IMG/VR virus record: IMGVR_UViG_3300044724_004793
Coordinates: 46,871 to 110,870 of that record
Origin: a virus
DNA length: 64,000 nucleotides
Strand: one strand, 5' to 3'
Shown here: one piece after another, positions 1 to 64,000 of the stretch
How positions within the stretch are numbered: the stretch's first letter is position 1
How the letters are laid out: the number at the start of each line of letters is the position of its first letter
Position numbers and translations under genes: made by a program
Notes under the pieces: generated by a model
What the model saw: only the letters and a program-made list of their open reading frames with translations
Told to the model about the DNA's origin: nothing
The model's database searches: none

Positions 1-1
1 T

Positions 2-760
2 TATGATCAAAGTAGACCAGAAGACTTTAAGATTACCAAGATGGAATTGCCCAAAAGTATGGAAAAAGAGAGTGTTGAAGAAGTGCATGAAGATGTAGAA
101 GAAGACACCAGCTTGGATGATATGCTTAAACTTGCAGGTCGCAGCGGTGTAATGGGACTTAGCCAGAACAACATCATTGCTGAAAGCCTAGAGCTTGACG
201 AAGAAGATGAAGTAGAAGTTCGTGAAGACACTCAGGAAAATGAGGTCAAGCGTGTTATTGCTAAGATACTTGGCAGATATCGTCCTCTAACTTATGATGA
301 TTTTGATAACGAAGATCTAAACTCTGCTTTATATGATTTCTTTAGTAACAGTGGCGAAATACCATATGATGTTGTAACAAGTGGTGATCCTAATGAATGG
401 ATTTTTGATAAACTAAACAGTCTAGGTATGACAGAAGATTTACAAGAAGAAGCAGTGGAGGAAACTGTAGCAGTTCCTGTACAAGCACTTGAAGAACTAA
501 TGCGTCTAGCAGGTTATGAGAACTACGAAGCAAAGATCAACGAGTATGAAAACGATCCTGAAGTAGAGTATATGGACGTTGAGGATCAAATGATTGGTCT
601 CAGTGGTGGACTTAATGGTCCTAAGAAAGCATATGCAGCCGCGGCAGGTGGTGACAATGCTATGGCACAGGAACCAACAGAAGTTGATGAGAGTTTAGAA
701 GAATCATTTTACTCAGAGTATAGTAAGATGGTAGAAGATCTTAGATCAGAAGATGATTAA
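2..760 (+). CDS. Acidic virion/prohead-core-like protein, 5'-truncated at the window edge
   Basis: Frame is open from position 2 to the ATG at 41; very Glu/Asp-rich with repeated (L/V/I)xE motifs and LKLAG/MRLAG repeats. Confidence 0.55.
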   Translation, partial: YDQSRPEDFKITKMELPKSMEKESVEEVHEDVEEDTSLDDMLKLAGRSGVMGLSQNNIIAESLELDEEDEVEVREDTQENEVKRVIAKILGRYRPLTYDDFDNEDLNSALYDFFSNSGEIPYDVVTSGDPNEWIFDKLNSLGMTEDLQEEAVEETVAVPVQALEELMRLAGYENYEAKINEYENDPEVEYMDVEDQMIGLSGGLNGPKKAYAAAAGGDNAMAQEPTEVDESLEESFYSEYSKMVEDLRSEDD

Positions 761-1169
761 ATCTTACAAAGATTATTTAACAGAAGCAGAGCAGGCTATG
801 GTCCCACAGCCTGGAGACTGTCTGCATTTTATTACTGAAGATGGCGTTGAGCATATCCAGTTAGAAAGGGATTCCGCCGTCGACAAACTGGCAGACGCCG
901 CTGGCATAAAAAAATATGGCAAAAAGGCCTGGGGTTGGATAAAAAAAACACTTGGTATTGGTGGTGGTGTTGGCGCCGGAGCAGGTGCAGGACTTTTAGG
1001 AGGCGCTCTATTAGGTGGAGGTGGTGGTGGTAGTGGTGCTTTTAAAGCAGGATATGATTTAGCCAGTAACCAATTTGTAGGTGATAATCCCCTTATAGAG
1101 ACACTTAACAAACAAGTCCACACTGAATACCCACAAAATATCTCCCATTTTATAATAGATCTACGATAA
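753..1169 (+). CDS. Hypothetical virion protein with T4-like capsid-targeting N-terminus, cationic amphipathic segment and glycine zipper
   Basis: N-terminus MIKSYKDYLTE resembles the T4 internal-protein leader; KKYGKKAWGWIKK followed by a Gly-rich stretch. Confidence 0.5.
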   Translation: MIKSYKDYLTEAEQAMVPQPGDCLHFITEDGVEHIQLERDSAVDKLADAAGIKKYGKKAWGWIKKTLGIGGGVGAGAGAGLLGGALLGGGGGGSGAFKAGYDLASNQFVGDNPLIETLNKQVHTEYPQNISHFIIDLR

Positions 1170-1188
1170 TCCCTTAGAGTAAAACTAT

Positions 1189-1794
1189 ATGGCAAGTCTT
1201 GACAATATGGTTCACGAAATACCAGAGCTATCTTTAGATTTGGATACGTGCTACAATGTAATACAACACGCAGAGGATACAAACTCTACGGATAGTAGCT
1301 TTCAGGTTCCTGATCTATACTTTAAATATCTCACTAATAAAATCTATGCTAAGATTGACAATGCAATTATAATGAAGTTTTGGCCTGATAGCTGGTTAAA
1401 TTGGCATAAAGACGTAATAAGAACAGCCGCTATAAACGTATTACTAACTGATAACCATAGTAGCTACGAAAGTCTAATGATAAACCCCGCTACACATGAA
1501 GTACATAATATAAATTATACAACTGGCGTTCCTTTACTGTATAATACAAGAAATATACACATGGTGCGTAATAATCATTTAACTTGTCCAAGATATATTT
1601 TAAGTATCTCCTTTAACGATAACATGCATAGCGGCAGTAATTTTACGTTCCAAGAACTAGTCGAATTATATAATAGGAGGTTATTGATTAATAACACTCA
1701 GCAAGTACAGAAATCTCCTAAACTATACTGGTCTAAAGACAAAATTACTGCTGATATAGATAACCAAGTTTTAGATAAATACACTGCTAACTAA
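1189..1794 (+). CDS. Putative 2OG-Fe(II) oxygenase/cupin-like protein
   Basis: WHKD...HMVRN...RYILSISF matches the HxD...H...R pattern. Confidence 0.45.
   Translation: MASLDNMVHEIPELSLDLDTCYNVIQHAEDTNSTDSSFQVPDLYFKYLTNKIYAKIDNAIIMKFWPDSWLNWHKDVIRTAAINVLLTDNHSSYESLMINPATHEVHNINYTTGVPLLYNTRNIHMVRNNHLTCPRYILSISFNDNMHSGSNFTFQELVELYNRRLLINNTQQVQKSPKLYWSKDKITADIDNQVLDKYTAN
1776..1781 (+). promoter_or_regulatory. T4-like late promoter core (TAAATA)
   Basis: GATAAATAC upstream of a structured leader and the 1858 gene. Confidence 0.5.
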
Positions 1795-1857
1795 AATGTT
1801 AGTTTATGCAGGATACCACCTGCGTAGCCCTAGAACGGCCCAACAAGGAGAAACAAA

Positions 1858-2295
1858 ATGGGTAGACCAATGAAACTTGCCGAAACAGTAGACGGCAATT
1901 TAAAAGTAGCAGCAGCAAATACCAGTGGTACAATTGGTGATACAGCCCTTAGCGGTAGTACACAGATCCAATTCACAGGATTTGTTGAAGGCGGTAGCGC
2001 AAACACAGGTTATGCTAGTGCTCAAAAGGGTTCAACAACATTTAAGATTACTACTTCAGACGGCACAGGAGATCTTATCCTAAACGCTGTTGCAAGTGGT
2101 TCACTTAGTGCAGGCGAATGCCAACTTACAGCAACTGACAGTGATGCAAATACTTACTATGTAAGTAAGATTACTTCACGTTATGTAACACTAGTACCAA
2201 ACGATGGTGTACAGTTCACAAGTGGACAACGTGCACTATGGGTTGCTAGCGGTAGCGAAGTAAGCGGCTCAGCAGTCAGCATTCCGCTAGCATAA
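1858..2295 (+). CDS. Hypothetical structural protein (Ser/Thr/Gly-rich, beta-rich)
   Basis: Strong AAGGAG RBS, upstream late promoter, composition typical of virion proteins. Confidence 0.5.
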   Translation: MGRPMKLAETVDGNLKVAAANTSGTIGDTALSGSTQIQFTGFVEGGSANTGYASAQKGSTTFKITTSDGTGDLILNAVASGSLSAGECQLTATDSDANTYYVSKITSRYVTLVPNDGVQFTSGQRALWVASGSEVSGSAVSIPLA

Positions 2296-2307
2296 TAAGG
2301 TTTTACT

Positions 2308-2883
2308 TTGGATATTAGCCAAATAAAACAACGCTTATCAAGCATTCAAAACAGTTGCCCTAGAACTAGGGCAACTGAATGCTTTTGCGAAAGCGTTAAC
2401 AAGATACAAGAAGCAGAGCAAGATATAATTGCAGTCTGCAATCTTGAACACTCAGACACAGTGACGGGCACCATTCTGTTTATACAGCGCGGTGACAGTC
2501 CTACCTTAATAAAGGGAACAATCACTGGATTACAACCTGGTAAGCATGGGTTTCACATACATGAGTATGGAGACTTGAGCAAGGGTTGTGAATCTGCTGG
2601 TGCTCACTACAATCCTGACGGTGTAGATCATGGAGATCTGGAGCAGGGCCATGTGGGGGACTTAGGCAATATTGAAGCAAACGATCAAGGAATCGCAAAC
2701 TTTAGTATTGTTTCAAAACGTGTTGATCTAACAGGTGATCGTAGCATCGTGGGCAGAGCCGCAGTGGTTCATGCTGATGAAGACGATCTAGGTCAAGGCG
2801 GAGATGAAGAAAGCCTCAAAACCGGTAATGCTGGGGATCGATTGGCATGCGGCGTAATAGTCCTTGCCAAAACAGATACCTAA
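2308..2883 (+). CDS. sodC: Cu/Zn superoxide dismutase
   Basis: GFHIHEYGD, GCESAGAHYNP, HVGDLGNI, GRAAVVHADEDDLG, GNAGDRLACGVI; metal ligands, disulfide Cys and active-site Arg are present. Confidence 0.95.
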   Translation: MDISQIKQRLSSIQNSCPRTRATECFCESVNKIQEAEQDIIAVCNLEHSDTVTGTILFIQRGDSPTLIKGTITGLQPGKHGFHIHEYGDLSKGCESAGAHYNPDGVDHGDLEQGHVGDLGNIEANDQGIANFSIVSKRVDLTGDRSIVGRAAVVHADEDDLGQGGDEESLKTGNAGDRLACGVIVLAKTDT

Positions 2884-2895
2884 GGAGATAAAAAT

Positions 2896-3063
2896 ATGAA
2901 AATTGTAAATTGGGTAAAAGACCGTATCGCTGAACGTACCTCATGGGACGGCGGCGTAGTAATTGCAGTTAGTGTTCTTGCACTAATTGCTAGTCCTATT
3001 ATTAAATGGGTAGCATGGGCAGGGCTTGCCTATGGTATTTGGACAATTATTAAGAAAGACTGA
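2896..3063 (+). CDS. Small two-helix membrane protein (55 aa), not in the ORF track
   Basis: AAGGAG RBS; MKIVNWVKDRIAERTSWDGGVVIAVSVLALIASPIIKWVAWAGLAYGIWTIIKKD; followed by a terminator. Confidence 0.75.
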   Translation: MKIVNWVKDRIAERTSWDGGVVIAVSVLALIASPIIKWVAWAGLAYGIWTIIKKD

Positions 3064-3086
3064 CAAATAACATTACGTTAAAGATT

Positions 3087-3120
3087 AAGGATCAGTGAGT
3101 AATATCACTGGTCCTTTTTT
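3087..3120 (+). terminator. Rho-independent terminator
   Basis: AAGGATCAGTGA-gtaata-TCACTGGTCCTT stem-loop plus T tract. Confidence 0.8.
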
Positions 3121-3152
3121 GTTAATAAGTATATTATGTAGGAGTTAACCAT

Positions 3153-3587
3153 ATGCGTGATGAATATTTTTTACCATTTAATGACATGATTGTCAGCACA
3201 CGCGAAGAAACAGGACATGCACTACCAGAAAATGTAGAAGTCTATGTTAGTGCACTATTAGCAAGTTTTATCAATAAACCAGATTTTTTACCAGAAAAAT
3301 CCTTTGCAGAGGCGTATGCTATTTTAACTAACAAAGATTACACTAGTGCTAAACATCTGGGAGACACTTGTTTATTTTTAAGCGGAGTCTTTCCTAAGTA
3401 CGGGGTCCGATATGGGTTAAATAAGACATACTATAGACGTATTGGGAGCAGTAGTTACGGCATAGCCAGTGAACGACTACAACAAGACGTTTTTCAATTG
3501 TTGTCAAGACATTTTAATTTTGTAGCAGAATACATTCAAGTATCAATCAACCCAAGAGTAACTTTAAGGATTTTTGATGAGTCGTAG
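3153..3587 (+). CDS. Hypothetical protein
   Basis: AGGAG RBS, 144-aa ORF overlapping the terminase start. Confidence 0.6.
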   Translation: MRDEYFLPFNDMIVSTREETGHALPENVEVYVSALLASFINKPDFLPEKSFAEAYAILTNKDYTSAKHLGDTCLFLSGVFPKYGVRYGLNKTYYRRIGSSSYGIASERLQQDVFQLLSRHFNFVAEYIQVSINPRVTLRIFDES

Positions 3588-5142
3588 TTTAGAGGGTGTT
3601 TTAATAAAAAAAGCACACCAAAGCCAGAAGTTTACACCTGCCCAAGTACAAGAGTTTGCTAAATGTGCAAATCCTGTAACAGGTCCATATTACTTTATGA
3701 AAAACTTTTTTACCATACAACATCCTACAAAAGGACAGTTACTATATAAAGCATATGATTATCAAGAAAAACTGTTAGAAACATATCATACCCATCGATT
3801 TAACGTTAACATGTTGCCCAGACAAACTGGTAAGACAACCACAGCCGCTGGTTACTTGTTATGGAGAGCGATGTTTGTGCCAGATAGCATTGTCCTTATC
3901 GCTGCGCACAAGTATAGTGGCGCTCAAGAGATTATGAGCCGTATACGTTATGCTTATGAGCTATGCCCTGATTATATACGTGCTGGCGTTACTAGTTATA
4001 ATAAAGGCAGTATAGAGTTTGAAAACGGATCACGACTCATAAGCCAAGCAACAACAGAAAACACAGGACGTGGGTTAAGTCTTAGTTTGCTATATTGTGA
4101 CGAGTTTGCATTTGTGCGTCCTACTATTGCTAGAGAGTTTTGGACCAGTATTAGTCCTACACTGGCAACTGGTGGTGCAGCTATTATTACTAGTACACCT
4201 AACAGTGATGAAGACCAGTTTGCTGAGATATGGAGACTTGCTAACAAGTGTTTTGATGTAAATGGCAATGAAACGGATGTAGGTATTAATGGATTTAAAG
4301 CATATCGTAGTTACTGGCAAGATCATCCTGACAGAGATGAACAGTGGAAAAAAGAAGAACTAGGACGTATTGGTGAGGAGCGTTTTAGACGTGAACATGA
4401 ATGTGAATTCATTATTAACGATGAAACACTTATCAATAGTTTAGTATTAGCCAGTATGCGAGGCGAAGATCCTATGTTTAACCAAGGCACAGTTCGCTGG
4501 TACAGAAAGCCTATGAGAGATAGACTATATATTGTAGCACTTGATCCTAGTTTGGGCACAGGCGGAGACCCTGCCGCAATACAGGTGTTTGAAGCACCTA
4601 GTATGACTCAAGTAGCTGAATGGTGTCATAATAAAACGCCTATACCACAACAAATAAAAATACTTGTAGAAATGTGCAAGTACATACAAAGTGAAACACA
4701 GAGCGAGAATAGTGTGTATTACAGTGTAGAGAATAACACACTGGGAGAAGCAGCTCTTATTAGCATTGCTGATATAGGTGAAGAAAACATATCTGGTATC
4801 TTTCTTAGCGAAACCAAGTCACACGGCAATGCTAGGCGTTTCCGTAAGGGATTTAACACCACACAGCGGTCTAAACTTAGTAGTTGTGCAAAGCTAAAAA
4901 CACTAATAGAAACAGAAAGAATGACCGTTAACAGCAAGATGTTAGTAAGTGAACTTAAAAATTTTATTGCTAATGGTACTAGTTATGCTGCAAAAATAGG
5001 TGAAACAGACGATCTAGTAATGAGTACAATACTTGCTCTGCGTATGGCCACACAGTTAAAGAACTACATACCAGAGCTAGAAAACCAAATAAGGGATAGT
5101 AATGACTTTACAAGAGACCCTATGCCTTTTGTTTTAATTTAA
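3577..5142 (+). CDS. terL: Terminase large subunit (T4 gp17-like)
   Basis: Walker A PRQTGKTT, Walker B LLYCDEFAF, ITSTPN coupling motif, nuclease motifs ALDPS and TDDLVM. Confidence 0.95.
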   Translation: MSRSLEGVLIKKAHQSQKFTPAQVQEFAKCANPVTGPYYFMKNFFTIQHPTKGQLLYKAYDYQEKLLETYHTHRFNVNMLPRQTGKTTTAAGYLLWRAMFVPDSIVLIAAHKYSGAQEIMSRIRYAYELCPDYIRAGVTSYNKGSIEFENGSRLISQATTENTGRGLSLSLLYCDEFAFVRPTIAREFWTSISPTLATGGAAIITSTPNSDEDQFAEIWRLANKCFDVNGNETDVGINGFKAYRSYWQDHPDRDEQWKKEELGRIGEERFRREHECEFIINDETLINSLVLASMRGEDPMFNQGTVRWYRKPMRDRLYIVALDPSLGTGGDPAAIQVFEAPSMTQVAEWCHNKTPIPQQIKILVEMCKYIQSETQSENSVYYSVENNTLGEAALISIADIGEENISGIFLSETKSHGNARRFRKGFNTTQRSKLSSCAKLKTLIETERMTVNSKMLVSELKNFIANGTSYAAKIGETDDLVMSTILALRMATQLKNYIPELENQIRDSNDFTRDPMPFVLI

Positions 5143-5148
5143 TAAATA
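5143..5148 (+). promoter_or_regulatory. Late promoter core TAAATA, 4 nt before ATG (leaderless-type)
   Basis: AATAAATAcaatATG, no SD. Confidence 0.55.
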
Positions 5149-5152
5149 CAAT

Positions 5153-7429
5153 ATGAGTGCATTATCCAAAGATCTACACGAAAGACTACGTGGAAAATTT
5201 AATAGTCTAACAATGGGCAGAGATGACGGTGCTAAGACACTAGTGCCAGATGAATCAGTATTCTTTGAGTTCCAATTTACAGAAGGTGCAAATAACTACG
5301 GTAGTGTAGTTGTAAGTATCTTAGATGAAGGATCACTTAAAGTATATTTCAAAAGCGATATTATAGAGGAAGCAGACGCCAAAGGCAAAAGCAAATGGTA
5401 TGATTTCCTAAAAGATCTTAGATTTTTTAGCTCACAAAATATGTTAAACTACGAAGCAAAAAATATTACAAAGTCGCGATTGGACAAAGCAGACTTTGAT
5501 TTCTTAGTAGGACAAAGTAAAAGCAAGGATGACATAGCCATGGAAAGCAAATTATACGGTAGCAGACAAAAGAGTTATCAGGACCTTAACGGTGCAAAAC
5601 TTATTGTTCAGCACACTAAAACTGTAGACGAAGATAAAATGGGAAGTCGCAGCAGAAACATTAGCGCAATTTATATTGAAAACGCGATAGGCGAAAGATT
5701 GCGGTTTGAGAACAACTATCTACCAGGGGCTAGAGCAATGGCTCGCCACGTAAGTAACGGTGGATATCAAAACGATGAATACGGAGAGCACATTTCAGAG
5801 ATCATGGCAGAAATGAGCGAACTAAAATCCTTTGTTCGAGGTGTCAAACGTAGTGACTACGTTACTGAAGATAGCCAAGAGATCATTGACCTTGCGACTG
5901 ATCGTTACTATGGCTTAAAAAGTACACTAGAAGCAGTTAGTAAGCAAAAAGGATATGTAAATTATTTTGAGAACTACGAGCCAAGCGATATTGAAGTTGA
6001 TGAGAACGATATTAGTGATTTAAAAACAAAACTTACACGTGAAGTATTTGATGATAGATTAGAGAGTAGCCTAGGCGCAGTTAGCCGCGCAATCAAGATT
6101 AGAGAAAAAGAAGGTGATGTAGACTTTAACACATTTAATAAGTGGAAAAAAGAAGCACTGCGTAGAGGTTTCACAGTAGACGGTGATAACCTAGGCGCAC
6201 AAGCAGTGGACCAATCAGGTGAACAGCAGGGCGGATGGGAAAAAGATCCACAATTTAGCGGTACTAGTTCAGAATGGGCTGGTTGGTTAGAAATTGAAGA
6301 TGACGATACAATTGGTATTGGTGATTATCAGTTACCAGAAAAAGTTGATTTAATACCTGGCGGAAAATGGACATATCAGTCAATGGATATGCAGGACATG
6401 GGTAAGTCCGAACAAATAAATGCTATGCTTAGATTGACCCTAAGCGATATTGCAGACAGAGCAGTGGACAATGAAACACAAAACTTTGCTGCTAAGATGA
6501 GTGATTTAGTAGGATCAGAAGGTACACCATTTGGTCTTAAAACAATTGATCCAGAAGAATATAAACGAGAAAAGGCCAAAGCAGTTAAACTTGTAAAAAT
6601 GGCTATCACACAGCCTAAAGCAATTGAAGGTCCTAAAGAAGACGTAGAGTCTGCAACATATGATCCCATGCAAGAGTATGAGGATACACTGGAAGATATT
6701 GTTTTAGCAAAAGAAGCAAAGCCAGACTACTTAGATTTTGACGGCGATGGCGACAAAGACGAGCCAATGAAAAAAGCACTCAAAGATAAAGAAAAGAAAG
6801 ACGAGTCCATTGAAGTAGACCTTGACGAAGGGAAGATGAACAATGCGACGATGCAAGCAAACAGTCCAAGGATTGAAAAAGCAAAAAAACTTATGGGTCC
6901 ATCTACAAATAGAAAAGAAGGCATACAGATGGTTGCAAAAGGTATGCCCACTTCAGAAAAAGAGGCTACTAAACTGGTTGATACAGTTATAAAGATGACG
7001 ATGCAGAAGAATGACTATGTCCCAGAAAAAGTTGACCTTGATGAAGAGCCTAACGAAGGCAATAAGTTTTCAGGAGAGCTAGATAAAGCTAAAAAAGATG
7101 GAAAAGATGAGTTTGAAGTAGACGGTAAAAAATATAAAGTCGAAGGTCGTATATCAGACGTACATCTAGAGATTACACAGATGATCGACGATGGCGAAAG
7201 CGACGAAGAGATCAGTAAAGTAACTGGATTTAGTGTAAGAGACGTAAAGGCAGTAAGAAAGCAGGTAAGCGATGAGCCCGCTGAATATGATGAAAGCATT
7301 GAATGGCTTAAAAAGGCAGCAGGCGTAGGGTCAACAGCAAATAGTAACTTTGGCATTAGAGAAGGCGAGCAAGGGTACCAGAAAAAACTCAGAGACGAAA
7401 TAGGCAAATATCTAGAAAGTCTAAACTAA
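5153..7429 (+). CDS. Large virion/prohead-associated protein with modular acidic C-terminus
   Basis: 758 aa; C-terminal half is short modules (DFDGDGDKDEPMKKA; EGNKFSGEL...FEVDGKKYKV) separated by xxE sites. Confidence 0.55.
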   Translation: MSALSKDLHERLRGKFNSLTMGRDDGAKTLVPDESVFFEFQFTEGANNYGSVVVSILDEGSLKVYFKSDIIEEADAKGKSKWYDFLKDLRFFSSQNMLNYEAKNITKSRLDKADFDFLVGQSKSKDDIAMESKLYGSRQKSYQDLNGAKLIVQHTKTVDEDKMGSRSRNISAIYIENAIGERLRFENNYLPGARAMARHVSNGGYQNDEYGEHISEIMAEMSELKSFVRGVKRSDYVTEDSQEIIDLATDRYYGLKSTLEAVSKQKGYVNYFENYEPSDIEVDENDISDLKTKLTREVFDDRLESSLGAVSRAIKIREKEGDVDFNTFNKWKKEALRRGFTVDGDNLGAQAVDQSGEQQGGWEKDPQFSGTSSEWAGWLEIEDDDTIGIGDYQLPEKVDLIPGGKWTYQSMDMQDMGKSEQINAMLRLTLSDIADRAVDNETQNFAAKMSDLVGSEGTPFGLKTIDPEEYKREKAKAVKLVKMAITQPKAIEGPKEDVESATYDPMQEYEDTLEDIVLAKEAKPDYLDFDGDGDKDEPMKKALKDKEKKDESIEVDLDEGKMNNATMQANSPRIEKAKKLMGPSTNRKEGIQMVAKGMPTSEKEATKLVDTVIKMTMQKNDYVPEKVDLDEEPNEGNKFSGELDKAKKDGKDEFEVDGKKYKVEGRISDVHLEITQMIDDGESDEEISKVTGFSVRDVKAVRKQVSDEPAEYDESIEWLKKAAGVGSTANSNFGIREGEQGYQKKLRDEIGKYLESLN

Positions 7430-7467
7430 TCAAGCCCCCTAGGGAGGGAACACCCCCCGCCCTAATA

Positions 7468-7507
7468 AAGAGGTCAGCATCGCCCCCGGCGCTGGCCCCT
7501 TTTTTTT
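7468..7507 (+). terminator. Rho-independent terminator
   Basis: AAGAGGTCAGC...GCTGGCCCCTT imperfect stem followed by T8. Confidence 0.75.
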
Positions 7508-7530
7508 ATCAGAAAAATGCAATTTAATAC

Positions 7531-7560
7531 TTGACTGTATAAATACATACGTTATATACT
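7531..7560 (+). promoter_or_regulatory. Overlapping sigma70-like promoter (TTGACT-18-TATACT) and T4 late promoter (TATAAATA, 7538-7545) for the ssb gene
   Basis: Motifs read directly upstream of the gp32-like gene. Confidence 0.65.
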
Positions 7561-7649
7561 ATATGAATGTTAACAAGGTTGTTAATGATTATGGTATGTA
7601 TCTTAGGCATACAACAGGCTAAACATAGGCAAAAAGGAGAACAGGCATT

Positions 7650-8642
7650 ATGGCATCTTTAGCAGAAATCCGTGCAAAACTAAAAGCACAAGAAACCCGT
7701 TCAGAGCGAACAGGTGGCGGCGGCGACAACGCAATCTTCCCACATTGGAATATCCCAGAAGGTTCAACATCAGTATTACGTTTCCTTCCAGATCAAGACG
7801 AATCAAACACTTTCTTTTGGAAAGAACGTCTAATGATTCGTTTGCCCTTTGCAGGCGTAAAGGGCGACCACTCCAATCAAGTAACAGTTCAGGTCCCATG
7901 CGTAGAAATGTGGGACGATACTTGCCCAGTACTGTCAGAAGTACGTGGCTGGTTTAAAGACCCAAGTCTTGAAGATATGGGTCGTAAGTATTGGAAGAAA
8001 CGTTCATACATTTTCCAAGGCTTCGTAGTAGAAAATTCTCTAGTAGATGACAATCAGCCAGATAATCCAATCCGTAGGTTTGTTATTAGTCCCAGCATCT
8101 TTAACCTTATCAAGGATGCACTTATGGATCCTGATATTCAGGAACTTCCCACAGACTATGATGCAGGACTTGATTTCCGTGTTACAAAAACAACCAAGGG
8201 GCAGTACGCTGATTATTCTACTAGCAAGTGGGCTCGCAAGGAAACCGCACTAACAGAAGAACAACGTGCAGCAGTTGATAGTTTTGGATTACATAACTTG
8301 ACCGACTTCCTGCCCAAGCGACCAAATGCTGCAGAGCTTGGTGCTATTAAGGAAATGTTTGAGGCGTCTGTAGATGGCCAACCATATGATGTTGAACGTT
8401 TTGGACAGTATTACCGTCCATATGGAGTTGATGCTCCTGCAGGTTCCTCTACGTCTGACACACCTGCACCAGTGGCAACACCAGCGCCAACACCAGAAGT
8501 TGCTGATACACCAGCCAAATCTGCTCCAGTAGCAGAAGTGGCTCCAGAACCTGCTCCAGTAGCAGAAGCGCCAGCAGGCGATACTGGTGGCAAGAGTGCA
8601 GAAGACATTCTTGCAATGATCCGAAGCCGTCAAAAGGCCTAG
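7650..8642 (+). CDS. Single-stranded DNA-binding protein (T4 gp32-like)
   Basis: LRFLP, CPV, KYWKKRSY, GxDF...YADYSTSKW core and low-complexity acidic tail; AAGGAG RBS; followed by uvsX. Confidence 0.9.
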   Translation: MASLAEIRAKLKAQETRSERTGGGGDNAIFPHWNIPEGSTSVLRFLPDQDESNTFFWKERLMIRLPFAGVKGDHSNQVTVQVPCVEMWDDTCPVLSEVRGWFKDPSLEDMGRKYWKKRSYIFQGFVVENSLVDDNQPDNPIRRFVISPSIFNLIKDALMDPDIQELPTDYDAGLDFRVTKTTKGQYADYSTSKWARKETALTEEQRAAVDSFGLHNLTDFLPKRPNAAELGAIKEMFEASVDGQPYDVERFGQYYRPYGVDAPAGSSTSDTPAPVATPAPTPEVADTPAKSAPVAEVAPEPAPVAEAPAGDTGGKSAEDILAMIRSRQKA

Positions 8643-8649
8643 GTATAAT

Positions 8650-8679
8650 GGGGAGGGTATTTGCCCTCCCCACATTTCT
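8650..8679 (+). terminator. GC-rich hairpin between ssb and uvsX (terminator or processing/stability hairpin)
   Basis: GGGGAGGGTA-tt-TGCCCTCCCC followed by ACATTTCTT. Confidence 0.55.
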
Positions 8680-8699
8680 TAAAAAACTGGAGATATAAT

Positions 8700-9773
8700 A
8701 TGGCTAAACCCTTTGACGTAAGTAAATTTCGCAAGGACATAACCAAATCAATTGATGGATTAAGTGTAGGATTTCATGATCCAACTGACTGGATCAGCAC
8801 AGGTAATCATGCACTCAACTATCTTATTAGTGGCGACTTTTATAAAGGTGTACCTATGGGTAAGGTAACTGTGTTTGCTGGAGAATCAGGCGCAGGCAAA
8901 AGTTACTTTGCTAGTGCAAACATCGTAAAGAATGCACAAGAGCAAGACATCTTTGTTGTGCTTATTGACACTGAAAACGCACTAGACGAAGCCTGGTTAC
9001 ATGCACTGGGCGTAGATACAGATGAAAGCAAACTACTTAAATTAAGCATGAGCATGATTGATGATGTTGCAAAAACTATCAGCACGTTTATGAAAGACTA
9101 CAAAGGTATGACTGAAGAAGATCGTCCCAAAGTATTGTTTGTAATTGATAGTTTGGGCATGATGCTCACACCAACAGATGTTGATCAGTTTGACAGAGGC
9201 GATATGAAAGGTGATCTAGGACGCAAGCCTAAAGCACTTACAGCTCTAGTGCGTAACACAGTTAACATGATTGGCAGTTATAATGTTGGTATGGTGTGTA
9301 CTAATCACACTTATGCAAGTCAAGACATGTTTGATCCAGACGACAAGATTAGTGGCGGACAAGGATTTATCTATGCATCAAGTATTGTAGTTGCCATGCG
9401 TAAACTTAAACTAAAAGAAGACCTGGATGGTAATAAGACATCTGAGGTTAACGGTATCCGTGCAGCATGTAAGGTTATGAAGACCAGATACGCAAAACCT
9501 TTTGAAGGTGTACAGGTAAAAATTCCATATGAAACAGGTATGGATCCTTATAGTGGATTGCTTGATATGTTTGAGAAAAAAGGATTGCTTACTAAACAGG
9601 GCAATCGTCTCAAGTATACTACAGCCGCTGGTGAAGAAATGCTAGAGTTCCGCAAGGGCTGGACAGCAGATAAGTTAGAAGTTATCATGTCTGATATTTC
9701 AAATGGTTTGCTAAATAATTCCACGGAGGAGTCTTCCGAAGAAGAGCAAGAATCCGAAACTATAGAGGACTAA
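8700..9773 (+). CDS. uvsX: RecA-like recombinase UvsX
   Basis: Walker A GESGAGKS, IDTENALD, VIDSLG, SGGQGFIYASS; start moved to ATG 8700 after GGAG. Confidence 0.92.
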   Translation: MAKPFDVSKFRKDITKSIDGLSVGFHDPTDWISTGNHALNYLISGDFYKGVPMGKVTVFAGESGAGKSYFASANIVKNAQEQDIFVVLIDTENALDEAWLHALGVDTDESKLLKLSMSMIDDVAKTISTFMKDYKGMTEEDRPKVLFVIDSLGMMLTPTDVDQFDRGDMKGDLGRKPKALTALVRNTVNMIGSYNVGMVCTNHTYASQDMFDPDDKISGGQGFIYASSIVVAMRKLKLKEDLDGNKTSEVNGIRAACKVMKTRYAKPFEGVQVKIPYETGMDPYSGLLDMFEKKGLLTKQGNRLKYTTAAGEEMLEFRKGWTADKLEVIMSDISNGLLNNSTEESSEEEQESETIED

Positions 9774-9774
9774 T

Positions 9775-10002
9775 ATGGAAGAGGATGAAATTTTAGTAGA
9801 ATCCTGGCTAATCCTAAAAGAATATATTAAAGATAAACAGCAGGCCGCTGACCACTGGATTGGTGTAATGATCGATAATGGCATTGATGAAGACCAGTTA
9901 ACAGCACTTGCTGCTGGAGATCGTTATCTAAAAACAGCAATTGAATATAATGGCGGACTAGAAGAAGACCCTTACTTGGACGAGGACGAATACGATTTTT
10001 AA
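9775..10002 (+). CDS. Small acidic hypothetical protein
   Basis: GAGGA RBS, directly after uvsX. Confidence 0.6.
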   Translation: MEEDEILVESWLILKEYIKDKQQAADHWIGVMIDNGIDEDQLTALAAGDRYLKTAIEYNGGLEEDPYLDEDEYDF

Positions 10003-11244
10003 ATGTATTTCCCCTTAAAGCAAAAACCAGCATGCCAATTAAAGTGGACATGGAGCACTATTAGACTGTACGAAGGTTCTACTAGTAGCTGTCATCGTGT
10101 GGAAAAAGAGTTTATTACAGCAGACGATTTTGAAACGTTTCATAACACACCCCTAAAACTTGAAGACAGAACTAAAATGTTAGCAGGTGAATGGCCCGGG
10201 CGTGGTTGTGAATATTGTAAGCATATAGAAGATGCAGGCGGTACTAGTGATCGTATGCAACACTTATCTATTCCAGATCTTACTCCTGTAGAACTAGAAA
10301 CAGATCTGTCAGCAATTGAAGTAACACCAAAAATTATAGAGGTATATTTTGATAATGTGTGTAACCTTAGTTGCTTGTATTGCTGGGACGGATTTAGTAG
10401 TAAGATACGTAGTGAGAATACCAAACACGGCAGATTTGAACAAAACGGTGTTGTAATTGACAATCGTGCACAGCTTGTTGATAATTTACCAGAGCTAACA
10501 CAAAAGTTTTGGAAATATTTGGAAACACACAGAAATGGTGTTAAACGTTTTCATTTCCTAGGTGGAGAACCATTTTATCAACGGCAGTTTGATTACGCAC
10601 TAGAGTGGTTTGAAAAATATCCTTGTCCACAACTAGAATTTAATATTGTAAGCAATTTAAATATCAAACACGAAAAATTTAAACATTATATTGCTAGTAT
10701 TAAAGAGCTAGTAGACAACCAGTGTTTAGGTAGATTTGATTTAACTTGTAGTATAGACTGCCTGGGTGCAGAACAAGAGTATGTACGGTTTGGCTCAGAC
10801 TTAGAACTAATAAAACAGAATTTTGAATATGCTGTTAATGAGGATTGGATATATCTAAACTTTAATCAAACACTCTGCGGGCTAACAATGAAAACAAGTG
10901 CTGATCTTATCGATTATGTTAATACACTACGCACAAAGAGACAAATCAATCATTATTTCAGTACAGTAGTAATGACTTACGAATTCCTCCATCCTAGAGT
11001 ATTTGGGCAAGGATTTTTCGATACTGACTTTGAACAAATACTTGCAAACATGCCTAATGAAACAGATCAAGAAAAAACAGCAAAGCAATACATGTTAGGC
11101 ATACAACAAGAGATTAACACACATGATATTAATAGAGAAGAGATAAAAAAACTTGGTGTATACTTAACTGAGTTAGACAGGCGCAGAAGCACTAACTGGC
11201 AGTCTACTTTTCCCTGGTTGACTAATCTATTAGAAACTGTATAA
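10003..11244 (+). CDS. Radical SAM protein with N-terminal Cys-rich (twitch/SPASM-like) region
   Basis: CNLSCLYC (CxxxCxxC), FLGGEP, N-terminal C...SSCH...CEYC. Confidence 0.85.
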   Translation: MYFPLKQKPACQLKWTWSTIRLYEGSTSSCHRVEKEFITADDFETFHNTPLKLEDRTKMLAGEWPGRGCEYCKHIEDAGGTSDRMQHLSIPDLTPVELETDLSAIEVTPKIIEVYFDNVCNLSCLYCWDGFSSKIRSENTKHGRFEQNGVVIDNRAQLVDNLPELTQKFWKYLETHRNGVKRFHFLGGEPFYQRQFDYALEWFEKYPCPQLEFNIVSNLNIKHEKFKHYIASIKELVDNQCLGRFDLTCSIDCLGAEQEYVRFGSDLELIKQNFEYAVNEDWIYLNFNQTLCGLTMKTSADLIDYVNTLRTKRQINHYFSTVVMTYEFLHPRVFGQGFFDTDFEQILANMPNETDQEKTAKQYMLGIQQEINTHDINREEIKKLGVYLTELDRRRSTNWQSTFPWLTNLLETV

Positions 11245-11245
11245 T
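11218..11245 (+). promoter_or_regulatory. sigma70-like promoter for uvsY (TTGACT-16-TATAAT), ATG 6 nt downstream
   Basis: Read directly; lies inside the 3' end of the radical SAM gene. Confidence 0.6.
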
Positions 11246-11251
11246 AGTAAT

Positions 11252-11710
11252 ATGGCAAACTGGTATACTATAGTATCTAACGATTTAAGTAAGATTCCAG
11301 ACTTTATAGAGCACTTTGAAAACGAACTAGAAAGTGCACGTAAAGAGGTAAGTGTTCATGGTCTTGTAGAAAAAAGTATTAAAGAACTTCCAGCAAGCAC
11401 AGAGATACGATTCGGCCAACTACAAGAGATCGAAGCAGTACTTAATCATCTTAATATACTATTACGTAAGATAAGACGTAAACATTTTACCAAATATTTA
11501 GAAAGTTATCAACGTGCACTGAGTTCACGTGATGCAGAAAAGTACGTAGATGGTGAAGATGAAGTTGTAGACTTTGAGACTATTATTAACGAAGTGGCAC
11601 TGATACGTAACAAGTGGCTAGGTGTCATGAAGGGTTTGGAAAGTAAAAACTTTATGCTTGGCCATATTGTTAGATTGCGTACAGCAGGGATGGAAGATGT
11701 CCAAGTTTAG
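11252..11710 (+). CDS. uvsY: Recombination mediator UvsY-like
   Basis: Helical 152-aa protein with AEKYVDGEDEV and KGLESKNFML; close to uvsX. Confidence 0.75.
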   Translation: MANWYTIVSNDLSKIPDFIEHFENELESARKEVSVHGLVEKSIKELPASTEIRFGQLQEIEAVLNHLNILLRKIRRKHFTKYLESYQRALSSRDAEKYVDGEDEVVDFETIINEVALIRNKWLGVMKGLESKNFMLGHIVRLRTAGMEDVQV

Positions 11711-12575
11711 TAATTTAACAGTAAGGTTAAGTAAGTCACAAAACTACTGCGAAACGTTGGATTTAACCTTTAAACTTGTTCCTAGTCTCTTTTTAGACAA
11801 GTGGATAGATAGATTTTTACACGCTCAACAAAGACAGGATCCAATTAGTGAGCCTTGGGCATTTTACAATCTTAATCAAGACTGGAATGAAGAGCGTGTA
11901 GTAGAGTTTATAAATGAAAAAATAGAATACTGTAACAGTCGGGTCCCCAATATGTTTACCAAACAACTTACTAGCGTAAAGGACCAAGACTGTTTAAATT
12001 ATATTCACAGTGTTTTTGAACTAGAGCATGGACAACTTGACAAGTGGCAAACTAACCCAAGAGTTGCAGATGCTAGTGTTAGAGATGCCCTTAGTCATAT
12101 TAATCAAACAGTACACAGAGCAGAAAGTTTAGGACAAAATCCTCGTATAAGATGCGTTTGGTTTGATCTACCTAAGACAGAAAAATTTACCTCCCAGGAC
12201 TACAAATTGTTTACAAACAAAGTAGATTTTGGAGGAGTTTATACATTATATGCAGATGTAGGGAAAAATGTAGAAAGTCTTTCTAGAGATAACGACGATC
12301 ATCATCATGACTTTGTGCCCAACTTACATTACAGTTCGGACTTTTTAATAACTTTTTATGATACAGACGGGGTAAAGCAAAAACAACTATATGATAATTA
12401 TGTAAAGGCTAATACTAGTTACTTCACTAGCCTAGGATATGATGTTAATGATATAAGACTTACTACAGGACGTATTAAAATTGCCCAACTTGACTATAAA
12501 ACAAAAGATGCTATACTAAAAAGTGTATCTGAATACAACAACATCCAGAGTGTAAACATCCATGGAATTATCTAA
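11697..12575 (+). CDS. Hypothetical protein
   Basis: ORF overlapping the uvsY end; LNYIHSVFE and HINQTVHRAE His motifs. Confidence 0.55.
   Translation: MSKFSNLTVRLSKSQNYCETLDLTFKLVPSLFLDKWIDRFLHAQQRQDPISEPWAFYNLNQDWNEERVVEFINEKIEYCNSRVPNMFTKQLTSVKDQDCLNYIHSVFELEHGQLDKWQTNPRVADASVRDALSHINQTVHRAESLGQNPRIRCVWFDLPKTEKFTSQDYKLFTNKVDFGGVYTLYADVGKNVESLSRDNDDHHHDFVPNLHYSSDFLITFYDTDGVKQKQLYDNYVKANTSYFTSLGYDVNDIRLTTGRIKIAQLDYKTKDAILKSVSEYNNIQSVNIHGII
12490..12517 (+). promoter_or_regulatory. sigma70-like promoter (TTGACT-16-TATACT, extended TG)
   Basis: Read directly; embedded in the 3' end of the upstream ORF. Confidence 0.5.
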
Positions 12576-12885
12576 ATACGATACTGTTTATAATTTGCTG
12601 TTAGAAGTAGAGCAAAATCGCGAAAAGTTTACTAAAGAACAACAAAGTTTTTTAAAGGCAATGCGAGAAAAAGAGGTAAGCAAAGCTGGTTGGAAACGTT
12701 ATAGAGATTGTCAGGCATTGTTTAGTACTGCGGACGAGTATCTAAATGAAGCACATATAGAAGCACTTACAGCAGTTAAACGGCCAACAATAAAAAGTAT
12801 TAATAAGATAATCCATAACCTAGAATTGTTTGATCAAACTTGGCAGAACGCTAGGCAGTGGGCATTAATAGGAGTTCTTAGTTAA
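12562..12885 (+). CDS. Hypothetical protein
   Basis: ORF track; translationally coupled to the next gene. Confidence 0.55.
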   Translation: MELSKYDTVYNLLLEVEQNREKFTKEQQSFLKAMREKEVSKAGWKRYRDCQALFSTADEYLNEAHIEALTAVKRPTIKSINKIIHNLELFDQTWQNARQWALIGVLS

Positions 12886-13643
12886 TGTTTGCAAGCGCAG
12901 AAGAAAGTCACGCTCATAGTAGAGAAACACTAGAGCGATTTGCAGATCATTTAGAGTTTATAAAAAGCATAAAAACAGTATGTGACATAGGTTCAGGTAA
13001 AGACCAGCTTGATATTAACTATTGGGCAAACTTAACAGATCAAGATCCATCCAACCCTACGCCATTAAACATCAAATGCATTGCATTGGATAAACACCGT
13101 CCTCCTGATTTAACCCAGAAAAATGTAAGACGTATTGGGCATGACTTTAATGTTGATCTTAGTGTTATAAACGATGAGTCTCAAGACATTGTTTGGTGTC
13201 ACGACAGTCTACAATATGCATATTCACCACTTAACATGTTGTTTGAAATTAATCGTATACTAGATCCAGCTGGTATGTTGTACTTGTATGTGCCTAGTAC
13301 AGTTAATGTAAACTATGGGCATTTTGAGAGTTATTGCTATAGTAATCAATACTTTACATTTACTCTACCACAATTAATGTACTTTCTTGCAATTGCAGGA
13401 TTTGATATAAAAGATGCATACTTTCGTAAGCCTAATTTAATTGATGGTATTGACTGCGTGGTATATAAAAATAGCAAGCCCCTAGATATGTCAACTAGTT
13501 GGGGAGATTTAGCAGACCTAGGTTTACTAAGTGAAAGTGCTATGGATATCGTAATGTCTAAAAATTACTTAACAGATCAAGGTTTATTAACCATGTGGTT
13601 AGATGCTACTATATATGACTATAGGCATAATACTAGAGCTTAG
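12885..13643 (+). CDS. Class I SAM-dependent methyltransferase
   Basis: VCDIGSG motif I, DIVWCHDSLQY, RILDPAGMLYL. Confidence 0.8.
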   Translation: MFASAEESHAHSRETLERFADHLEFIKSIKTVCDIGSGKDQLDINYWANLTDQDPSNPTPLNIKCIALDKHRPPDLTQKNVRRIGHDFNVDLSVINDESQDIVWCHDSLQYAYSPLNMLFEINRILDPAGMLYLYVPSTVNVNYGHFESYCYSNQYFTFTLPQLMYFLAIAGFDIKDAYFRKPNLIDGIDCVVYKNSKPLDMSTSWGDLADLGLLSESAMDIVMSKNYLTDQGLLTMWLDATIYDYRHNTRA

Positions 13644-14490
13644 ATCGTATACGTAACCATTGCTGATCTATTTCGTCAGGCAACCATTCTATATTACACA
13701 AATCGATTAGCCACTCTTCTCGACGTGCAAACATAGTCTCTTTATAACTGCTAGTCATTTCCCAAGCCAGGCTGTGTTTGCTTACTACAGCAGGTATGCC
13801 TTGTATAATACTGTTTACACCTGCATTACTACAATAACTTACAGTAAGATTAGTTTCCTTCAGTTGATCTTCTAGGTCAAAACTGTCATAGGTTTGCTGT
13901 ACTTTTTTAGCGATCTGCCATTCACACCCTTGGTCTTTATACCATTGCTCGTCTGCGATGGGAAAGTGTATGCGTTCTCTGTATCTAGGATGGGCTCTTA
14001 GCACAATAGGCTTATCACTAAACTCTCTTATTTCTGTGACAGTTTCGTGGAAGTATGTATCCATATCAGGCATATCTTCCCATTGTAAACTATGAGCATG
14101 TTGTCCACACACTAGTATGTAAGGTTTGTCATCTATCACCCACGGCTTAGTCTGAACACCCAGTTTCTTGACCCTGTCAGGATTTACACCCACTTCAAGT
14201 GCAAAGTCAGCATCACGATTAACACCATTGATGCCCAGCTTCCAGGTACCATTGCGTATTAATCCGCCGACTTCTATCACTACGACTGGCTTACCTCGTG
14301 CACGGTAATGATCCCATACTCTCTTATTTCCACTCATCTTGCCAAACCACAGTACACTCCAAATAAGAGCAGCGTCAGCATCCATACTGTTCTCAACTAA
14401 TTCGTCTGTGGATTTTATTGCGCTAAGTAGTTGTGGATATACCATATCCTTGTTACCCGGCAAGTTATTTGGAAAGTGAGCTATCTTCAT
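13633..14490 (-). CDS. Capsule-polysaccharide-modification-like (KpsS/KpsC-like GT-B) protein
   Basis: ILVCGQ...DS, IVLRAHPR, VSYCSNAGVNSIIQGIPAV; start moved to ATG 14490. Confidence 0.55.
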   Translation of the reverse strand: MKIAHFPNNLPGNKDMVYPQLLSAIKSTDELVENSMDADAALIWSVLWFGKMSGNKRVWDHYRARGKPVVVIEVGGLIRNGTWKLGINGVNRDADFALEVGVNPDRVKKLGVQTKPWVIDDKPYILVCGQHAHSLQWEDMPDMDTYFHETVTEIREFSDKPIVLRAHPRYRERIHFPIADEQWYKDQGCEWQIAKKVQQTYDSFDLEDQLKETNLTVSYCSNAGVNSIIQGIPAVVSKHSLAWEMTSSYKETMFARREEWLIDLCNIEWLPDEIDQQWLRIRSKL

Positions 14491-14503
14491 GGTAAATAAT
14501 AAT

Positions 14504-15394
14504 ATGCGTACATTATCAGTATTTAGTACATGGCACAAGACCGGTTATAAGAAGTATGGAGATCACTTCATACAGGGTTTCCTACAAAACTGGCCTACTG
14601 AAGTAAAGTTAACGATATATGCAGAAGACCATGAGCCCAACACATATAACGCTGACAACATAGAAGTATTGGACCAACGTAGCACATTGCCAGATCTTAA
14701 AGCATGGCAGGAGCGTCACAAAGATAATCCACATGCTCACGGCTGGAACAAAGACAAGACAAAGAAAAGTTTCTTATGGGACGCAAGTCGCTTTGCAAAT
14801 AAAACATTTGCACTCTGGCACTTTGCAAAACATACTGAAGCAGACGTAATGATTTGGTGTGACGGCGATGTGCGTACACATACTCCAATGCCAGCAGAGT
14901 TTTTTCAAGAGATTGCTCCTAACGAAGATCAACTTACTACACACTTAGGACGTAAAACTTGGCCTGAGTGTGGCTGGATGATGTTTAACAGACACCATCC
15001 ACAGTTTGCTGAGTTTATGGAACAGTGGCGATGGATATATGAAAGTGATGATATCTTTAATCACGAAGAAAGTCATGATAGTTTTATATTTGGTGAACTG
15101 GTACAGGACTTTGCAGACGCAGGACATAGAGACTTAGGCGGCCCGGGCCAATCTGGTCATGTGTTTATCAACAGTGTACTAGGCAAGTATATGGATCACC
15201 TTAAAGGCTTTCGAAAGGAAGTGGGTAAGAGTTTGGTAGGAGATGTTTACGGTAATCGCAGTCAACACTTCGACACCAATCCATGGTGGCAGGATTTGAG
15301 ACATGTAACTAAATCTCAAATACGCCAAGAAAAATTAAAGAACCCGCATGAATATGATGCGGAGCAACAAGTTAAATCAAAAGGAATAAAGTAA
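14504..15394 (+). CDS. Glycosyltransferase-like protein (GT-A, DxD)
   Basis: RFANKTFA, IWCDGDVRTH, ECGWMMFN, HDSFIF, DHLKG; TAAATA 5 nt before ATG. Confidence 0.6.
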   Translation: MRTLSVFSTWHKTGYKKYGDHFIQGFLQNWPTEVKLTIYAEDHEPNTYNADNIEVLDQRSTLPDLKAWQERHKDNPHAHGWNKDKTKKSFLWDASRFANKTFALWHFAKHTEADVMIWCDGDVRTHTPMPAEFFQEIAPNEDQLTTHLGRKTWPECGWMMFNRHHPQFAEFMEQWRWIYESDDIFNHEESHDSFIFGELVQDFADAGHRDLGGPGQSGHVFINSVLGKYMDHLKGFRKEVGKSLVGDVYGNRSQHFDTNPWWQDLRHVTKSQIRQEKLKNPHEYDAEQQVKSKGIK

Positions 15395-16818
15395 TGAGTT
15401 GGTATAATCCATCCACGTGGGGACACGATATTGAAAATGCATACAATGATACCAAAGACGCTGTAAACAGTGCCACTGGATGGGTTGATGATAACATTGT
15501 TGAACCAACAGCACATTATGCTACTGATGCATACAAAGACACAAGTAAAGCACTAACAGATGCTTACAACTATAGTTACAGTTTAGCAGCAAATCCACAG
15601 GCAACCGTTGCTACTGTAACACATAATGCTACTGATTTAAGTAGTAACTTGTTACAAGAAGGCTGGAGCAGTTTACCAAAAGAATACCAGGATGGACTTA
15701 AGACAACTGAACACTACCTAGAAGAAGGTGCTGAAGCAGTTGTAAAGTATGGCACTGAAGCATATGAATGGGTTAGTGCTAATGCATGTAGCCTTGCACT
15801 TGGTAGCGCACTAAGCACAGGCGTTGTTCTTGCATTTACATATAAGGGACCGGAAGATCCAAACCAAGCAAGTATTTTTAGCATCAACGGCTTTGCACTG
15901 TCAGCAAAGGCAGCAGCGGCCAGTTTACCTAGCACTGGTGCTAGTATTGTTTTCTATGGTGCAGCCGCTAGTATTGCTTACTTTATTACTCCTGTAATTT
16001 ATAACATTCCTGGCATCAAAGGACAAGTAAGCAAGGACTTGTTAAACAGTGTGATTACTACCAGCATTGCTAACAGTATGAGTGTGTACTGGATGCTGTG
16101 GAGTACACCAGAAACAGTTGGTGCTGCTATTGCAAGTATTGTTATTCCTGTTGTTACAACATTGGTTTGTAATGGTATTGCACCCAAGCATTCAGGACTA
16201 ACAAACCCAAGTGGTGTAAGTGGGACATTTAGCCACAACAGTGCAAAGCTCACAGTGCTAAACAGACAAATGATTGAGCAGCATAATTTCCAAACAAACA
16301 ATGGACAGCATGTACCAGTTCATCGTGTAACTAATGGCAATTATTGTAACTTCATGAATAACAACAGTTTGTGGCCAACAGACAATCGCGCTACCTGGGA
16401 AGGCAGTGTTAAGTTTAATATTCCGCTAGAAGGTTACTACACTATTGCTGTTGCATGTGACAACGAAGTAGAAGTTTATGTTGGCGACAACATGGCCTTG
16501 CACTGGAACAGATTTGACACAACATCACAACTTGATGTTTGGTTCCCCAGAGGTGAAGGTGCTGTAAGTTGGAAAGCAAGTAACTATGGTGGCGCTGCAA
16601 GTGGTAAAAACCCAGCAGGCTTTAGTATCCTAATGGATAGCGTAATGGATAACAATGATATTAAAAGCGCACTGCGTGGGCAGGGCGACGCAACAAATCA
16701 AACCAATAGTTTGAAAACCAATCCACCTAGTGAGCCAAGTTCAGCATATGCTCCGCCTCCTCCGCCAGTGTTCACAACAATGCCTGTCAACCCAACGCCA
16801 ATGGGGCCAATTAGCTAA
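15394..16818 (+). CDS. Hypothetical membrane-associated protein with C-terminal PA14-like beta domain
   Basis: Several hydrophobic helices mid-protein; GYYTIAVACDNEVEVYVG resembles the PA14 core; Pro-rich tail. Confidence 0.45.
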   Translation: MSWYNPSTWGHDIENAYNDTKDAVNSATGWVDDNIVEPTAHYATDAYKDTSKALTDAYNYSYSLAANPQATVATVTHNATDLSSNLLQEGWSSLPKEYQDGLKTTEHYLEEGAEAVVKYGTEAYEWVSANACSLALGSALSTGVVLAFTYKGPEDPNQASIFSINGFALSAKAAAASLPSTGASIVFYGAAASIAYFITPVIYNIPGIKGQVSKDLLNSVITTSIANSMSVYWMLWSTPETVGAAIASIVIPVVTTLVCNGIAPKHSGLTNPSGVSGTFSHNSAKLTVLNRQMIEQHNFQTNNGQHVPVHRVTNGNYCNFMNNNSLWPTDNRATWEGSVKFNIPLEGYYTIAVACDNEVEVYVGDNMALHWNRFDTTSQLDVWFPRGEGAVSWKASNYGGAASGKNPAGFSILMDSVMDNNDIKSALRGQGDATNQTNSLKTNPPSEPSSAYAPPPPPVFTTMPVNPTPMGPIS

Positions 16819-17591
16819 TGAATGGCAAAATAAGTGTACTACAAAATGTGAATACTGTATTCAAGCACCCATATCCACATGTATGTGTGGATGAGGCACT
16901 GCCCGATTACATTTACAAAGAACTTGCAGAAACATTTCCGCAAGAACTTGTATGTAGTACGCAGCCACATGATGGTGGCATAACCTATCGTTATAAATCG
17001 AACCCTGCACTAGTTGAAGGTAAGATCAGTAACATATGGAAAGAGTTTTTTGAGTATCATACAAGTGCTGATTACTTCAGAGAGTGTATAAACCTATTCG
17101 AGCCCTGGATTGAGGAACTTTATCCTCAATATATCGATGACATGTATAGCAAGCCTGTAACGGTACGTGACATAGACAATACTGGCAGTTATGTAACTGA
17201 CTGTCAGTTTGTTGTGCACGAACCAGTAGACGAAACAGGTACCAGTCGGACACCACACATTGATAATCCTGTGGAAATCTATGCAGGTTTGTTATACATG
17301 AGACTTCCAGAAGATGAAAGCACAGGCGGAAACTTTACCATACATGAAGTTACCGGTGAAATAACAGAAGTAAACAAAACATTAGGCAGGCAAGTTGAGG
17401 ATAGTTTACACAAATCTGTCAAGCAAGTTCCTTATGTAGCCAATAGTTTCTGTATGTTCTTAAACGTAAAAGACAGTGTACACAGTGTTACACCACGTAT
17501 CAAACCTCAGCATCGCAGACAGAGCATTAATATTATTGGTGAGTTCAACGGCACAGGTCGTATGTGGAAAGTAAAAGAAATTAAAAACTAA
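16818..17591 (+). CDS. 2OG-Fe(II) oxygenase
   Basis: PHID...LLYM...GGNF...HSVTPR...RQSIN. Confidence 0.75.
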   Translation: MNGKISVLQNVNTVFKHPYPHVCVDEALPDYIYKELAETFPQELVCSTQPHDGGITYRYKSNPALVEGKISNIWKEFFEYHTSADYFRECINLFEPWIEELYPQYIDDMYSKPVTVRDIDNTGSYVTDCQFVVHEPVDETGTSRTPHIDNPVEIYAGLLYMRLPEDESTGGNFTIHEVTGEITEVNKTLGRQVEDSLHKSVKQVPYVANSFCMFLNVKDSVHSVTPRIKPQHRRQSINIIGEFNGTGRMWKVKEIKN

Positions 17592-18829
17592 TGCAGTATA
17601 CAATGGGCAAAGCCAGTTGGTGCTTTATGACAGGTGAGCATGTAGTAAAAAGTTACAGCACTAGAAATAAAAAAAGTGTTAAGCCTGCTCGTGGTAGCAT
17701 ATATGATTGCTGGTTACGAGAAACAACTTGTTTGCAAAGACTAAAAGGAAAACTGCATTTTCCTAACATTATAGGTGCAGATGAAAACGATCATAGTTTA
17801 GCAATGACTAAAGTTGGCGAAAGTCTATTTCACTCTTGGCATGAACACAATTTATCTATGTATCATGATCAAATTGATCGTATAGCAGATGAACTAGAAC
17901 GTGCTAACATAATATATTTCTATCCAGGAATGGATCCAAACAGCAAATCAAAAGACTTTGCAAAATTTCCGCTAAGTAACTTTTGTATACAGGACGGTGA
18001 AATAAGCCTAATAGATTTTGAAATGTCGTGTCCAATAAACAGTTTAGCACACGAGAGATTAAGTGATAGGTTAGGATACCTATACAGTTTTTATAATAAG
18101 GATGACTTTAGACAAGCACTGCATATTTGTTTAGATGATCCTAGACAAAGTTGGGAAAGTGAGCTAATGGCTAAACTAACTGACAAGTCTAAGTTTAAAG
18201 AGTTAAGTAAGGGTAACCCTCGAGAAATATGGGATAATATGACAATGTTTACACAACCACCAGAAAAAGTAGTTAAAGAATGGAACAAGTATCAAAAGCG
18301 TTATGGTATTAACGATGCTGAAGATAGAGTCCAACGTATGAAGCTAGTTGAGCTAGCACAACAATGGGACGGCAATGCACAACTAATTGATATTGGCTGT
18401 AATGATGGATTTATTACAACACTTATGGCACCACATGTAGCAAAAGCAACAGGCGTAGAACCTTTTGTAAAGTTGCGTGATGATAAAAAGCCAGCCAATG
18501 TAAAATGGTATACAGGAACATTCAATGACTATATGAAGTTTAAAGCAACTGACTATTATGATATTGTATTAAGTCTTGCAGTAAGTATTCAACTACGTGA
18601 CTTTGGTGGGCTAACCGAAGAACAAATTGTGGATGCCTACTTTGAACTTCTCGTACCCGGTGGAGTGGTTGTACATGAAACACAGAAACTTGAGAATCGT
18701 CCTAACAATCAACAACATACTGAGGCAATGATTCGTGCATTTACAAGACCAGGCAAGTTTGAAATCATTGATCATGGACAAGCAAGACCAAGCGGGCGTA
18801 GAGAATACTATCACTTTAGGAAAATCTAA
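17591..18829 (+). CDS. Kinase-like domain fused to SAM methyltransferase
   Basis: VVK, RETTCLQRL, SN...LIDFE kinase-fold motifs; LIDIGCNDG, YDIVLSLAV, LVPGG methyltransferase motifs. Confidence 0.7.
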   Translation: MQYTMGKASWCFMTGEHVVKSYSTRNKKSVKPARGSIYDCWLRETTCLQRLKGKLHFPNIIGADENDHSLAMTKVGESLFHSWHEHNLSMYHDQIDRIADELERANIIYFYPGMDPNSKSKDFAKFPLSNFCIQDGEISLIDFEMSCPINSLAHERLSDRLGYLYSFYNKDDFRQALHICLDDPRQSWESELMAKLTDKSKFKELSKGNPREIWDNMTMFTQPPEKVVKEWNKYQKRYGINDAEDRVQRMKLVELAQQWDGNAQLIDIGCNDGFITTLMAPHVAKATGVEPFVKLRDDKKPANVKWYTGTFNDYMKFKATDYYDIVLSLAVSIQLRDFGGLTEEQIVDAYFELLVPGGVVVHETQKLENRPNNQQHTEAMIRAFTRPGKFEIIDHGQARPSGRREYYHFRKI

Positions 18830-19632
18830 TGGCTTTTAATAATATTATGCAGTTAGCCTGTGCTGAATTAAGTAAAACTACACAAGGCACAGTAGTTGAG
18901 TGGGGCAATCAACGTTTTCGTTACACAGAGAGTTGGGTGCAACAGTGCAGTGAACGTGCTGGCAAACCTATACGCAAACCTGTAAAGTACGTATGGGAAT
19001 ATTTTGAAGATTTGGGCTTTCCAGAATACTTGGCTATAGACATTAATACTGAACTACGCAGCATTGCAATGGACTTAAACTTTATTCTCAAAGACAAGTA
19101 CAACTATACTGAACAGTTTGATCTAGTAACAAACAACGGCACAGGCGAACATATATTTGACCAACGTACAGTATTTGAAAACATGCACAACCTATGTTGT
19201 GCGGGCGGTGTCATGCTTTGCGTGTTACCATTTGCTCCCTGGATCAATCACGGCTTTTACAACTATCATCCTACACTATTCAGAGACATTGCCGCAGCAA
19301 ACGGCTATGAATGGCAGTTCTTATGGCTGGCACAAAACACAGGCAAGTATGTTGACATGCCATACTCAATGGATGGTTGGGCAAACTTTGAGCAAAAGAA
19401 ACCACGCTTGCCACTTAGCGATTTAGAACAGGCGTATGATGAATTACATACAAGAGATAACAGGGCTCAAAATATTAGTATTGTAACAGCATATCGTAAA
19501 ACATCAGATGCGGCATTTAACATACCTATGCAAGGACGTTATGTAAATGACGTTGTTGATGAATTAAAAACTGAATATAGCAACTCTAACGTTGATGTAA
19601 GACAAAAGGATCACACCAGCGCAACTTATTAG
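18829..19632 (+). CDS. Methyltransferase-like protein
   Basis: FDLVTNNGTGEHIFDQ...MHNLC..GG; HGFYNY. Confidence 0.7.
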   Translation: MAFNNIMQLACAELSKTTQGTVVEWGNQRFRYTESWVQQCSERAGKPIRKPVKYVWEYFEDLGFPEYLAIDINTELRSIAMDLNFILKDKYNYTEQFDLVTNNGTGEHIFDQRTVFENMHNLCCAGGVMLCVLPFAPWINHGFYNYHPTLFRDIAAANGYEWQFLWLAQNTGKYVDMPYSMDGWANFEQKKPRLPLSDLEQAYDELHTRDNRAQNISIVTAYRKTSDAAFNIPMQGRYVNDVVDELKTEYSNSNVDVRQKDHTSATY

Positions 19633-19642
19633 TAAATAATAC

Positions 19643-21244
19643 ATGATCCCAAGAATTTTACTAGTTTATCCCAATCTACCTCTGATGATGTCGCCAGCAA
19701 TGAGCATGGCGATACTAAACGCTATTGGCAAGCGTGAAGGCTGTCTAGTAGAAATATTTGAAACTACACAGTATAGCAGCGAATTTAGTAACAAGCACAT
19801 TAGGCAAAGTGAAATCGGTGCCGTTAGGGCCAACAAAGATGACGAGGTCAAAGACATGTTTTATGTTGCTGACCCAGATCAAATTATTCCAGATTTCCTA
19901 GAACATGTAAATCAATTTAAACCAGACCTAATTATGATGAGTGTCCAAGAGGACGTTTATCGTATAGGACTACAACTACTAGACAGCATAAAACACTTAA
20001 AAATACCAAACATACTGGGCGGTGTGCTAGTAATGAGCGATCCTGCACTTGTGATTGCAAATCCACTTGTAGATCAGGTTTGTGTATACGAAGGAGAGCG
20101 TGTAGCAGTTGATATGATTAACTGTATTAAAGCAGGCACAACCACAAAGTATGTAAAAGGCACCTGGTACAGTGACAGCAATGGCATACACAAAAATTCT
20201 CCACAACCCTTAACAAACATAGAAGAAGTTATACCAGACTATACCTGCTTTGAAGTAAAACGCTGGAACAGACCCATGGGCGGCAGAACATTTAATGCTG
20301 CTGTGAGCATGGAAACATACCGTGGATGTCCTTACAACTGCACATACTGTAATAGTCCAAACACCAGAAACATAGCAAATGTATTTGAAGTGGGTAACTT
20401 TATCCGTCGCAAAAACGCCGGTCGTGTAGAGCAAGAACTACTGGAGTTTAAAGAGCTGTACAATCCTGATCTTATAATGATACAGGATGACAGTTTCCTG
20501 GCTCGCCCTGCAAAAGAAGTATACGATTTTTGTGAGATGTGGGGCAAGTATAAGATACCATTCTGGATGAATACCCGAATAGAAAATTGTAGACCAGAGT
20601 ATTTGGCTGCACTAAAACAGGCAGGTATATATCGTATCAGTTTGGGTATTGAAAGCGGCAACGCAGAGTACAGAGAAAATGTGCTTATGCGTAAAGTTAA
20701 AAACGAAAAGTATGCAGAATTTTTAGGACATATTAACGACAGTAATATACCATATGGACTTAATGTTATTGTGGGCATGCCATTTGAAACCAGAGACATG
20801 ATAATGGAAACTGCACAAATGGTCAGAGATGCCAGAGGATATGATGGCATTAACATTAGCATATTCCAGCCCTACCGCGGAACCAAACTCAGACAGATAG
20901 CAGTAGACGCTGGCTTTATGGATCCGGATCACATAAATGGCTGGGACAGTGGAGAGATAGGCGGCGGCTTTATGGACAAGTGGGCACTTACCATGCCTGA
21001 ACCTTATATACAACAATCTGATCTGAATGGCATAATTAAAACATTTGCACTGTACTGTTTTTATGATGACGAACACTGGCCCAGAATAAGACTGGCAGAG
21101 ACAGATGAACAACTAAGACAGGAATATATGCAGGACTATACCAGTAAGTTTTTTGATCAGTACCAACAGGGCGGTGCAGATCGTATACAAAAGTTCTGTG
21201 CATTACACGATCACACCAGCACTTACCACTGGGAAGTAGCATGA
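19643..21244 (+). CDS. Cobalamin-binding radical SAM protein (class B methylase-like)
   Basis: N-terminal B12-binding-like region (ILGG, YEGE), RGCPYNCTYC, QDDSF, GIESG, GMPFET, PYRGT. Confidence 0.85.
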   Translation: MIPRILLVYPNLPLMMSPAMSMAILNAIGKREGCLVEIFETTQYSSEFSNKHIRQSEIGAVRANKDDEVKDMFYVADPDQIIPDFLEHVNQFKPDLIMMSVQEDVYRIGLQLLDSIKHLKIPNILGGVLVMSDPALVIANPLVDQVCVYEGERVAVDMINCIKAGTTTKYVKGTWYSDSNGIHKNSPQPLTNIEEVIPDYTCFEVKRWNRPMGGRTFNAAVSMETYRGCPYNCTYCNSPNTRNIANVFEVGNFIRRKNAGRVEQELLEFKELYNPDLIMIQDDSFLARPAKEVYDFCEMWGKYKIPFWMNTRIENCRPEYLAALKQAGIYRISLGIESGNAEYRENVLMRKVKNEKYAEFLGHINDSNIPYGLNVIVGMPFETRDMIMETAQMVRDARGYDGINISIFQPYRGTKLRQIAVDAGFMDPDHINGWDSGEIGGGFMDKWALTMPEPYIQQSDLNGIIKTFALYCFYDDEHWPRIRLAETDEQLRQEYMQDYTSKFFDQYQQGGADRIQKFCALHDHTSTYHWEVA

Positions 21245-22167
21245 AGGTACTAGCATTTAGACATCAGTTTCAGGGTGCTTTAAAACAGATGGAGTTTGTC
21301 CATCCTGACTTACAGATAGTAGACTGGTTTGACAATCCCTATCCAGAAGCAGATCATTATATTACCTGCAACATATACTGTGACAAGTTCAGAGAAGATC
21401 CAGTGTTTGACTTTGTGTTAAACACTGGTAAGCCCTACATGATATTTGAGACCGCGGTATTTAAAAGACAAGCACGTAATGGTGCCTGGAAAGACTGGCA
21501 GTGGAGACTGGGTTGGTGGCATTTGCTTGCACCTGGTAAGTTTAACAATGTTAATTCGCCCAGTGACAGATGGCTAGCACTCAAAGCTAAACAGCAATTA
21601 GAAGTAAAGCCCTGGCGTAAGAGTGGCACACACATACTGATACCATTACAAAAGAATAATGACAGTGTGGTTCAGAGTATGATGGACAGATACGGCAGTA
21701 TGCGTAACTGGCTTAATACAACAATAACAGACATACGCAAGTACAGTGATCGCCCTATACTGATACGACCTAGTGCTAAAACAAACCCATTAAGCTGGGC
21801 AGATGCAAAAAGACTGCCAGGAGTGTCGATAAGTAAGACATATAAAGATAACCCAAGTACAGACGGAACTAAGTTTACAAAGAATATAGAAGGGGGACCA
21901 GGGTTATTGACAGAGCTAGCAGATGCATGGGCAGTAGTTGGATATAACACCAGCACGTTGTTTGAGAGTATTACAGATGGTATACCAACAGTAAGTTTAG
22001 ATCCAGACGCACTTACTGGGCCCTGTAGTATCCCTATAGAACTAATAGAAGATCCTCCCATGGATATAGAACGTGAACAATGGTTATATGATATGGCATA
22101 TATTAGCTGGAGTATGGACGAAATACAACGTGGTGTTGCCTGGGAACATCTTAAGGGAAAGTACTAA
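21241..22167 (+). CDS. Capsule-polysaccharide-modification-like protein (paralog of 13633)
   Basis: KPWR..G.HILIPLQK.ND, RPILIRP, VGYNTSTLFESITDGIP. Confidence 0.55.
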   Translation: MKVLAFRHQFQGALKQMEFVHPDLQIVDWFDNPYPEADHYITCNIYCDKFREDPVFDFVLNTGKPYMIFETAVFKRQARNGAWKDWQWRLGWWHLLAPGKFNNVNSPSDRWLALKAKQQLEVKPWRKSGTHILIPLQKNNDSVVQSMMDRYGSMRNWLNTTITDIRKYSDRPILIRPSAKTNPLSWADAKRLPGVSISKTYKDNPSTDGTKFTKNIEGGPGLLTELADAWAVVGYNTSTLFESITDGIPTVSLDPDALTGPCSIPIELIEDPPMDIEREQWLYDMAYISWSMDEIQRGVAWEHLKGKY

Positions 22168-23123
22168 TGCAGGAGATAGATAGGGCAGTTATAGAGATAA
22201 ATGGCGGATGTAATTATACCTGTCAGATGTGTCCACAAACCAATCCTGATGGCACCACAGGTGCCAGAGGCAAAGGCTGGCTACGCAAAATGCCACTGGA
22301 CATGTTTGAGAGAGCAGTAGCAGAATGTGCTGAAGCTGGTCTAAACGTTGTAAACTTGGACGGCAGTGGCGAAGCGACTCTTAATAGAAACTTGCCAGAC
22401 TATATTAGTATTGTTAAAAAGTATGGCGCAAAATGTTATATATTCAGCAACGGATTTCGCATGCAGGATCAGTTCATGCATGAATGTGTGGATGCAGGTC
22501 TGGACTTTTATCGCTTTAGTATTATTGGATACAATAGGGAAAAGTACAAAGAATGGATGAATGTAGATAACTTTGATAATGTGTTGCAAAACCTAAATGC
22601 TATGGTAGAGTATGCTACTAACACCAACTGTCAGGTTGCAACCTATCATCTTATCCTGGATAACGACAACATAGAATATGAAACAGAGCAATACAAAAAG
22701 ATAGTGGAGGCCGCAGGCTGTGCTACAGAAATATGGAAAATGCACAACTGGAGCGGAGTATACGAACCAGACTATAACAGATCCGGCAGAATTAAAACAT
22801 GTGGCAGACCCTTTAGTCCTGACATTGTTATAAGAGCAGGTGGAAACGGTGGCAAAACAGGTGCTGTGCATCCTTGTTGTCAGGTACTGGGAAATGACAG
22901 TGCGGCTGTGCTAGGACATTTTAGCGAGCAAAGTGTGCAAGAAATAATGACCGGAGAGCTGTATGAAGACCTCAGAGAAAAACATCGTACAGGCAACTAT
23001 CCAGACTACTGCAAGAGCTGTGATTTCTTAGTGGACGATCCAGAAACTATGGTATACACAAACAGTGGGCGCAGTGAGATGCACATGAATGGAACCAAGT
23101 TTAGCCTAAACGATTACAGATAA
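22167..23123 (+). CDS. Radical SAM/SPASM protein
   Basis: CNYTCQMC, GSGEA, C-terminal CGRPF...PCC...CKSC. Confidence 0.85.
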   Translation: MQEIDRAVIEINGGCNYTCQMCPQTNPDGTTGARGKGWLRKMPLDMFERAVAECAEAGLNVVNLDGSGEATLNRNLPDYISIVKKYGAKCYIFSNGFRMQDQFMHECVDAGLDFYRFSIIGYNREKYKEWMNVDNFDNVLQNLNAMVEYATNTNCQVATYHLILDNDNIEYETEQYKKIVEAAGCATEIWKMHNWSGVYEPDYNRSGRIKTCGRPFSPDIVIRAGGNGGKTGAVHPCCQVLGNDSAAVLGHFSEQSVQEIMTGELYEDLREKHRTGNYPDYCKSCDFLVDDPETMVYTNSGRSEMHMNGTKFSLNDYR

Positions 23124-23129
23124 TGTTCA

Positions 23130-23831
23130 ATGCTAATTGAAGACTTTGACATATACACTCGTAGATCCAATCAGTCACATCAGTGTGTACACTGCTATAC
23201 ACAAGAGCTGCTACCCTACTGGGCAAACTTTAACAGTTGGGGATTCCGCGGACCTGAATACACAGACCTTGTGGGCAAGCCAGTAAACATATGCTTGGGA
23301 GATAGTTTCACAGTTAATCAAGGAGACGATGTACACAATAGTTGGGCCAGTCAGTTGGCAAAACACTTGGATACTCCCACAATTAATTTGGCAGTTGACG
23401 GTGCAGGCAACGATACCATACGTATAATCCATGACCGTGCACAAGAAATATTTGATGTGCAACAGGTATTTGTGATGTACAGTTACTTTTTTAGACGATT
23501 AGACAATGGTGTGCTTACTACACACAGAGATATTAACTTAAAAGATAACATAGAATTTTTTTTAGATAACTATATTAAACACGCACATTATACTTTTATA
23601 CCAGAATGGTGTTGGCGTAAAGAAGAAATAGACTATTTACAAAAGGAACACAGCAATCACTTGCCTGATTGTTATGTGTATTGGAAACTGCCATTGACAG
23701 CAAAAATTAAACATAGAATATTTCATTTACAGGATCGTAAAGTAGACGTGTTCAACGACGACTTACATCATATGAATAAGAAACGTAATCAACAGATTGC
23801 GGAATACTTCCTGGAGAAGTATAATGGTTAA
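23130..23831 (+). CDS. SGNH/GDSL-like protein
   Basis: CLGDSFT, NLAVDGAGND, DDLHH. Confidence 0.55.
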   Translation: MLIEDFDIYTRRSNQSHQCVHCYTQELLPYWANFNSWGFRGPEYTDLVGKPVNICLGDSFTVNQGDDVHNSWASQLAKHLDTPTINLAVDGAGNDTIRIIHDRAQEIFDVQQVFVMYSYFFRRLDNGVLTTHRDINLKDNIEFFLDNYIKHAHYTFIPEWCWRKEEIDYLQKEHSNHLPDCYVYWKLPLTAKIKHRIFHLQDRKVDVFNDDLHHMNKKRNQQIAEYFLEKYNG

Positions 23832-24882
23832 GTGGAATGATCATCACGAAAATAATCAGCAGATGATCAAAAAAATTATTCAACCCCAAGTATATAAGCG
23901 ACCCGATAGTATACCAGGTTGGGATAAGATGGAACCTGACATAAAGTTGCGGATCCGTAAACATTGGCGAGATCAAAATCGTGTAAATCAGTTTGTTATT
24001 ACTGGACTAGTTGATGATATTATATATTTAAGAAGTTTAGATGGCAGAAAAGAAATACTGAGTGCTTATGGATATCAGGCAATAAAAAGTTTGGGCGATG
24101 GCAAAGATGGAAAAACATTTTTTGCTCATCCGTACTTGGATCAGCATAAAACATACGTTGTTAAAACACTAAGCACTTACGCAAAAACTTATATCATATT
24201 ACAACTTATGTTACAACAAATCTGTCAATTGCCTAATAAGCATAATGCATTACAGACGTTTAAACTTGACGATAACCAGATGAATCACATGTGGTATACT
24301 GCTAATGCCCCATTCAATAAAATAACTAAAAATGACAACTCATGGTATGATGCTCTATCAGAAGTATGCAGATTAAACAGTTGGCTATGCAAGAATTATG
24401 GATTACTATTCTGGGACTTTGGGTTTAACAATGGTAAGAACTATATGTTAGACAACGATCAAAATATGATGTGGGTAGATTACGGTGGTGCTGGGGTGGT
24501 TAGAACTGAAAGATATGACACAACTATTGAACCCAAAGGTGATCGTTGGAATACAGAAAAATTAAATCTCAAAAATACACTGGATAACAAACAGTGTTTA
24601 GTGGATGCTTATGATAATTTTTTAAAAATTGCATTTTTCCTACACCTACAATTTTGGGCAGATACGCACAACGAGGAAAAAACTAATATCAGCGTGTGGA
24701 TGAGTGTTGCACAGATTAATAAGTCAGTAACAGATGAAATATTCTATCAAAATCTTTCAAATAAATTAACCTCTGTATGGATAGTAGAGATGTATGAATT
24801 ATTCAAAAATCATGACTTTACAGACTGGGTAACCTGGAAAATAATGGGAAAGTATATTAATAGTAATGTTAAAAACACTTGA
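23824..24882 (+). CDS. Protein-kinase-like-fold protein
   Basis: LGDGKDG Gly loop, YVVK, FWDFG..N.KNY, WVDYGG. Confidence 0.6.
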   Translation: MVKWNDHHENNQQMIKKIIQPQVYKRPDSIPGWDKMEPDIKLRIRKHWRDQNRVNQFVITGLVDDIIYLRSLDGRKEILSAYGYQAIKSLGDGKDGKTFFAHPYLDQHKTYVVKTLSTYAKTYIILQLMLQQICQLPNKHNALQTFKLDDNQMNHMWYTANAPFNKITKNDNSWYDALSEVCRLNSWLCKNYGLLFWDFGFNNGKNYMLDNDQNMMWVDYGGAGVVRTERYDTTIEPKGDRWNTEKLNLKNTLDNKQCLVDAYDNFLKIAFFLHLQFWADTHNEEKTNISVWMSVAQINKSVTDEIFYQNLSNKLTSVWIVEMYELFKNHDFTDWVTWKIMGKYINSNVKNT

Positions 24883-25543
24883 ACGAGCAGATATAGACAG
24901 TATTAACTTTGGTGGTTATGATAATCCCGTTACTGAAGTACGTGGGTATCAAAATTACGACATCACTGATATTGGCATTACTAGTATGAATAATCCAGGA
25001 CCATTGCGTCCATGGACAGATACTAAAATTAAATCGGAGTTTTTTCAGGAAATATTAGATATAGTTAAACCAAAAACCTATGCAGACTTTGGCAGCAATC
25101 TAGGATACTATGTATTCCATGCTGCGTTCAAAGGTATTGAAAGTGTTGGTGTTGATTATAACAGAGAATACATTAGCATATGCGAGGGTTTAAAAGCTAG
25201 GCATGGACTTACAAGAACGAGTTGGGAAAATACCAATTTAGAATTCTGGAGTGAAACTTCCGGCCAAGTTGATTTCCTAACAGTATTTAATGTAATACAT
25301 CACTTGTACAATCGCACAGAGCAGTATAAGGATATGACTAAGCTAGTTAGAGATTTTGCACGTAAGGGTCGTAGAGTACTATTTGAATTTCCTACTGAAC
25401 GTGATAAAAAAGGTTACAAATGGACAATGAATACTGATTATAGTCAGGCACTATTTGAAGATAGTTTAACAGCATGGTTTACAACATGGTCAATACTACC
25501 GGGGCAAACTGAAGAAAGACCCTACTATCTTTGCTATGCTTAA
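24866..25543 (+). CDS. SAM methyltransferase (WbdD-N-like)
   Basis: ADFGSNLGYY, VGVDYN, FLTVFNVIHHL, LFEFP. Confidence 0.75.
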   Translation: MLKTLERADIDSINFGGYDNPVTEVRGYQNYDITDIGITSMNNPGPLRPWTDTKIKSEFFQEILDIVKPKTYADFGSNLGYYVFHAAFKGIESVGVDYNREYISICEGLKARHGLTRTSWENTNLEFWSETSGQVDFLTVFNVIHHLYNRTEQYKDMTKLVRDFARKGRRVLFEFPTERDKKGYKWTMNTDYSQALFEDSLTAWFTTWSILPGQTEERPYYLCYA

Positions 25544-26345
25544 TTTATACTATAACACATATCAACCTGATAGCAAATGTAATTGGGTTATGGACAGTCT
25601 TAAAGAGGGCTGGCCAGACAGTGAATACGCAGCGTATACTCAGACATACTATGGTTACCCTGCTGCCTACTGGGGATTTATAAATAGCAATAAAAATAAC
25701 ATACTAAGACATATTGATAATGGTGTAGACTGGTGGTTTTGGGACATGCCATTCTGGGGTCGCTGGAGCAGACATACTGATCGAGAACACTATTGGCATG
25801 TTGCAAAGAATAATATATATCCTACTCTAGTACATGACTGTCCAAGTGATAGATTTGATGCAAGCGGACTTAAACCAAAGCCCTATAAATCTGGTGAATA
25901 TATTTTAATTTGTCCTAGTAGCGATACTATGACACGCTGGGTAACTGGTGAAGGCGACAAAGACTGGGTAGAAGATACGGTCACCGAGATTAAAAAATAT
26001 ACAGACAGACCTATAAAAATAAGATACAAACCCAGAGCTAATGGTATAAGCGGACCTGATGCAGAGATATTAACTGGTATGGGTAGTGTACATGAATTAT
26101 TTGAAGATGCCCACTGCGTGGTTACAACTGTAAGTTTAGTAGCATTTGAAGCACAACTAGCAGGAGTGCCTACTTTTTGTAACCCTAAAAGTTTTGCTGT
26201 CGAAGTAAGTGAAACTAATTTAAGTAAAATTGAAACACCCAAACAAGCAGACAGACAGCCCTGGTTTAACTGGCTAGGCTATAACCAATTTACTGAGAAA
26301 GAAATACGTTCAGGCTTTGCCTATGAAACGTTGAAAAATCAATGA
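25536..26345 (+). CDS. Capsule-polysaccharide-modification-like protein (paralog)
   Basis: YILICPS, RPIKIRYKP, CVVTTVSLVAFEAQLAGVP, YNQFT..EI. Confidence 0.55.
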   Translation: MLNLYYNTYQPDSKCNWVMDSLKEGWPDSEYAAYTQTYYGYPAAYWGFINSNKNNILRHIDNGVDWWFWDMPFWGRWSRHTDREHYWHVAKNNIYPTLVHDCPSDRFDASGLKPKPYKSGEYILICPSSDTMTRWVTGEGDKDWVEDTVTEIKKYTDRPIKIRYKPRANGISGPDAEILTGMGSVHELFEDAHCVVTTVSLVAFEAQLAGVPTFCNPKSFAVEVSETNLSKIETPKQADRQPWFNWLGYNQFTEKEIRSGFAYETLKNQ

Positions 26346-27268
26346 AAAAAACACTTATTTGTTATACAACTAATAGACCTAAGACAACTAATATCGTTGC
26401 AAATTTTGCCAGGGGCGTTAATAGAACAGGTGGGGACTATGCTGCTGAAGTGGTTGAAATAGATCAATTTAAATTAAAAGGTTTCCCACGACACACTTCC
26501 GCTGTTATGAGTTTGGGAATTTTGCGAGGTACCGGATTGATGTTTCAAGCCGCAGCCAAATTAGGAATGGATAGATATTTTTTAGATCACGCATACTTTA
26601 ATCCAGGATATAATGGAAAAGGATGGTTGCGACTATTAAAGAATTCACATACTATGAATTGGATTGGTGCTAGTGATGGAGAACGCTGGGAAGGTAGTTT
26701 TCGCCCTCATCAGCTAGTGACCCCTTGGCGAACAGGATCTGAACGCGGAAAACATATAATTGTGTGTCCTCCTACTGATGCGATTGGTTGGTATATGAAT
26801 TGCAGGGATTGGGAAACTAAAGTAGTTGAATACTTGAAATCAATAATACCAGAAACTGATCATAACTTGATAGTTATCCGCCGCAAACCCGGAGGCCCCA
26901 TTGTAGATAACAAGGGTAATTTAATTGGAAAAGAATCAGGCCCTACCCTGCCTGCATTTGACGATGAATTAAAAACTACAAATTTCTTAGTAGTACACAA
27001 TAGTATGGTTGCATTAGAAGCCACACGTAAAGGATATCCTGTTATTACGGATGTGCACAACAGTTGTTATAGCATTAGTAATGGCTGGAATGATATTCTT
27101 GCATTACACAATAAACATGCTGAATTTGATAAAGAGCCCAGTAGACGTGAGTTATTTTACTGGTTAAGTGATAATCAGTTTACATTTAAAGAGATAAAAA
27201 GTGGCGATGCTTGGTTGAAAGTAATTAACACGGAACCACCTGTTATAGACTATCACCAACCTTTTTAG
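26342..27268 (+). CDS. Capsule-polysaccharide-modification-like protein (paralog)
   Basis: GILRGT, DHAYF, HIIVCPP, VHNSMVALEA..KGYP, NQFT..EI. Confidence 0.55.
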   Translation: MKKTLICYTTNRPKTTNIVANFARGVNRTGGDYAAEVVEIDQFKLKGFPRHTSAVMSLGILRGTGLMFQAAAKLGMDRYFLDHAYFNPGYNGKGWLRLLKNSHTMNWIGASDGERWEGSFRPHQLVTPWRTGSERGKHIIVCPPTDAIGWYMNCRDWETKVVEYLKSIIPETDHNLIVIRRKPGGPIVDNKGNLIGKESGPTLPAFDDELKTTNFLVVHNSMVALEATRKGYPVITDVHNSCYSISNGWNDILALHNKHAEFDKEPSRRELFYWLSDNQFTFKEIKSGDAWLKVINTEPPVIDYHQPF

Positions 27269-28299
27269 ATTGTAGAAGCCCACTTTTTAAATGCTTCTAA
27301 ATTATTGATATACCACGGGCTGTTGTAATTACTGCGGCCCTGCTCCTCGTCTACAAAACAAACCTTGCCTGGATAGCAATTAATAATGGAACGCATATGA
27401 CTAGGATGTGTACATATGTGTCTAGGATGTGACTGTACTGGAAATCCAAACCCAGGAGTATGTATGCCACCTACATCAAGTGGCTGTCCTATACGCCATA
27501 ATATATTCGTAACACCAGCACCAGCAGTACTAATATACTTGTTCATACGACTAAACATACTAATTTTCTCGCCCAAGCTATAGTTTTCTCCAAACACCTC
27601 TGCGTATCCTAGATCCCCAAGTATCTCTACGATTTCATTTTCGTTGGTAATGCCACGTTTAACTGTATTATCTTCGCCAATAACTTCCTTGCGGTTATTG
27701 AGGGGATTAGCATGAGCCCGTCTGCTCAAGTAGATATTATCATGTGTATTGACGTTGGGGTATTTACGTCTACTCGTCTCAACGAGTTGGCGTATTATTT
27801 CATATACACCATCAGCTGGTCGACATCTTTTGCCGGTTTCATTTTGCACCAGTGTGTCACTAAAATATACAGTTTCGTATAGATAGTTTTCGTTGGTAAA
27901 CTCATATTCAATATCTAATAGATCAAGTATTTCAGTAACGAACGGAGGGTGTACGTCTATGCCACGTGGATTTACGTTAAGCATGAACTTTAAATCAGGC
28001 TTGCTTTCTTTGAGTTGTAGATAATTGTATACTGGGCCTAATCCATCATTTATGCAATGATAATAATTCATTAAAGGAAACGTATACCAGTAAAAGTATT
28101 CTCCTGGAGCGTCTCTATATATGGGAACAAATGCTGGTTTTTGGAAATTTTTTGTTATTGCTCCTGCGCCCTTTCCTAGATGTGCAGGGATGTGATTGCC
28201 CTTGTGCACGAATACTTCCATCTTAGGACTTGTGTTAAAGTTGAGTATTTGCAGTTGGTCAAACCTTGCAATACCATCTTGCATATAATCTCTAATCAT
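27265..28299 (-). CDS. Glycosyltransferase family 61-like (DUF563)
   Basis: NYYH..ND, IYLSRR, RGITNENEI, EKISMF, GAGVTNILW. Confidence 0.7.
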   Translation of the reverse strand: MIRDYMQDGIARFDQLQILNFNTSPKMEVFVHKGNHIPAHLGKGAGAITKNFQKPAFVPIYRDAPGEYFYWYTFPLMNYYHCINDGLGPVYNYLQLKESKPDLKFMLNVNPRGIDVHPPFVTEILDLLDIEYEFTNENYLYETVYFSDTLVQNETGKRCRPADGVYEIIRQLVETSRRKYPNVNTHDNIYLSRRAHANPLNNRKEVIGEDNTVKRGITNENEIVEILGDLGYAEVFGENYSLGEKISMFSRMNKYISTAGAGVTNILWRIGQPLDVGGIHTPGFGFPVQSHPRHICTHPSHMRSIINCYPGKVCFVDEEQGRSNYNSPWYINNLEAFKKWASTI

Positions 28300-28982
28300 G
28301 ATGTGTATAAGTTAATCAGCTCTTTTTTCCATATGTGATCAAATTCGCAGTTACGAGTTTCTTCAAACCAAGGGCCGCCTTCTGTATAATGCAGGATCTT
28401 TGGCTCGCCATCATGTTCTATATCATACCAACCAACTAGCCAGTTATATGCGTGTGGTAGTTCGCCAATATCATCATCGTCTAACCATTCAAAACGGTGG
28501 AGAAAACTAGGACTAGCAGTATTAACTGTCTCTAAGTCTAGTGCTTTATTTTTAGGATGTGAGCAATTCCATAAGATCATCGAACTCCAGTTTTTCCGCG
28601 GGTAAGGCAACTGAGCTTGTCCGTCCATCTTAGTACTTTCAGTGGGCTCATACTCGTGTTTGACAACCATTACTGCCTTGCTGTCGTCTTTACGTCTAAA
28701 CAGATCTCTAGGATTAATTTGCCACACCATATCACAGTCACAAAATACCGCCCAGCCATTGTATTCATTAATATGTGGAACTAAGAAACGAGTTAGTGTA
28801 AATTCCGTGCTAGACAGTTTATCTTTATCACGCCAATAAAGTTTTTGTTCTCTTAGACTGTCTTGTTTTAAAGGAATAACATCGCCATCATATTCCTTAC
28901 TGCGTCTACGAATACTATGTTCGCAAACTTGGTAAGCAATATCTTCACGGCTATCCCAACCTACATAAATATTGTTATACAT
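28296..28982 (-). CDS. Glycosyltransferase (GT-A, GT8/CDI-like)
   Basis: YVGWDSRE, STEFTLTRFLVP, VFCDCD, YPRKNWSS, HYTEGGPWF. Confidence 0.8.
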   Translation of the reverse strand: MYNNIYVGWDSREDIAYQVCEHSIRRRSKEYDGDVIPLKQDSLREQKLYWRDKDKLSSTEFTLTRFLVPHINEYNGWAVFCDCDMVWQINPRDLFRRKDDSKAVMVVKHEYEPTESTKMDGQAQLPYPRKNWSSMILWNCSHPKNKALDLETVNTASPSFLHRFEWLDDDDIGELPHAYNWLVGWYDIEHDGEPKILHYTEGGPWFEETRNCEFDHIWKKELINLYTS

Positions 28983-29006
28983 AATATACCCACTTTATTA
29001 TAAGAG

Positions 29007-29014
29007 TATTTATA
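29007..29014 (-). promoter_or_regulatory. T4 late promoter TATAAATA on the minus strand
   Basis: TATTTATA on + strand, pointing into the 28982 gene. Confidence 0.6.
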
Positions 29015-29442
29015 TGCGTTTAATATCACACCGTGGAAATACATTTGGCATTAATCGCAAGGATGAAAATCATCCTGATTATATCCTAGCAGCACTTGAG
29101 CAAGGGTATGACTGCGAAATAGATTTATGGCTAATTGATAACAAATTTTATTTAGGCCATGATCAACCCCAGTATCTATTAGAGCAATGGAGTTTCCTAA
29201 AAGATAATAGACTCTGGTGTCACGCAAAAAACTATGATGCGCTTCGAGCATTGTTAAATATGGGTGTACATTGTTTTTGGCATCAAGAAGATGACTACAC
29301 TGTAACAAGTCAAGGATGGATTTGGGCATACCCAAATAAGCCAGGAAGTAAAAGAACTATAGCAGTAATGCCTGAACTACACAATACTGACGTTGCAGGA
29401 TTTGCAGGTGTATGTTCAGACTATGTGAGTAATTATGATTAA
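29014..29442 (+). CDS. Glycerophosphodiester phosphodiesterase-like protein
   Basis: ISHRGN, EN, CEIDLW, LGHD, WCHAKN, GVCSD. Confidence 0.75.
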   Translation: MRLISHRGNTFGINRKDENHPDYILAALEQGYDCEIDLWLIDNKFYLGHDQPQYLLEQWSFLKDNRLWCHAKNYDALRALLNMGVHCFWHQEDDYTVTSQGWIWAYPNKPGSKRTIAVMPELHNTDVAGFAGVCSDYVSNYD

Positions 29443-30805
29443 ACTAGTTGTATTTGATTTAGATGGCGTGCTAATAGACAGCAAGCAAACGCACTATGAG
29501 GCACTTAATCGTGCACTAGGCAGTGAGTACGCAATCTCCATTGAGGAACATTTAAGTACGTATGACGGATTGCCTACCCGCACTAAATTAAATATGCTAA
29601 CACAAAGTAAAGGGCTACCCACGGATAGGCATGCTGAAATTGCAAGAGCTAAACAGGGTGCAACTGTGGACATACTAAAAGAAACTGTACAACCACGTGC
29701 CGACTTTATTGATATGTGTCGTGAACTAAAAGATAGAGGCTATATCCTAGCATGTGCTAGCAATGCTGTTCGGGATACTGTTAAGATGAGCTTGCTACAG
29801 TTAGAACTCATAGAGTACTTTGACTTTTGGTACAGTAATGAGGACGTGACAAAACCCAAACCTCACTTTGAAATGTACTTTGAGTGCATGCTCAAAGCAG
29901 ACGCAAAGCCTAGCGAAACATTAATCGTCGAGGACAGTCATATTGGTAGACAGGCTGTACTAGATGCTGGATGTCATTTACTAGCAGTAACAGATCCATA
30001 TGATGTAAGCCTAGGAAAAGTTTTAGACAAAATACAAGAAATAGGTGATGCGCCTAAACATAACATACCCTGGAAGAGTAAGAAAATGAACGTACTAATA
30101 CCCATGGCAGGAGCAGGAAGTCGCTTTCAAGAAGCAGGCTATACATTCCCAAAACCACTTATTGAGGTTGGCAACAAGCCAATGATACAGGTTGTTACAG
30201 AGAATCTTAATATTGACGCACAACACATTTTTATTGTACAAAAAGAGCATTATCAGCAATATAATCTAGAAACAGTGTTGCATTTAATTAGTCCAGGCTG
30301 TATAATAGTACAAGTAGATGGAGTAACAGAAGGTGCCGCTTGCACTACACTGCTAGCCAGAGAGCATATTGATAATGATGATGCACTGGTAATTGCTAAC
30401 AGTGATCAGTTCGTAGAGTGGAACAGTAATGAAGTTCTGTACGCATTTACTACAGAAGGAGTTGACGGTGGTATACTTACATTTGAAAGCACTCATCCAA
30501 AATGGAGTTACGCAAGCGTCGACGATGATGGTTGGGTTGACAGGGTTGCTGAAAAGGATCCTATCAGTACACATGCTACAGTGGGAATCTATTATTATGC
30601 TAGGGGTAGTGATTACGTTAGCAGTGCTGATGCGATGATTGAAAAAGATATACGCACTAACAATGAATTTTATGTTTGTCCAGTGTATAATCAGTTTATT
30701 AAATCAGGTGGCAAAGTACGTATTAAGAACACGGAACGTATGTGGGGACTGGGTACGCCAGAGGACTTGCAAAATTTTCTGCAAAATTATCAAGGAGCAT
30801 ATTAA
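29435..30805 (+). CDS. HAD-family phosphatase fused to sugar-phosphate nucleotidyltransferase
   Basis: FDLDGVL, KPKPH, VEDS (HAD); IPMAGAGSRF...PKPLI, EK, GLGTPEDL (NTP transferase). Confidence 0.85.
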   Translation: MIKLVVFDLDGVLIDSKQTHYEALNRALGSEYAISIEEHLSTYDGLPTRTKLNMLTQSKGLPTDRHAEIARAKQGATVDILKETVQPRADFIDMCRELKDRGYILACASNAVRDTVKMSLLQLELIEYFDFWYSNEDVTKPKPHFEMYFECMLKADAKPSETLIVEDSHIGRQAVLDAGCHLLAVTDPYDVSLGKVLDKIQEIGDAPKHNIPWKSKKMNVLIPMAGAGSRFQEAGYTFPKPLIEVGNKPMIQVVTENLNIDAQHIFIVQKEHYQQYNLETVLHLISPGCIIVQVDGVTEGAACTTLLAREHIDNDDALVIANSDQFVEWNSNEVLYAFTTEGVDGGILTFESTHPKWSYASVDDDGWVDRVAEKDPISTHATVGIYYYARGSDYVSSADAMIEKDIRTNNEFYVCPVYNQFIKSGGKVRIKNTERMWGLGTPEDLQNFLQNYQGAY

Positions 30806-30807
30806 GG

Positions 30808-31572
30808 ATGGAAGCAGTACTAGTTACGGGCGGATTTGACCCCCTTCATAGTGGACACATTAGTTATTTAGAATCAGCTAGTAAGTTGGGTGATTGGTTA
30901 GTGGTAGGTATTAACAGCGATGCCTGGCTAAAACGCAAGAAAGGCAGACATTTTATGCCATTCAAAGAACGATGTGCAATTATTAAAAGTTTGCGATGCG
31001 TTGATGAAATTATTGAATTTGACGATAGTGATGACACAGCATGTGATGCTATTGCGAAAGTTATGTATACTCATAATAGATGTATATTTGCTAATGGTGG
31101 TGACAGAACAGATGATAATATTCCAGAGCAACGCCTAGAACAATCCAATCTTAAATTTGTATTTGGCGTTGGTGGCGATAATAAAGCAAATAGTAGCAGC
31201 TGGATTTTAGAAGATTGGAAAGCCCCTAAAACTCAAAGAAAATGGGGGTATTACCGTGTTTTGTACGAGTATGGTAGTCATACAAAACTAAAAGAATTAG
31301 CTGTTGAGCCCGGCCAACAGCTAAGTATGCAGCGACACAAAGATCGAGCAGAGTTTTGGTTTGTTGGTGAAGGCGAAGCAACAGTTTATACCATAAATGT
31401 TGGTAGTGATCCAGAACTTCGTGGAAAATATACCCAACACCAAAGTTTACAAATACCTAAAACTGAATGGCATATGTTAGCAAACGAAACTGACAAACCA
31501 CTCAAATTAATAGAAATTCAATACGGAGATAACTGTATTGAGAATGACATCGAAAGGAAAAAACATGTCTGA
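30808..31572 (+). CDS. Cytidylyltransferase-like (RfaE/TagD) domain fused to mannose-6-phosphate isomerase type II cupin
   Basis: TGGFDPLHSGH, NSDAWL.RKKG, ANGGDR, SSS; WGYY..L, LSMQRH..RAEFW, WH.LAN, IEIQYG. Confidence 0.85.
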   Translation: MEAVLVTGGFDPLHSGHISYLESASKLGDWLVVGINSDAWLKRKKGRHFMPFKERCAIIKSLRCVDEIIEFDDSDDTACDAIAKVMYTHNRCIFANGGDRTDDNIPEQRLEQSNLKFVFGVGGDNKANSSSWILEDWKAPKTQRKWGYYRVLYEYGSHTKLKELAVEPGQQLSMQRHKDRAEFWFVGEGEATVYTINVGSDPELRGKYTQHQSLQIPKTEWHMLANETDKPLKLIEIQYGDNCIENDIERKKHV

Positions 31573-31744
31573 ACATCATAACACAATCCTAGAACAAATT
31601 GAAGTATATATCAAAGAGCATACCGCTTTTGAAGAAAAGGGTGTAAAAGCAGCCGCAGCTCGCGCACGTAAGGCACTTGGTGAGATTGGTAAGTTAACTA
31701 AAGCTCGTCGTGCTGAAATTCAAGACAAAAAGAACGCCATGTAA
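31565..31744 (+). CDS. Histone H1/Hc1-like small basic protein
   Basis: EKGVKAAAARARKALGEIGKLTKARRAEIQ. Confidence 0.6.
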   Translation: MSEHHNTILEQIEVYIKEHTAFEEKGVKAAAARARKALGEIGKLTKARRAEIQDKKNAM

Positions 31745-31905
31745 TGTGGGGTATCTGGTGCAAGGCAATTGGTAGTAAGGCCTATCAAGATGATAATAGA
31801 AAAGCTGATAGAGTAGCACTCATACGCACCGGGTGGGTGCTACTCCACATTATTACATGTTTTGCAATTATTCTTAATACTTGCAGATCATACGAGGTAC
31901 TATAA
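31744..31905 (+). CDS. Small membrane protein (53 aa), not in the ORF track
   Basis: TAATG overlaps at both ends; MWGIWCKAIGSKA...ALIRTGWVLLHIITCFAIILN. Confidence 0.65.
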   Translation: MWGIWCKAIGSKAYQDDNRKADRVALIRTGWVLLHIITCFAIILNTCRSYEVL

Positions 31906-32273
31906 TGAAACAAGGAAAAGTATGGGGTCAAACAGAATTGATCCACGCTAACGGTGTATTAGAATTTCATCGTATTGAAACCAAAGCTGGTGGTGTTTGC
32001 AGTAAGCACAAGCATGAATTTAAATGGAATGGTTTTTTTGTTGAATCAGGTAGACTTCTTATACGTGCATGGAAGAATGATTATGAATTAACTGATGAGA
32101 CGATATTAGAAGCAGGTGACTTTACACAAATTAAACCTGGTGAGTTTCATCAATTTGAAGCACTTGAAGACAGCGTAGCATTTGAGTTATACTGGGCCGA
32201 GTTTAATCATAATGATATTCAACGTGAAACTGTTGGTCATAGTGGAATGTCAAAACAAGCACTAATGGAATAG
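31905..32273 (+). CDS. Cupin (sugar isomerase-like)
   Basis: KVWG, CSKHKH, FFVESG, PGEFHQF. Confidence 0.7.
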   Translation: MKQGKVWGQTELIHANGVLEFHRIETKAGGVCSKHKHEFKWNGFFVESGRLLIRAWKNDYELTDETILEAGDFTQIKPGEFHQFEALEDSVAFELYWAEFNHNDIQRETVGHSGMSKQALME

Positions 32274-32276
32274 CTT

Positions 32277-32462
32277 ATGACATTAATTATAGAATTAGCT
32301 TTTTTAGTCGGATTTACCATGAGTATTGATGCAACACAGATGTATGGTATTGATAGTATAAAAGACTGTAATCGTATGTTACCCATGGTTATCCTAGATT
32401 ATAAAGCAGATAGCGGAACCTGCATAACTGGTGATATTACCGAAAACCCGTCAGAAGCATAA
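32277..32462 (+). CDS. Hypothetical protein
   Basis: ORF track; coupled to the next gene. Confidence 0.45.
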   Translation: MTLIIELAFLVGFTMSIDATQMYGIDSIKDCNRMLPMVILDYKADSGTCITGDITENPSEA

Positions 32463-33214
32463 TGTTAGATGTAGCATGCGTTTGTGCGGGATCTAAATAC
32501 AGTCCCGAAGTTCATGTTAATCAACTCTACCTAGCAATAAAGCAACACTTGGGTGTTCCGTTTAGGTTTAATATAATAACAGACCAACCGGAACATCCGT
32601 ATTTTGCGACCATAGACTGCAGGACCATACAGGTACCAGATATTGAACTGGGTAGCTATAAGCTGTGGTGGTACAAGACCTACTTGTTTAGCGAACATTT
32701 TACAGATCAAGTTTTATATTTTGATCTTGATGTGGTTATATTAAATAATCTAGATAAATTTGTTAACCACTCACCAACAAAATTCTGTATATGCCAAGAT
32801 TTTAACCGCAAATGGATACCCACATATCACGTAAGTAACAGTAGTGTAATGAGCTGGCATGCTCCTACATACTACAATATCTGGGATAATTTTTATAAAA
32901 ATACTGAATCTATTATTCGTAAATTTACAGGGGATCAAGATTACATAACTGACTATTTTAAAGACAGAGATGATCGAGTTTGGTGGCCTGATTCTTGGGC
33001 AATGAGCTTCAAGTGGGAAATATTCAGAGGAGGCCTATTACACGCTGGTACTGGATTAACTAGTGATGGGAAATGGCCCGCTGGTAAGGAATTATATACT
33101 TATCCAGATCAACCCTGGATAGTTCCTGAAGAGTGTAGTGTAGTTGTGTTCCATGGTCAGCCTGATCCTTGGTGTACAGACTTTGGTAAACAGCATCTAA
33201 TTCCAGATATTTAA
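32462..33214 (+). CDS. Glycosyltransferase (GT-A)
   Basis: WWYK, YFDLDVV, NSSVM, GDQDYI, VFHGQPDPW. Confidence 0.75.
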   Translation: MLDVACVCAGSKYSPEVHVNQLYLAIKQHLGVPFRFNIITDQPEHPYFATIDCRTIQVPDIELGSYKLWWYKTYLFSEHFTDQVLYFDLDVVILNNLDKFVNHSPTKFCICQDFNRKWIPTYHVSNSSVMSWHAPTYYNIWDNFYKNTESIIRKFTGDQDYITDYFKDRDDRVWWPDSWAMSFKWEIFRGGLLHAGTGLTSDGKWPAGKELYTYPDQPWIVPEECSVVVFHGQPDPWCTDFGKQHLIPDI

Positions 33215-34192
33215 TAGTTGTTTTCTAAACAAGTGTACCTGTTTATTACCAAACTCTTCTAGGAAAAAATTCCTGTTATAGTCTATAATATCTCTGTGTA
33301 GCATGTATAACTCATGCATATCGCTACTACTTAATTTAACATCAAACCATGCTAAATTATCAAAGATCATATCATCAATACGAGTTGGTTCCTTTACTTC
33401 ATCGTAAAATTCATTAAACAAACTATCCCAGGTTTTAAAACCTAGATTCTGCATCTGTTGTATTGCTCCCTGGTGGGCACATAGCATAAACGGATGACCT
33501 GCTACAATAGCATTAAATGTTTTCTCTGTAATAATACCATACTGTTCTGCAAATTGGGTTTCAGCCACCACGCTAAAAAAGCTGGTGTTAAATGCTCCTT
33601 TGAGACTGAGTAAATTTGCTAGATTATCATATTGCTTATCGTAGGTTGCAAAATCCAATCCTGGCAGGTCTAACTCATATCCGGCACTCTGCAAACTGCA
33701 ATTGCCTGTTTTAAAACTAGACAATCTATCGTATAGTATCTGCCTGTGTGGCTTCTTAATTCGATTCATGCACACAAAGTTATGTTTAAAATCCTTGTTA
33801 TCAATGCCGAATGCATCACGTAGTACATCTTGTTCTTTATTATACCCGGCCCAGGTTTGGTATTGGTGTGTACTGAATTCCACCACATGGAAACTTTCAT
33901 CTGGCCAATTATCTGCAATGCCCTGTGGCCACACAACCACTATAATACGATCCAATGGTGCCCAATTTTGATAATAATTGTGTATTTGTTTAAGTTCATT
34001 AGGCATTTTGCCCCAGCCGCCTATAAGCATGTCCTGTAGGTTAAGTATTAACCAAAAGTCAGGTTCATTAAAGCGACACTCGTCCTCGCCAGGCATCTCT
34101 ACTTCCCAACCAGATGGTGTAATTGGAAATTTAAGAGCAGCATCTAAAATTATGCTGTTGGGGAAGAATTGCTGAATAGTTTCTGTGAACAT
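33197..34192 (-). CDS. Putative glycosyltransferase-like protein ('ET...TEKT' family)
   Basis: CMNR..KPHR, FSVVAET, ITEKTFNAI..GHPFM, GFKT; start moved to ATG 34192. Confidence 0.5.
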   Translation of the reverse strand: MFTETIQQFFPNSIILDAALKFPITPSGWEVEMPGEDECRFNEPDFWLILNLQDMLIGGWGKMPNELKQIHNYYQNWAPLDRIIVVVWPQGIADNWPDESFHVVEFSTHQYQTWAGYNKEQDVLRDAFGIDNKDFKHNFVCMNRIKKPHRQILYDRLSSFKTGNCSLQSAGYELDLPGLDFATYDKQYDNLANLLSLKGAFNTSFFSVVAETQFAEQYGIITEKTFNAIVAGHPFMLCAHQGAIQQMQNLGFKTWDSLFNEFYDEVKEPTRIDDMIFDNLAWFDVKLSSSDMHELYMLHRDIIDYNRNFFLEEFGNKQVHLFRKQLLNIWN

Positions 34193-34194
34193 GA

Positions 34195-34231
34195 AAGCCC
34201 TGCTAATACAATACTTAGCAGGGCTTATTTT
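34195..34231. terminator. Hairpin closing the leftward early operon; contains TAAGTA on the minus strand
   Basis: AAGCCCTGCTAA-tacaatac-TTAGCAGGGCTT. Confidence 0.65.
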
Positions 34232-34355
34232 AGTTGGAATATTTCCGCATAAGAGCACGTAGTACTATGGTCCAGTATTGCATACCCCACTCGCTATCTG
34301 ACTGTTTACATCGCTCGTATGCAGTTAGCGCATTGTCAATTAGCTTATCTTGCAT
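34230..34355 (-). CDS. Small hypothetical protein (41 aa), not in the ORF track
   Basis: MQDKLIDNALTAYERCKQSDSEWGMQYWTIVLRALMRKYSN; TAATG coupling to the upstream gene. Confidence 0.6.
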   Translation of the reverse strand: MQDKLIDNALTAYERCKQSDSEWGMQYWTIVLRALMRKYSN

Positions 34356-34723
34356 TATCGACACTTGGTCAGAGGCTCATATGGGCTACTTGGGTTGCTC
34401 ATATCTTTACTGATCCATTTGTTTGGCTCAACAGCAAGACTGCCGCATCTTGCACTACCTTCCAAACCAGTGAAAGGCGTCCAATCAGCAGTGTCATCTT
34501 TTTGCATCTTATCCTGAAGTTCTTTAATCATGTTTTTAAAATCTTTGAAAAAACTTCCAAAGTTTTCACTAGCATTTGACGAGTAGCTACACACGACACT
34601 GATATCTTTGCTATTCTGTTGTAAAACAACATCGCGGGCACTAGTACACTCTGTCATAGTGCCAAAAGTTGCCTGGCTAAGGATAGTGCCAGCCATATAG
34701 GTAGTCATTAGTACCGAGTTCAT
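34355..34723 (-). CDS. Hypothetical protein
   Basis: AGGAG RBS; ORF track. Confidence 0.55.
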   Translation of the reverse strand: MNSVLMTTYMAGTILSQATFGTMTECTSARDVVLQQNSKDISVVCSYSSNASENFGSFFKDFKNMIKELQDKMQKDDTADWTPFTGLEGSARCGSLAVEPNKWISKDMSNPSSPYEPLTKCR

Positions 34724-34732
34724 TACGTTCTC

Positions 34733-34882
34733 CTAGCTTATAAAATAATAGGCTAGACTAGCAATGGCAACTACATGCCAGAACTTCCAGCCTATCCTTA
34801 AAAGGGCACCCACTGTCATAAAAAAAGCGCCCACAACTACACCAACAAGTATAGCATTGAGTAGTATGTCTAAATTTTCCAT
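34733..34882 (-). CDS. Small membrane protein
   Basis: Two hydrophobic helices; TATAAGTA 5 nt upstream of ATG 34882. Confidence 0.6.
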   Translation of the reverse strand: MENLDILLNAILVGVVVGAFFMTVGALLRIGWKFWHVVAIASLAYYFIS

Positions 34883-34890
34883 AAAAATAC

Positions 34891-35070
34891 TTATACTCCT
34901 GTTACTTTGTAGCACCTGTTTGTTTCTCGCTTCCACACCTTATGTGCTTCAATAGTGCTATTCTTCATAGCAAGTGGACTACGTTCGATAAACGTTATCA
35001 GTTCGTCGAACGTTATTCCAAGAAATTCACAGTCCTTCTTAAGGATTGTTGTTGCTCCTTTAAGTCGCAT
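34891..35070 (-). CDS. Small hypothetical protein (59 aa), not in the ORF track
   Basis: GGAGG RBS, TAATG coupling; MRLKGATTILKKDCEFLGITFDELITFIERSPLA... Confidence 0.6.
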   Translation of the reverse strand: MRLKGATTILKKDCEFLGITFDELITFIERSPLAMKNSTIEAHKVWKRETNRCYKVTGV

Positions 35071-35414
35071 TAGAATACCTCCTGAAAACCAAAACTAGCA
35101 ACTACATGCTTATCACCGTTCTCAGCAATAACTAAGTCACCAACGCTAACACTGCTCATCTGCGCCAAACGCTCGATGTTCTCCTCAGGACCCATGTTAC
35201 CTGTATGGAACACACCCTCGAGGCTATCAGCAGTAATGTTAGCAACATGATCATAAAAGCCCTGACCATACATGCGGCTAGCAATTCCACCAGCATCTTC
35301 GCTAAAGGACATCTTCAACTTCATTGCATGACGCTCTACAGCATCGTGCCCTTCGGCGTTGATCCGATCTACTTCAGCGTCTGTAAGTTGCACTTGGTGA
35401 ATTTGATATTTCAT
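35070..35414 (-). CDS. Hypothetical early protein (YodL-like)
   Basis: LEGVFH.GN...SSVSVGDLVI...VASFGF. Confidence 0.55.
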   Translation of the reverse strand: MKYQIHQVQLTDAEVDRINAEGHDAVERHAMKLKMSFSEDAGGIASRMYGQGFYDHVANITADSLEGVFHTGNMGPEENIERLAQMSSVSVGDLVIAENGDKHVVASFGFQEVF

Positions 35415-35417
35415 AGC

Positions 35418-35555
35418 CTATACCTCCCAGTACATCTTAGTGATAGGGCACCATTTAACTTCGATATCCGTACCCTTAACAGTCATCTTATCAGACGTTA
35501 GGGATAGTGACATGATCGTGTCCCAAGCAAAGGTCTTCTTCTCTTTAGTCGTCAT
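35418..35555 (-). CDS. Small hypothetical early protein (45 aa), not in the ORF track
   Basis: GGAG RBS directly after an early promoter; MTTKEKKTFAWDTIMSL...WEV. Confidence 0.55.
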   Translation of the reverse strand: MTTKEKKTFAWDTIMSLSLTSDKMTVKGTDIEVKWCPITKMYWEV

Positions 35556-35586
35556 ATCAATCTCTCCGTGTTTTCTAACTATAACC

Positions 35587-35614
35587 ATAATAGCACAGAT
35601 ACAAGGTTTGTCTA
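35587..35614 (-). promoter_or_regulatory. Early promoter TAGACA-16-TATTAT (extended TGTGC)
   Basis: Same motif as neighbouring promoters; divergent from 35659. Confidence 0.7.
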
Positions 35615-35658
35615 CCAGAAATAAAATGTAAAAAAGTGCATTTTTTTGGTAGAATTGG

Positions 35659-35686
35659 TAGACTACCCTGGTATCTGTGCTAATAT
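35659..35686 (+). promoter_or_regulatory. Early promoter TAGACT-16-TAATAT (extended TGTGC)
   Basis: Shares GTATCTGTGCTA with the divergent promoter. Confidence 0.7.
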
Positions 35687-35716
35687 GAAGTATAAGTTGA
35701 AATTGAGGAGAAAACG

Positions 35717-36001
35717 ATGATTAGTGTAATGGAAAACGTTAAAGCAGACATCAGCAAAATGTCCAACGAGCAGTTGAATGAGGTTGCCGCAAGCATTAAC
35801 ATGCGCCGCCAGCGTTTAACCAAGCAGGCTATCCGTAGCGTTATTCCTGGTGATATTGTCAGCTTTGAGACCCGTAACGGCCAGGTAACTGGTAAAGTGC
35901 GCAAGGTCAACCGCAAGACTGTCACAGTTGGTGAATCAAACAGCATCCGCAGCTGGAGGGTACCAGCTAATATGCTCACTAAATTGGGCATTGGGGGTTA
36001 A
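35717..36001 (+). CDS. Hypothetical early protein (SH3-like beta barrel)
   Basis: GAGGAG RBS; GDIVSF...GKVRKVNRKTVTV...WRVP. Confidence 0.6.
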   Translation: MISVMENVKADISKMSNEQLNEVAASINMRRQRLTKQAIRSVIPGDIVSFETRNGQVTGKVRKVNRKTVTVGESNSIRSWRVPANMLTKLGIGG

Positions 36002-36017
36002 TATCCGGCAGAACCGG

Positions 36018-36045
36018 TAGACACCCTGCCCAGACGTGTTATTAT
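36018..36045 (+). promoter_or_regulatory. Early promoter TAGACA-16-TATTAT
   Basis: Motif read directly. Confidence 0.65.
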
Positions 36046-36080
36046 AAGTTATTGTTAGAAACAAAGATAAGGGCCAGAAC

Positions 36081-36494
36081 ATGTATACATTTAGCGAAGA
36101 ACTGCTTTCAGATCTGCATAAAGATGCCCGAGGCTTCCGCCCCAGGTCAGATGCGTTCTGGACCGACTGGGCTGATGCTGACGACCAGGGCAAACAAGCC
36201 ATATGGGACGGTCTCATCCAGGAGATGGAGATTGCGGATCAGGAGGAACGGGAGAGTGAACAGCAGAGCATTGCTGAATTTGAGGAGGTGGTCCAAGAAT
36301 ACATCAGTTTGGGTGCACAGGATCGTTCAACTGCCCTCCGCTGGTTAATCCGGGATGACATGTTCGAGCCTCGTTTTTATCATAAACAGGACATTGAGCA
36401 CTGGGTTTACGATCAGGGTTTCCTGTTCACGGATGCGGGCCGGGCTCTAGTAGCAGAGCTGGAAGCAATCATCACTTATGAGCTGGCAGCATAA
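36081..36494 (+). CDS. Hypothetical early protein
   Basis: SDLHKDARGFRPR motif; downstream of an early promoter. Confidence 0.6.
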   Translation: MYTFSEELLSDLHKDARGFRPRSDAFWTDWADADDQGKQAIWDGLIQEMEIADQEERESEQQSIAEFEEVVQEYISLGAQDRSTALRWLIRDDMFEPRFYHKQDIEHWVYDQGFLFTDAGRALVAELEAIITYELAA

Positions 36495-37043
36495 ATGGTT
36501 GACAGAATTACGATGAACAAGGGTGTTGCTCTTGGATACGGTAATCTAGACGATCTAGAGCTCGTTGGCCGCGCCCATGGGTACGATATTTACGTTGATC
36601 GAGAAAACCGATACCAGAACACGGTGTGGGTATATGACCGCAATGTGATCAAACGGGTCCGTCGTTCAGCAACATTCGATGATGGTAAGATGGAAACTCG
36701 CTTTCGTATTGTTGCGAAGGTAGAACTGAGTAAAGATCGTGGCGCCTGGCACGTTGATCTCCTGAACGTCGATAGTCGGTACAAGGGTAATAACCTTGCC
36801 ATCAAGATTTACAAGTTCCTCATGAAGAAGATGGACATCACGCTCATGGCTGGTCACTCGCAGTCTGCTGGTGGACGGTATGTCTGGAACAAACTGTCCA
36901 AAACACCCGGCGTTGTGGTCTATGCCAAGAAGTCACCCTATTCCAAGTTCATTGACTTCCCCAAGTCTGGAAAGCGTGAGTTGGTCTCCAAGAAGTTCGA
37001 CCTCTACGGTAGTGACGCAGAAATATTTGCGGTTGCTGCATAA
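36495..37043 (+). CDS. GNAT-fold acetyltransferase-like protein
   Basis: VDSRYKGNNLAIKIY...QSAGGRYVWNKL. Confidence 0.55.
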   Translation: MVDRITMNKGVALGYGNLDDLELVGRAHGYDIYVDRENRYQNTVWVYDRNVIKRVRRSATFDDGKMETRFRIVAKVELSKDRGAWHVDLLNVDSRYKGNNLAIKIYKFLMKKMDITLMAGHSQSAGGRYVWNKLSKTPGVVVYAKKSPYSKFIDFPKSGKRELVSKKFDLYGSDAEIFAVAA

Positions 37044-37049
37044 TAGGGG

Positions 37050-37078
37050 TTGACAGATTCTTTTTTGTGTGGTAATAT
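37050..37078 (+). promoter_or_regulatory. Early promoter TTGACA-17-TAATAT
   Basis: Motif read directly. Confidence 0.7.
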
Positions 37079-37114
37079 AGGATATAAGATGAGAAAACAA
37101 CGAAAGGATATATT

Positions 37115-37327
37115 ATGACTATGACACAACGTGAAAAGATTGAGAAGTACGAGACTATTCTCAAACATGCAATGTCTGAAAAGACTGGTGTGTTCTTTAT
37201 CTGTGGAGAAGCAGGCGAGAAGGACAGCATGGGTTTACCTGAGAAGATTATGGTTTGCCCAGCATATGGACTAGATGGGTTTGCTGTTTATAAGAAGGAC
37301 AGAGACTACGATGCACCAGGGTATTGA
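37115..37327 (+). CDS. Hypothetical early protein
   Basis: AAGGA RBS; FFICGE...LPEKIMVCPAYG. Confidence 0.6.
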   Translation: MTMTQREKIEKYETILKHAMSEKTGVFFICGEAGEKDSMGLPEKIMVCPAYGLDGFAVYKKDRDYDAPGY

Positions 37328-37389
37328 AGCAATAAGGAAAGAAACTATTCGCTGTTGCGGCCTAACATCGGGAATAATTTTAGAAACGG

Positions 37390-37417
37390 TTGACTAATAC
37401 TAGACATGTGCTAATAT
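37390..37417 (+). promoter_or_regulatory. Early promoter TTGACT-16-TAATAT (extended TGTGC)
   Basis: Motif read directly. Confidence 0.7.
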
Positions 37418-37454
37418 GAATTATAAGTTAAACATTGTTGAGGAGCAAAAAAAT

Positions 37455-38504
37455 ATGGAATACGTTCTTATCAAGTCAGGCACATATCAGAAACTGCAAA
37501 TTGCAGACAAGGTATTTCCTGTTGTTAAACAGTTTAAGACAGGTGCTCGTGGATCATACATTACTGTAGACGGCGCCACACTAGGCACCGATTATGCCCG
37601 GCCTGTTCGCATCAAATGTGCTGCTGATGACATTGTTGCTGTAGAGCAGGATGCATTTGATCGTCAGCTTGGCGCACATAATGTCAACCAGGATATCAAG
37701 GTAGCAGGTAAGAAGGAGTATACTGCTGAAGATGATGAGAAGCGCATGGCGGAGATTGAAGAGCGTTTTGAAATCCTAAACGAAATGACAGGTGCTCTTA
37801 AGAGCGGCGACATCCGTGCGTTAATTGTTACAGGCCCCCCAGGCGTTGGCAAGAGTTACGGTGTTACTCAGACTCTTGAAGAGCAGAGCATCTTTGAGGA
37901 CGTTAGTAGCAAGCGTCGCAAGTTTGAAGTTGTTAAGGGCGCAATGACTGCTCTGGGCTTGTATGCCAAGCTATATGAATTCAGCGACAAGGGCAGCGTC
38001 ATTGTGTTTGATGACTGTGATAGTGTTTTGTTGGACGACTTGGCACTGAACATTCTCAAGGCTGCACTGGATTCAGGTAAGAAGCGTAAGATCTTCTGGA
38101 ACGCAGATTCATCTAAGTTACGCAATGAGGGTATTCCTGATAGCTTTGAATTTAAAGGTACTGCTTGCTTCATTACAAACATTAAATTTGAGAATGTTCG
38201 TAGCAAGCGATTGCAGGATCACTTGGAAGCACTTAGCAGTCGTTGTCACTATCTAGATCTTACGCTAGATACAATGCGTGACAAGTACCTGCGTATCAAA
38301 CAGATTGCACGTACTGGTAAACTCTGGGGCGACGATTACGGGTTTAACAAAGAAGAAGAACAGGAAATTCTTGAATTTATGTATGACAACCGTACCAAGT
38401 TACGTGAGATGAGCTTGCGTATGGCACTAAAGATTGCGGATCTTAAAAAGATCTCAGAAAAGTGGCGTTCACTTGCAGAAAGTACTTGCATGCGGCGGGC
38501 GTAA
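37455..38504 (+). CDS. AAA+ ATPase
   Basis: GPPGVGKS, IVFDDCD, FITN, ALSSR; GAGGAG RBS. Confidence 0.85.
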   Translation: MEYVLIKSGTYQKLQIADKVFPVVKQFKTGARGSYITVDGATLGTDYARPVRIKCAADDIVAVEQDAFDRQLGAHNVNQDIKVAGKKEYTAEDDEKRMAEIEERFEILNEMTGALKSGDIRALIVTGPPGVGKSYGVTQTLEEQSIFEDVSSKRRKFEVVKGAMTALGLYAKLYEFSDKGSVIVFDDCDSVLLDDLALNILKAALDSGKKRKIFWNADSSKLRNEGIPDSFEFKGTACFITNIKFENVRSKRLQDHLEALSSRCHYLDLTLDTMRDKYLRIKQIARTGKLWGDDYGFNKEEEQEILEFMYDNRTKLREMSLRMALKIADLKKISEKWRSLAESTCMRRA

Positions 38505-38514
38505 GTAGTATAAT
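38486..38514 (+). promoter_or_regulatory. sigma70-like promoter TTGCAT-17-TATAAT for the candidate sRNA
   Basis: Read directly; no ORF between it and the terminator. Confidence 0.6.
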
Positions 38515-38519
38515 TAAGT

Positions 38520-38608
38520 TATAGGTTTAGTGTCACACTCCTCTCCTCCTCCAGATACTAAATCTTAGGCAGGGTGTTTACATTAAGTAGACACCCTGCC
38601 ACCCTTTT
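38520..38608 (+). ncRNA. Candidate small RNA with anti-Shine-Dalgarno-like loop
   Basis: 12-bp stem 38523-38534/38554-38565 around loop ACACTCCTCTCCTCCTCCA, then 14-bp hairpin 38568-38600 and ACCCTTTT. Confidence 0.55.
38568..38608 (+). terminator. Terminator-like hairpin
   Basis: GGCAGGGTGTTTAC-attaa-GTAGACACCCTGCC followed by ACCCTTTT. Confidence 0.7.
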
Positions 38609-38623
38609 GTGTATACTAATATT

Positions 38624-39244
38624 ATGAAAATAGCGGTAGGCGATAGTTTTACATATGGAGAAGAGCTAGCTGACAGAACTCAGGCCTGGCCCAGTCTACT
38701 AGGCTACGATAACCATGGCATGCAGGGTGCTAGTAATGAATATATTTTCCGTAAGGCCGCAGAACTAGCGCCTGATGCTGACAACATGATTGTCGCCTGG
38801 AGTGATAGTGGAAGATATGAACTTTATACACATAATAAAGTTAATGTCGCACAAGGATATTTTAAACACCAAGGCATAATACAAGTTAATCCATCATGGA
38901 TCAAACTTAACAGTTGGTTTAAAGACTTATATGCCAAATATACAGACGAACATCATCAGTTTTTAAAAACTGTACTGTACATGGTTGCTCTTCAAGATGT
39001 GTTAGCAGCCAATCAGGTAGATTACTATTATTGTAGTGCGTTTGGAAACCAAGAAATGCTTGTTAAATATGCAGACGATCCAGTTTTAAACCCCTGGATA
39101 GGTAGATTAAATACTGATAGATTCATAGGCTTTCCTAAATATGGATTAGTAGAATGGGCATACGGAACACCGCAAGGGCCTAATGGACACCCATTGGAAC
39201 TAGGACACAGAAAGATAGCAGATGAACTTTTTAAATATATCTGA
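38624..39244 (+). CDS. SGNH-like protein
   Basis: VGDSFTYG, NHGMQGASN, AWSDSGR, GHPLELGH; TATACT 6 nt upstream of ATG. Confidence 0.6.
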   Translation: MKIAVGDSFTYGEELADRTQAWPSLLGYDNHGMQGASNEYIFRKAAELAPDADNMIVAWSDSGRYELYTHNKVNVAQGYFKHQGIIQVNPSWIKLNSWFKDLYAKYTDEHHQFLKTVLYMVALQDVLAANQVDYYYCSAFGNQEMLVKYADDPVLNPWIGRLNTDRFIGFPKYGLVEWAYGTPQGPNGHPLELGHRKIADELFKYI

Positions 39245-40268
39245 TATTCGCAGTGCAAACGTAGAAATTTCTACCAATTGCAATGCGGCATGTCCACTAT
39301 GCCCCCGCAACTACAATGGCTATGGTGTCAGGGATAACTTTCCCTTGCGAGATATGAGCTTGCCAGAGTTCTGCACTCTATTAGATCCTGTATTAAACCA
39401 TCCAGAGTTTACACTAAGCCTATGTGGCACGTATGGTGATCCATGTGCTAACAAACATGTCATGGATATATTAGACTATGTGGACACGAATTATCCACAT
39501 GTAGAGATTATACTCAGCAGCAATGCTAGTATGAAAACTACAACCTGGTGGGCCAGACTTGCCCGGTTTAAAAATCTTAAGATTGAATTTGCACTAGACG
39601 GGCTAGCAGATACCCATAGTACGTACAGGCAGAATACTGACTGGTATAAAGTTATTGCTAATGCTCGGGCATATATCAGCGCAGGTGGATATGCTATATG
39701 GCAATTCATCGAGTTTGAACATAACAAGCATCAGTTCGACGAGTGTAAACAGCTATCTAAACATCTTGGATTTGCAGAGTTTAAACATTTTGATGATAAT
39801 CGTAGTACGGGTATTGCATTCAAACCAGATGGAACTCCTTTTATTCTGGGCAATGCCCCAGAACAATCTATGACAGCAACCCAGTTTGTTGAACAGGAAA
39901 AGTATCTACAAAAGCAATACGAAAACGATAGTCAAACTGAGTATGAACGTGATCTAGACGTTGACACAATAGAGTGTTATAGCCAAGCTGGAAATATATA
40001 TGTTGCTGTTAATGGGGATATATGGCCTTGCTGTTGGTTAGGCGGTACATTTCCTATGACTAGTGATAGTGATAATGGCTGGCAGGTTAAAAAACTTCCA
40101 CTAGTATTAAATGGTTTGGAGTATAGTTTACAGGAAATTATAGACAGTTGGTCTCACATAGAAAATACATGGACATCAGATCAGCCCTTGAGTACATGCA
40201 CAAAAACTTGTGGTAAATGTCAAGATTACGATGGTATGCAACCTGTTGGAGTAAACACAATATTATGA
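39222..40268 (+). CDS. Radical SAM/SPASM protein
   Basis: CNAACPLC, GTYGDP, ALDG, PCC, CTKTC. Confidence 0.85.
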   Translation: MNFLNISDIRSANVEISTNCNAACPLCPRNYNGYGVRDNFPLRDMSLPEFCTLLDPVLNHPEFTLSLCGTYGDPCANKHVMDILDYVDTNYPHVEIILSSNASMKTTTWWARLARFKNLKIEFALDGLADTHSTYRQNTDWYKVIANARAYISAGGYAIWQFIEFEHNKHQFDECKQLSKHLGFAEFKHFDDNRSTGIAFKPDGTPFILGNAPEQSMTATQFVEQEKYLQKQYENDSQTEYERDLDVDTIECYSQAGNIYVAVNGDIWPCCWLGGTFPMTSDSDNGWQVKKLPLVLNGLEYSLQEIIDSWSHIENTWTSDQPLSTCTKTCGKCQDYDGMQPVGVNTIL

Positions 40269-40969
40269 AACTTTTAACCAACGGCTGTAGTTTTACACAG
40301 GGCATATACGATAACTTTGAAGAGCAGGATGCATGGCCATATCAGTTAGGCAAACTACTAGACTGGGATGTGGTAAATCTAGCTGAAGGAGGCGGAAGCA
40401 ATGCTAGAATATTCCGTACTACCATGGAATACCTTTTAGATAATACACCAGATTACGTTGCAATAGCATGGACGCAAACTGATAGATATGAGCTTCCTTA
40501 TCACACAGGAGATATTATTAGGATAATGCATGGTATGGCAATGCCTGAGTATGATGAATCTGTTACTGATATTCCTGAACTACGTGAATTTTGGTACCGC
40601 CACTGTGATAATAACCTTGCAGGTTTAGCTAGAACAGTGTATTATATAAGAAGTTTAGTGATGTTATTAGAAGCTAGGATGATTCCGTATACGATGTGCT
40701 GGGGGTTGCAATGTGATTATATTACTCAGTTGCAAACACCCAGTCATCCAATGTGCAAGGACTTTCCTGAAGCCAGAGCCCAACAACTAGCAGGCGAGAT
40801 TGAGAAGTTGCAAACCGCCAATTGGGTAATGTGGGGCTCAAGCATGGAGCAGTATTTGGATGATATGCCAAAAGCTGATATATGGGGTCATCCTAGTAGA
40901 GCAGGGCATACTAAATGGGCAAACTTAATGTTGGAGAGCGTAAATGAAACCTTGCATAATACACGTTAA
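40265..40969 (+). CDS. SGNH-like protein
   Basis: NGCSFTQG, NLAEGGGSN, AWT..DR, GHPSRAGH. Confidence 0.6.
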   Translation: MKLLTNGCSFTQGIYDNFEEQDAWPYQLGKLLDWDVVNLAEGGGSNARIFRTTMEYLLDNTPDYVAIAWTQTDRYELPYHTGDIIRIMHGMAMPEYDESVTDIPELREFWYRHCDNNLAGLARTVYYIRSLVMLLEARMIPYTMCWGLQCDYITQLQTPSHPMCKDFPEARAQQLAGEIEKLQTANWVMWGSSMEQYLDDMPKADIWGHPSRAGHTKWANLMLESVNETLHNTR

Positions 40970-42401
40970 AGATGAAGTTAACTGTAAGTTAGAAGGCTTG
41001 GACTTAGATACTCGCAAGAAACTGAGTAACAGGTTTAAGTTTGACATTCCAGGCGCACGTTATATGCCAGCAGTACGCCTGGGTCGGTGGGATGGCAAGG
41101 TGGCCTTCTTTCAATTGGGAGGTAGTACCTATATCAACTTGCTACCAGAGATACTTCCCATACTAGCAAGTGACGGGTATGACATCACGCTTAATGATAC
41201 CCGTGACTATGAAGTTGACTACACATTAGAGCCAGTAACAGAAGAGAGTTATGCCGAATACGTATGGCCTGATAAACATCCAGCTGCAGGGCAACCTATT
41301 ATGTTGCGGGACTATCAGGTTGAAGTAATTAATGGGTTTCTCAGTAACCCTCAGAGCTTGCAGGAAGTAGCAACTGGAGCAGGCAAAACTCTTATAACAG
41401 CCGTGTTGAGTCATAGATGCGAGCAACACGGACGCACGGTTATTATAGTGCCCAACAAAAGCCTGGTAACACAGACTGAAGCAGACTACGTTAACATGGG
41501 TCTTGATGTAGGTGTATATTATGGTGACCGTAAAGAATTTGGCAAAACACATACAATTTGTACTTGGCAGAGTTTAAATATACTATTAAAGAATACTAAG
41601 AATCAAATAGCACCTATCAGCATACAAGAGTTCTTAGAGGATGTTGTATGCATAATGGTGGATGAAGTGCACATGGCTAAAGCAGATGCCCTTAAAACAC
41701 TGCTAACAGGCGTAATGAGTCAGATACCTATACGTTGGGGACTAACAGGAACAATACCCAAAGAGAAGTTTGAAAGCGTAAGCCTACTGTGTAGTTTGGG
41801 GCCTGTAACACATAGTATTACGGCTAGTGAACTCCAGGACAAAGGAGTTCTTGCAAATTGTGAAGTTAATGTGTTACAATTATTAGACACTAAAGAATAT
41901 ACAAACTATCAGAGCGAGCTTAAATACTTACTAGAGCAGACTGATAGATTAGACTATATTGCAAAGACAATAGAACAAATTAAACTCACAGGCAACACAT
42001 TAGTATTGGTTGATAGAATTAATGCAGGAAAAGAACTTGAAAGAAGGATTTCGTCTTCCGTATTTGTTAGCGGTGGAACGAAGGCACAGGAGCGCAAGGA
42101 CCATTATGATGAGGTGGCTGATGCAACTGATAAGGTTATTATTGCGACTTATGGTGTTGCTAGTGTGGGTATTAATATACCCCGTGTATTTAATCTGGTT
42201 CTTATTGAGCCGGGCAAGAGCTTCGTCAGAGTTATCCAAAGCATCGGAAGAGGTATTAGAAAAGCCGACGACAAAGACTTTGTCCAGATATGGGATGTTA
42301 CGTCGACCTGCAGATTTGCCAAGAGGCACCTTACGCAACGTAAAAAATTCTACAAAGAAGCGAAATACCCGTACAACGTTCAGAAAATAGATTGGAATTA
42401 A
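40944..42401 (+). CDS. uvsW: SF2 DNA helicase UvsW
   Basis: LRDYQ, ATGAGKT, VDEVH, GLTGT, QSIGRGIR. Confidence 0.92.
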   Translation: MKPCIIHVKDEVNCKLEGLDLDTRKKLSNRFKFDIPGARYMPAVRLGRWDGKVAFFQLGGSTYINLLPEILPILASDGYDITLNDTRDYEVDYTLEPVTEESYAEYVWPDKHPAAGQPIMLRDYQVEVINGFLSNPQSLQEVATGAGKTLITAVLSHRCEQHGRTVIIVPNKSLVTQTEADYVNMGLDVGVYYGDRKEFGKTHTICTWQSLNILLKNTKNQIAPISIQEFLEDVVCIMVDEVHMAKADALKTLLTGVMSQIPIRWGLTGTIPKEKFESVSLLCSLGPVTHSITASELQDKGVLANCEVNVLQLLDTKEYTNYQSELKYLLEQTDRLDYIAKTIEQIKLTGNTLVLVDRINAGKELERRISSSVFVSGGTKAQERKDHYDEVADATDKVIIATYGVASVGINIPRVFNLVLIEPGKSFVRVIQSIGRGIRKADDKDFVQIWDVTSTCRFAKRHLTQRKKFYKEAKYPYNVQKIDWN

Positions 42402-42410
42402 CATGCGAGA
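42386..42410 (+). repeat. Direct repeat copy 1 (25 bp, 1 mismatch)
   Basis: AATAGATTGGAATTAACATGCGAGA. Confidence 0.85.
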
Positions 42411-43047
42411 GACTATGTTATTGAACGGGTGCAGTTATGGTGAAGTCTGGGAAGATTTTCCAGGGGTTAACCTGAGCAAGAGCGGTGGCAGTTTTATTCG
42501 TAGTATTAGGACAACAATGGAATGGATTGTTAGAAATAAAACTAAGCCAATCTATGTTTTTATTCCAATAACACACGTTAGTAGATTCGAAAAATCTTAT
42601 ATTATGAAACAGAATATTCCTGTAGAAGGATCATACTTTACTAACACACCCGATGATTACGCTACCTATACAAGTAAACTTTCAGACAGTTGTTATATGC
42701 AATGGGATTATGCGTTTATGAATATTATTATGTTTAGCAGTTGGTTAGAACAACAAAAAATAAAATATTTATTCTGGGACCAATGTAATATGTTTGACAA
42801 AAAACACATACGCGGCTTTAACGGCATGGAAAAACTAAAACTTGTAGAGCAAAATAAAAGAATAATACCTCTTTTTGAATTCTGTGGTAACCAGTATATG
42901 TATGAAAACGGAGGTAAATGGTTTGATGACGACATTAAGTATGAACCCAGTATGAGGCATTACAAAAACGAATCCTATGTGATTTTAAAAGATTACCTGG
43001 ATGTATATACAAAACAAAATTTACACGAAACAATAGATTGGGATTAA
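42403..43047 (+). CDS. SGNH-like protein flanked by direct repeats
   Basis: NGCSYG, NLSKSGGS..R, RFE, C-terminal His. Confidence 0.55.
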   Translation: MRETMLLNGCSYGEVWEDFPGVNLSKSGGSFIRSIRTTMEWIVRNKTKPIYVFIPITHVSRFEKSYIMKQNIPVEGSYFTNTPDDYATYTSKLSDSCYMQWDYAFMNIIMFSSWLEQQKIKYLFWDQCNMFDKKHIRGFNGMEKLKLVEQNKRIIPLFEFCGNQYMYENGGKWFDDDIKYEPSMRHYKNESYVILKDYLDVYTKQNLHETIDWD

Positions 43048-43056
43048 CATGCGAGA
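43032..43056 (+). repeat. Direct repeat copy 2
   Basis: AATAGATTGGGATTAACATGCGAGA. Confidence 0.85.
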
Positions 43057-43062
43057 ACATAA

Positions 43063-43563
43063 ATGAGAATATTAACATTAGAAGACACAGCATTTGAGAT
43101 GAACGAGCTACCTGAAGAGATCGATGATTTAAGGTTTGCTATATTAGATAATTCAGATCCTGTTAACCCCGATTATTTCTTTATTCCATTAATCTTTCTT
43201 GAGAGTTTCAACAGTCCTGCACTTGTACTAGACGTAGCAGGGCATCAGATTAAACTGCCAGTTGATTGGAAAATCCTAATTGGTGAGAAAGAAATTGGTG
43301 ATTTGGAAATGATCAATCTTAGTAGCCTTAACGATAGAGGATTTTTTGCGTTTAGTTTTAATCCATTAAGCAGCTACAAAGCAGACTACTTGCCAGTTAA
43401 TATTATAGATCTATATAGTGATGTCAAATGGTATTTTCCCAAACTTAAACAAGGACAGATGTTAGCCATTCCCATTGAAACGGGTGATAAGCCAATGTGT
43501 ATCTACTGTGCTAAAGAGATCAATCGCCAAACTGAAATTGTGGATATCACAAAGGCCTGGTAA
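43063..43563 (+). CDS. Hypothetical protein (replication cluster)
   Basis: ORF track; lies between uvsW and the clamp-loader-like gene. Confidence 0.6.
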   Translation: MRILTLEDTAFEMNELPEEIDDLRFAILDNSDPVNPDYFFIPLIFLESFNSPALVLDVAGHQIKLPVDWKILIGEKEIGDLEMINLSSLNDRGFFAFSFNPLSSYKADYLPVNIIDLYSDVKWYFPKLKQGQMLAIPIETGDKPMCIYCAKEINRQTEIVDITKAW

Positions 43564-43871
43564 TGAACTACGACAAGTGGGCAGGGCCCGACACAAAACT
43601 TATTGTGCGAGAGGACTATAGGGTATATTATTATATGATAGACCCACAAAGTAGTACACATCGTAGTTATATTAAACTTGTGCAGGAAAGAGTGGACAAT
43701 TATTTTAAGGACAAGGGCATACCAGTTACCCGAAAGATACACACAACAGCAAACGGCAACCGCATGATGTGGATAAACTTTGGAGATTTAAATGACAGTC
43801 ATATGTTTTATATGGCACTGGGAGAACATATAGACACCCGTGGAGTTACGTTTGAGCGATTTACATCTTAA
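43563..43871 (+). CDS. Hypothetical protein
   Basis: TAATG coupling; ORF track. Confidence 0.5.
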   Translation: MNYDKWAGPDTKLIVREDYRVYYYMIDPQSSTHRSYIKLVQERVDNYFKDKGIPVTRKIHTTANGNRMMWINFGDLNDSHMFYMALGEHIDTRGVTFERFTS

Positions 43872-44295
43872 TACAGTATTAGGTGCACTTGATCAGAAAG
43901 ATATGAAGTTCTGGGATCGTTGCACTACTGAGCAACAGAAGAAGATTGCTCCTTTCCTGCTGAACAGATACATGAGTCTAGTCAAAGGCAACCAAGAGCT
44001 CGCGGCATATTATCTTATAGCTACCAATCAGCGTGTCAACACAAGTTACTTTGCACTCAGTAAGCATCCTAAACTGGTATGGCAATTGTTGTGTACAGTG
44101 AGTCCTGGCATGGGAAAACAATTCCACCAATGGGTAGGCAACAAGAAAAAAGGTGCTAGCAGTAAAGGCTTATCTGATATACGTAAGCAACTGTCAGTGA
44201 TATATCCTAATATGAAAGAGGATGAGCTTGATCTTATGTCTACTATCACTACTAAGAAAGAACTTAAAGAACTTGCCAAGGCATCTGGGGAATGA
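43852..44295 (+). CDS. Clamp loader small subunit-like (T4 gp62-like)
   Basis: PFLLNRYMS...N...HPKL pattern; probable TTG start at 43852 after GGAG. Confidence 0.55.
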   Translation: MSDLHLNTVLGALDQKDMKFWDRCTTEQQKKIAPFLLNRYMSLVKGNQELAAYYLIATNQRVNTSYFALSKHPKLVWQLLCTVSPGMGKQFHQWVGNKKKGASSKGLSDIRKQLSVIYPNMKEDELDLMSTITTKKELKELAKASGE

Positions 44296-45023
44296 GTGAC
44301 TTAACCAATATTATAGTAGATGCAATAACAAATCGTAAAACAGAAGACAAAGAGTATGTGTGTCAGTTTTGCAACAAGTCGTATCGTAAAGAGAGTACGT
44401 TAACTGCACATCTATGTGAAAGCAAGCGTAGAGCACAACAGGAAAAAGAGCCTGGAGTGCAGATAGGATTACAAGCATACTTGAGATTCTATGAGATGAC
44501 CCAGGGTAGTTCTAAACTAAAGACATATGCAGACTTTAGTACTAGTCAATACTATAATGCATTTGTTAAATTTGGCAGGCATTGTCAATCCATACGTGCT
44601 ATTAATATTCGTGGATTTATCGACTTTGTTATTAAAGAAAATAAAAAACTAGATTGGTGGACCAAGGATGAAATCTACCAAACATTTTTAGCAGGAAATC
44701 TTCGTAAAGAGAGTGTGCAGGATGCACTAGAGCGAAGTCTAAATACTATGACAGCATGGGCTGACGAGAATGATACAGTATTTAATTATTACTTCTCACA
44801 CGCTAATACAAATCGTATTGTGCATGATATTACCAGTGGTAGAATAAGTAGCTGGGTAATATTTAACAGCGCCACTGGCATTGAGATGCTAGATACATTA
44901 AATGGCGAACAGATAGAGATGGTCTTCCCTTACATTGATCCAGATTTTTGGAAACGTAAGTTTGTTGATTACTTTGCAGACACGGAATGGGTCAAACATA
45001 TACTTGGTGAGGCAAAATTATGA
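44292..45023 (+). CDS. Hypothetical protein with N-terminal C2H-type zinc finger
   Basis: YVCQFCNKSYRKESTLTAHLC. Confidence 0.6.
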   Translation: MSDLTNIIVDAITNRKTEDKEYVCQFCNKSYRKESTLTAHLCESKRRAQQEKEPGVQIGLQAYLRFYEMTQGSSKLKTYADFSTSQYYNAFVKFGRHCQSIRAINIRGFIDFVIKENKKLDWWTKDEIYQTFLAGNLRKESVQDALERSLNTMTAWADENDTVFNYYFSHANTNRIVHDITSGRISSWVIFNSATGIEMLDTLNGEQIEMVFPYIDPDFWKRKFVDYFADTEWVKHILGEAKL

Positions 45024-46081
45024 TTGCTGTAGATTGTACTTTAGACGATTGCTATAGTTCGCAGTTTTTCGATGTTTTATCGTCATATGCTCAAGCTAAC
45101 AATATTGATATTAGTACGGATAAGAAGTTTTATTTAATAGACCATATTACAGAGGATTACCCGCGTGGATATGATTATTACTTAGTAGAAAATGCCGCTG
45201 AACCTATGCATGTATTGGGACCTGCAAAACATTTTGTAGATGAACAAAAAGCTGATCTACTAATTGGTAGTTACTTGCACAAAAAACATTTCTTATTTAA
45301 TAGAACTATTAGTTTTCCCAGTGAAACTATTAATTGTAATATGTGGTATACACACCCTTTTTATTTTACTAGTTTGTTATTTAAAAAACAGCATCGGGAT
45401 AAAAATTTAACTTTTATAAATGGTGAAAAAAGAAGTGTAAGACATTACTTTTTAGATCAAGTTTGCGACTATATGGATTTGGTAATCGACAATAATCTAT
45501 CCACAGTCAAAACAAAATTATCTAGATATCATACTGATGCCGACAGGACCTTTGTAAACTACTGTAACAATTTATATGACATAGATAATTCACCTACTAA
45601 ACATATCAGTTTTGATACAATAAATTTTGGCGGAGACTATGGTATCACTAGATTAAGTTATTTTCCTTTACCAGAGTATTTTACAAGTCGTTGTATGGTT
45701 TATCCTGAAACTACTTTTTGTAACTGGGAAATTTATCCTACAGAAAAGACCTGGAAATGTGTAAAAGCAAAAACACACTGGATTATGTTTTCAGGTAGCG
45801 GCAGTTATGAAATTATGCGGGAGGTAGGGTTTAGAAGTATTGTAGAACTATGTCCAGACAACATTAATAATTTTGATATGATAGAAGATCATGTGTTAAG
45901 GATAGAAAAGATTAGTAAATGCTGCGAATATATTTCTAATAACAGCGATATATTTGATAGCTTGGAATCACATGATATCCTAGAATCAAATTATGAAAAC
46001 TTTCATAATCCTATATTAAGTATAGAGCGGTCCATTAAGCCCTTTATTGACAAATATTTAGGAGAGCAAAATGGCCTATAA
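45020..46081 (+). CDS. Putative glycosyltransferase-like protein ('ET...TEKT' family)
   Basis: FING..R.VR, VYPET, PTEKTWK, GFRS. Confidence 0.5.
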   Translation: MIAVDCTLDDCYSSQFFDVLSSYAQANNIDISTDKKFYLIDHITEDYPRGYDYYLVENAAEPMHVLGPAKHFVDEQKADLLIGSYLHKKHFLFNRTISFPSETINCNMWYTHPFYFTSLLFKKQHRDKNLTFINGEKRSVRHYFLDQVCDYMDLVIDNNLSTVKTKLSRYHTDADRTFVNYCNNLYDIDNSPTKHISFDTINFGGDYGITRLSYFPLPEYFTSRCMVYPETTFCNWEIYPTEKTWKCVKAKTHWIMFSGSGSYEIMREVGFRSIVELCPDNINNFDMIEDHVLRIEKISKCCEYISNNSDIFDSLESHDILESNYENFHNPILSIERSIKPFIDKYLGEQNGL

Positions 46082-46496
46082 TCCAGAAATAGACTGGAGT
46101 AAGAATACCGGTATGATGCTAGGACGTTTCCAACCTTGGAACGCAGGTCATCGTGCTATGTTTGAACAGATTGCTAGCCTGCCTAATAGCAATCACAGAG
46201 ATCCAAAGAAGACAACTCCCCGACAAGTTGTCATTATGGTACGTCATCAATCTGATGGTAAGTTTACATTTGATGAAATTAAACAGCAGATCGTTGACGA
46301 TTTAGAACCCGATCATCACGGACGCTATACTATAATGCTTGTACCTAACGTTACTAATATATTCATGGGCAGGCAAGTTGGCTATGATGTTGAACGTATT
46401 GATCTTAAATCTGATATGGAACCAGTAGAAAATAAACTAATAACCAGTGCTGAACGTCAGCATTGGGATCGATCATTTTGGAAAGATAGACAGTGA
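46071..46496 (+). CDS. HIGH-family nucleotidyltransferase-like protein (degenerate copy)
   Basis: LGRFQPWNAGH, VPNVTNI..GRQVGY, ITSA. Confidence 0.6.
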   Translation: MAYNPEIDWSKNTGMMLGRFQPWNAGHRAMFEQIASLPNSNHRDPKKTTPRQVVIMVRHQSDGKFTFDEIKQQIVDDLEPDHHGRYTIMLVPNVTNIFMGRQVGYDVERIDLKSDMEPVENKLITSAERQHWDRSFWKDRQ

Positions 46497-46921
46497 AGAT
46501 TTTAATATTTGGACTACCTGGTAGTGGTAAAAGCACACTAGCAAAACCTTTTGCCGAACTCATAGGCGGAGTATGGATTAATGCTGATCGCGTAAGATCT
46601 CATTACGATGATTGGGATTTTACACCAGAAGGACGCATGCGTCAAGCACAGCGTATGAAACATTTGGCAGACGGAGTTGTAATGGCAGGCAAGATTGCAG
46701 TTGCAGACTTTGTGTGTCCTACGGAAGCGGCTCGTCTTGAGTTTAATCCAGACTACACAGTTTGGATGAATACAATTAATGAGGGTAGATTCGAAGATAC
46801 CAATGCAATGTTTGAACAGCCCCCAACATGCGATTACGTAGTAAGCAAATGGTTTACTGATACTCATGCTCAACTAATGGAAGTTGTCAAAAAATATATG
46901 GATAGGAATACATTACGATGA
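46493..46921 (+). CDS. Adenylylsulfate kinase-like P-loop kinase
   Basis: GLPGSGKSTLA, NADRVR, DFT.EGR.RQ, DFVCP, FEQP. Confidence 0.7.
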   Translation: MKILIFGLPGSGKSTLAKPFAELIGGVWINADRVRSHYDDWDFTPEGRMRQAQRMKHLADGVVMAGKIAVADFVCPTEAARLEFNPDYTVWMNTINEGRFEDTNAMFEQPPTCDYVVSKWFTDTHAQLMEVVKKYMDRNTLR

Positions 46922-47373
46922 TATTTAATAATCAAAAACCCACAGTACAGATGCTAGGAAGGTGGCAACCCTGGCACGACGGACATACTGAACTATTTAA
47001 AAAAACAGTAATCATAACTGGGCAAGTTGCTATTATGGTACGAGACGTTGGCGGCATCATTGGTGTAGATGCTGGGGATGGAAGAACAAAAGCGCAAATT
47101 GATAATCCGTTTAAGTTTGACGAGATTGTTCGTAATATTAGCCATGGACTACAAGAGCACGGCTACACATTAGGTAATGAATACATTATTATCCCAGTTC
47201 CTAATATTGTTGATATTAGTTATGGCCGAGGCGTAGGTTATACCTTTACAGAACATGACTTGGGTGCTGATGTGCATGAAATTAGCGCAACAAAGATACG
47301 TGCAGAAATGCGTGATAGTGGTGAGTTAGCGCCTATTGAAACTGTAGCAGTATTGGGCGGTGGAAATGAGTGA
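46918..47373 (+). CDS. HIGH-family nucleotidyltransferase (cytidyltransferase/ATP-sulfurylase-like)
   Basis: LGRWQPWHDGH, DNPF, YGRGVGY, ISATKIR. Confidence 0.7.
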   Translation: MIFNNQKPTVQMLGRWQPWHDGHTELFKKTVIITGQVAIMVRDVGGIIGVDAGDGRTKAQIDNPFKFDEIVRNISHGLQEHGYTLGNEYIIIPVPNIVDISYGRGVGYTFTEHDLGADVHEISATKIRAEMRDSGELAPIETVAVLGGGNE

Positions 47374-47926
47374 TTTGCCAGATATTGACATAGATTTTGC
47401 TGACCGTACACAGGTATTGGGACTTATACCACATACTCCGGCACGTTTAGAAACTAATAAACAGCATAATACTGGGGTATACTTTACAGATATCCCACGT
47501 AGTGTTGACGGTGTTGCTACAATTGATCACAAACGTGCAGAAGAGATGGGCTACTTTAAATTAGATATGCTTAATGTTGGCATATATGCAGGTATACGTG
47601 ATGAAGTACATTTAGTTGAACTTATGACACGGGAGCCAAATTGGAATAGGCTATGGGAAGATAAAGTGTTTTGCACAAAGATAACTCACATTGGTAATCA
47701 TTATGATCTAATACGTAGTATGAAACCAGATAGTATTACACGTATGGCGATGTTCCTAGCAGTGATGCGCCCAGGAAAAACAAATCTACGAAATAAGCCC
47801 TGGAAAGAGATTGCTAAAACTGTATGGGATCGTAATGTGGATGGGTTTACGTTTAGGAAGAGCCACGCAATTGCTTATTCACACCTGGTTGTCGTTCACG
47901 CGAACTTACTTGACTCGCTTGACTAA
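47366..47926 (+). CDS. Minimal DNA polymerase III alpha (DnaE)-like catalytic domain
   Basis: PDIDIDF, H.TGV, GYFKLDML, A..RPG, FRKSHAIAY in only 186 aa. Confidence 0.75.
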   Translation: MSDLPDIDIDFADRTQVLGLIPHTPARLETNKQHNTGVYFTDIPRSVDGVATIDHKRAEEMGYFKLDMLNVGIYAGIRDEVHLVELMTREPNWNRLWEDKVFCTKITHIGNHYDLIRSMKPDSITRMAMFLAVMRPGKTNLRNKPWKEIAKTVWDRNVDGFTFRKSHAIAYSHLVVVHANLLDSLD

Positions 47927-48277
47927 CTGTATATTGCGTCGTTTACCACGTTTGTGTGCAAGGCTTTGTATACTAACACTTGGACCAAACTTAATTTCAC
48001 AATCTTTAATATTAAGACTTACCATCGTAAATTGAAATGGTGTCCAATCAGTGCGTAAAAAAAGATTAATTGGAATCTGTCTGTTAGATTCCCACCACCA
48101 TGTTTCTGCTAATTGCAGATAACTCTCTTTTTCGTCTATTGTTCTGCAACGACTTATGTCATACATACTTAAAACGGTATCGTCATGGTTTTGGATAACC
48201 CCAACGTATTCTTGATTGCCATAAGCAACAAGGCTTAGGAACGGATATTTTTCTTTAAGATCTTTTGTTATGTCCAT
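47906..48277 (-). CDS. Hypothetical protein
   Basis: YPFLS...EYVGVIQN...WWWESNRQIPINLFL; basic tail. Confidence 0.65.
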   Translation of the reverse strand: MDITKDLKEKYPFLSLVAYGNQEYVGVIQNHDDTVLSMYDISRCRTIDEKESYLQLAETWWWESNRQIPINLFLRTDWTPFQFTMVSLNIKDCEIKFGPSVSIQSLAHKRGKRRNIQLVKRVK

Positions 48278-48295
48278 TTTTCGATAAATACATAT

Positions 48296-49054
48296 ATGAC
48301 TGCTATTACAACATACTTATACAAACAAAATCATAAGGTTGTGATTGTTGATTCAGGAGTTAATAATACAATGAGCATGTTTTACACACCAAACATCAAA
48401 ATATTCCGCGGAATTAACAACGATATACGATGTAATTTTGTGAACAGAGATCAGAAGAAGACTAGTTTAACAGACAAAACTGTGGTTTTTATTATGATTG
48501 ATAAAGAAAACAGTACCACATATCTGGAAAGAACTGCTACTATCCTGGATGCACCTGCGGGTATTGCTGAAGTTAAGATTTTAGACAGCGATTTATTTGA
48601 TTTAGATGCAAAATATTATACATACGCATTTAAAGTAACTGACGGAGAAGGTAATATACAGATTGGTTATAGTGATGATAACTATGGTGCCAATGGCACA
48701 ATAGAACTAGTAGAAGGTGTATACCCAACTTTTAAAGCAAGTACCATTGAAGATTTTGGCGGCGGAAGCGTTGGATCAACTATTACACTAGATCCCTACA
48801 TCAATCGTAACATTGCTCAACACACTGCACAGGTATACTTTGGTAGTGCATTTACAGGCACACTAACAATTGAAGGCAGTCTTAGTCCTAGTCAGAGCGC
48901 ACTATCAAACAACGAATTTGTAACTATTAGCACACAATCATATTCAGCTCAGGAAGACCCGGTTATGGTAAACTGGAATGGTATATACAGTGCAGTCCGG
49001 TTCAAACGCACCACAACAACAGGAACCCTAAGCAAAGTACTATATAGGCCCTAA
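48296..49054 (+). CDS. Probable structural (baseplate/Ig-like) protein
   Basis: TAAATA 5 nt before ATG; beta-rich; FTGTLTIEGS...VRF. Confidence 0.5.
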   Translation: MTAITTYLYKQNHKVVIVDSGVNNTMSMFYTPNIKIFRGINNDIRCNFVNRDQKKTSLTDKTVVFIMIDKENSTTYLERTATILDAPAGIAEVKILDSDLFDLDAKYYTYAFKVTDGEGNIQIGYSDDNYGANGTIELVEGVYPTFKASTIEDFGGGSVGSTITLDPYINRNIAQHTAQVYFGSAFTGTLTIEGSLSPSQSALSNNEFVTISTQSYSAQEDPVMVNWNGIYSAVRFKRTTTTGTLSKVLYRP

Positions 49055-49731
49055 TGAAACTCGTAGGATTTGGTTGTAGTTTTACCTATGGCAGTGAGCT
49101 GTTAGATCCTGAGTTAGCCAAAGGTGATGACAGCTATCATTATAACAACATTCCATACAGAGAGAAACACTGCTGGCTAGGTCAACTTGCTGAAATGCTG
49201 GGTTGCAGTTTCGATAACCGTGCAAGCCCTGCAGGAAGTAATTTTTTCATACAAGAAGAATTTGGTGATTGGTTTGACAAGCATTCTCCAGACGATGATG
49301 ATATAGTATGCATAGGATGGTCCAACCATTTGAGAACGAGTTGGTGGAACGATGAGGAATTTCGTTGGATGCACGATGGATTTATTAGGTCCAAGGATGA
49401 AAAACACTTCCATGCGAGTTTTAAAGAGTGGATAACTTTAAGTTACGGTAGATGCGTACAAGCAACTAATCATGCTAAACTGTTTGTTAACAGCGTTTGT
49501 CAAGTAAACAATATAAAAATTATTCAGTTTAATGCATTGGATAACATTCCTACTCCGTACAAGTTTTCCAACTACCACCAAGGCGATCAAAATATGCAGG
49601 ATGTATTGCGGAAAGAAAATATAAATTTAGAGAAGAATTTTTTAGCATTGGGCGGACATCCTAACGAAGCGGGCCATAAACATTATGCTAAAATGTTACA
49701 CAGTTGGGCAGAAGCTAAGAAGATACTATGA
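49054..49731 (+). CDS. SGNH-like protein
   Basis: FGCSFTYG, N.A.PAGSN, GWS..LR, GHPNEAGH. Confidence 0.6.
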   Translation: MKLVGFGCSFTYGSELLDPELAKGDDSYHYNNIPYREKHCWLGQLAEMLGCSFDNRASPAGSNFFIQEEFGDWFDKHSPDDDDIVCIGWSNHLRTSWWNDEEFRWMHDGFIRSKDEKHFHASFKEWITLSYGRCVQATNHAKLFVNSVCQVNNIKIIQFNALDNIPTPYKFSNYHQGDQNMQDVLRKENINLEKNFLALGGHPNEAGHKHYAKMLHSWAEAKKIL

Positions 49732-50306
49732 AAAAATTATGGCAATATGGGTGTAGTATTAGTTTAGGTGAAGAAGCAACACGCCCATATGGTTTATTGG
49801 CCGCTGAACATTATGGATATGAACTAGTACAACAGAGCGAAAGTAGTTCAAGTAATTCCCACATTGCGCTTAAATTTTGTGAGCAGTACAAGCAGATTAC
49901 TAGTAACGATCTAGTAATATTTGGATGGAGTCATCCTAATAGACAAAGTTGGTATAACAAAAAAACTGAACGTTGGGAACACATGAATTATGTGCAAGGA
50001 AAGAAGAGAGGTAGTGCATTAGTAGATAGTTGTAAAGATTACCTAGTAAATCAACATAGCGAATACATAGAACACTTGCACACTTGGTATCCTCGTCATA
50101 TTGTAGAAACTACATGTAATTTAAATAACTTGCGCTATATGCATGTTGATTGTGTCCCTGGCATGGTTACCAAATTAGGTGCTGTTGGGGATAATAAGGA
50201 AAGTAAGTCAAAGTATATAGCGGATCATTTACACCCAAATGACTTAGGTCATGTGAAAATATTTCAATTGATTAAATCGGAATTAGATAGTATAATACAT
50301 ATATGA
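49728..50306 (+). CDS. SGNH-like protein
   Basis: YGCSISLG, SSSN, GWSHPNR, LHPNDLGH. Confidence 0.6.
   Translation: MKKLWQYGCSISLGEEATRPYGLLAAEHYGYELVQQSESSSSNSHIALKFCEQYKQITSNDLVIFGWSHPNRQSWYNKKTERWEHMNYVQGKKRGSALVDSCKDYLVNQHSEYIEHLHTWYPRHIVETTCNLNNLRYMHVDCVPGMVTKLGAVGDNKESKSKYIADHLHPNDLGHVKIFQLIKSELDSIIHI
50268..50296 (+). promoter_or_regulatory. sigma70-like promoter TTGATT-17-TATAAT, 6 nt before the primase ATG
   Basis: Read directly; inside the 3' end of the upstream ORF. Confidence 0.6.
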
Positions 50307-51274
50307 ACTCTATTCAGCAAGTAGTATTTGATCACTTACCCAAACACAAACGCAGTTCCAGCGGATGGGTTTCGTTTAATGCGGTGTGCTGTCATCATAC
50401 TGGCGAAAGTATGGACAAGCGTGGTAGAGGTGGCGTAATCACTAATGGCGAAGGTATTAGCTATCATTGCTTTAACTGCGGCTATAAGAGTGGATGGAAG
50501 CCTGGCAGACATATAAGTTATAAGTTCCGCAAATTATTAGATTGGCTAGGCGCCGACGAGAACGAAAGACAACGTGTGGTTGTAGAAGCCTTGCGTATTA
50601 AAGAAACTGTAGTTTTAGAGGATGATGAACTAGAGTCAGAGTTTACGATAGAGTTCCCCGACCGAGAATTACCAGTAGATGCAGTACCACTAACACAGGC
50701 ACCACAGCAATTACAAGACTATGCACTAGAGCGTTGTATGCCTATAAATGAATTATTTTGGAGTAATACAAAACCTGCTAGAATGTATAATAGGGTAATT
50801 ATACCCTGCACCTGGCAGGGTCGTGTCATAGGGTCAATTGCGAGGGCAATCGATACAGAGACCAAACCCAAGTACTTTAATAACTATGAGAATAACTATG
50901 TATATGGCATAGACAGGCAGGTGGAGAGTGGAAAGTTTAGTATAGTGTGTGAAGGTATCATTGATGCAATGACTATTGGAGGCATTGCCACACTTAGTAA
51001 CAGATGCAACGAAACACAGGCACAAATAATAGATACTGTGGGCAGAGAGATTGTGTTAGTGCCTGATAAGGATGCCGCTGGACAGGCACTGATAGATAAT
51101 GCACTGGAGTATGGCTGGAGTGTGAGCTTTCCGGAATGGGAACCAGATGTAAAAGATATAAATGCCGCAGTGGTAAAATATGGTAAACTGTTTACATTAA
51201 AGACTATAATTGATGCTAAACAAACAAATAGTTTAAAAATTAATTTAATGAGGAAAAAATGGATATTTGGTTAA
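50303..51274 (+). CDS. DNA primase (T4 gp61-like)
   Basis: Zn ribbon CC...HCFNC; TOPRIM VCEGIIDA, PDKDAAG, KDIN. Confidence 0.85.
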   Translation: MNSIQQVVFDHLPKHKRSSSGWVSFNAVCCHHTGESMDKRGRGGVITNGEGISYHCFNCGYKSGWKPGRHISYKFRKLLDWLGADENERQRVVVEALRIKETVVLEDDELESEFTIEFPDRELPVDAVPLTQAPQQLQDYALERCMPINELFWSNTKPARMYNRVIIPCTWQGRVIGSIARAIDTETKPKYFNNYENNYVYGIDRQVESGKFSIVCEGIIDAMTIGGIATLSNRCNETQAQIIDTVGREIVLVPDKDAAGQALIDNALEYGWSVSFPEWEPDVKDINAAVVKYGKLFTLKTIIDAKQTNSLKINLMRKKWIFG

Positions 51275-52089
51275 GTTTTCTTCCTGGGAGTGGTGCTAGT
51301 GGTATAGAAATGATTCTGCGATCTTGTACGAACTTAGAAACTCTGCCAGTAGTTGATTTATGGAGCAAAGAGAAAGATTGCATAACAGGTCATGGAAACT
51401 TTAAACAATGGCATCCTACAACTGAAAAGGATCTTTTTAATCCAGAGTACACGAGTGTCAAAGATAATATTTTTACCCCTATATTGCCAATGCCAACACT
51501 TAACGGTTATCAAATATTAGAATATATATCTACTAAACCAGGCATAAAATTTTATCTAGGACCGTCGAACAAAGAAAGTATTGAGTTTGCAGTAATAACA
51601 AAACAAAAAGTGCCTAGTTATCCAAGTGACACAGTATGTTTAGAACATGCTACTAACTGGAGCACTGGTAGTTTAGAACAATGGGAAATTAGAGAAGCAA
51701 TAAGTCTAAACTTTATGCAATGGTTTGTGCCACAAATGATGGAGCAATGGCAAATTGCGACTGATCTTGGATTTACGTGTATAGATACATTGGAAATTTT
51801 TCAATATTATCCAAGAGTAGTTGATGGTATAATAAATCAACTTGGTTGCAAAATTAAAGATAATAATATGTACAAACACCAGGCACAGCATTGGTTTGAT
51901 GGACAAAATAAAATATGGGACGATTGGCATAGCTATACAGAGTATAAACGAGGTAGGGGTAAACTAACAGGAGATATTGTACAAGAAGCAATGATCCAGT
52001 ATAATTTAAGAGAGCAAGGGATAGAATTAAAGTGTTATGGACTTAATACGTTCCCAGACGCACAGTCACTAAAGGAATATTATGAGTAA
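51259..52089 (+). CDS. Hypothetical protein, possibly sulfotransferase-like P-loop fold
   Basis: N-terminal SFLPGSGASGI resembles a sulfotransferase PSB loop. Confidence 0.4.
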   Translation: MDIWLSFLPGSGASGIEMILRSCTNLETLPVVDLWSKEKDCITGHGNFKQWHPTTEKDLFNPEYTSVKDNIFTPILPMPTLNGYQILEYISTKPGIKFYLGPSNKESIEFAVITKQKVPSYPSDTVCLEHATNWSTGSLEQWEIREAISLNFMQWFVPQMMEQWQIATDLGFTCIDTLEIFQYYPRVVDGIINQLGCKIKDNNMYKHQAQHWFDGQNKIWDDWHSYTEYKRGRGKLTGDIVQEAMIQYNLREQGIELKCYGLNTFPDAQSLKEYYE

Positions 52090-53473
52090 AGAATACACTC
52101 CAGATTTACAAAAACTTTTCATTGAGATGATGATGCAAAATGCACAAAATTACGTCAGAGTGCAGAACATCTATAATCCAGAGAACTTTGATCGTAGCCT
52201 TCGTGACGCCGCGGTTTTTATACAGGACCATTGTACTAATCACACAACGATGCCCACGTATGAGCAATTACTAGCAACTACGGGATTGGAGGCTAAACCT
52301 ATCCCAGACATGGTAGATGGTCATAATGATTGGTTCCTGGATGAATTTGAAGGATTTACAAGACGTAACGAACTAGAACGTGCAATCCTTAGGAGTGCAG
52401 ATTTATTAGAGCAAGGTGATTATGATCCAGTAGAAAAATTAATTAAAGACGCAGTGCAAATTAGTCTAACCAAAGACATGGGCACTGATTATTTTGCAGA
52501 CCCCCGTGCAAGGCTTATGGCACTTAAAGACAATAACGGACAAGTAAGCACAGGTTGGCCTGCAATGGATCGTAAACTGTTTGGTGGTATGAACAAGGGT
52601 GAACTTAATATCTTTGCAGGCGGTTCAGGCAGTGGGAAGAGTTTGTTTATGCAAAACCTAGCAGTTAACTGGGTAACAGCAGGACTTAGTGGTTGCTATG
52701 TAACACTAGAGCTTAGTGAAGGCTTGAGTGCAATGCGTATTGACAGTATGCTTACAAACGTGAGCACAAAAGAAGTGTTTAAGGATTTGGATACTGTTGA
52801 GATGAAAGTTCGGATGGTTGGCAAGAAGAGCGGTAATTTGCGAATCAAGTATATGCCAGCACAGAGTACAGTAAATGATATTAGAGCGTTCTTAAAAGAA
52901 TTAGAGATAACACAAGGATTAAAAGCAGACTTCCTGTTAATTGATTATTTGGATCTGTTAATGCCAGTTAGTACTAAAGTTAGTCCAAGTGATTTGTTTG
53001 TTAAAGACAAGTACGTTAGTGAGGAACTACGTAACTTGGCAAAAGAACTAGATTGTATCTTTGTTACAGCATCGCAGTTAAACCGTAGTGCAGTTGAAGA
53101 GATTGAATTTGACCACAGCCATATTAGTGGTGGTATTAGTAAGATTAATACAGCAGATAACGTGTTTGGTATCTTTACAAGTAGAGCAATGCGCGAACGT
53201 GGGCGTTATCAAATACAGTTAATGAAAACACGTAGCAGTAGTGGCGTAGGACAAAAAGTTGACCTAGGTTTTGATCTAGAGAGTTTGCGCATTTTAGATT
53301 TAGGCGATGACGACGAGTATCAACAACCAACAGGCTCTAAAATTATGGATTCAATTAAAGCCAAAGCAGACGGTGTCGTAGACAGCGGCGATCAGGAAGT
53401 GGGTAAGATCACTGCTAATATACAAAGCAGTAAACTCAAGGACATGCTTGCTGGATTAAAGGCAGGTGGTTAG
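52082..53473 (+). CDS. Replicative DnaB-like helicase (T4 gp41-like)
   Basis: GGSGSGKS, TLELSE, LIDYLDL, TASQLNR, KTR. Confidence 0.92.
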   Translation: MSKEYTPDLQKLFIEMMMQNAQNYVRVQNIYNPENFDRSLRDAAVFIQDHCTNHTTMPTYEQLLATTGLEAKPIPDMVDGHNDWFLDEFEGFTRRNELERAILRSADLLEQGDYDPVEKLIKDAVQISLTKDMGTDYFADPRARLMALKDNNGQVSTGWPAMDRKLFGGMNKGELNIFAGGSGSGKSLFMQNLAVNWVTAGLSGCYVTLELSEGLSAMRIDSMLTNVSTKEVFKDLDTVEMKVRMVGKKSGNLRIKYMPAQSTVNDIRAFLKELEITQGLKADFLLIDYLDLLMPVSTKVSPSDLFVKDKYVSEELRNLAKELDCIFVTASQLNRSAVEEIEFDHSHISGGISKINTADNVFGIFTSRAMRERGRYQIQLMKTRSSSGVGQKVDLGFDLESLRILDLGDDDEYQQPTGSKIMDSIKAKADGVVDSGDQEVGKITANIQSSKLKDMLAGLKAGG

Positions 53474-54432
53474 TGTTAGTTATAACACCTGCTGCAGGCA
53501 CATATATAGTTGGTTCAGCAGATGACGGTGTGGTGCGTGTTCTTGATCACCAGCCTGAAAATGCCAGCTTTGAACTACAGTTTGACGATGCTACAAGCTC
53601 TGTGTACGTAGACCAAGATTATAATCAGATTAAAACTATAATACAAGAATATGGCTATAAGACTGACAGGGTATACTTTGACGATTATATTTGCTGGGAA
53701 AACTTTGACTATCCAGCAGAGTTTAAGCCAGGCTTTTTTATTGAAGAGTGTGGCATGTTTGCTAAAACAGCATATACAGATTCCCCTAAAACAGACCAAT
53801 TTAAATTATTTGCGATGATGAATAAGCCGAGGTCTAATCGGTTATTGGTTAGCGCATGGTTACATAATAATTTACAAACTGAAAGTTTTTCTTATACTCA
53901 GAGTTGGGAAGCAGACGATCTAAATCATATTATTAGGTTAGCAGATCTAGTTAGAAATTCTAAATATTCCAATCTTACCAACTTCCTTCCCAAGCATTAC
54001 ATTACATATAATGGAGCAACACCAGAAAATTATCTACAGGGACTTAGTGGTAATGTAGATATATGGAATAATGTACTATGTAACAATTTCTCTCAGAGTA
54101 CATTTAGTTTGATAACAGAGCCTGAGTTTTGGGAAAAAGGCGGGGGAATTAGTGAAAAGTATCTTATGACATTGTATGGGCACTGTATGCCAATATTTTG
54201 TAGCGGATATAAAATTCCTGATACCCTGGCTCTTGCTGGGTTTGATGTATTTGCCGACATAATTAATCACGACTATCAGTATATGGATAACCCCAGTGAG
54301 AGAGTTCTCTCAGCTTTGGAATTAAACAAAGATTTATTAATTACAGGTAATGTAAAAAAGACAGACTATACTAGTAGGCATGAAAAAAATTTAAAATTAA
54401 TCACTACAGACCTAGATAAATTTGCCAGTTAA
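53473..54432 (+). CDS. Putative glycosyltransferase-like protein ('ET...TEKT' family)
   Basis: MNKPRSNR, FSLITEP, ISEKY, GFDVF.DIINH.Y. Confidence 0.5.
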   Translation: MLVITPAAGTYIVGSADDGVVRVLDHQPENASFELQFDDATSSVYVDQDYNQIKTIIQEYGYKTDRVYFDDYICWENFDYPAEFKPGFFIEECGMFAKTAYTDSPKTDQFKLFAMMNKPRSNRLLVSAWLHNNLQTESFSYTQSWEADDLNHIIRLADLVRNSKYSNLTNFLPKHYITYNGATPENYLQGLSGNVDIWNNVLCNNFSQSTFSLITEPEFWEKGGGISEKYLMTLYGHCMPIFCSGYKIPDTLALAGFDVFADIINHDYQYMDNPSERVLSALELNKDLLITGNVKKTDYTSRHEKNLKLITTDLDKFAS

Positions 54433-54471
54433 TACTACTCTGACACAGTGTTTGAAAAGGTTAAAAATAAA

Positions 54472-54658
54472 CCATGAAGGACGCTGGCATCAACCAGTTA
54501 ATAAACAAATAACAGAATTATTAGATAATAGTAATAATGCGTTAAAGACGCCTTTAAATGAGTGTATAGAGTGGTTTAATCGCATACCAAGTTGCTGGAA
54601 TAAATCTAATTTTGAAGATGGCAGACTGGTTGTGTGCGATAATGCCTGCGGTAATTGA
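54472..54658 (+). pseudogene. Remnant C-terminus of a radical SAM/SPASM gene
   Basis: NNALKTPLNECIEWF...W...VCDNACG parallels the C-terminus of 39222-40268; no proper start or RBS. Confidence 0.55.
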
Positions 54659-54703
54659 GGTAATTACCAACAAAATATGGATAAATAATATTTATAATAC
54701 TGG

Positions 54704-54970
54704 ATGTTTAAATTGAAACGAAATACTAGAAGCCTATTAGAAGAATTAAACAGTGTTAAACATTCGCATGACCGTAAGCATGTTATTGAACGCACTGGCG
54801 AAAGCCTAATTCAAAGCGCAATTAACCTGTTTGAGGAGTTTCATCGTAATTACGACACTGAAACTGCTGTTGACCTAGAGCACAGGCTAATTAATAGTAT
54901 TCGTCATCAGGATTTAAACCGGTTTAGGAGAGGCATTAAGAGAGCCGCAACTAATGAAAATAAAAAGTAA
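54704..54970 (+). CDS. Hypothetical protein
   Basis: TAAATA upstream; TRSLLEELN. Confidence 0.6.
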   Translation: MFKLKRNTRSLLEELNSVKHSHDRKHVIERTGESLIQSAINLFEEFHRNYDTETAVDLEHRLINSIRHQDLNRFRRGIKRAATNENKK

Positions 54971-54987
54971 AACAAGGCATAGTTAAT

Positions 54988-55758
54988 ATGACACCTAGAA
55001 TATTATCAGAGGGCGGCAATATCTTTAAAGACGAAGATGGAAACCCTGTAACACAACGTATTAACCAAGCAGATGTAGACCCCACACTTGCCTGGGTTGA
55101 GGCTATCACTGGCATACCACATAAAGATTTTAAATTAGGATCAACTGGAATTCGCTCCACATCAGGTGATATGGATATTGCTGTTAACCAAAATGAGGTT
55201 GATAAGGCTGACTTATATAACACGTTAGCTGCTTGGGCACAGAAGAACCACCCAGAAGACAATGTCAGACAGTGGGTTGCCAAGTCAGGTATTAGTGTTC
55301 ATTTTAAAACTCCTATTAACGGCGATCCCAATCAGGGGTATGTACAAACAGATCTGATGTTTGGTGATCCTGAATGGATGAAGTTTACAATGAAGGGTGC
55401 TGGCGATGATACGCCATTTAAAGGAATGCACCGTGCTATCCTAATGGCATCTGTAGCTAAAGCACTGGGAATGAAGTGGTCTCCCAAGGACGGATTAATT
55501 AATAGAGAAACAAATGAAGTATTATCCAGAGATCCTGATCAAATTGCAGAGATGTTACTTGGGAAAGGCGCTAACCGCGGTGACCTAGATAGTGTTGAGT
55601 CAATGATTGCTAAACTCAAGGGTAGACCAGACTATCAAGCAGTGACAGCAGATGCAAGAGAAGCATTTGCGAGAGACAAGTTAACACTGCCAGAATCAGT
55701 TTATACACGAGTAGGCACTACTGACTGGTTTAAACAACTGTCAGAGAAATTAAAATGA
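54988..55758 (+). CDS. Pol-beta-superfamily nucleotidyltransferase-like protein
   Basis: LGSTG...SGDMDIAV...VQTDLM; LSE|GGN N-terminus. Confidence 0.65.
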   Translation: MTPRILSEGGNIFKDEDGNPVTQRINQADVDPTLAWVEAITGIPHKDFKLGSTGIRSTSGDMDIAVNQNEVDKADLYNTLAAWAQKNHPEDNVRQWVAKSGISVHFKTPINGDPNQGYVQTDLMFGDPEWMKFTMKGAGDDTPFKGMHRAILMASVAKALGMKWSPKDGLINRETNEVLSRDPDQIAEMLLGKGANRGDLDSVESMIAKLKGRPDYQAVTADAREAFARDKLTLPESVYTRVGTTDWFKQLSEKLK

Positions 55759-56903
55759 GACTCAGGGAATTTTCCGTACCTCGTCGCAAGCCATTAAGCG
55801 AAGCCGCACGGATCCAACACGCAGAAGATATTGTCTTCTGGGAAGGTAGCAAGGGTGCTATTAGGGCATTACAAAGTCTACGCAACCTGGATCAAGGCGG
55901 ACATAGTGAAGTTACTATTAAATGGGATGGTTCACCTGCTATTATCTTTGGCCGTGATGCCAACGGTGAGTTTATACTAACAGATAAGTCAGGGTTTACT
56001 GCTAAAGGATACGACGGAAAAGCAACATCAGCAGACAACCTCCAAGCAATGCTAATGAATCGTCCTGGAGCAAAGAATCCAGATGCAGGTAAAGCAGCTG
56101 ACTATAAAAGGTTTGCAGCTAATATGAAAGATATCTTTGATGAATATGAAAGAGCAACCCCCGCTGATTATGTGGGATTTTTTAAAGGTGACTTACTATA
56201 CTTCAATACACCCCCGATTAAAGGTAAGAACTATGTATTCAAGCCCAATATCGTTGAGTATGCAGTAGATGTAACCAGTGATTTAGGCAAGAGAATTGGT
56301 GCCAGTAAGACAGGTGTTGTTATTCACAGACAAGTGCAGCCAGACGGAACTGAAACCCCACTACAGGATCCTGATATCTTTTTGGGTAACGATGTTCTTG
56401 TTGTACCTCCTATAACTGCTGAACGGGCACCACAGGTACCACATGCCATGTTAGACCGCCTAGAGAAAGTTATTAAAAAAGATGCGGCGGCTATTGACAG
56501 TTTATTAGATCAAAACAAATTGCGTCAGATGCAAATGTCAGATTTCTCTAACATCCTTTATACTTACACTAACAGCAAAGTAGACACAGGGCTTGGTGGT
56601 CTTGGATCAGACTTTGGTAAGTGGTTGGAAACTGCTAAAGTAAGTGACAAAAAGAAAGCTAAGATTGCTGAGTATATTAACGACAACACAGCTGGATTTA
56701 GTGCATTATGGGAAACCGTAAACACTATTATGATGGCAAAAGATCAGGTTATTGCTGATATTGACGCCCAAGGCGGCACAGTTCAACAGAGTATTGGTGG
56801 ACAAGCAGGTGGTGAAGGATATGTATTAGCACACCCAGAAGGTGACATAAAACTAGTGCCAAGATCTACATTTAGTGCAGCAAATCGTGCAGTTAAACGA
56901 TAA
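55755..56903 (+). CDS. ATP-dependent ligase-fold (RNA-ligase-like) protein
   Basis: KWDGSPA (motif I), KGDLLY, GEGYV, IKLV. Confidence 0.6.
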   Translation: MRLREFSVPRRKPLSEAARIQHAEDIVFWEGSKGAIRALQSLRNLDQGGHSEVTIKWDGSPAIIFGRDANGEFILTDKSGFTAKGYDGKATSADNLQAMLMNRPGAKNPDAGKAADYKRFAANMKDIFDEYERATPADYVGFFKGDLLYFNTPPIKGKNYVFKPNIVEYAVDVTSDLGKRIGASKTGVVIHRQVQPDGTETPLQDPDIFLGNDVLVVPPITAERAPQVPHAMLDRLEKVIKKDAAAIDSLLDQNKLRQMQMSDFSNILYTYTNSKVDTGLGGLGSDFGKWLETAKVSDKKKAKIAEYINDNTAGFSALWETVNTIMMAKDQVIADIDAQGGTVQQSIGGQAGGEGYVLAHPEGDIKLVPRSTFSAANRAVKR

Positions 56904-56929
56904 GTATTAAAGAACAAGGACTTGAGAAG

Positions 56930-57643
56930 ATGAAGATCACAGAACTAACACAAAAGACACACAGCGAACAACTATCAGAAGATAGAACTAAACTGGACGA
57001 GATTGCCTGGGCACCAATTACAGCAGCGGCAGGTGCAGGGTTAAGTTACTATGATCTAGGAAGTCGGTTTGGCTATAACCCTCTTAACTGGACAAAAGAT
57101 CAATGGAAAACAGCCGGGGCAGAAATAGCAGCAGATGCTGCACTAGGAGCAACTGGCGTGGGACTTGCAAGTGTTGCAAACAAAGCTCGTAAAGTAGGAA
57201 CGAGAGCCTACAGGAATAGAGCCGCCGCAAGGGCACAAACAAAGGCTGATAAGGCTCAGGATAAGGCAAACGATCCTAACAAAGGTCCGCTGGGGCGGCG
57301 CTTGCACACCCAACAGAAAGCAGACACTGCCCAGGGAAAGGCAAACGACGCCGCCGCACGGGCCGCCGCAGCCGCTATCCCGGCAGCAAAAAAAGGTATA
57401 ATAGGCCAGGCTGCTAAAGCCGTCGGCCTGGGCGCTATAGGAAATGCAGCTAGCAACGAACTTCTTGGTAAACCAATTGTTGCGCCAAGTGATATTCCAG
57501 TGCTAGGAAAAACTGCCAGTGGTAAGCCACAACCAAATCCAAATAGGATAGACAGGGCGGCAACAGATATAGGAAATGCAACAAAGCCTCCGGTCACTCC
57601 ACAAAGTCTTGCTGATCAAGCCCGAAAGTTGAGAGGCTACTAA
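56930..57643 (+). CDS. Ala/Gly/Lys-rich putative virion internal protein
   Basis: MKITEL...LDE|IAWAPITAAAGAG; basic Ala-rich body. Confidence 0.5.
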   Translation: MKITELTQKTHSEQLSEDRTKLDEIAWAPITAAAGAGLSYYDLGSRFGYNPLNWTKDQWKTAGAEIAADAALGATGVGLASVANKARKVGTRAYRNRAAARAQTKADKAQDKANDPNKGPLGRRLHTQQKADTAQGKANDAAARAAAAAIPAAKKGIIGQAAKAVGLGAIGNAASNELLGKPIVAPSDIPVLGKTASGKPQPNPNRIDRAATDIGNATKPPVTPQSLADQARKLRGY

Positions 57644-58312
57644 ATGGCATTTGAATTTATCAAAGAAGAATTGTGCGAAGCACGTTATATTAGAACTCCC
57701 AGAGATGCAATTGGTCGCAGTGGCGATAATATTGCAGAGACCTTTTACGAGCATCTGCTTGTTCTACAGCAAATGCGTTTTGAAAATCCACAGTGGGCAC
57801 AAAAGTATGCCAAAGATACACTTAAATATATGAACTTTACTAATGTTAGAACTGGTGCTACAGATTTGCACAATCTAGCAAGTATTGTTAACAATCCCAG
57901 TAAGTTTAGCGGTAAAGTAGAAGGATTACCTGCCAGATTTGATGAGCTAGGATTTAAACGCTATCTGCGTAATATAATGAACAATAACTATGTGCCTGGA
58001 CAAGACAGAACTTTCCTAACACAAATGCAAAAGAACTTAGGTATAAAAGGCGGACTACTAGGTCGCGCTAGACGTGTTATGGCTGACTACGGTAAAAGCA
58101 CACCAGGCGAAAGAACAGCAGTCACACAGCGTATGACCAATAGTTTTCGCACAGATGGACAGTTTCGCAGTGATGTATTTAAACCCTACGCCGCCGCTAC
58201 AGCAGGTAATATGCCTAAAAAGCCCAGAGGCAGCCTGGCAAAAACTGCACTAAAAACTGCTGCTATTGCATATGGCGCATACAGATTAGGCAAATCCGAC
58301 TTCTTAAATTAA
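57644..58312 (+). CDS. Hypothetical virion protein
   Basis: FEFIKEELCEAR; TGATDLHNL. Confidence 0.55.
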   Translation: MAFEFIKEELCEARYIRTPRDAIGRSGDNIAETFYEHLLVLQQMRFENPQWAQKYAKDTLKYMNFTNVRTGATDLHNLASIVNNPSKFSGKVEGLPARFDELGFKRYLRNIMNNNYVPGQDRTFLTQMQKNLGIKGGLLGRARRVMADYGKSTPGERTAVTQRMTNSFRTDGQFRSDVFKPYAAATAGNMPKKPRGSLAKTALKTAAIAYGAYRLGKSDFLN

Positions 58313-58375
58313 CTCCAACCAGATAAATAAATGTAAGCACGTATTAGACAATCATCGTGCACATGGAGAAAAAAA

Positions 58376-58792
58376 ATGGCGGAGATTACACGCACAAACG
58401 GCAGCGCCTTTGGTGTTGTCGCACACGACAGAAGCGCAACAGGCAGCGGCCAGATTTCAGCAGACGAAGCAGTAATTGCTAATGGCCCACAGTTGGACTT
58501 CTTTAAAATTATTGTTAAGGACGTTTCAGGCAACGTTGAAGACATTCGTAACGAACTAGACGCAGGGGAAGGCGTAGAAGCAATCCTTAGTGAAATTGCT
58601 AAAAAAGCAAACATCGAAATGTATCAAGTTGAAGGCGATACCACTGGACAAATTAGCATTGCTGTTTATCCAACAGGTGCTTATTCAGCATCAACACTAC
58701 AGACAGCAATTCGCACACTCAGCGCAGCTGGCAGTAATAACCTCGACTGCTCAAGCAGCGATGTAACAAATCCTGGCTTCGAGCTAGTATAA
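58376..58792 (+). CDS. Probable structural protein
   Basis: TAAATA promoter (58324), leader hairpin GCACG/CGTGC, GGAG RBS. Confidence 0.55.
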   Translation: MAEITRTNGSAFGVVAHDRSATGSGQISADEAVIANGPQLDFFKIIVKDVSGNVEDIRNELDAGEGVEAILSEIAKKANIEMYQVEGDTTGQISIAVYPTGAYSASTLQTAIRTLSAAGSNNLDCSSSDVTNPGFELV

Positions 58793-58814
58793 TAACAGAG
58801 AAGGAAACAGTTAA

Positions 58815-59117
58815 ATGGCTGATCTAAGCGTAGGCGTTCGTAACGCACAAACATACAGTGGAGACCGTCAGGTAGCCCTAACAAGTCTCTCAAAGAGCAA
58901 CATGACACAGGACGAGCTCGATGCAGCAATCCAGTTTATTCAAAAGACAGCAACAGTTATCGGTGTTGGCGACGACACAACAGGTGGCTTCAATGCAGGC
59001 GTATCTGATGTTGTTCACGTTCTAAGTGAAGGTCCTGCTCCAGCAGCAGGTGCAAACTTCGGTGAAGGTGCCACAGGTGTAACAGCAGCAGTTGTTGCAT
59101 ACTTTGAAAACATCTAA
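58815..59117 (+). CDS. Probable structural protein
   Basis: AAGGA RBS; same unit as 58376; ends at a terminator. Confidence 0.55.
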   Translation: MADLSVGVRNAQTYSGDRQVALTSLSKSNMTQDELDAAIQFIQKTATVIGVGDDTTGGFNAGVSDVVHVLSEGPAPAAGANFGEGATGVTAAVVAYFENI

Positions 59118-59138
59118 GACTTAGTCTTATACTTTATC

Positions 59139-59168
59139 AAAGGGCGATGTTTTTACATCGCCCTTTTT
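59139..59168 (+). terminator. Rho-independent terminator
   Basis: AAAGGGCGATGT-tttt-ACATCGCCCTTT plus T tract. Confidence 0.85.
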
Positions 59169-59187
59169 ATTCTCTATAATTACTATT

Positions 59188-59595
59188 ATGAAACATTGTA
59201 CAAGCGTATGGAGAGATCATCCTGGGATCCACAGTGTTGATATTAATAAATTATCACCAATGGGTTGGCATGCAGACAACCGTTGGTACTGGCGTGATCT
59301 CCCACGTATTATAGATCAAGGCCTATGGTATCCAGTGTTGTATTATAAATGTACACTTGAATGGTGGAATTCCAGCTTCTTTAAACGCAAAGGCGCACAT
59401 TCCATGTGGTCACATATCAATCCTCCAGTAGTTAATGATGACGGCATGATCTGGGGCGTGTATATGGGAACAAATAGGTTACAATGTATTAAGTTTATGT
59501 CGTATACCAGTGTAGACTGCATAGAATGCCAAGGCCAGGCCCAACTTATTGAACTAGGTATACACCTCAGAGACAAGGATCCGCTTCATGCTTGA
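59188..59595 (+). CDS. ParB/Srx-like domain protein (tentative)
   Basis: I...GLWYPV...VYMGTNRL. Confidence 0.4.
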   Translation: MKHCTSVWRDHPGIHSVDINKLSPMGWHADNRWYWRDLPRIIDQGLWYPVLYYKCTLEWWNSSFFKRKGAHSMWSHINPPVVNDDGMIWGVYMGTNRLQCIKFMSYTSVDCIECQGQAQLIELGIHLRDKDPLHA

Positions 59596-60052
59596 CAGCT
59601 ATAAAGAGACCTGGTTTATATTAACATTAGTTGATATAACTGAAACGGGAGATCTCCGCGGATCAGGCAAGACACGCAACCAGCAACGTAACTTTGAAAC
59701 ACTGCAACAATGTGTAAGTATGCTAGCACAGCCATGGAGTTTAAATTCTCCAATGAAAAGAGAATTTTTAAGTCTACACAAAAGATTAAAAGACACTGGA
59801 ACGACGTTTGGTAGCAAGCATGATTTTACACAAGAAATTCTAAGTAATCTAAATGTATGGACATGGCGCTTTGGTATAGAAAGAATTGGAGTATTTGGCG
59901 GCCCGCTTGGAGATGCTGGTATTCTACAAAATACACTACAGGATATACCTATAATTAGTGGACTAGATGAAAACTGTGTATTAGACCCAGCTGTCTTTAG
60001 TGTACGAGACGAAGATCGTAATATACTATTAATACAAGAGAACGTATTGTAA
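59588..60052 (+). CDS. Hypothetical protein
   Basis: TLVDITETG...RNQQRNFET...PIISGLDE. Confidence 0.6.
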   Translation: MLDSYKETWFILTLVDITETGDLRGSGKTRNQQRNFETLQQCVSMLAQPWSLNSPMKREFLSLHKRLKDTGTTFGSKHDFTQEILSNLNVWTWRFGIERIGVFGGPLGDAGILQNTLQDIPIISGLDENCVLDPAVFSVRDEDRNILLIQENVL

Positions 60053-60161
60053 TAAATACAATACAAGATGCTTCAATAAAAATAATAGGCAACGCAACAG
60101 GCACAAATATAGGCACTCCAATCAAGCATCACCAAATATAGTATAGGTGAGAACAGAGTTA

Positions 60162-60410
60162 ATGGCTGATATTGAAAAAGAAAGTTTAGAAGCACACGTA
60201 GAATTGTGCTCTGAGAGGTATAAATCTCTGCATGACAAATTAGATGCAGTAAACTTACGTCTTGAAACCCAGGACAAGACATTGACTGCAATTCATAATC
60301 ATATGATAAGAAATGAAAACGGCCGTAATAAGCAAGTTATGGCTTGGGGTGCTGGTATAATCGCAAGCCTAGTAGCCGCTGTAGCCTATCTAGTTACACA
60401 ACAACTCTAA
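60162..60410 (+). CDS. Coiled-coil protein with C-terminal transmembrane helix
   Basis: EKESLEAHVELCSERY...; start moved to ATG 60162. Confidence 0.6.
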   Translation: MADIEKESLEAHVELCSERYKSLHDKLDAVNLRLETQDKTLTAIHNHMIRNENGRNKQVMAWGAGIIASLVAAVAYLVTQQL

Positions 60411-60428
60411 ATCTTTACTAAATACTGT

Positions 60429-60746
60429 ATGCGTTTTAAAGACATAACAAACGAAAGTATTATTCCTCAGTATGACGAGATTGAGTTCGATCTCGAAGAA
60501 GGCATGGCGTGGGCAAAGCGCGGCGGTAAAGTAGTCCGCAAGTTTCGTTGCACAGGAGGCAGACGTAAAGGACGTATTGTAGCCAAACCTGCACAGTGCT
60601 TTGCCGCTCCAGATATTAAAAAACGCAACAAGTTAAAAATTACCAAAGCAAGACTTGGTAAGCGTATGACACGAAAAGCACAACGCACAAAACGAGTAAA
60701 TCCTGCTAGTAAACGTGTAGCAGCATTGAATAAGACAAGTAGGTAG
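60429..60746 (+). CDS. Highly basic putative head/core protein
   Basis: TAAATA 4 nt before ATG; acidic leader ending LEE then an Arg/Lys-rich body. Confidence 0.6.
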   Translation: MRFKDITNESIIPQYDEIEFDLEEGMAWAKRGGKVVRKFRCTGGRRKGRIVAKPAQCFAAPDIKKRNKLKITKARLGKRMTRKAQRTKRVNPASKRVAALNKTSR

Positions 60747-60750
60747 GATT

Positions 60751-61536
60751 ATGAAATTTAAAGACATTTTAGAACAAACCGGACCTCGGAGGTATACACC
60801 CCCACCAGGTAATCCTACCCAAATAGGTGGAAAACAGGTTAATCCTATAAAGGACACTGATAAACCAGGTAACCCACACAAAGGGGTCTCTGCATATGAT
60901 CAAGAGAGAGAATTACAGAAACAACAAAATTTAAAAGGTGCAGGTCAGAAACCTAAGTTACCAACAAGCGATGTAGTGTCAAGACCCGGAGCATCGGCCG
61001 AGCCAGGACTATCTCCAAGAGAGAGAGGGCTAAATCCTAAAAATACTCCAACATCGCCTGCAATGCAGAAAGTTAATCAAGCACTTCAAGGCGTTAACAT
61101 TAATGCACTTAAACCAGAACAAAAAGCATCCTTAATTGCAAAAATTAATCGCACACTTAAAAAAGCAGGACCTAAGTTACCTAGACGTTTAGCAGGATTG
61201 GCTGCACTTGCTAGTGCTGGTCTTGAACTAATAGATCCTAGCATTGCACAAGCAGCTCAGGATGCAAAAGAAAGTTTTATGGGCGAAAGTATGCAAATTA
61301 ATGAAGCCCCTTATCAAGTAATAGACTTAGATGGCAATATCCTTACAGCCGTCCCTCAGGGTGGCGAGCAAGCCATTAAAATGGATATTACAGGATGGGT
61401 ACTAGAATTTGGACAGATGGGACCTGTGTTAAGACAGCCCAAGAGTCCTGTAGAGAAAGATCGTAGTTTACCAGCAGGTAGCCAAGTCGATGTCCAAGGT
61501 AATCCTAGGATTATTGGAACTCCAGAGCGAGGCTAA
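60751..61536 (+). CDS. Putative virion internal protein (Pro/Lys-rich)
   Basis: MKFKDILE leader; INE site. Confidence 0.5.
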   Translation: MKFKDILEQTGPRRYTPPPGNPTQIGGKQVNPIKDTDKPGNPHKGVSAYDQERELQKQQNLKGAGQKPKLPTSDVVSRPGASAEPGLSPRERGLNPKNTPTSPAMQKVNQALQGVNINALKPEQKASLIAKINRTLKKAGPKLPRRLAGLAALASAGLELIDPSIAQAAQDAKESFMGESMQINEAPYQVIDLDGNILTAVPQGGEQAIKMDITGWVLEFGQMGPVLRQPKSPVEKDRSLPAGSQVDVQGNPRIIGTPERG

Positions 61537-61537
61537 A

Positions 61538-61759
61538 ATGCGATTTGCAGAATTTAAACCAGGTATAAGTGTTTTTATCACAAACGAAGAACAGGATCTT
61601 TTTCGTAAGATTCATAGTGAGGGCAAGGTAAGTAAACGTACACTTGATGAACGTGAACAAAACATTGCAAATCAACTAGTAATTAAAAACATGTTAGTAA
61701 GGAAACGTGTCAATGATAGCATCATCTACAAACCGCAAGCTAAAGCAGAATATTGCTAA
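61538..61759 (+). CDS. Hypothetical protein
   Basis: ITNEE...LDEREQ.IANQLV.K. Confidence 0.6.
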   Translation: MRFAEFKPGISVFITNEEQDLFRKIHSEGKVSKRTLDEREQNIANQLVIKNMLVRKRVNDSIIYKPQAKAEYC

Positions 61760-62123
61760 AGTTCTAAAAAATAAACCTAGAATATTAATTAACACAAATG
61801 GCCGTGTAACACAGGTTAACCAGTATAGTGTGGTTGACAACAATGGCGTCTATGTTATACTAGACAAAGAGTTTACACTCAAAAAGACTGCTGTTGCCTA
61901 TGCTATTGCTCTAGTTAATGGCGACTCTACTTTGCAAAATAGAATAGAACAGTTGAATTGGAAAATTTCTAAATATGCGGAGGATACACAGATATATAAG
62001 CAACATATACATAAAAATCCCAAAAAATTATATCTATATGCACGGATTAGTGATAGTGTAGGACGTATCAATTGTTTAAACATTGAGCTAACTAAAACTC
62101 TTAAATCAATTAAAATAGCATAA
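61713..62123 (+). CDS. Hypothetical protein
   Basis: AAGGA RBS; ORF track. Confidence 0.5.
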   Translation: MIASSTNRKLKQNIAKVLKNKPRILINTNGRVTQVNQYSVVDNNGVYVILDKEFTLKKTAVAYAIALVNGDSTLQNRIEQLNWKISKYAEDTQIYKQHIHKNPKKLYLYARISDSVGRINCLNIELTKTLKSIKIA

Positions 62124-62150
62124 ATACTATTACAAAAATAGGAAACTATC

Positions 62151-63407
62151 ATGATCTTAGAAGAATTATCACCAAAGCCAGACAGCAAAAAACTTGCTGA
62201 GGTAACAAAAAAGACTTTTGGGTTTAGCGTGGACCTTGCCAGTCTAGACCTGCCAAAAGCAAAACAAATTAAAGAGTCATTTACTACAAAACTTGCTAAA
62301 CTAGAAGCCAAGTTGGGAGCAAATGTAAGTACTAACAAACGATATTATGAAGCTAAACTAGTATTAGAAACACTTGACCGCTTCATTGAAGAGGGCGTGG
62401 ATGATGATGCACTACGTGAGTTAGAACTATATGCAGAAAATGATCAAGATCTTTACAGCCGCAGTTATGTTCCTATTGCAAAAAATTTAAGCAAAAAGTT
62501 TAAGAAAGAAATTTATGATAGTGAACTAGCTAAGAAGCTCTGGAAGTATCACGCAGACCGTGCTGCACAAAAGTATGGTAAAGATCATGCTGGTGGTGCA
62601 AAAGACGGAATGCGTATGTTTAGTCCAGACACTCGCAGAGCATTAGCTGCTCAATTAGAAGACAGTTGGCGTAATGAGATGGAAGCTGGTAACTTTATGG
62701 AGTCAGCTTCACCTGTGAGCGAAGATAGTAATTATAAAATTATAATGGGCTTTATTGACCAGTGGACTGAAGCCGGTCAACCAGACGACTATATGGATGA
62801 CCTTGTTGCATATGTTAAAAAGACTATTCCTGATTCAAAGGATTGGAATTATGCGGCATCATTAATAAAGAATGGTGTAGAAAGTTATCAGAACCGCGAG
62901 TATGGAACAAGTAGTTTAATGGGACTACGAAATAATACAGAATCTGTAGAAGTTACATCAGAAAGTATTATTGTAGAAGGCGAAATGGAAGCAGCAGAAG
63001 TAGTAATGGCAGCTAGGAGTGTTGTTGATCGTATCCAGGGTATGCTAGAAGACCTTGGTGAGATCATGAACGAAGACGTTCCTCCACTTACAGATACTAT
63101 TACAGATCAAATGGGTGCTGACATGGCAGCACAATATAGCACCGCAGTCAATGGTGCAGTACAGGCAGCACTTGATGCAGTCACACAGGCACGTGCAGGC
63201 GCTGATGCAGCAGCACGTATGCTAACAGGTGAAAGTGCACCAATGATGGGAGAACCAGCACCTGAAGAAATGCCATTGGAACCGACCACTGACATGGACA
63301 TGGATATGGAACAGCCCATCGAAGAGCCTGCAGAAGAAGGTGATGAGATTGCTACAGCAGACGCAGCCCAAGGCGGAGATGAAGCACTAGGTAGAGCACG
63401 TAGATAA
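62151..63407 (+). CDS. Prohead core/scaffold-like modular protein
   Basis: TAAATA promoter; xxE sites; VVMAARSVVDRIQGMLED; acidic Pro-rich tail ending LGRARR. Confidence 0.55.
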   Translation: MILEELSPKPDSKKLAEVTKKTFGFSVDLASLDLPKAKQIKESFTTKLAKLEAKLGANVSTNKRYYEAKLVLETLDRFIEEGVDDDALRELELYAENDQDLYSRSYVPIAKNLSKKFKKEIYDSELAKKLWKYHADRAAQKYGKDHAGGAKDGMRMFSPDTRRALAAQLEDSWRNEMEAGNFMESASPVSEDSNYKIIMGFIDQWTEAGQPDDYMDDLVAYVKKTIPDSKDWNYAASLIKNGVESYQNREYGTSSLMGLRNNTESVEVTSESIIVEGEMEAAEVVMAARSVVDRIQGMLEDLGEIMNEDVPPLTDTITDQMGADMAAQYSTAVNGAVQAALDAVTQARAGADAAARMLTGESAPMMGEPAPEEMPLEPTTDMDMDMEQPIEEPAEEGDEIATADAAQGGDEALGRARR

Positions 63408-63994
63408 TGCAGCCCTATCGTCATTACCATAAACTGCTTGAAGACCAAGATGCAGTTAGCACCATTATTAGTGTTGCTGAACTACTTCGTAGTGAAGCAG
63501 AAGGTGAAGGTGATGCAAAGACCAGCATGAACAGTTTCTTAAACATGCTAAAGAATGCAGGTCTAAATATTAACTATCAAGGTCTTAAATCCTACTACGA
63601 AGCAGAGCCTAGACTTAAAGGCGAAATACAAGACTTCAATGAAAAGGAAATTGTGTTCGTAGGTGACGAGGAAGGCTTAGAAATGAAGCCACAGGGCGAA
63701 GTTCCTCCCGAAGAAAAAGTAGCACAGATGGCTAAGAGTGCTACAGACAAACGTCAAAACGAAGCTAAAGACGAAGGTGCTTCTCAAGAAGAAGAAGATG
63801 AGTTCCACAGAGAGTTGGACAAGCTAGTCCACGCAACTTTTGGTCATAGCAGTGACGAAAAGAAAATGTACAAGAAAGTTGGAGAGGTAGCACCTCCTGG
63901 CAGAGAAAAGCAGGTTAAGGCTTTGAAGAAAAAGTTTGATGATCCGGCCGCACCTTATGCTATTGCCTGGGCACAACATAATAAAAAGAAATAG
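63407..63994 (+). CDS. Hypothetical virion/prohead protein
   Basis: TAATG coupling; LLE site; terminal module EVAPPGREKQVKALKK...PYAIAW. Confidence 0.55.
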   Translation: MQPYRHYHKLLEDQDAVSTIISVAELLRSEAEGEGDAKTSMNSFLNMLKNAGLNINYQGLKSYYEAEPRLKGEIQDFNEKEIVFVGDEEGLEMKPQGEVPPEEKVAQMAKSATDKRQNEAKDEGASQEEEDEFHRELDKLVHATFGHSSDEKKMYKKVGEVAPPGREKQVKALKKKFDDPAAPYAIAWAQHNKKK

Positions 63995-64000
63995 TTATAG

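Follow-up and report, generated by a model that had tools for sequence, protein, structure and literature searches.

A conserved two-hairpin RNA element at the 3' end of a phage ATPase gene, with a loop that co-varies with the ATPase initiation region

Introduction

DapZ and MicL are 3'UTR-derived sRNAs that are transcribed from an internal promoter at the coding end, have their terminator in common with the upstream mRNA and act on unrelated targets. In phage T4, post-transcriptional shut-off of early genes takes place at initiation regions containing GGAG and involves two proteins, the RegB endoribonuclease and the RegA repressor. In Staphylococcus aureus, an anti-Shine-Dalgarno (anti-SD) motif in the icaR 3'UTR is complementary to the SD of its own mRNA, and the pairing, in cis or in trans, blocks initiation and creates an RNase III substrate (PMC3868564). 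The cuckoo RNAs consist of two to four adjacent hairpins, each with CCUCCUCCC (PMC4615179). In Firmicutes, sRNAs with C-rich loops, of the RNAIII and RsaE/RoxS type, use unpaired loops to seed fast pairing with several G-rich ribosome sites (PMC4615179, PMC3868564).

Here we describe an element of a T4-related ocean phage, located at the 3' end of an early P-loop ATPase gene. As in icaR, an element of the 3'UTR matches the SD region of the preceding gene. Unlike icaR, it is encoded by phages, is present in hundreds of phage contigs with co-varying partners and is known here from sequence alone; moreover, in the clade of the phage under study the C/U loop is long and made up of repeated units, other early genes are matched as well, and the element possibly has its own promoter. 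With cuckoo, alpha-r14 and CcsR1-4 of the Alphaproteobacteria it shares hairpins of variable stem and a C/U-rich anti-SD loop (PMC4615179). The C-rich-loop sRNAs of Firmicutes have UCCC motifs and are host-encoded and multi-domain, whereas the phage element has one long C/U loop only, positioned at a gene 3' end. RegB and RegA are functional analogues, but they are proteins, whereas the proposed phage effector is an RNA. Unlike DapZ and MicL, the phage element has its parent gene as the best-supported conserved target.

Results

The window, that is, the whole stretch of 64,000 nucleotides analysed here, contains the ATPase gene at 37455..38504 on the + strand (phrog_1250, function unknown, with weak AAA_16/AAA hits), and the RNA lies at its 3' end. 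Hairpin 1 (38523-38565, + strand), the proposed anti-ribosome-site element, has a 12-bp stem with two G-U pairs and reads directly from the sequence as a 5' arm AGGTTTAGTGTC (38523-38534), a 19-nt loop ACACTCCTCTCCTCCTCCA composed only of C and U (38535-38553) and a 3' arm (38554-38565), all on the + strand. Hairpin 2 (38568-38600, + strand) has 14 bp, one of them U-G, and ATTAA as its loop, with ACCCTTTTG downstream. An earlier, sequence-only reading of this DNA had claimed the same pair counts and loop length, and RNAfold agrees, reproducing exactly the two-hairpin structure at -38.2 kcal/mol, against -18.0 +/- 3.0 kcal/mol for 200 shuffles, none of which equalled the native sequence (z -6.84).

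Hairpin 2 with the adjoining ACCCUUUUG (38568-38609, + strand) is identified as an intrinsic terminator for the ATPase/sRNA transcript by the terminator scan, where it is listed with 14 pairs, eight of them G-C, and the tail ACCCTTTTGT, and by compensatory pairs. It has the G+C-rich stem-loop and the following U-tract of such terminators, the latter being short (four U, beginning 4 nt past the stem). A coding reading of 38505-38623 was rejected, since there is no ATG and no open reading frame apart from the frame of the downstream gene. The scan for tRNA and tmRNA found none; tRNA-like and riboswitch readings were dropped, without support from Rfam or ARAGORN, and so was an origin or R-loop reading, which likewise had no such support, and the RNA strand is pyrimidine-rich. 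Pyrimidine-rich RNA strands disfavour stable R-loops.

The loop was described from the outset as an anti-SD sequence, and this is borne out, its CUCCUC being complementary to GAGGAG. It holds three overlapping CUCC/CCUCC units, and the loops of clade II hold still more. Across the whole window, CTCCTCC was observed five times against 3.5 expected, that is, without enrichment, and the signal therefore resides in structure and conservation, not in motif counts. The loop also holds CCUCCUCC, which corresponds to eight of the nine bases of the cuckoo CCUCCUCCC; the exact 9-mer is absent from the element of the window, which has CCUCCUCCA. Unlike in cuckoo RNAs, the motif occurs in hairpin 1 only, hairpin 2 being a terminator with loop AUUAA (GAAA in relatives), and relatives of the phage element use CUCUCUCC-type loops. 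The cuckoo/CcsR kinship suggested by the sequence-only reading thus does not extend to membership, given the single C/U hairpin, the missing exact 9-mer and the absence of a match to an Rfam model: the phage RNA works like a cuckoo RNA and is not a member of that family.

The two-hairpin element is conserved behind the P-loop ATPase gene in about 40 viral and metagenome contigs; 60 ATPase loci yielded 28 distinct sequences of this design, and it recurs in 12 further loci. In a model-fitted alignment, 23 of the 26 stem pairs are changed on both sides (11/12 in hairpin 1 and 12/14 in hairpin 2), and 89.9% of the cells are paired, against 36-44% with slid partners and with none of 500 shuffles reaching 89.9%. 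In a plain, unfitted MAFFT alignment, 11 of 13 pairs of hairpin 2 are compensatory. The loop is purine-free over 17-28 nt in relatives in which both stems have been rewritten, so that stem covariation and a conserved C/U loop, the check set by the sequence-only reading, are both observed. G-U/U-G pairs outnumber A-C/C-A combinations in the stems by 80 to 9, indicating that the folded strand is + strand RNA. The fold z-score, the stem covariation and this G-U bias speak for a structured, conserved + strand RNA, in support of the sequence-only reading.

In whole-record searches the element was single-copy in each record, and two large records from the hairpin-less clade lacked it. A simple terminator alone occupies this place in the relatives L031-L041, and some relatives have a second C/U-loop RNA. 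The two-hairpin RNA is outside the catalogued Rfam families: there was no hit for the whole window at the gathering score, only spurious miRNA and HCV hits for 38350-38750 with cmscan at E up to 10, and none for seven related loci at E up to 0.1.

The ATPase gene is preceded by an early promoter of the sigma70 type (37390..37417, + strand; TTGACT, 16-nt spacer, TGcTAATAT), found by the promoter scan, and GGTTGAC(A)-16/17-TGnTATTAT is present upstream of the gene in nearly all related loci. The leader and initiation region (37424..37457, + strand), the proposed target, comprise a TAAGTT leader, the SD GAGGAG at 37440-37445 and the ATG at 37455, which is the true start, as the conserved N-terminus M-x-Y-V-L-I-K begins there in all relatives. 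A second candidate promoter (38486-38514, + strand), with a predicted start at ~38521, would produce the sRNA separately. The sequence-only reading had called it near-consensus, which holds for the perfect -10 box TATAAT (38509-38514) and the 17-nt spacer and not for TTGCAT (38486-38491), which sits inside the ATPase coding end and matches TTGACA at only 3/6 positions; this weak -35 box is the reason why the candidate is absent from the promoter-scan list. Nine of 11 clade-I relatives retain a TAnnnT box 6-16 nt ahead of the hairpin, and because of this conserved -10 box a discrete transcript of ~85 nt is plausible in the clade of the window. Many relatives have insufficient space for a promoter, and there the element is a plain 3'UTR of the ATPase mRNA.

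The promoter scan also placed a promoter of the next gene at 38588-38626 (+ strand), made up of TAGACA (38588-38593), an 18-nt spacer, TATACT (38612-38617) and 6 nt before the ATG at 38624. The layout TAGAC(A/T)-17/18-TGnTATAAT-6/7-ATG is kept among relatives. With its ATG only 6 nt after TATACT, the next gene looks leaderless. Hairpin 2 overlaps this promoter, including its -35 box, which accounts for the conserved sequence at the hairpin top.

Since SD-like sequence is complementary to any RNA rich in C and U, our argument for a specific target relies on flanking bases, as seen in relatives. In the window, the CUCCUC of the loop faces the GAGGAG at 37440-37445, as an icaR-type mechanism would have it, and relatives show perfect complements of 7-12 nt. 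At the family level the specificity expected of such a mechanism is seen in at least 12 variants, the lineage of the window having lost the extension past the SD core. The initiation region and the loop match beyond the core as GGAGGAGCAA/UUGCUCCUCC in four loci (L002-4 and L009), as GAGGAGCAAG/CUUGCUCCUC in three others (L006-8), and as GGAGAGAG(A)/(U)CUCUCUCC in L015, L022 and L026; a further co-varying example is GGAGAGAGA/UCUCUCUCC. Cognate pairs exceed non-cognate pairs both in match length (permutation p = 0.004) and in duplex energy (p = 0.001), shared ancestry not being corrected for. In the outgroup L055, whose loop has 27 nt, two 8-mers in collinear order are complementary to the ATPase gene, one to its SD (GAGUGAGA) and the other to its start-codon region (GCAGACAG).

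About 480 metagenome relatives were found. As an independent test set we compared the initiation region with the 3'UTR in 76 metagenome loci whose ATPase is 50-83% identical. A perfect complement of at least 8 nt was present in 32 of the 76 cognate pairs, against 9.3% of non-cognate ones, an excess that none of 20000 permutations reached, again uncorrected for shared ancestry. At least 12 different sequence pairs contribute to this set, for example GAGGATCAC/GTGATCCTC, AACGGAGTA/TACTCCGTT and AGGAGCTAGA/TCTAGCTCCT, along with CGAGGGCA/TGCCCTCG and GGAGCCAAC/GTTGGCTCC. Where the hairpin is missing, relatives retain an anti-site in linear form at the stop codon, 12 nt long in L023 and 9 nt long in L028. 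The anti-sites of distant relatives, such as UGCCCUCG, GUGAUCCUC and UACUCCGUU, are not CCUCC repeats. At the family level, the loop co-varies with the upstream ATPase initiation region, including bases outside the SD core.

Other early genes may be targets too. In 11 viral loci, ribosome sites of other early genes are complementary to the cognate loop over 8-10 nt, and in L013 such sites fit the loop better than the ATPase site does. A likely second target in the window is an early gene at 35659..35719 (+ strand), with TAGACT, a 16-nt spacer, TGcTAATAT, the leader TAAGTTGAAATT, the SD GAGGAGA at 35705-35711 and the ATG at 35717; its GAGGAGA is a 7-nt perfect complement of UCUCCUC in the loop. 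The arrangement AGTT...GAGGAG...ATG occurs at only three sites of the 110.9-kb record (~31% complete according to CheckV), that is, at the ATPase gene, at the gene starting at 35717 and at a gene at record position 35747. The comparative evidence indicates early genes of the phage itself as targets, including the sites at 37440 and 35705 named in the sequence-only reading. In the window itself the complementarity amounts to 6 bp with the ATPase site and 7 bp with the two other early genes, at about -10.5 kcal/mol, and is no better than at many random sites of the record; in fact, target prediction by duplex energy across the 110.9 kb gave no outstanding match, and the early-gene sites were not among the best. 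The loop of the window lineage has lost the UUGC part, while its target keeps GCAA, and it matches solely the generic GAGGAG core of the ATPase initiation region.

Discussion

Since the open loop mirrors the ribosome-binding sites of the ATPase and of other early genes, the element most likely turns down their translation. We regard it as probable that it is a conserved 3'-end riboregulator that pairs with early-gene ribosome sites and so represses phage early genes. Hairpin 1 would keep the purine-free loop open, and the loop would pair with the ATPase mRNA transcribed from the 37390 promoter, at its SD region, and likewise with two or more further early mRNAs having the TAAGTT...UUGAGGAG leader. 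Such pairing would hide the ribosome-binding site, with less translation as a result, and may yield an RNase III substrate, while hairpin 2 would terminate the transcript and insulate the promoter of the leaderless gene downstream. The RNA would arise as the 3'UTR of the ATPase mRNA and, in the clade of the window, probably also as an RNA of its own, ~85-90 nt long and driven by the TATAAT at 38509. The expected outcome would be a delayed negative feedback on early genes, that is, an RNA-based early shut-off. Pairing in vivo, repression, action in cis or in trans and the ends of the transcript are all what we infer from these comparisons.

A more speculative extension, which we hold possible and rather doubtful, is that the RNA is a dedicated off-switch for the early-gene class, an RNA counterpart of T4 RegB/RegA co-evolving with the shared leader and SD box. 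The multivalent C/U loop of the marine clade would then hold several messages, and may also capture host mRNAs with a strong SD, and across a large group of giant aquatic phages related to T4 the early-to-middle switch would be driven by the RNA alone.

To our knowledge, few regulatory RNAs from virulent phages have been described, and almost none of them has a defined target. For the present element, co-variation by itself indicates the target, as the element and the neighbouring ribosome site change together in many uncultured phages. RNA-based control of early phage genes thereby becomes directly testable, and a rare bacterial mechanism, the 3'UTR-to-5'UTR pairing of icaR, is extended to phages. 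It also gives a search rule for metagenomes, that is, an anti-ribosome-site motif just past the stop codon or in the first 3' hairpin loop. Additionally, an Rfam family could be started from our covariance model and alignments.

A global anti-SD sRNA acting in trans, which would mimic the 3' tail of 16S rRNA and soak up strong SDs, above all those of host mRNAs, while leaderless phage genes escape, is unlikely. Although it would suit the three overlapping CUCC/CCUCC units (more in clade II), the perfect -10 box ahead of the hairpin, the leaderless look of the next gene and several others, and a window loop matching the generic GAGGAG core only, it does not explain why the element tracks gene-specific SD-adjacent bases in relatives, and even the start codon, nor why that of distant relatives is not a CCUCC repeat. 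Moreover, the ~40-50% of the phage's own genes that have SD-like sites would also be blocked. The 16S mimicry, global SD block and host takeover of the sequence-only reading find no support, as the relatives' element follows gene-specific SD flanks and distant ones are without the CCUCC repeat.

Proteins such as S1, Rho and those of the Hfq type bind pyrimidine-rich RNA, and the loop might serve as a decoy or docking site for S1, Rho (through YC dinucleotides), Hfq or a 16S-tail factor such as Era, acting by titration or recruitment and not by pairing. Its 17-28 nt of C and U only are longer and more repetitive than a single site of 6-10 nt requires, and some relatives have a second C/U-loop RNA, as such a role would allow; the idea is nevertheless improbable, because it leaves unexplained both the tracking of neighbouring ribosome-site flanks by the loop and the anti-sites of distant relatives, which are not composed of pyrimidines only, and the sequence names no protein partner.

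It is quite improbable that the region is ordinary 3'-end furniture, with a stabilising hairpin and a terminator serving to protect the ATPase mRNA and to keep the next promoter insulated, and a loop without target. An unconstrained loop would not remain purine-free over 17-28 nt amid rewritten stems, nor would it co-vary with the upstream ribosome site, even if hairpin 2 is a scored terminator overlapping the -35 box of the next promoter, a simple terminator suffices in L031-L041 and the 110.9-kb record offers no outstanding target.

Finally, a role at the DNA level, in which short inverted repeats at the SD region and just past the stop would flank the ATPase gene for recombination or cassette exchange, is highly improbable: the complement does form an inverted repeat bracketing one gene, and the count of G-U against A-C at the flanks of the intermolecular duplexes (8 vs 9), intended to tell RNA pairing and a DNA repeat apart, does not favour RNA, but one arm is invariably centred on the SD, the other is displayed in a hairpin loop in the marine clade, on stems rich in G-U on the + strand only, and the same box recurs at the ribosome sites of other genes.

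The carrier phages are T4-related and aquatic, and among cultured phages PA5oct, Atu_ph07 and Phosso are closest to them. A blastn search of the region against cultured phages returned no match. PA5oct has no C/U hairpin and shows only an 8-nt match, the meaning of which is uncertain, and in the homologue of a T4-like coliphage (Mosigvirus) a complement between initiation region and 3'UTR was not found. The ATPase itself has homologues of ~40% identity in Pseudomonas phage PA5oct and of ~33% in T4-like phages.

A two-hairpin RNA after the ATPase gene

The ORF upstream of the element encodes a P-loop ATPase (phrog_1250, with weak AAA matches). Its real start is ATG 37455, as judged from the N-terminus conserved among relatives and from the position of the Shine-Dalgarno (SD) sequence GAGGAG (37440-37445) ahead of it; the longest-ORF start, ATG 37416, is probably wrong on the same grounds.

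The sequence-only reading had placed a promoter and two hairpins after this gene, and on inspection of 38300-38800 all the structural elements it listed were present. On the + strand, hairpin 1 (38523-38565) closes a 19-nt loop, ACACUCCUCUCCUCCUCCA (38535-38553), with 12 bp, two of them G-U; hairpin 2 (38568-38600) has 14 bp and is followed by ACCCUUUUG. RNAfold returned exactly this structure, at -38.2 kcal/mol versus -18.0 +/- 3.0 for shuffled sequences (z = -6.84). Neither an ATG nor a separate ORF occurs in the element region. The candidate + strand promoter, described as near-consensus, stood in part: TATAAT (38509-38514) and the 17-nt spacer are there, and the box at 38509 occurs in 9 of 11 close relatives, but TTGCAT (38486-38491) matches only three of the six positions of the -35 consensus, and a promoter scan made no call at 38486-38514. 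The CTCCTCC motif showed no enrichment within the window, so that this point is weaker than first stated.

Conservation of the element

Using the ATPase protein, we collected relatives at 60 loci in IMG/VR (L-numbers below), about 35 of which carry a hairpin immediately behind the stop codon, its 17-28-nt loop made only of C and U, and then a second hairpin. Among these ~35 loci the stem sequence of hairpin 1 is wholly different and the loop composition is kept. RNAalifold, run on 28 distinct sequences in an unfitted MAFFT alignment, found 11 of the 13 pairs of hairpin 2 to be compensatory. After realignment of 31 distinct sequences with R1, a covariance model, 23 of 26 stem pairs had changed on both sides; in this alignment, which is itself fitted by R1, 89.9% of cells are paired, versus 36-44% with slid partners, and none of 500 shuffles was as high. 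No Rfam family matches the element. Our literature searches found no description of it either.

A search with R1 located 12 more copies, in viral and metagenome loci beyond these. The element is present once per record, and a whole-record search of two large records from a hairpin-less clade gave zero copies. A protein may bind to the C/U loop as well, which the loop's repeated and overlong character would suit. A DNA-level inverted repeat is very improbable: counts at the duplex flanks (8 G-U versus 9 A-C) do not separate it from RNA pairing, but the stems contain 80 G-U/U-G versus 9 A-C/C-A pairs, which identifies the folded strand as + strand RNA, and the display of an anti-site in the loop also argues against such a repeat.

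Between the main RNA and the ATPase gene, some relatives carry a further, related RNA of two hairpins (type B), with a C/U loop, CCCUCUCUCUCUUCUUC, a G-rich second hairpin, and CUCACCC instead of a U-tract (L021:2185-2277, L042:3778-3866, L043:866-963, L096 and L100); it is absent from the window. The motif AAAAATT(T)GACGG lies just before hairpin 1 in L015:4050-4066, L017:1840-1856, L021:2300-2360, L027:4195-4270 and L042:3878-3894, with tandem copies in L021 and L027, and was not found in the intergenic regions of the window. The motif may serve as a phage-specific promoter or bind a protein.

The loop follows the ribosome site of its own ATPase gene

In all relatives the ATPase gene has a conserved early promoter (GGTTGACA, 16-17 nt, TGnTATTAT) and then a TAAGTT leader. 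The SD region varies by clade, and the loop varies along with it: initiation region GGAGGAGCAA occurs with loop UUGCUCCUCC (L002-4, L009), GAGGAGCAAG with CUUGCUCCUC (L006-8), GGAGAGAG(A) with (U)CUCUCUCC (L015, L017, L022, L026, L027) and GGAGAGAG with CUCUCUCC (L013). In a matrix of 12 representatives, pairings within a locus exceeded shuffled ones (p = 0.004 for match length, 0.001 for energy), with p values that ignore shared ancestry and a signal coming mainly from two or three blocks. An independent case is the outgroup L055: its 27-nt loop includes two collinear 8-mers, one complementary to the SD of the ATPase gene (GAGUGAGA) and the other to the region of that gene's start codon (GCAGACAG), and a third stretch of the loop fits ribosome sites at two more early genes. 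In the window lineage the UUGC loop extension of sister lineages has been lost; the match is confined to the SD core (about -10.5 kcal/mol) and is unexceptional among random sites in the record.

An independent set of 80 metagenome loci, gathered by ATPase profile (50-83% identity), provided 76 cognate pairs, in which 27 nt around each start codon were compared with 120 nt after each stop codon. A perfect complement of at least 8 nt, nearly always covering the SD, occurred in 32 of the 76, versus 9.3% of non-cognate pairs, and a sum as high as the observed one did not arise in any of 20000 permutations. The partners are diverse (GAGGATCAC/GTGATCCTC, AACGGAGTA/TACTCCGTT, AGGAGCTAGA/TCTAGCTCCT, CGAGGGCA/TGCCCTCG, GGAGCCAAC/GTTGGCTCC, GGAGCGAG/CTCGCTCC and others), and in distant relatives the anti-site is either single-stranded right after the stop codon or within a hairpin loop. 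In the viral clade without hairpin 1, a linear stretch at the stop codon is still complementary (12 nt in L023, 9 nt in L028); the only loci lacking a complement are L031-L041 and L046-L053. Since the hairpin-less group is nested among hairpin-bearing groups in the ATPase tree, the C/U-loop hairpin of the window is best interpreted as derived and elaborated from an anti-ribosome-site element that the ATPase 3'UTR already had.

In Pseudomonas phage PA5oct the ATPase homologue gp126 (L090, NC_071039.1, 248735-249933) has no C/U hairpin. Its terminator hairpin has a 3' arm (AUGCUACU) that complements AGUAGCAU, between the SD and AUG of the same gene, a match that may be chance.

Probable early-gene targets and a possible mechanism

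Within the ~7-kb viral loci, other sites with at least 8 nt of complement to the cognate loop are few, and most of them are ribosome sites belonging to small early genes that share the leader: AGTTGAAATT-GAGGAGCAAG-ATG (L006, L009), GAGGAGAGA (L015, L021, L027) and GGGAGAGAGU (L013). Since the loop matches such sites, and in L013 matches them more closely than it does the ATPase site, trans action on a small regulon of early genes is favoured, and cis pairing within the ATPase mRNA is possible. Early leader and GAGGAG are combined in exactly three genes of the record: the ATPase gene (6-bp loop match), the gene at 35717 (GAGGAGA, 7 bp) and that at record position 35747 (GAGGAGU, 7 bp). Members of this class (window 35659-35719 and 37390-37457, record position 35689-35749) have a TTGAC/TAGAC -35 box, TGcTAATAT -10 box, TAAGTT(G/A)AA leader, UUGAGGAG and ATG, and the class recurs in relatives with clade-specific SD boxes. 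The proposal that the phage targets its own early genes is supported by the comparative evidence; the idea of a global 16S mimic or of host takeover is unsupported, the loops of relatives tracking the SD region of their own ATPase gene.

The analysis shows the structure, its conservation and the co-variation; from these we infer pairing in vivo, repression and the transcript ends as follows. Early transcription from 37390 would yield an ATPase mRNA ending at hairpin 2, and the TATAAT box at 38509 may supply a separate RNA of ~85-90 nt with its 5' end near 38521. By its open loop the element would pair, in cis or trans, with GAGGAG-type initiation regions of early messages, blocking 30S binding and perhaps inviting RNase III, as with the 3'UTR of the S. 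aureus icaR mRNA, where blocked 30S binding and RNase III involvement have been demonstrated (PMC3868564). Early genes would in this way come under a delayed negative feedback. By analogy, the element may work like the icaR anti-SD element and like C-rich-loop sRNAs. Its loop chemistry resembles that of the alphaproteobacterial cuckoo/CcsR RNAs; it lacks their defining architecture and matches none of the family's Rfam models.

The next gene would escape through its own promoter (+ strand, 38588-38626), found by promoter scan and in relatives, with -35 TAGACA at 38588 in the 3' arm of hairpin 2, -10 TATACT at 38612 and ATG at 38624. In relatives the -10 box of this conserved sigma70-type promoter reads TGnTATAAT and is 6-7 nt from the ATG; in the window the distance is 6 nt, hence a predicted leaderless message. 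Overlap with this promoter explains why the top of hairpin 2 is conserved in sequence. TATAAT also lies 5-7 nt ahead of the ATG at several other genes of the record.

Genomic context

The record (110,870 bp, ~31% complete by CheckV) has T4-type replication genes. The nearest kin of its terminase and ATPase are in Pseudomonas phage PA5oct, Agrobacterium phage Atu_ph07 and Sinorhizobium phage Phosso (~40-52% identity), and in DNA sequence none of the cultured phages is closely similar. SD-like motifs precede ~40-50% of its genes versus 10-14% of control positions. Window 1786-1860 matches the freshwater-2 RNA of Rfam (RF02980; 53.3 bits, gathering threshold 49.9). The motif ATAAATACT, like the T4 late promoter TATAAATA, lies ahead of several genes (record positions ~37380-37405 and 43245-43271, outside the window; window 48280-48296), a pattern consistent with T4-type late transcription.
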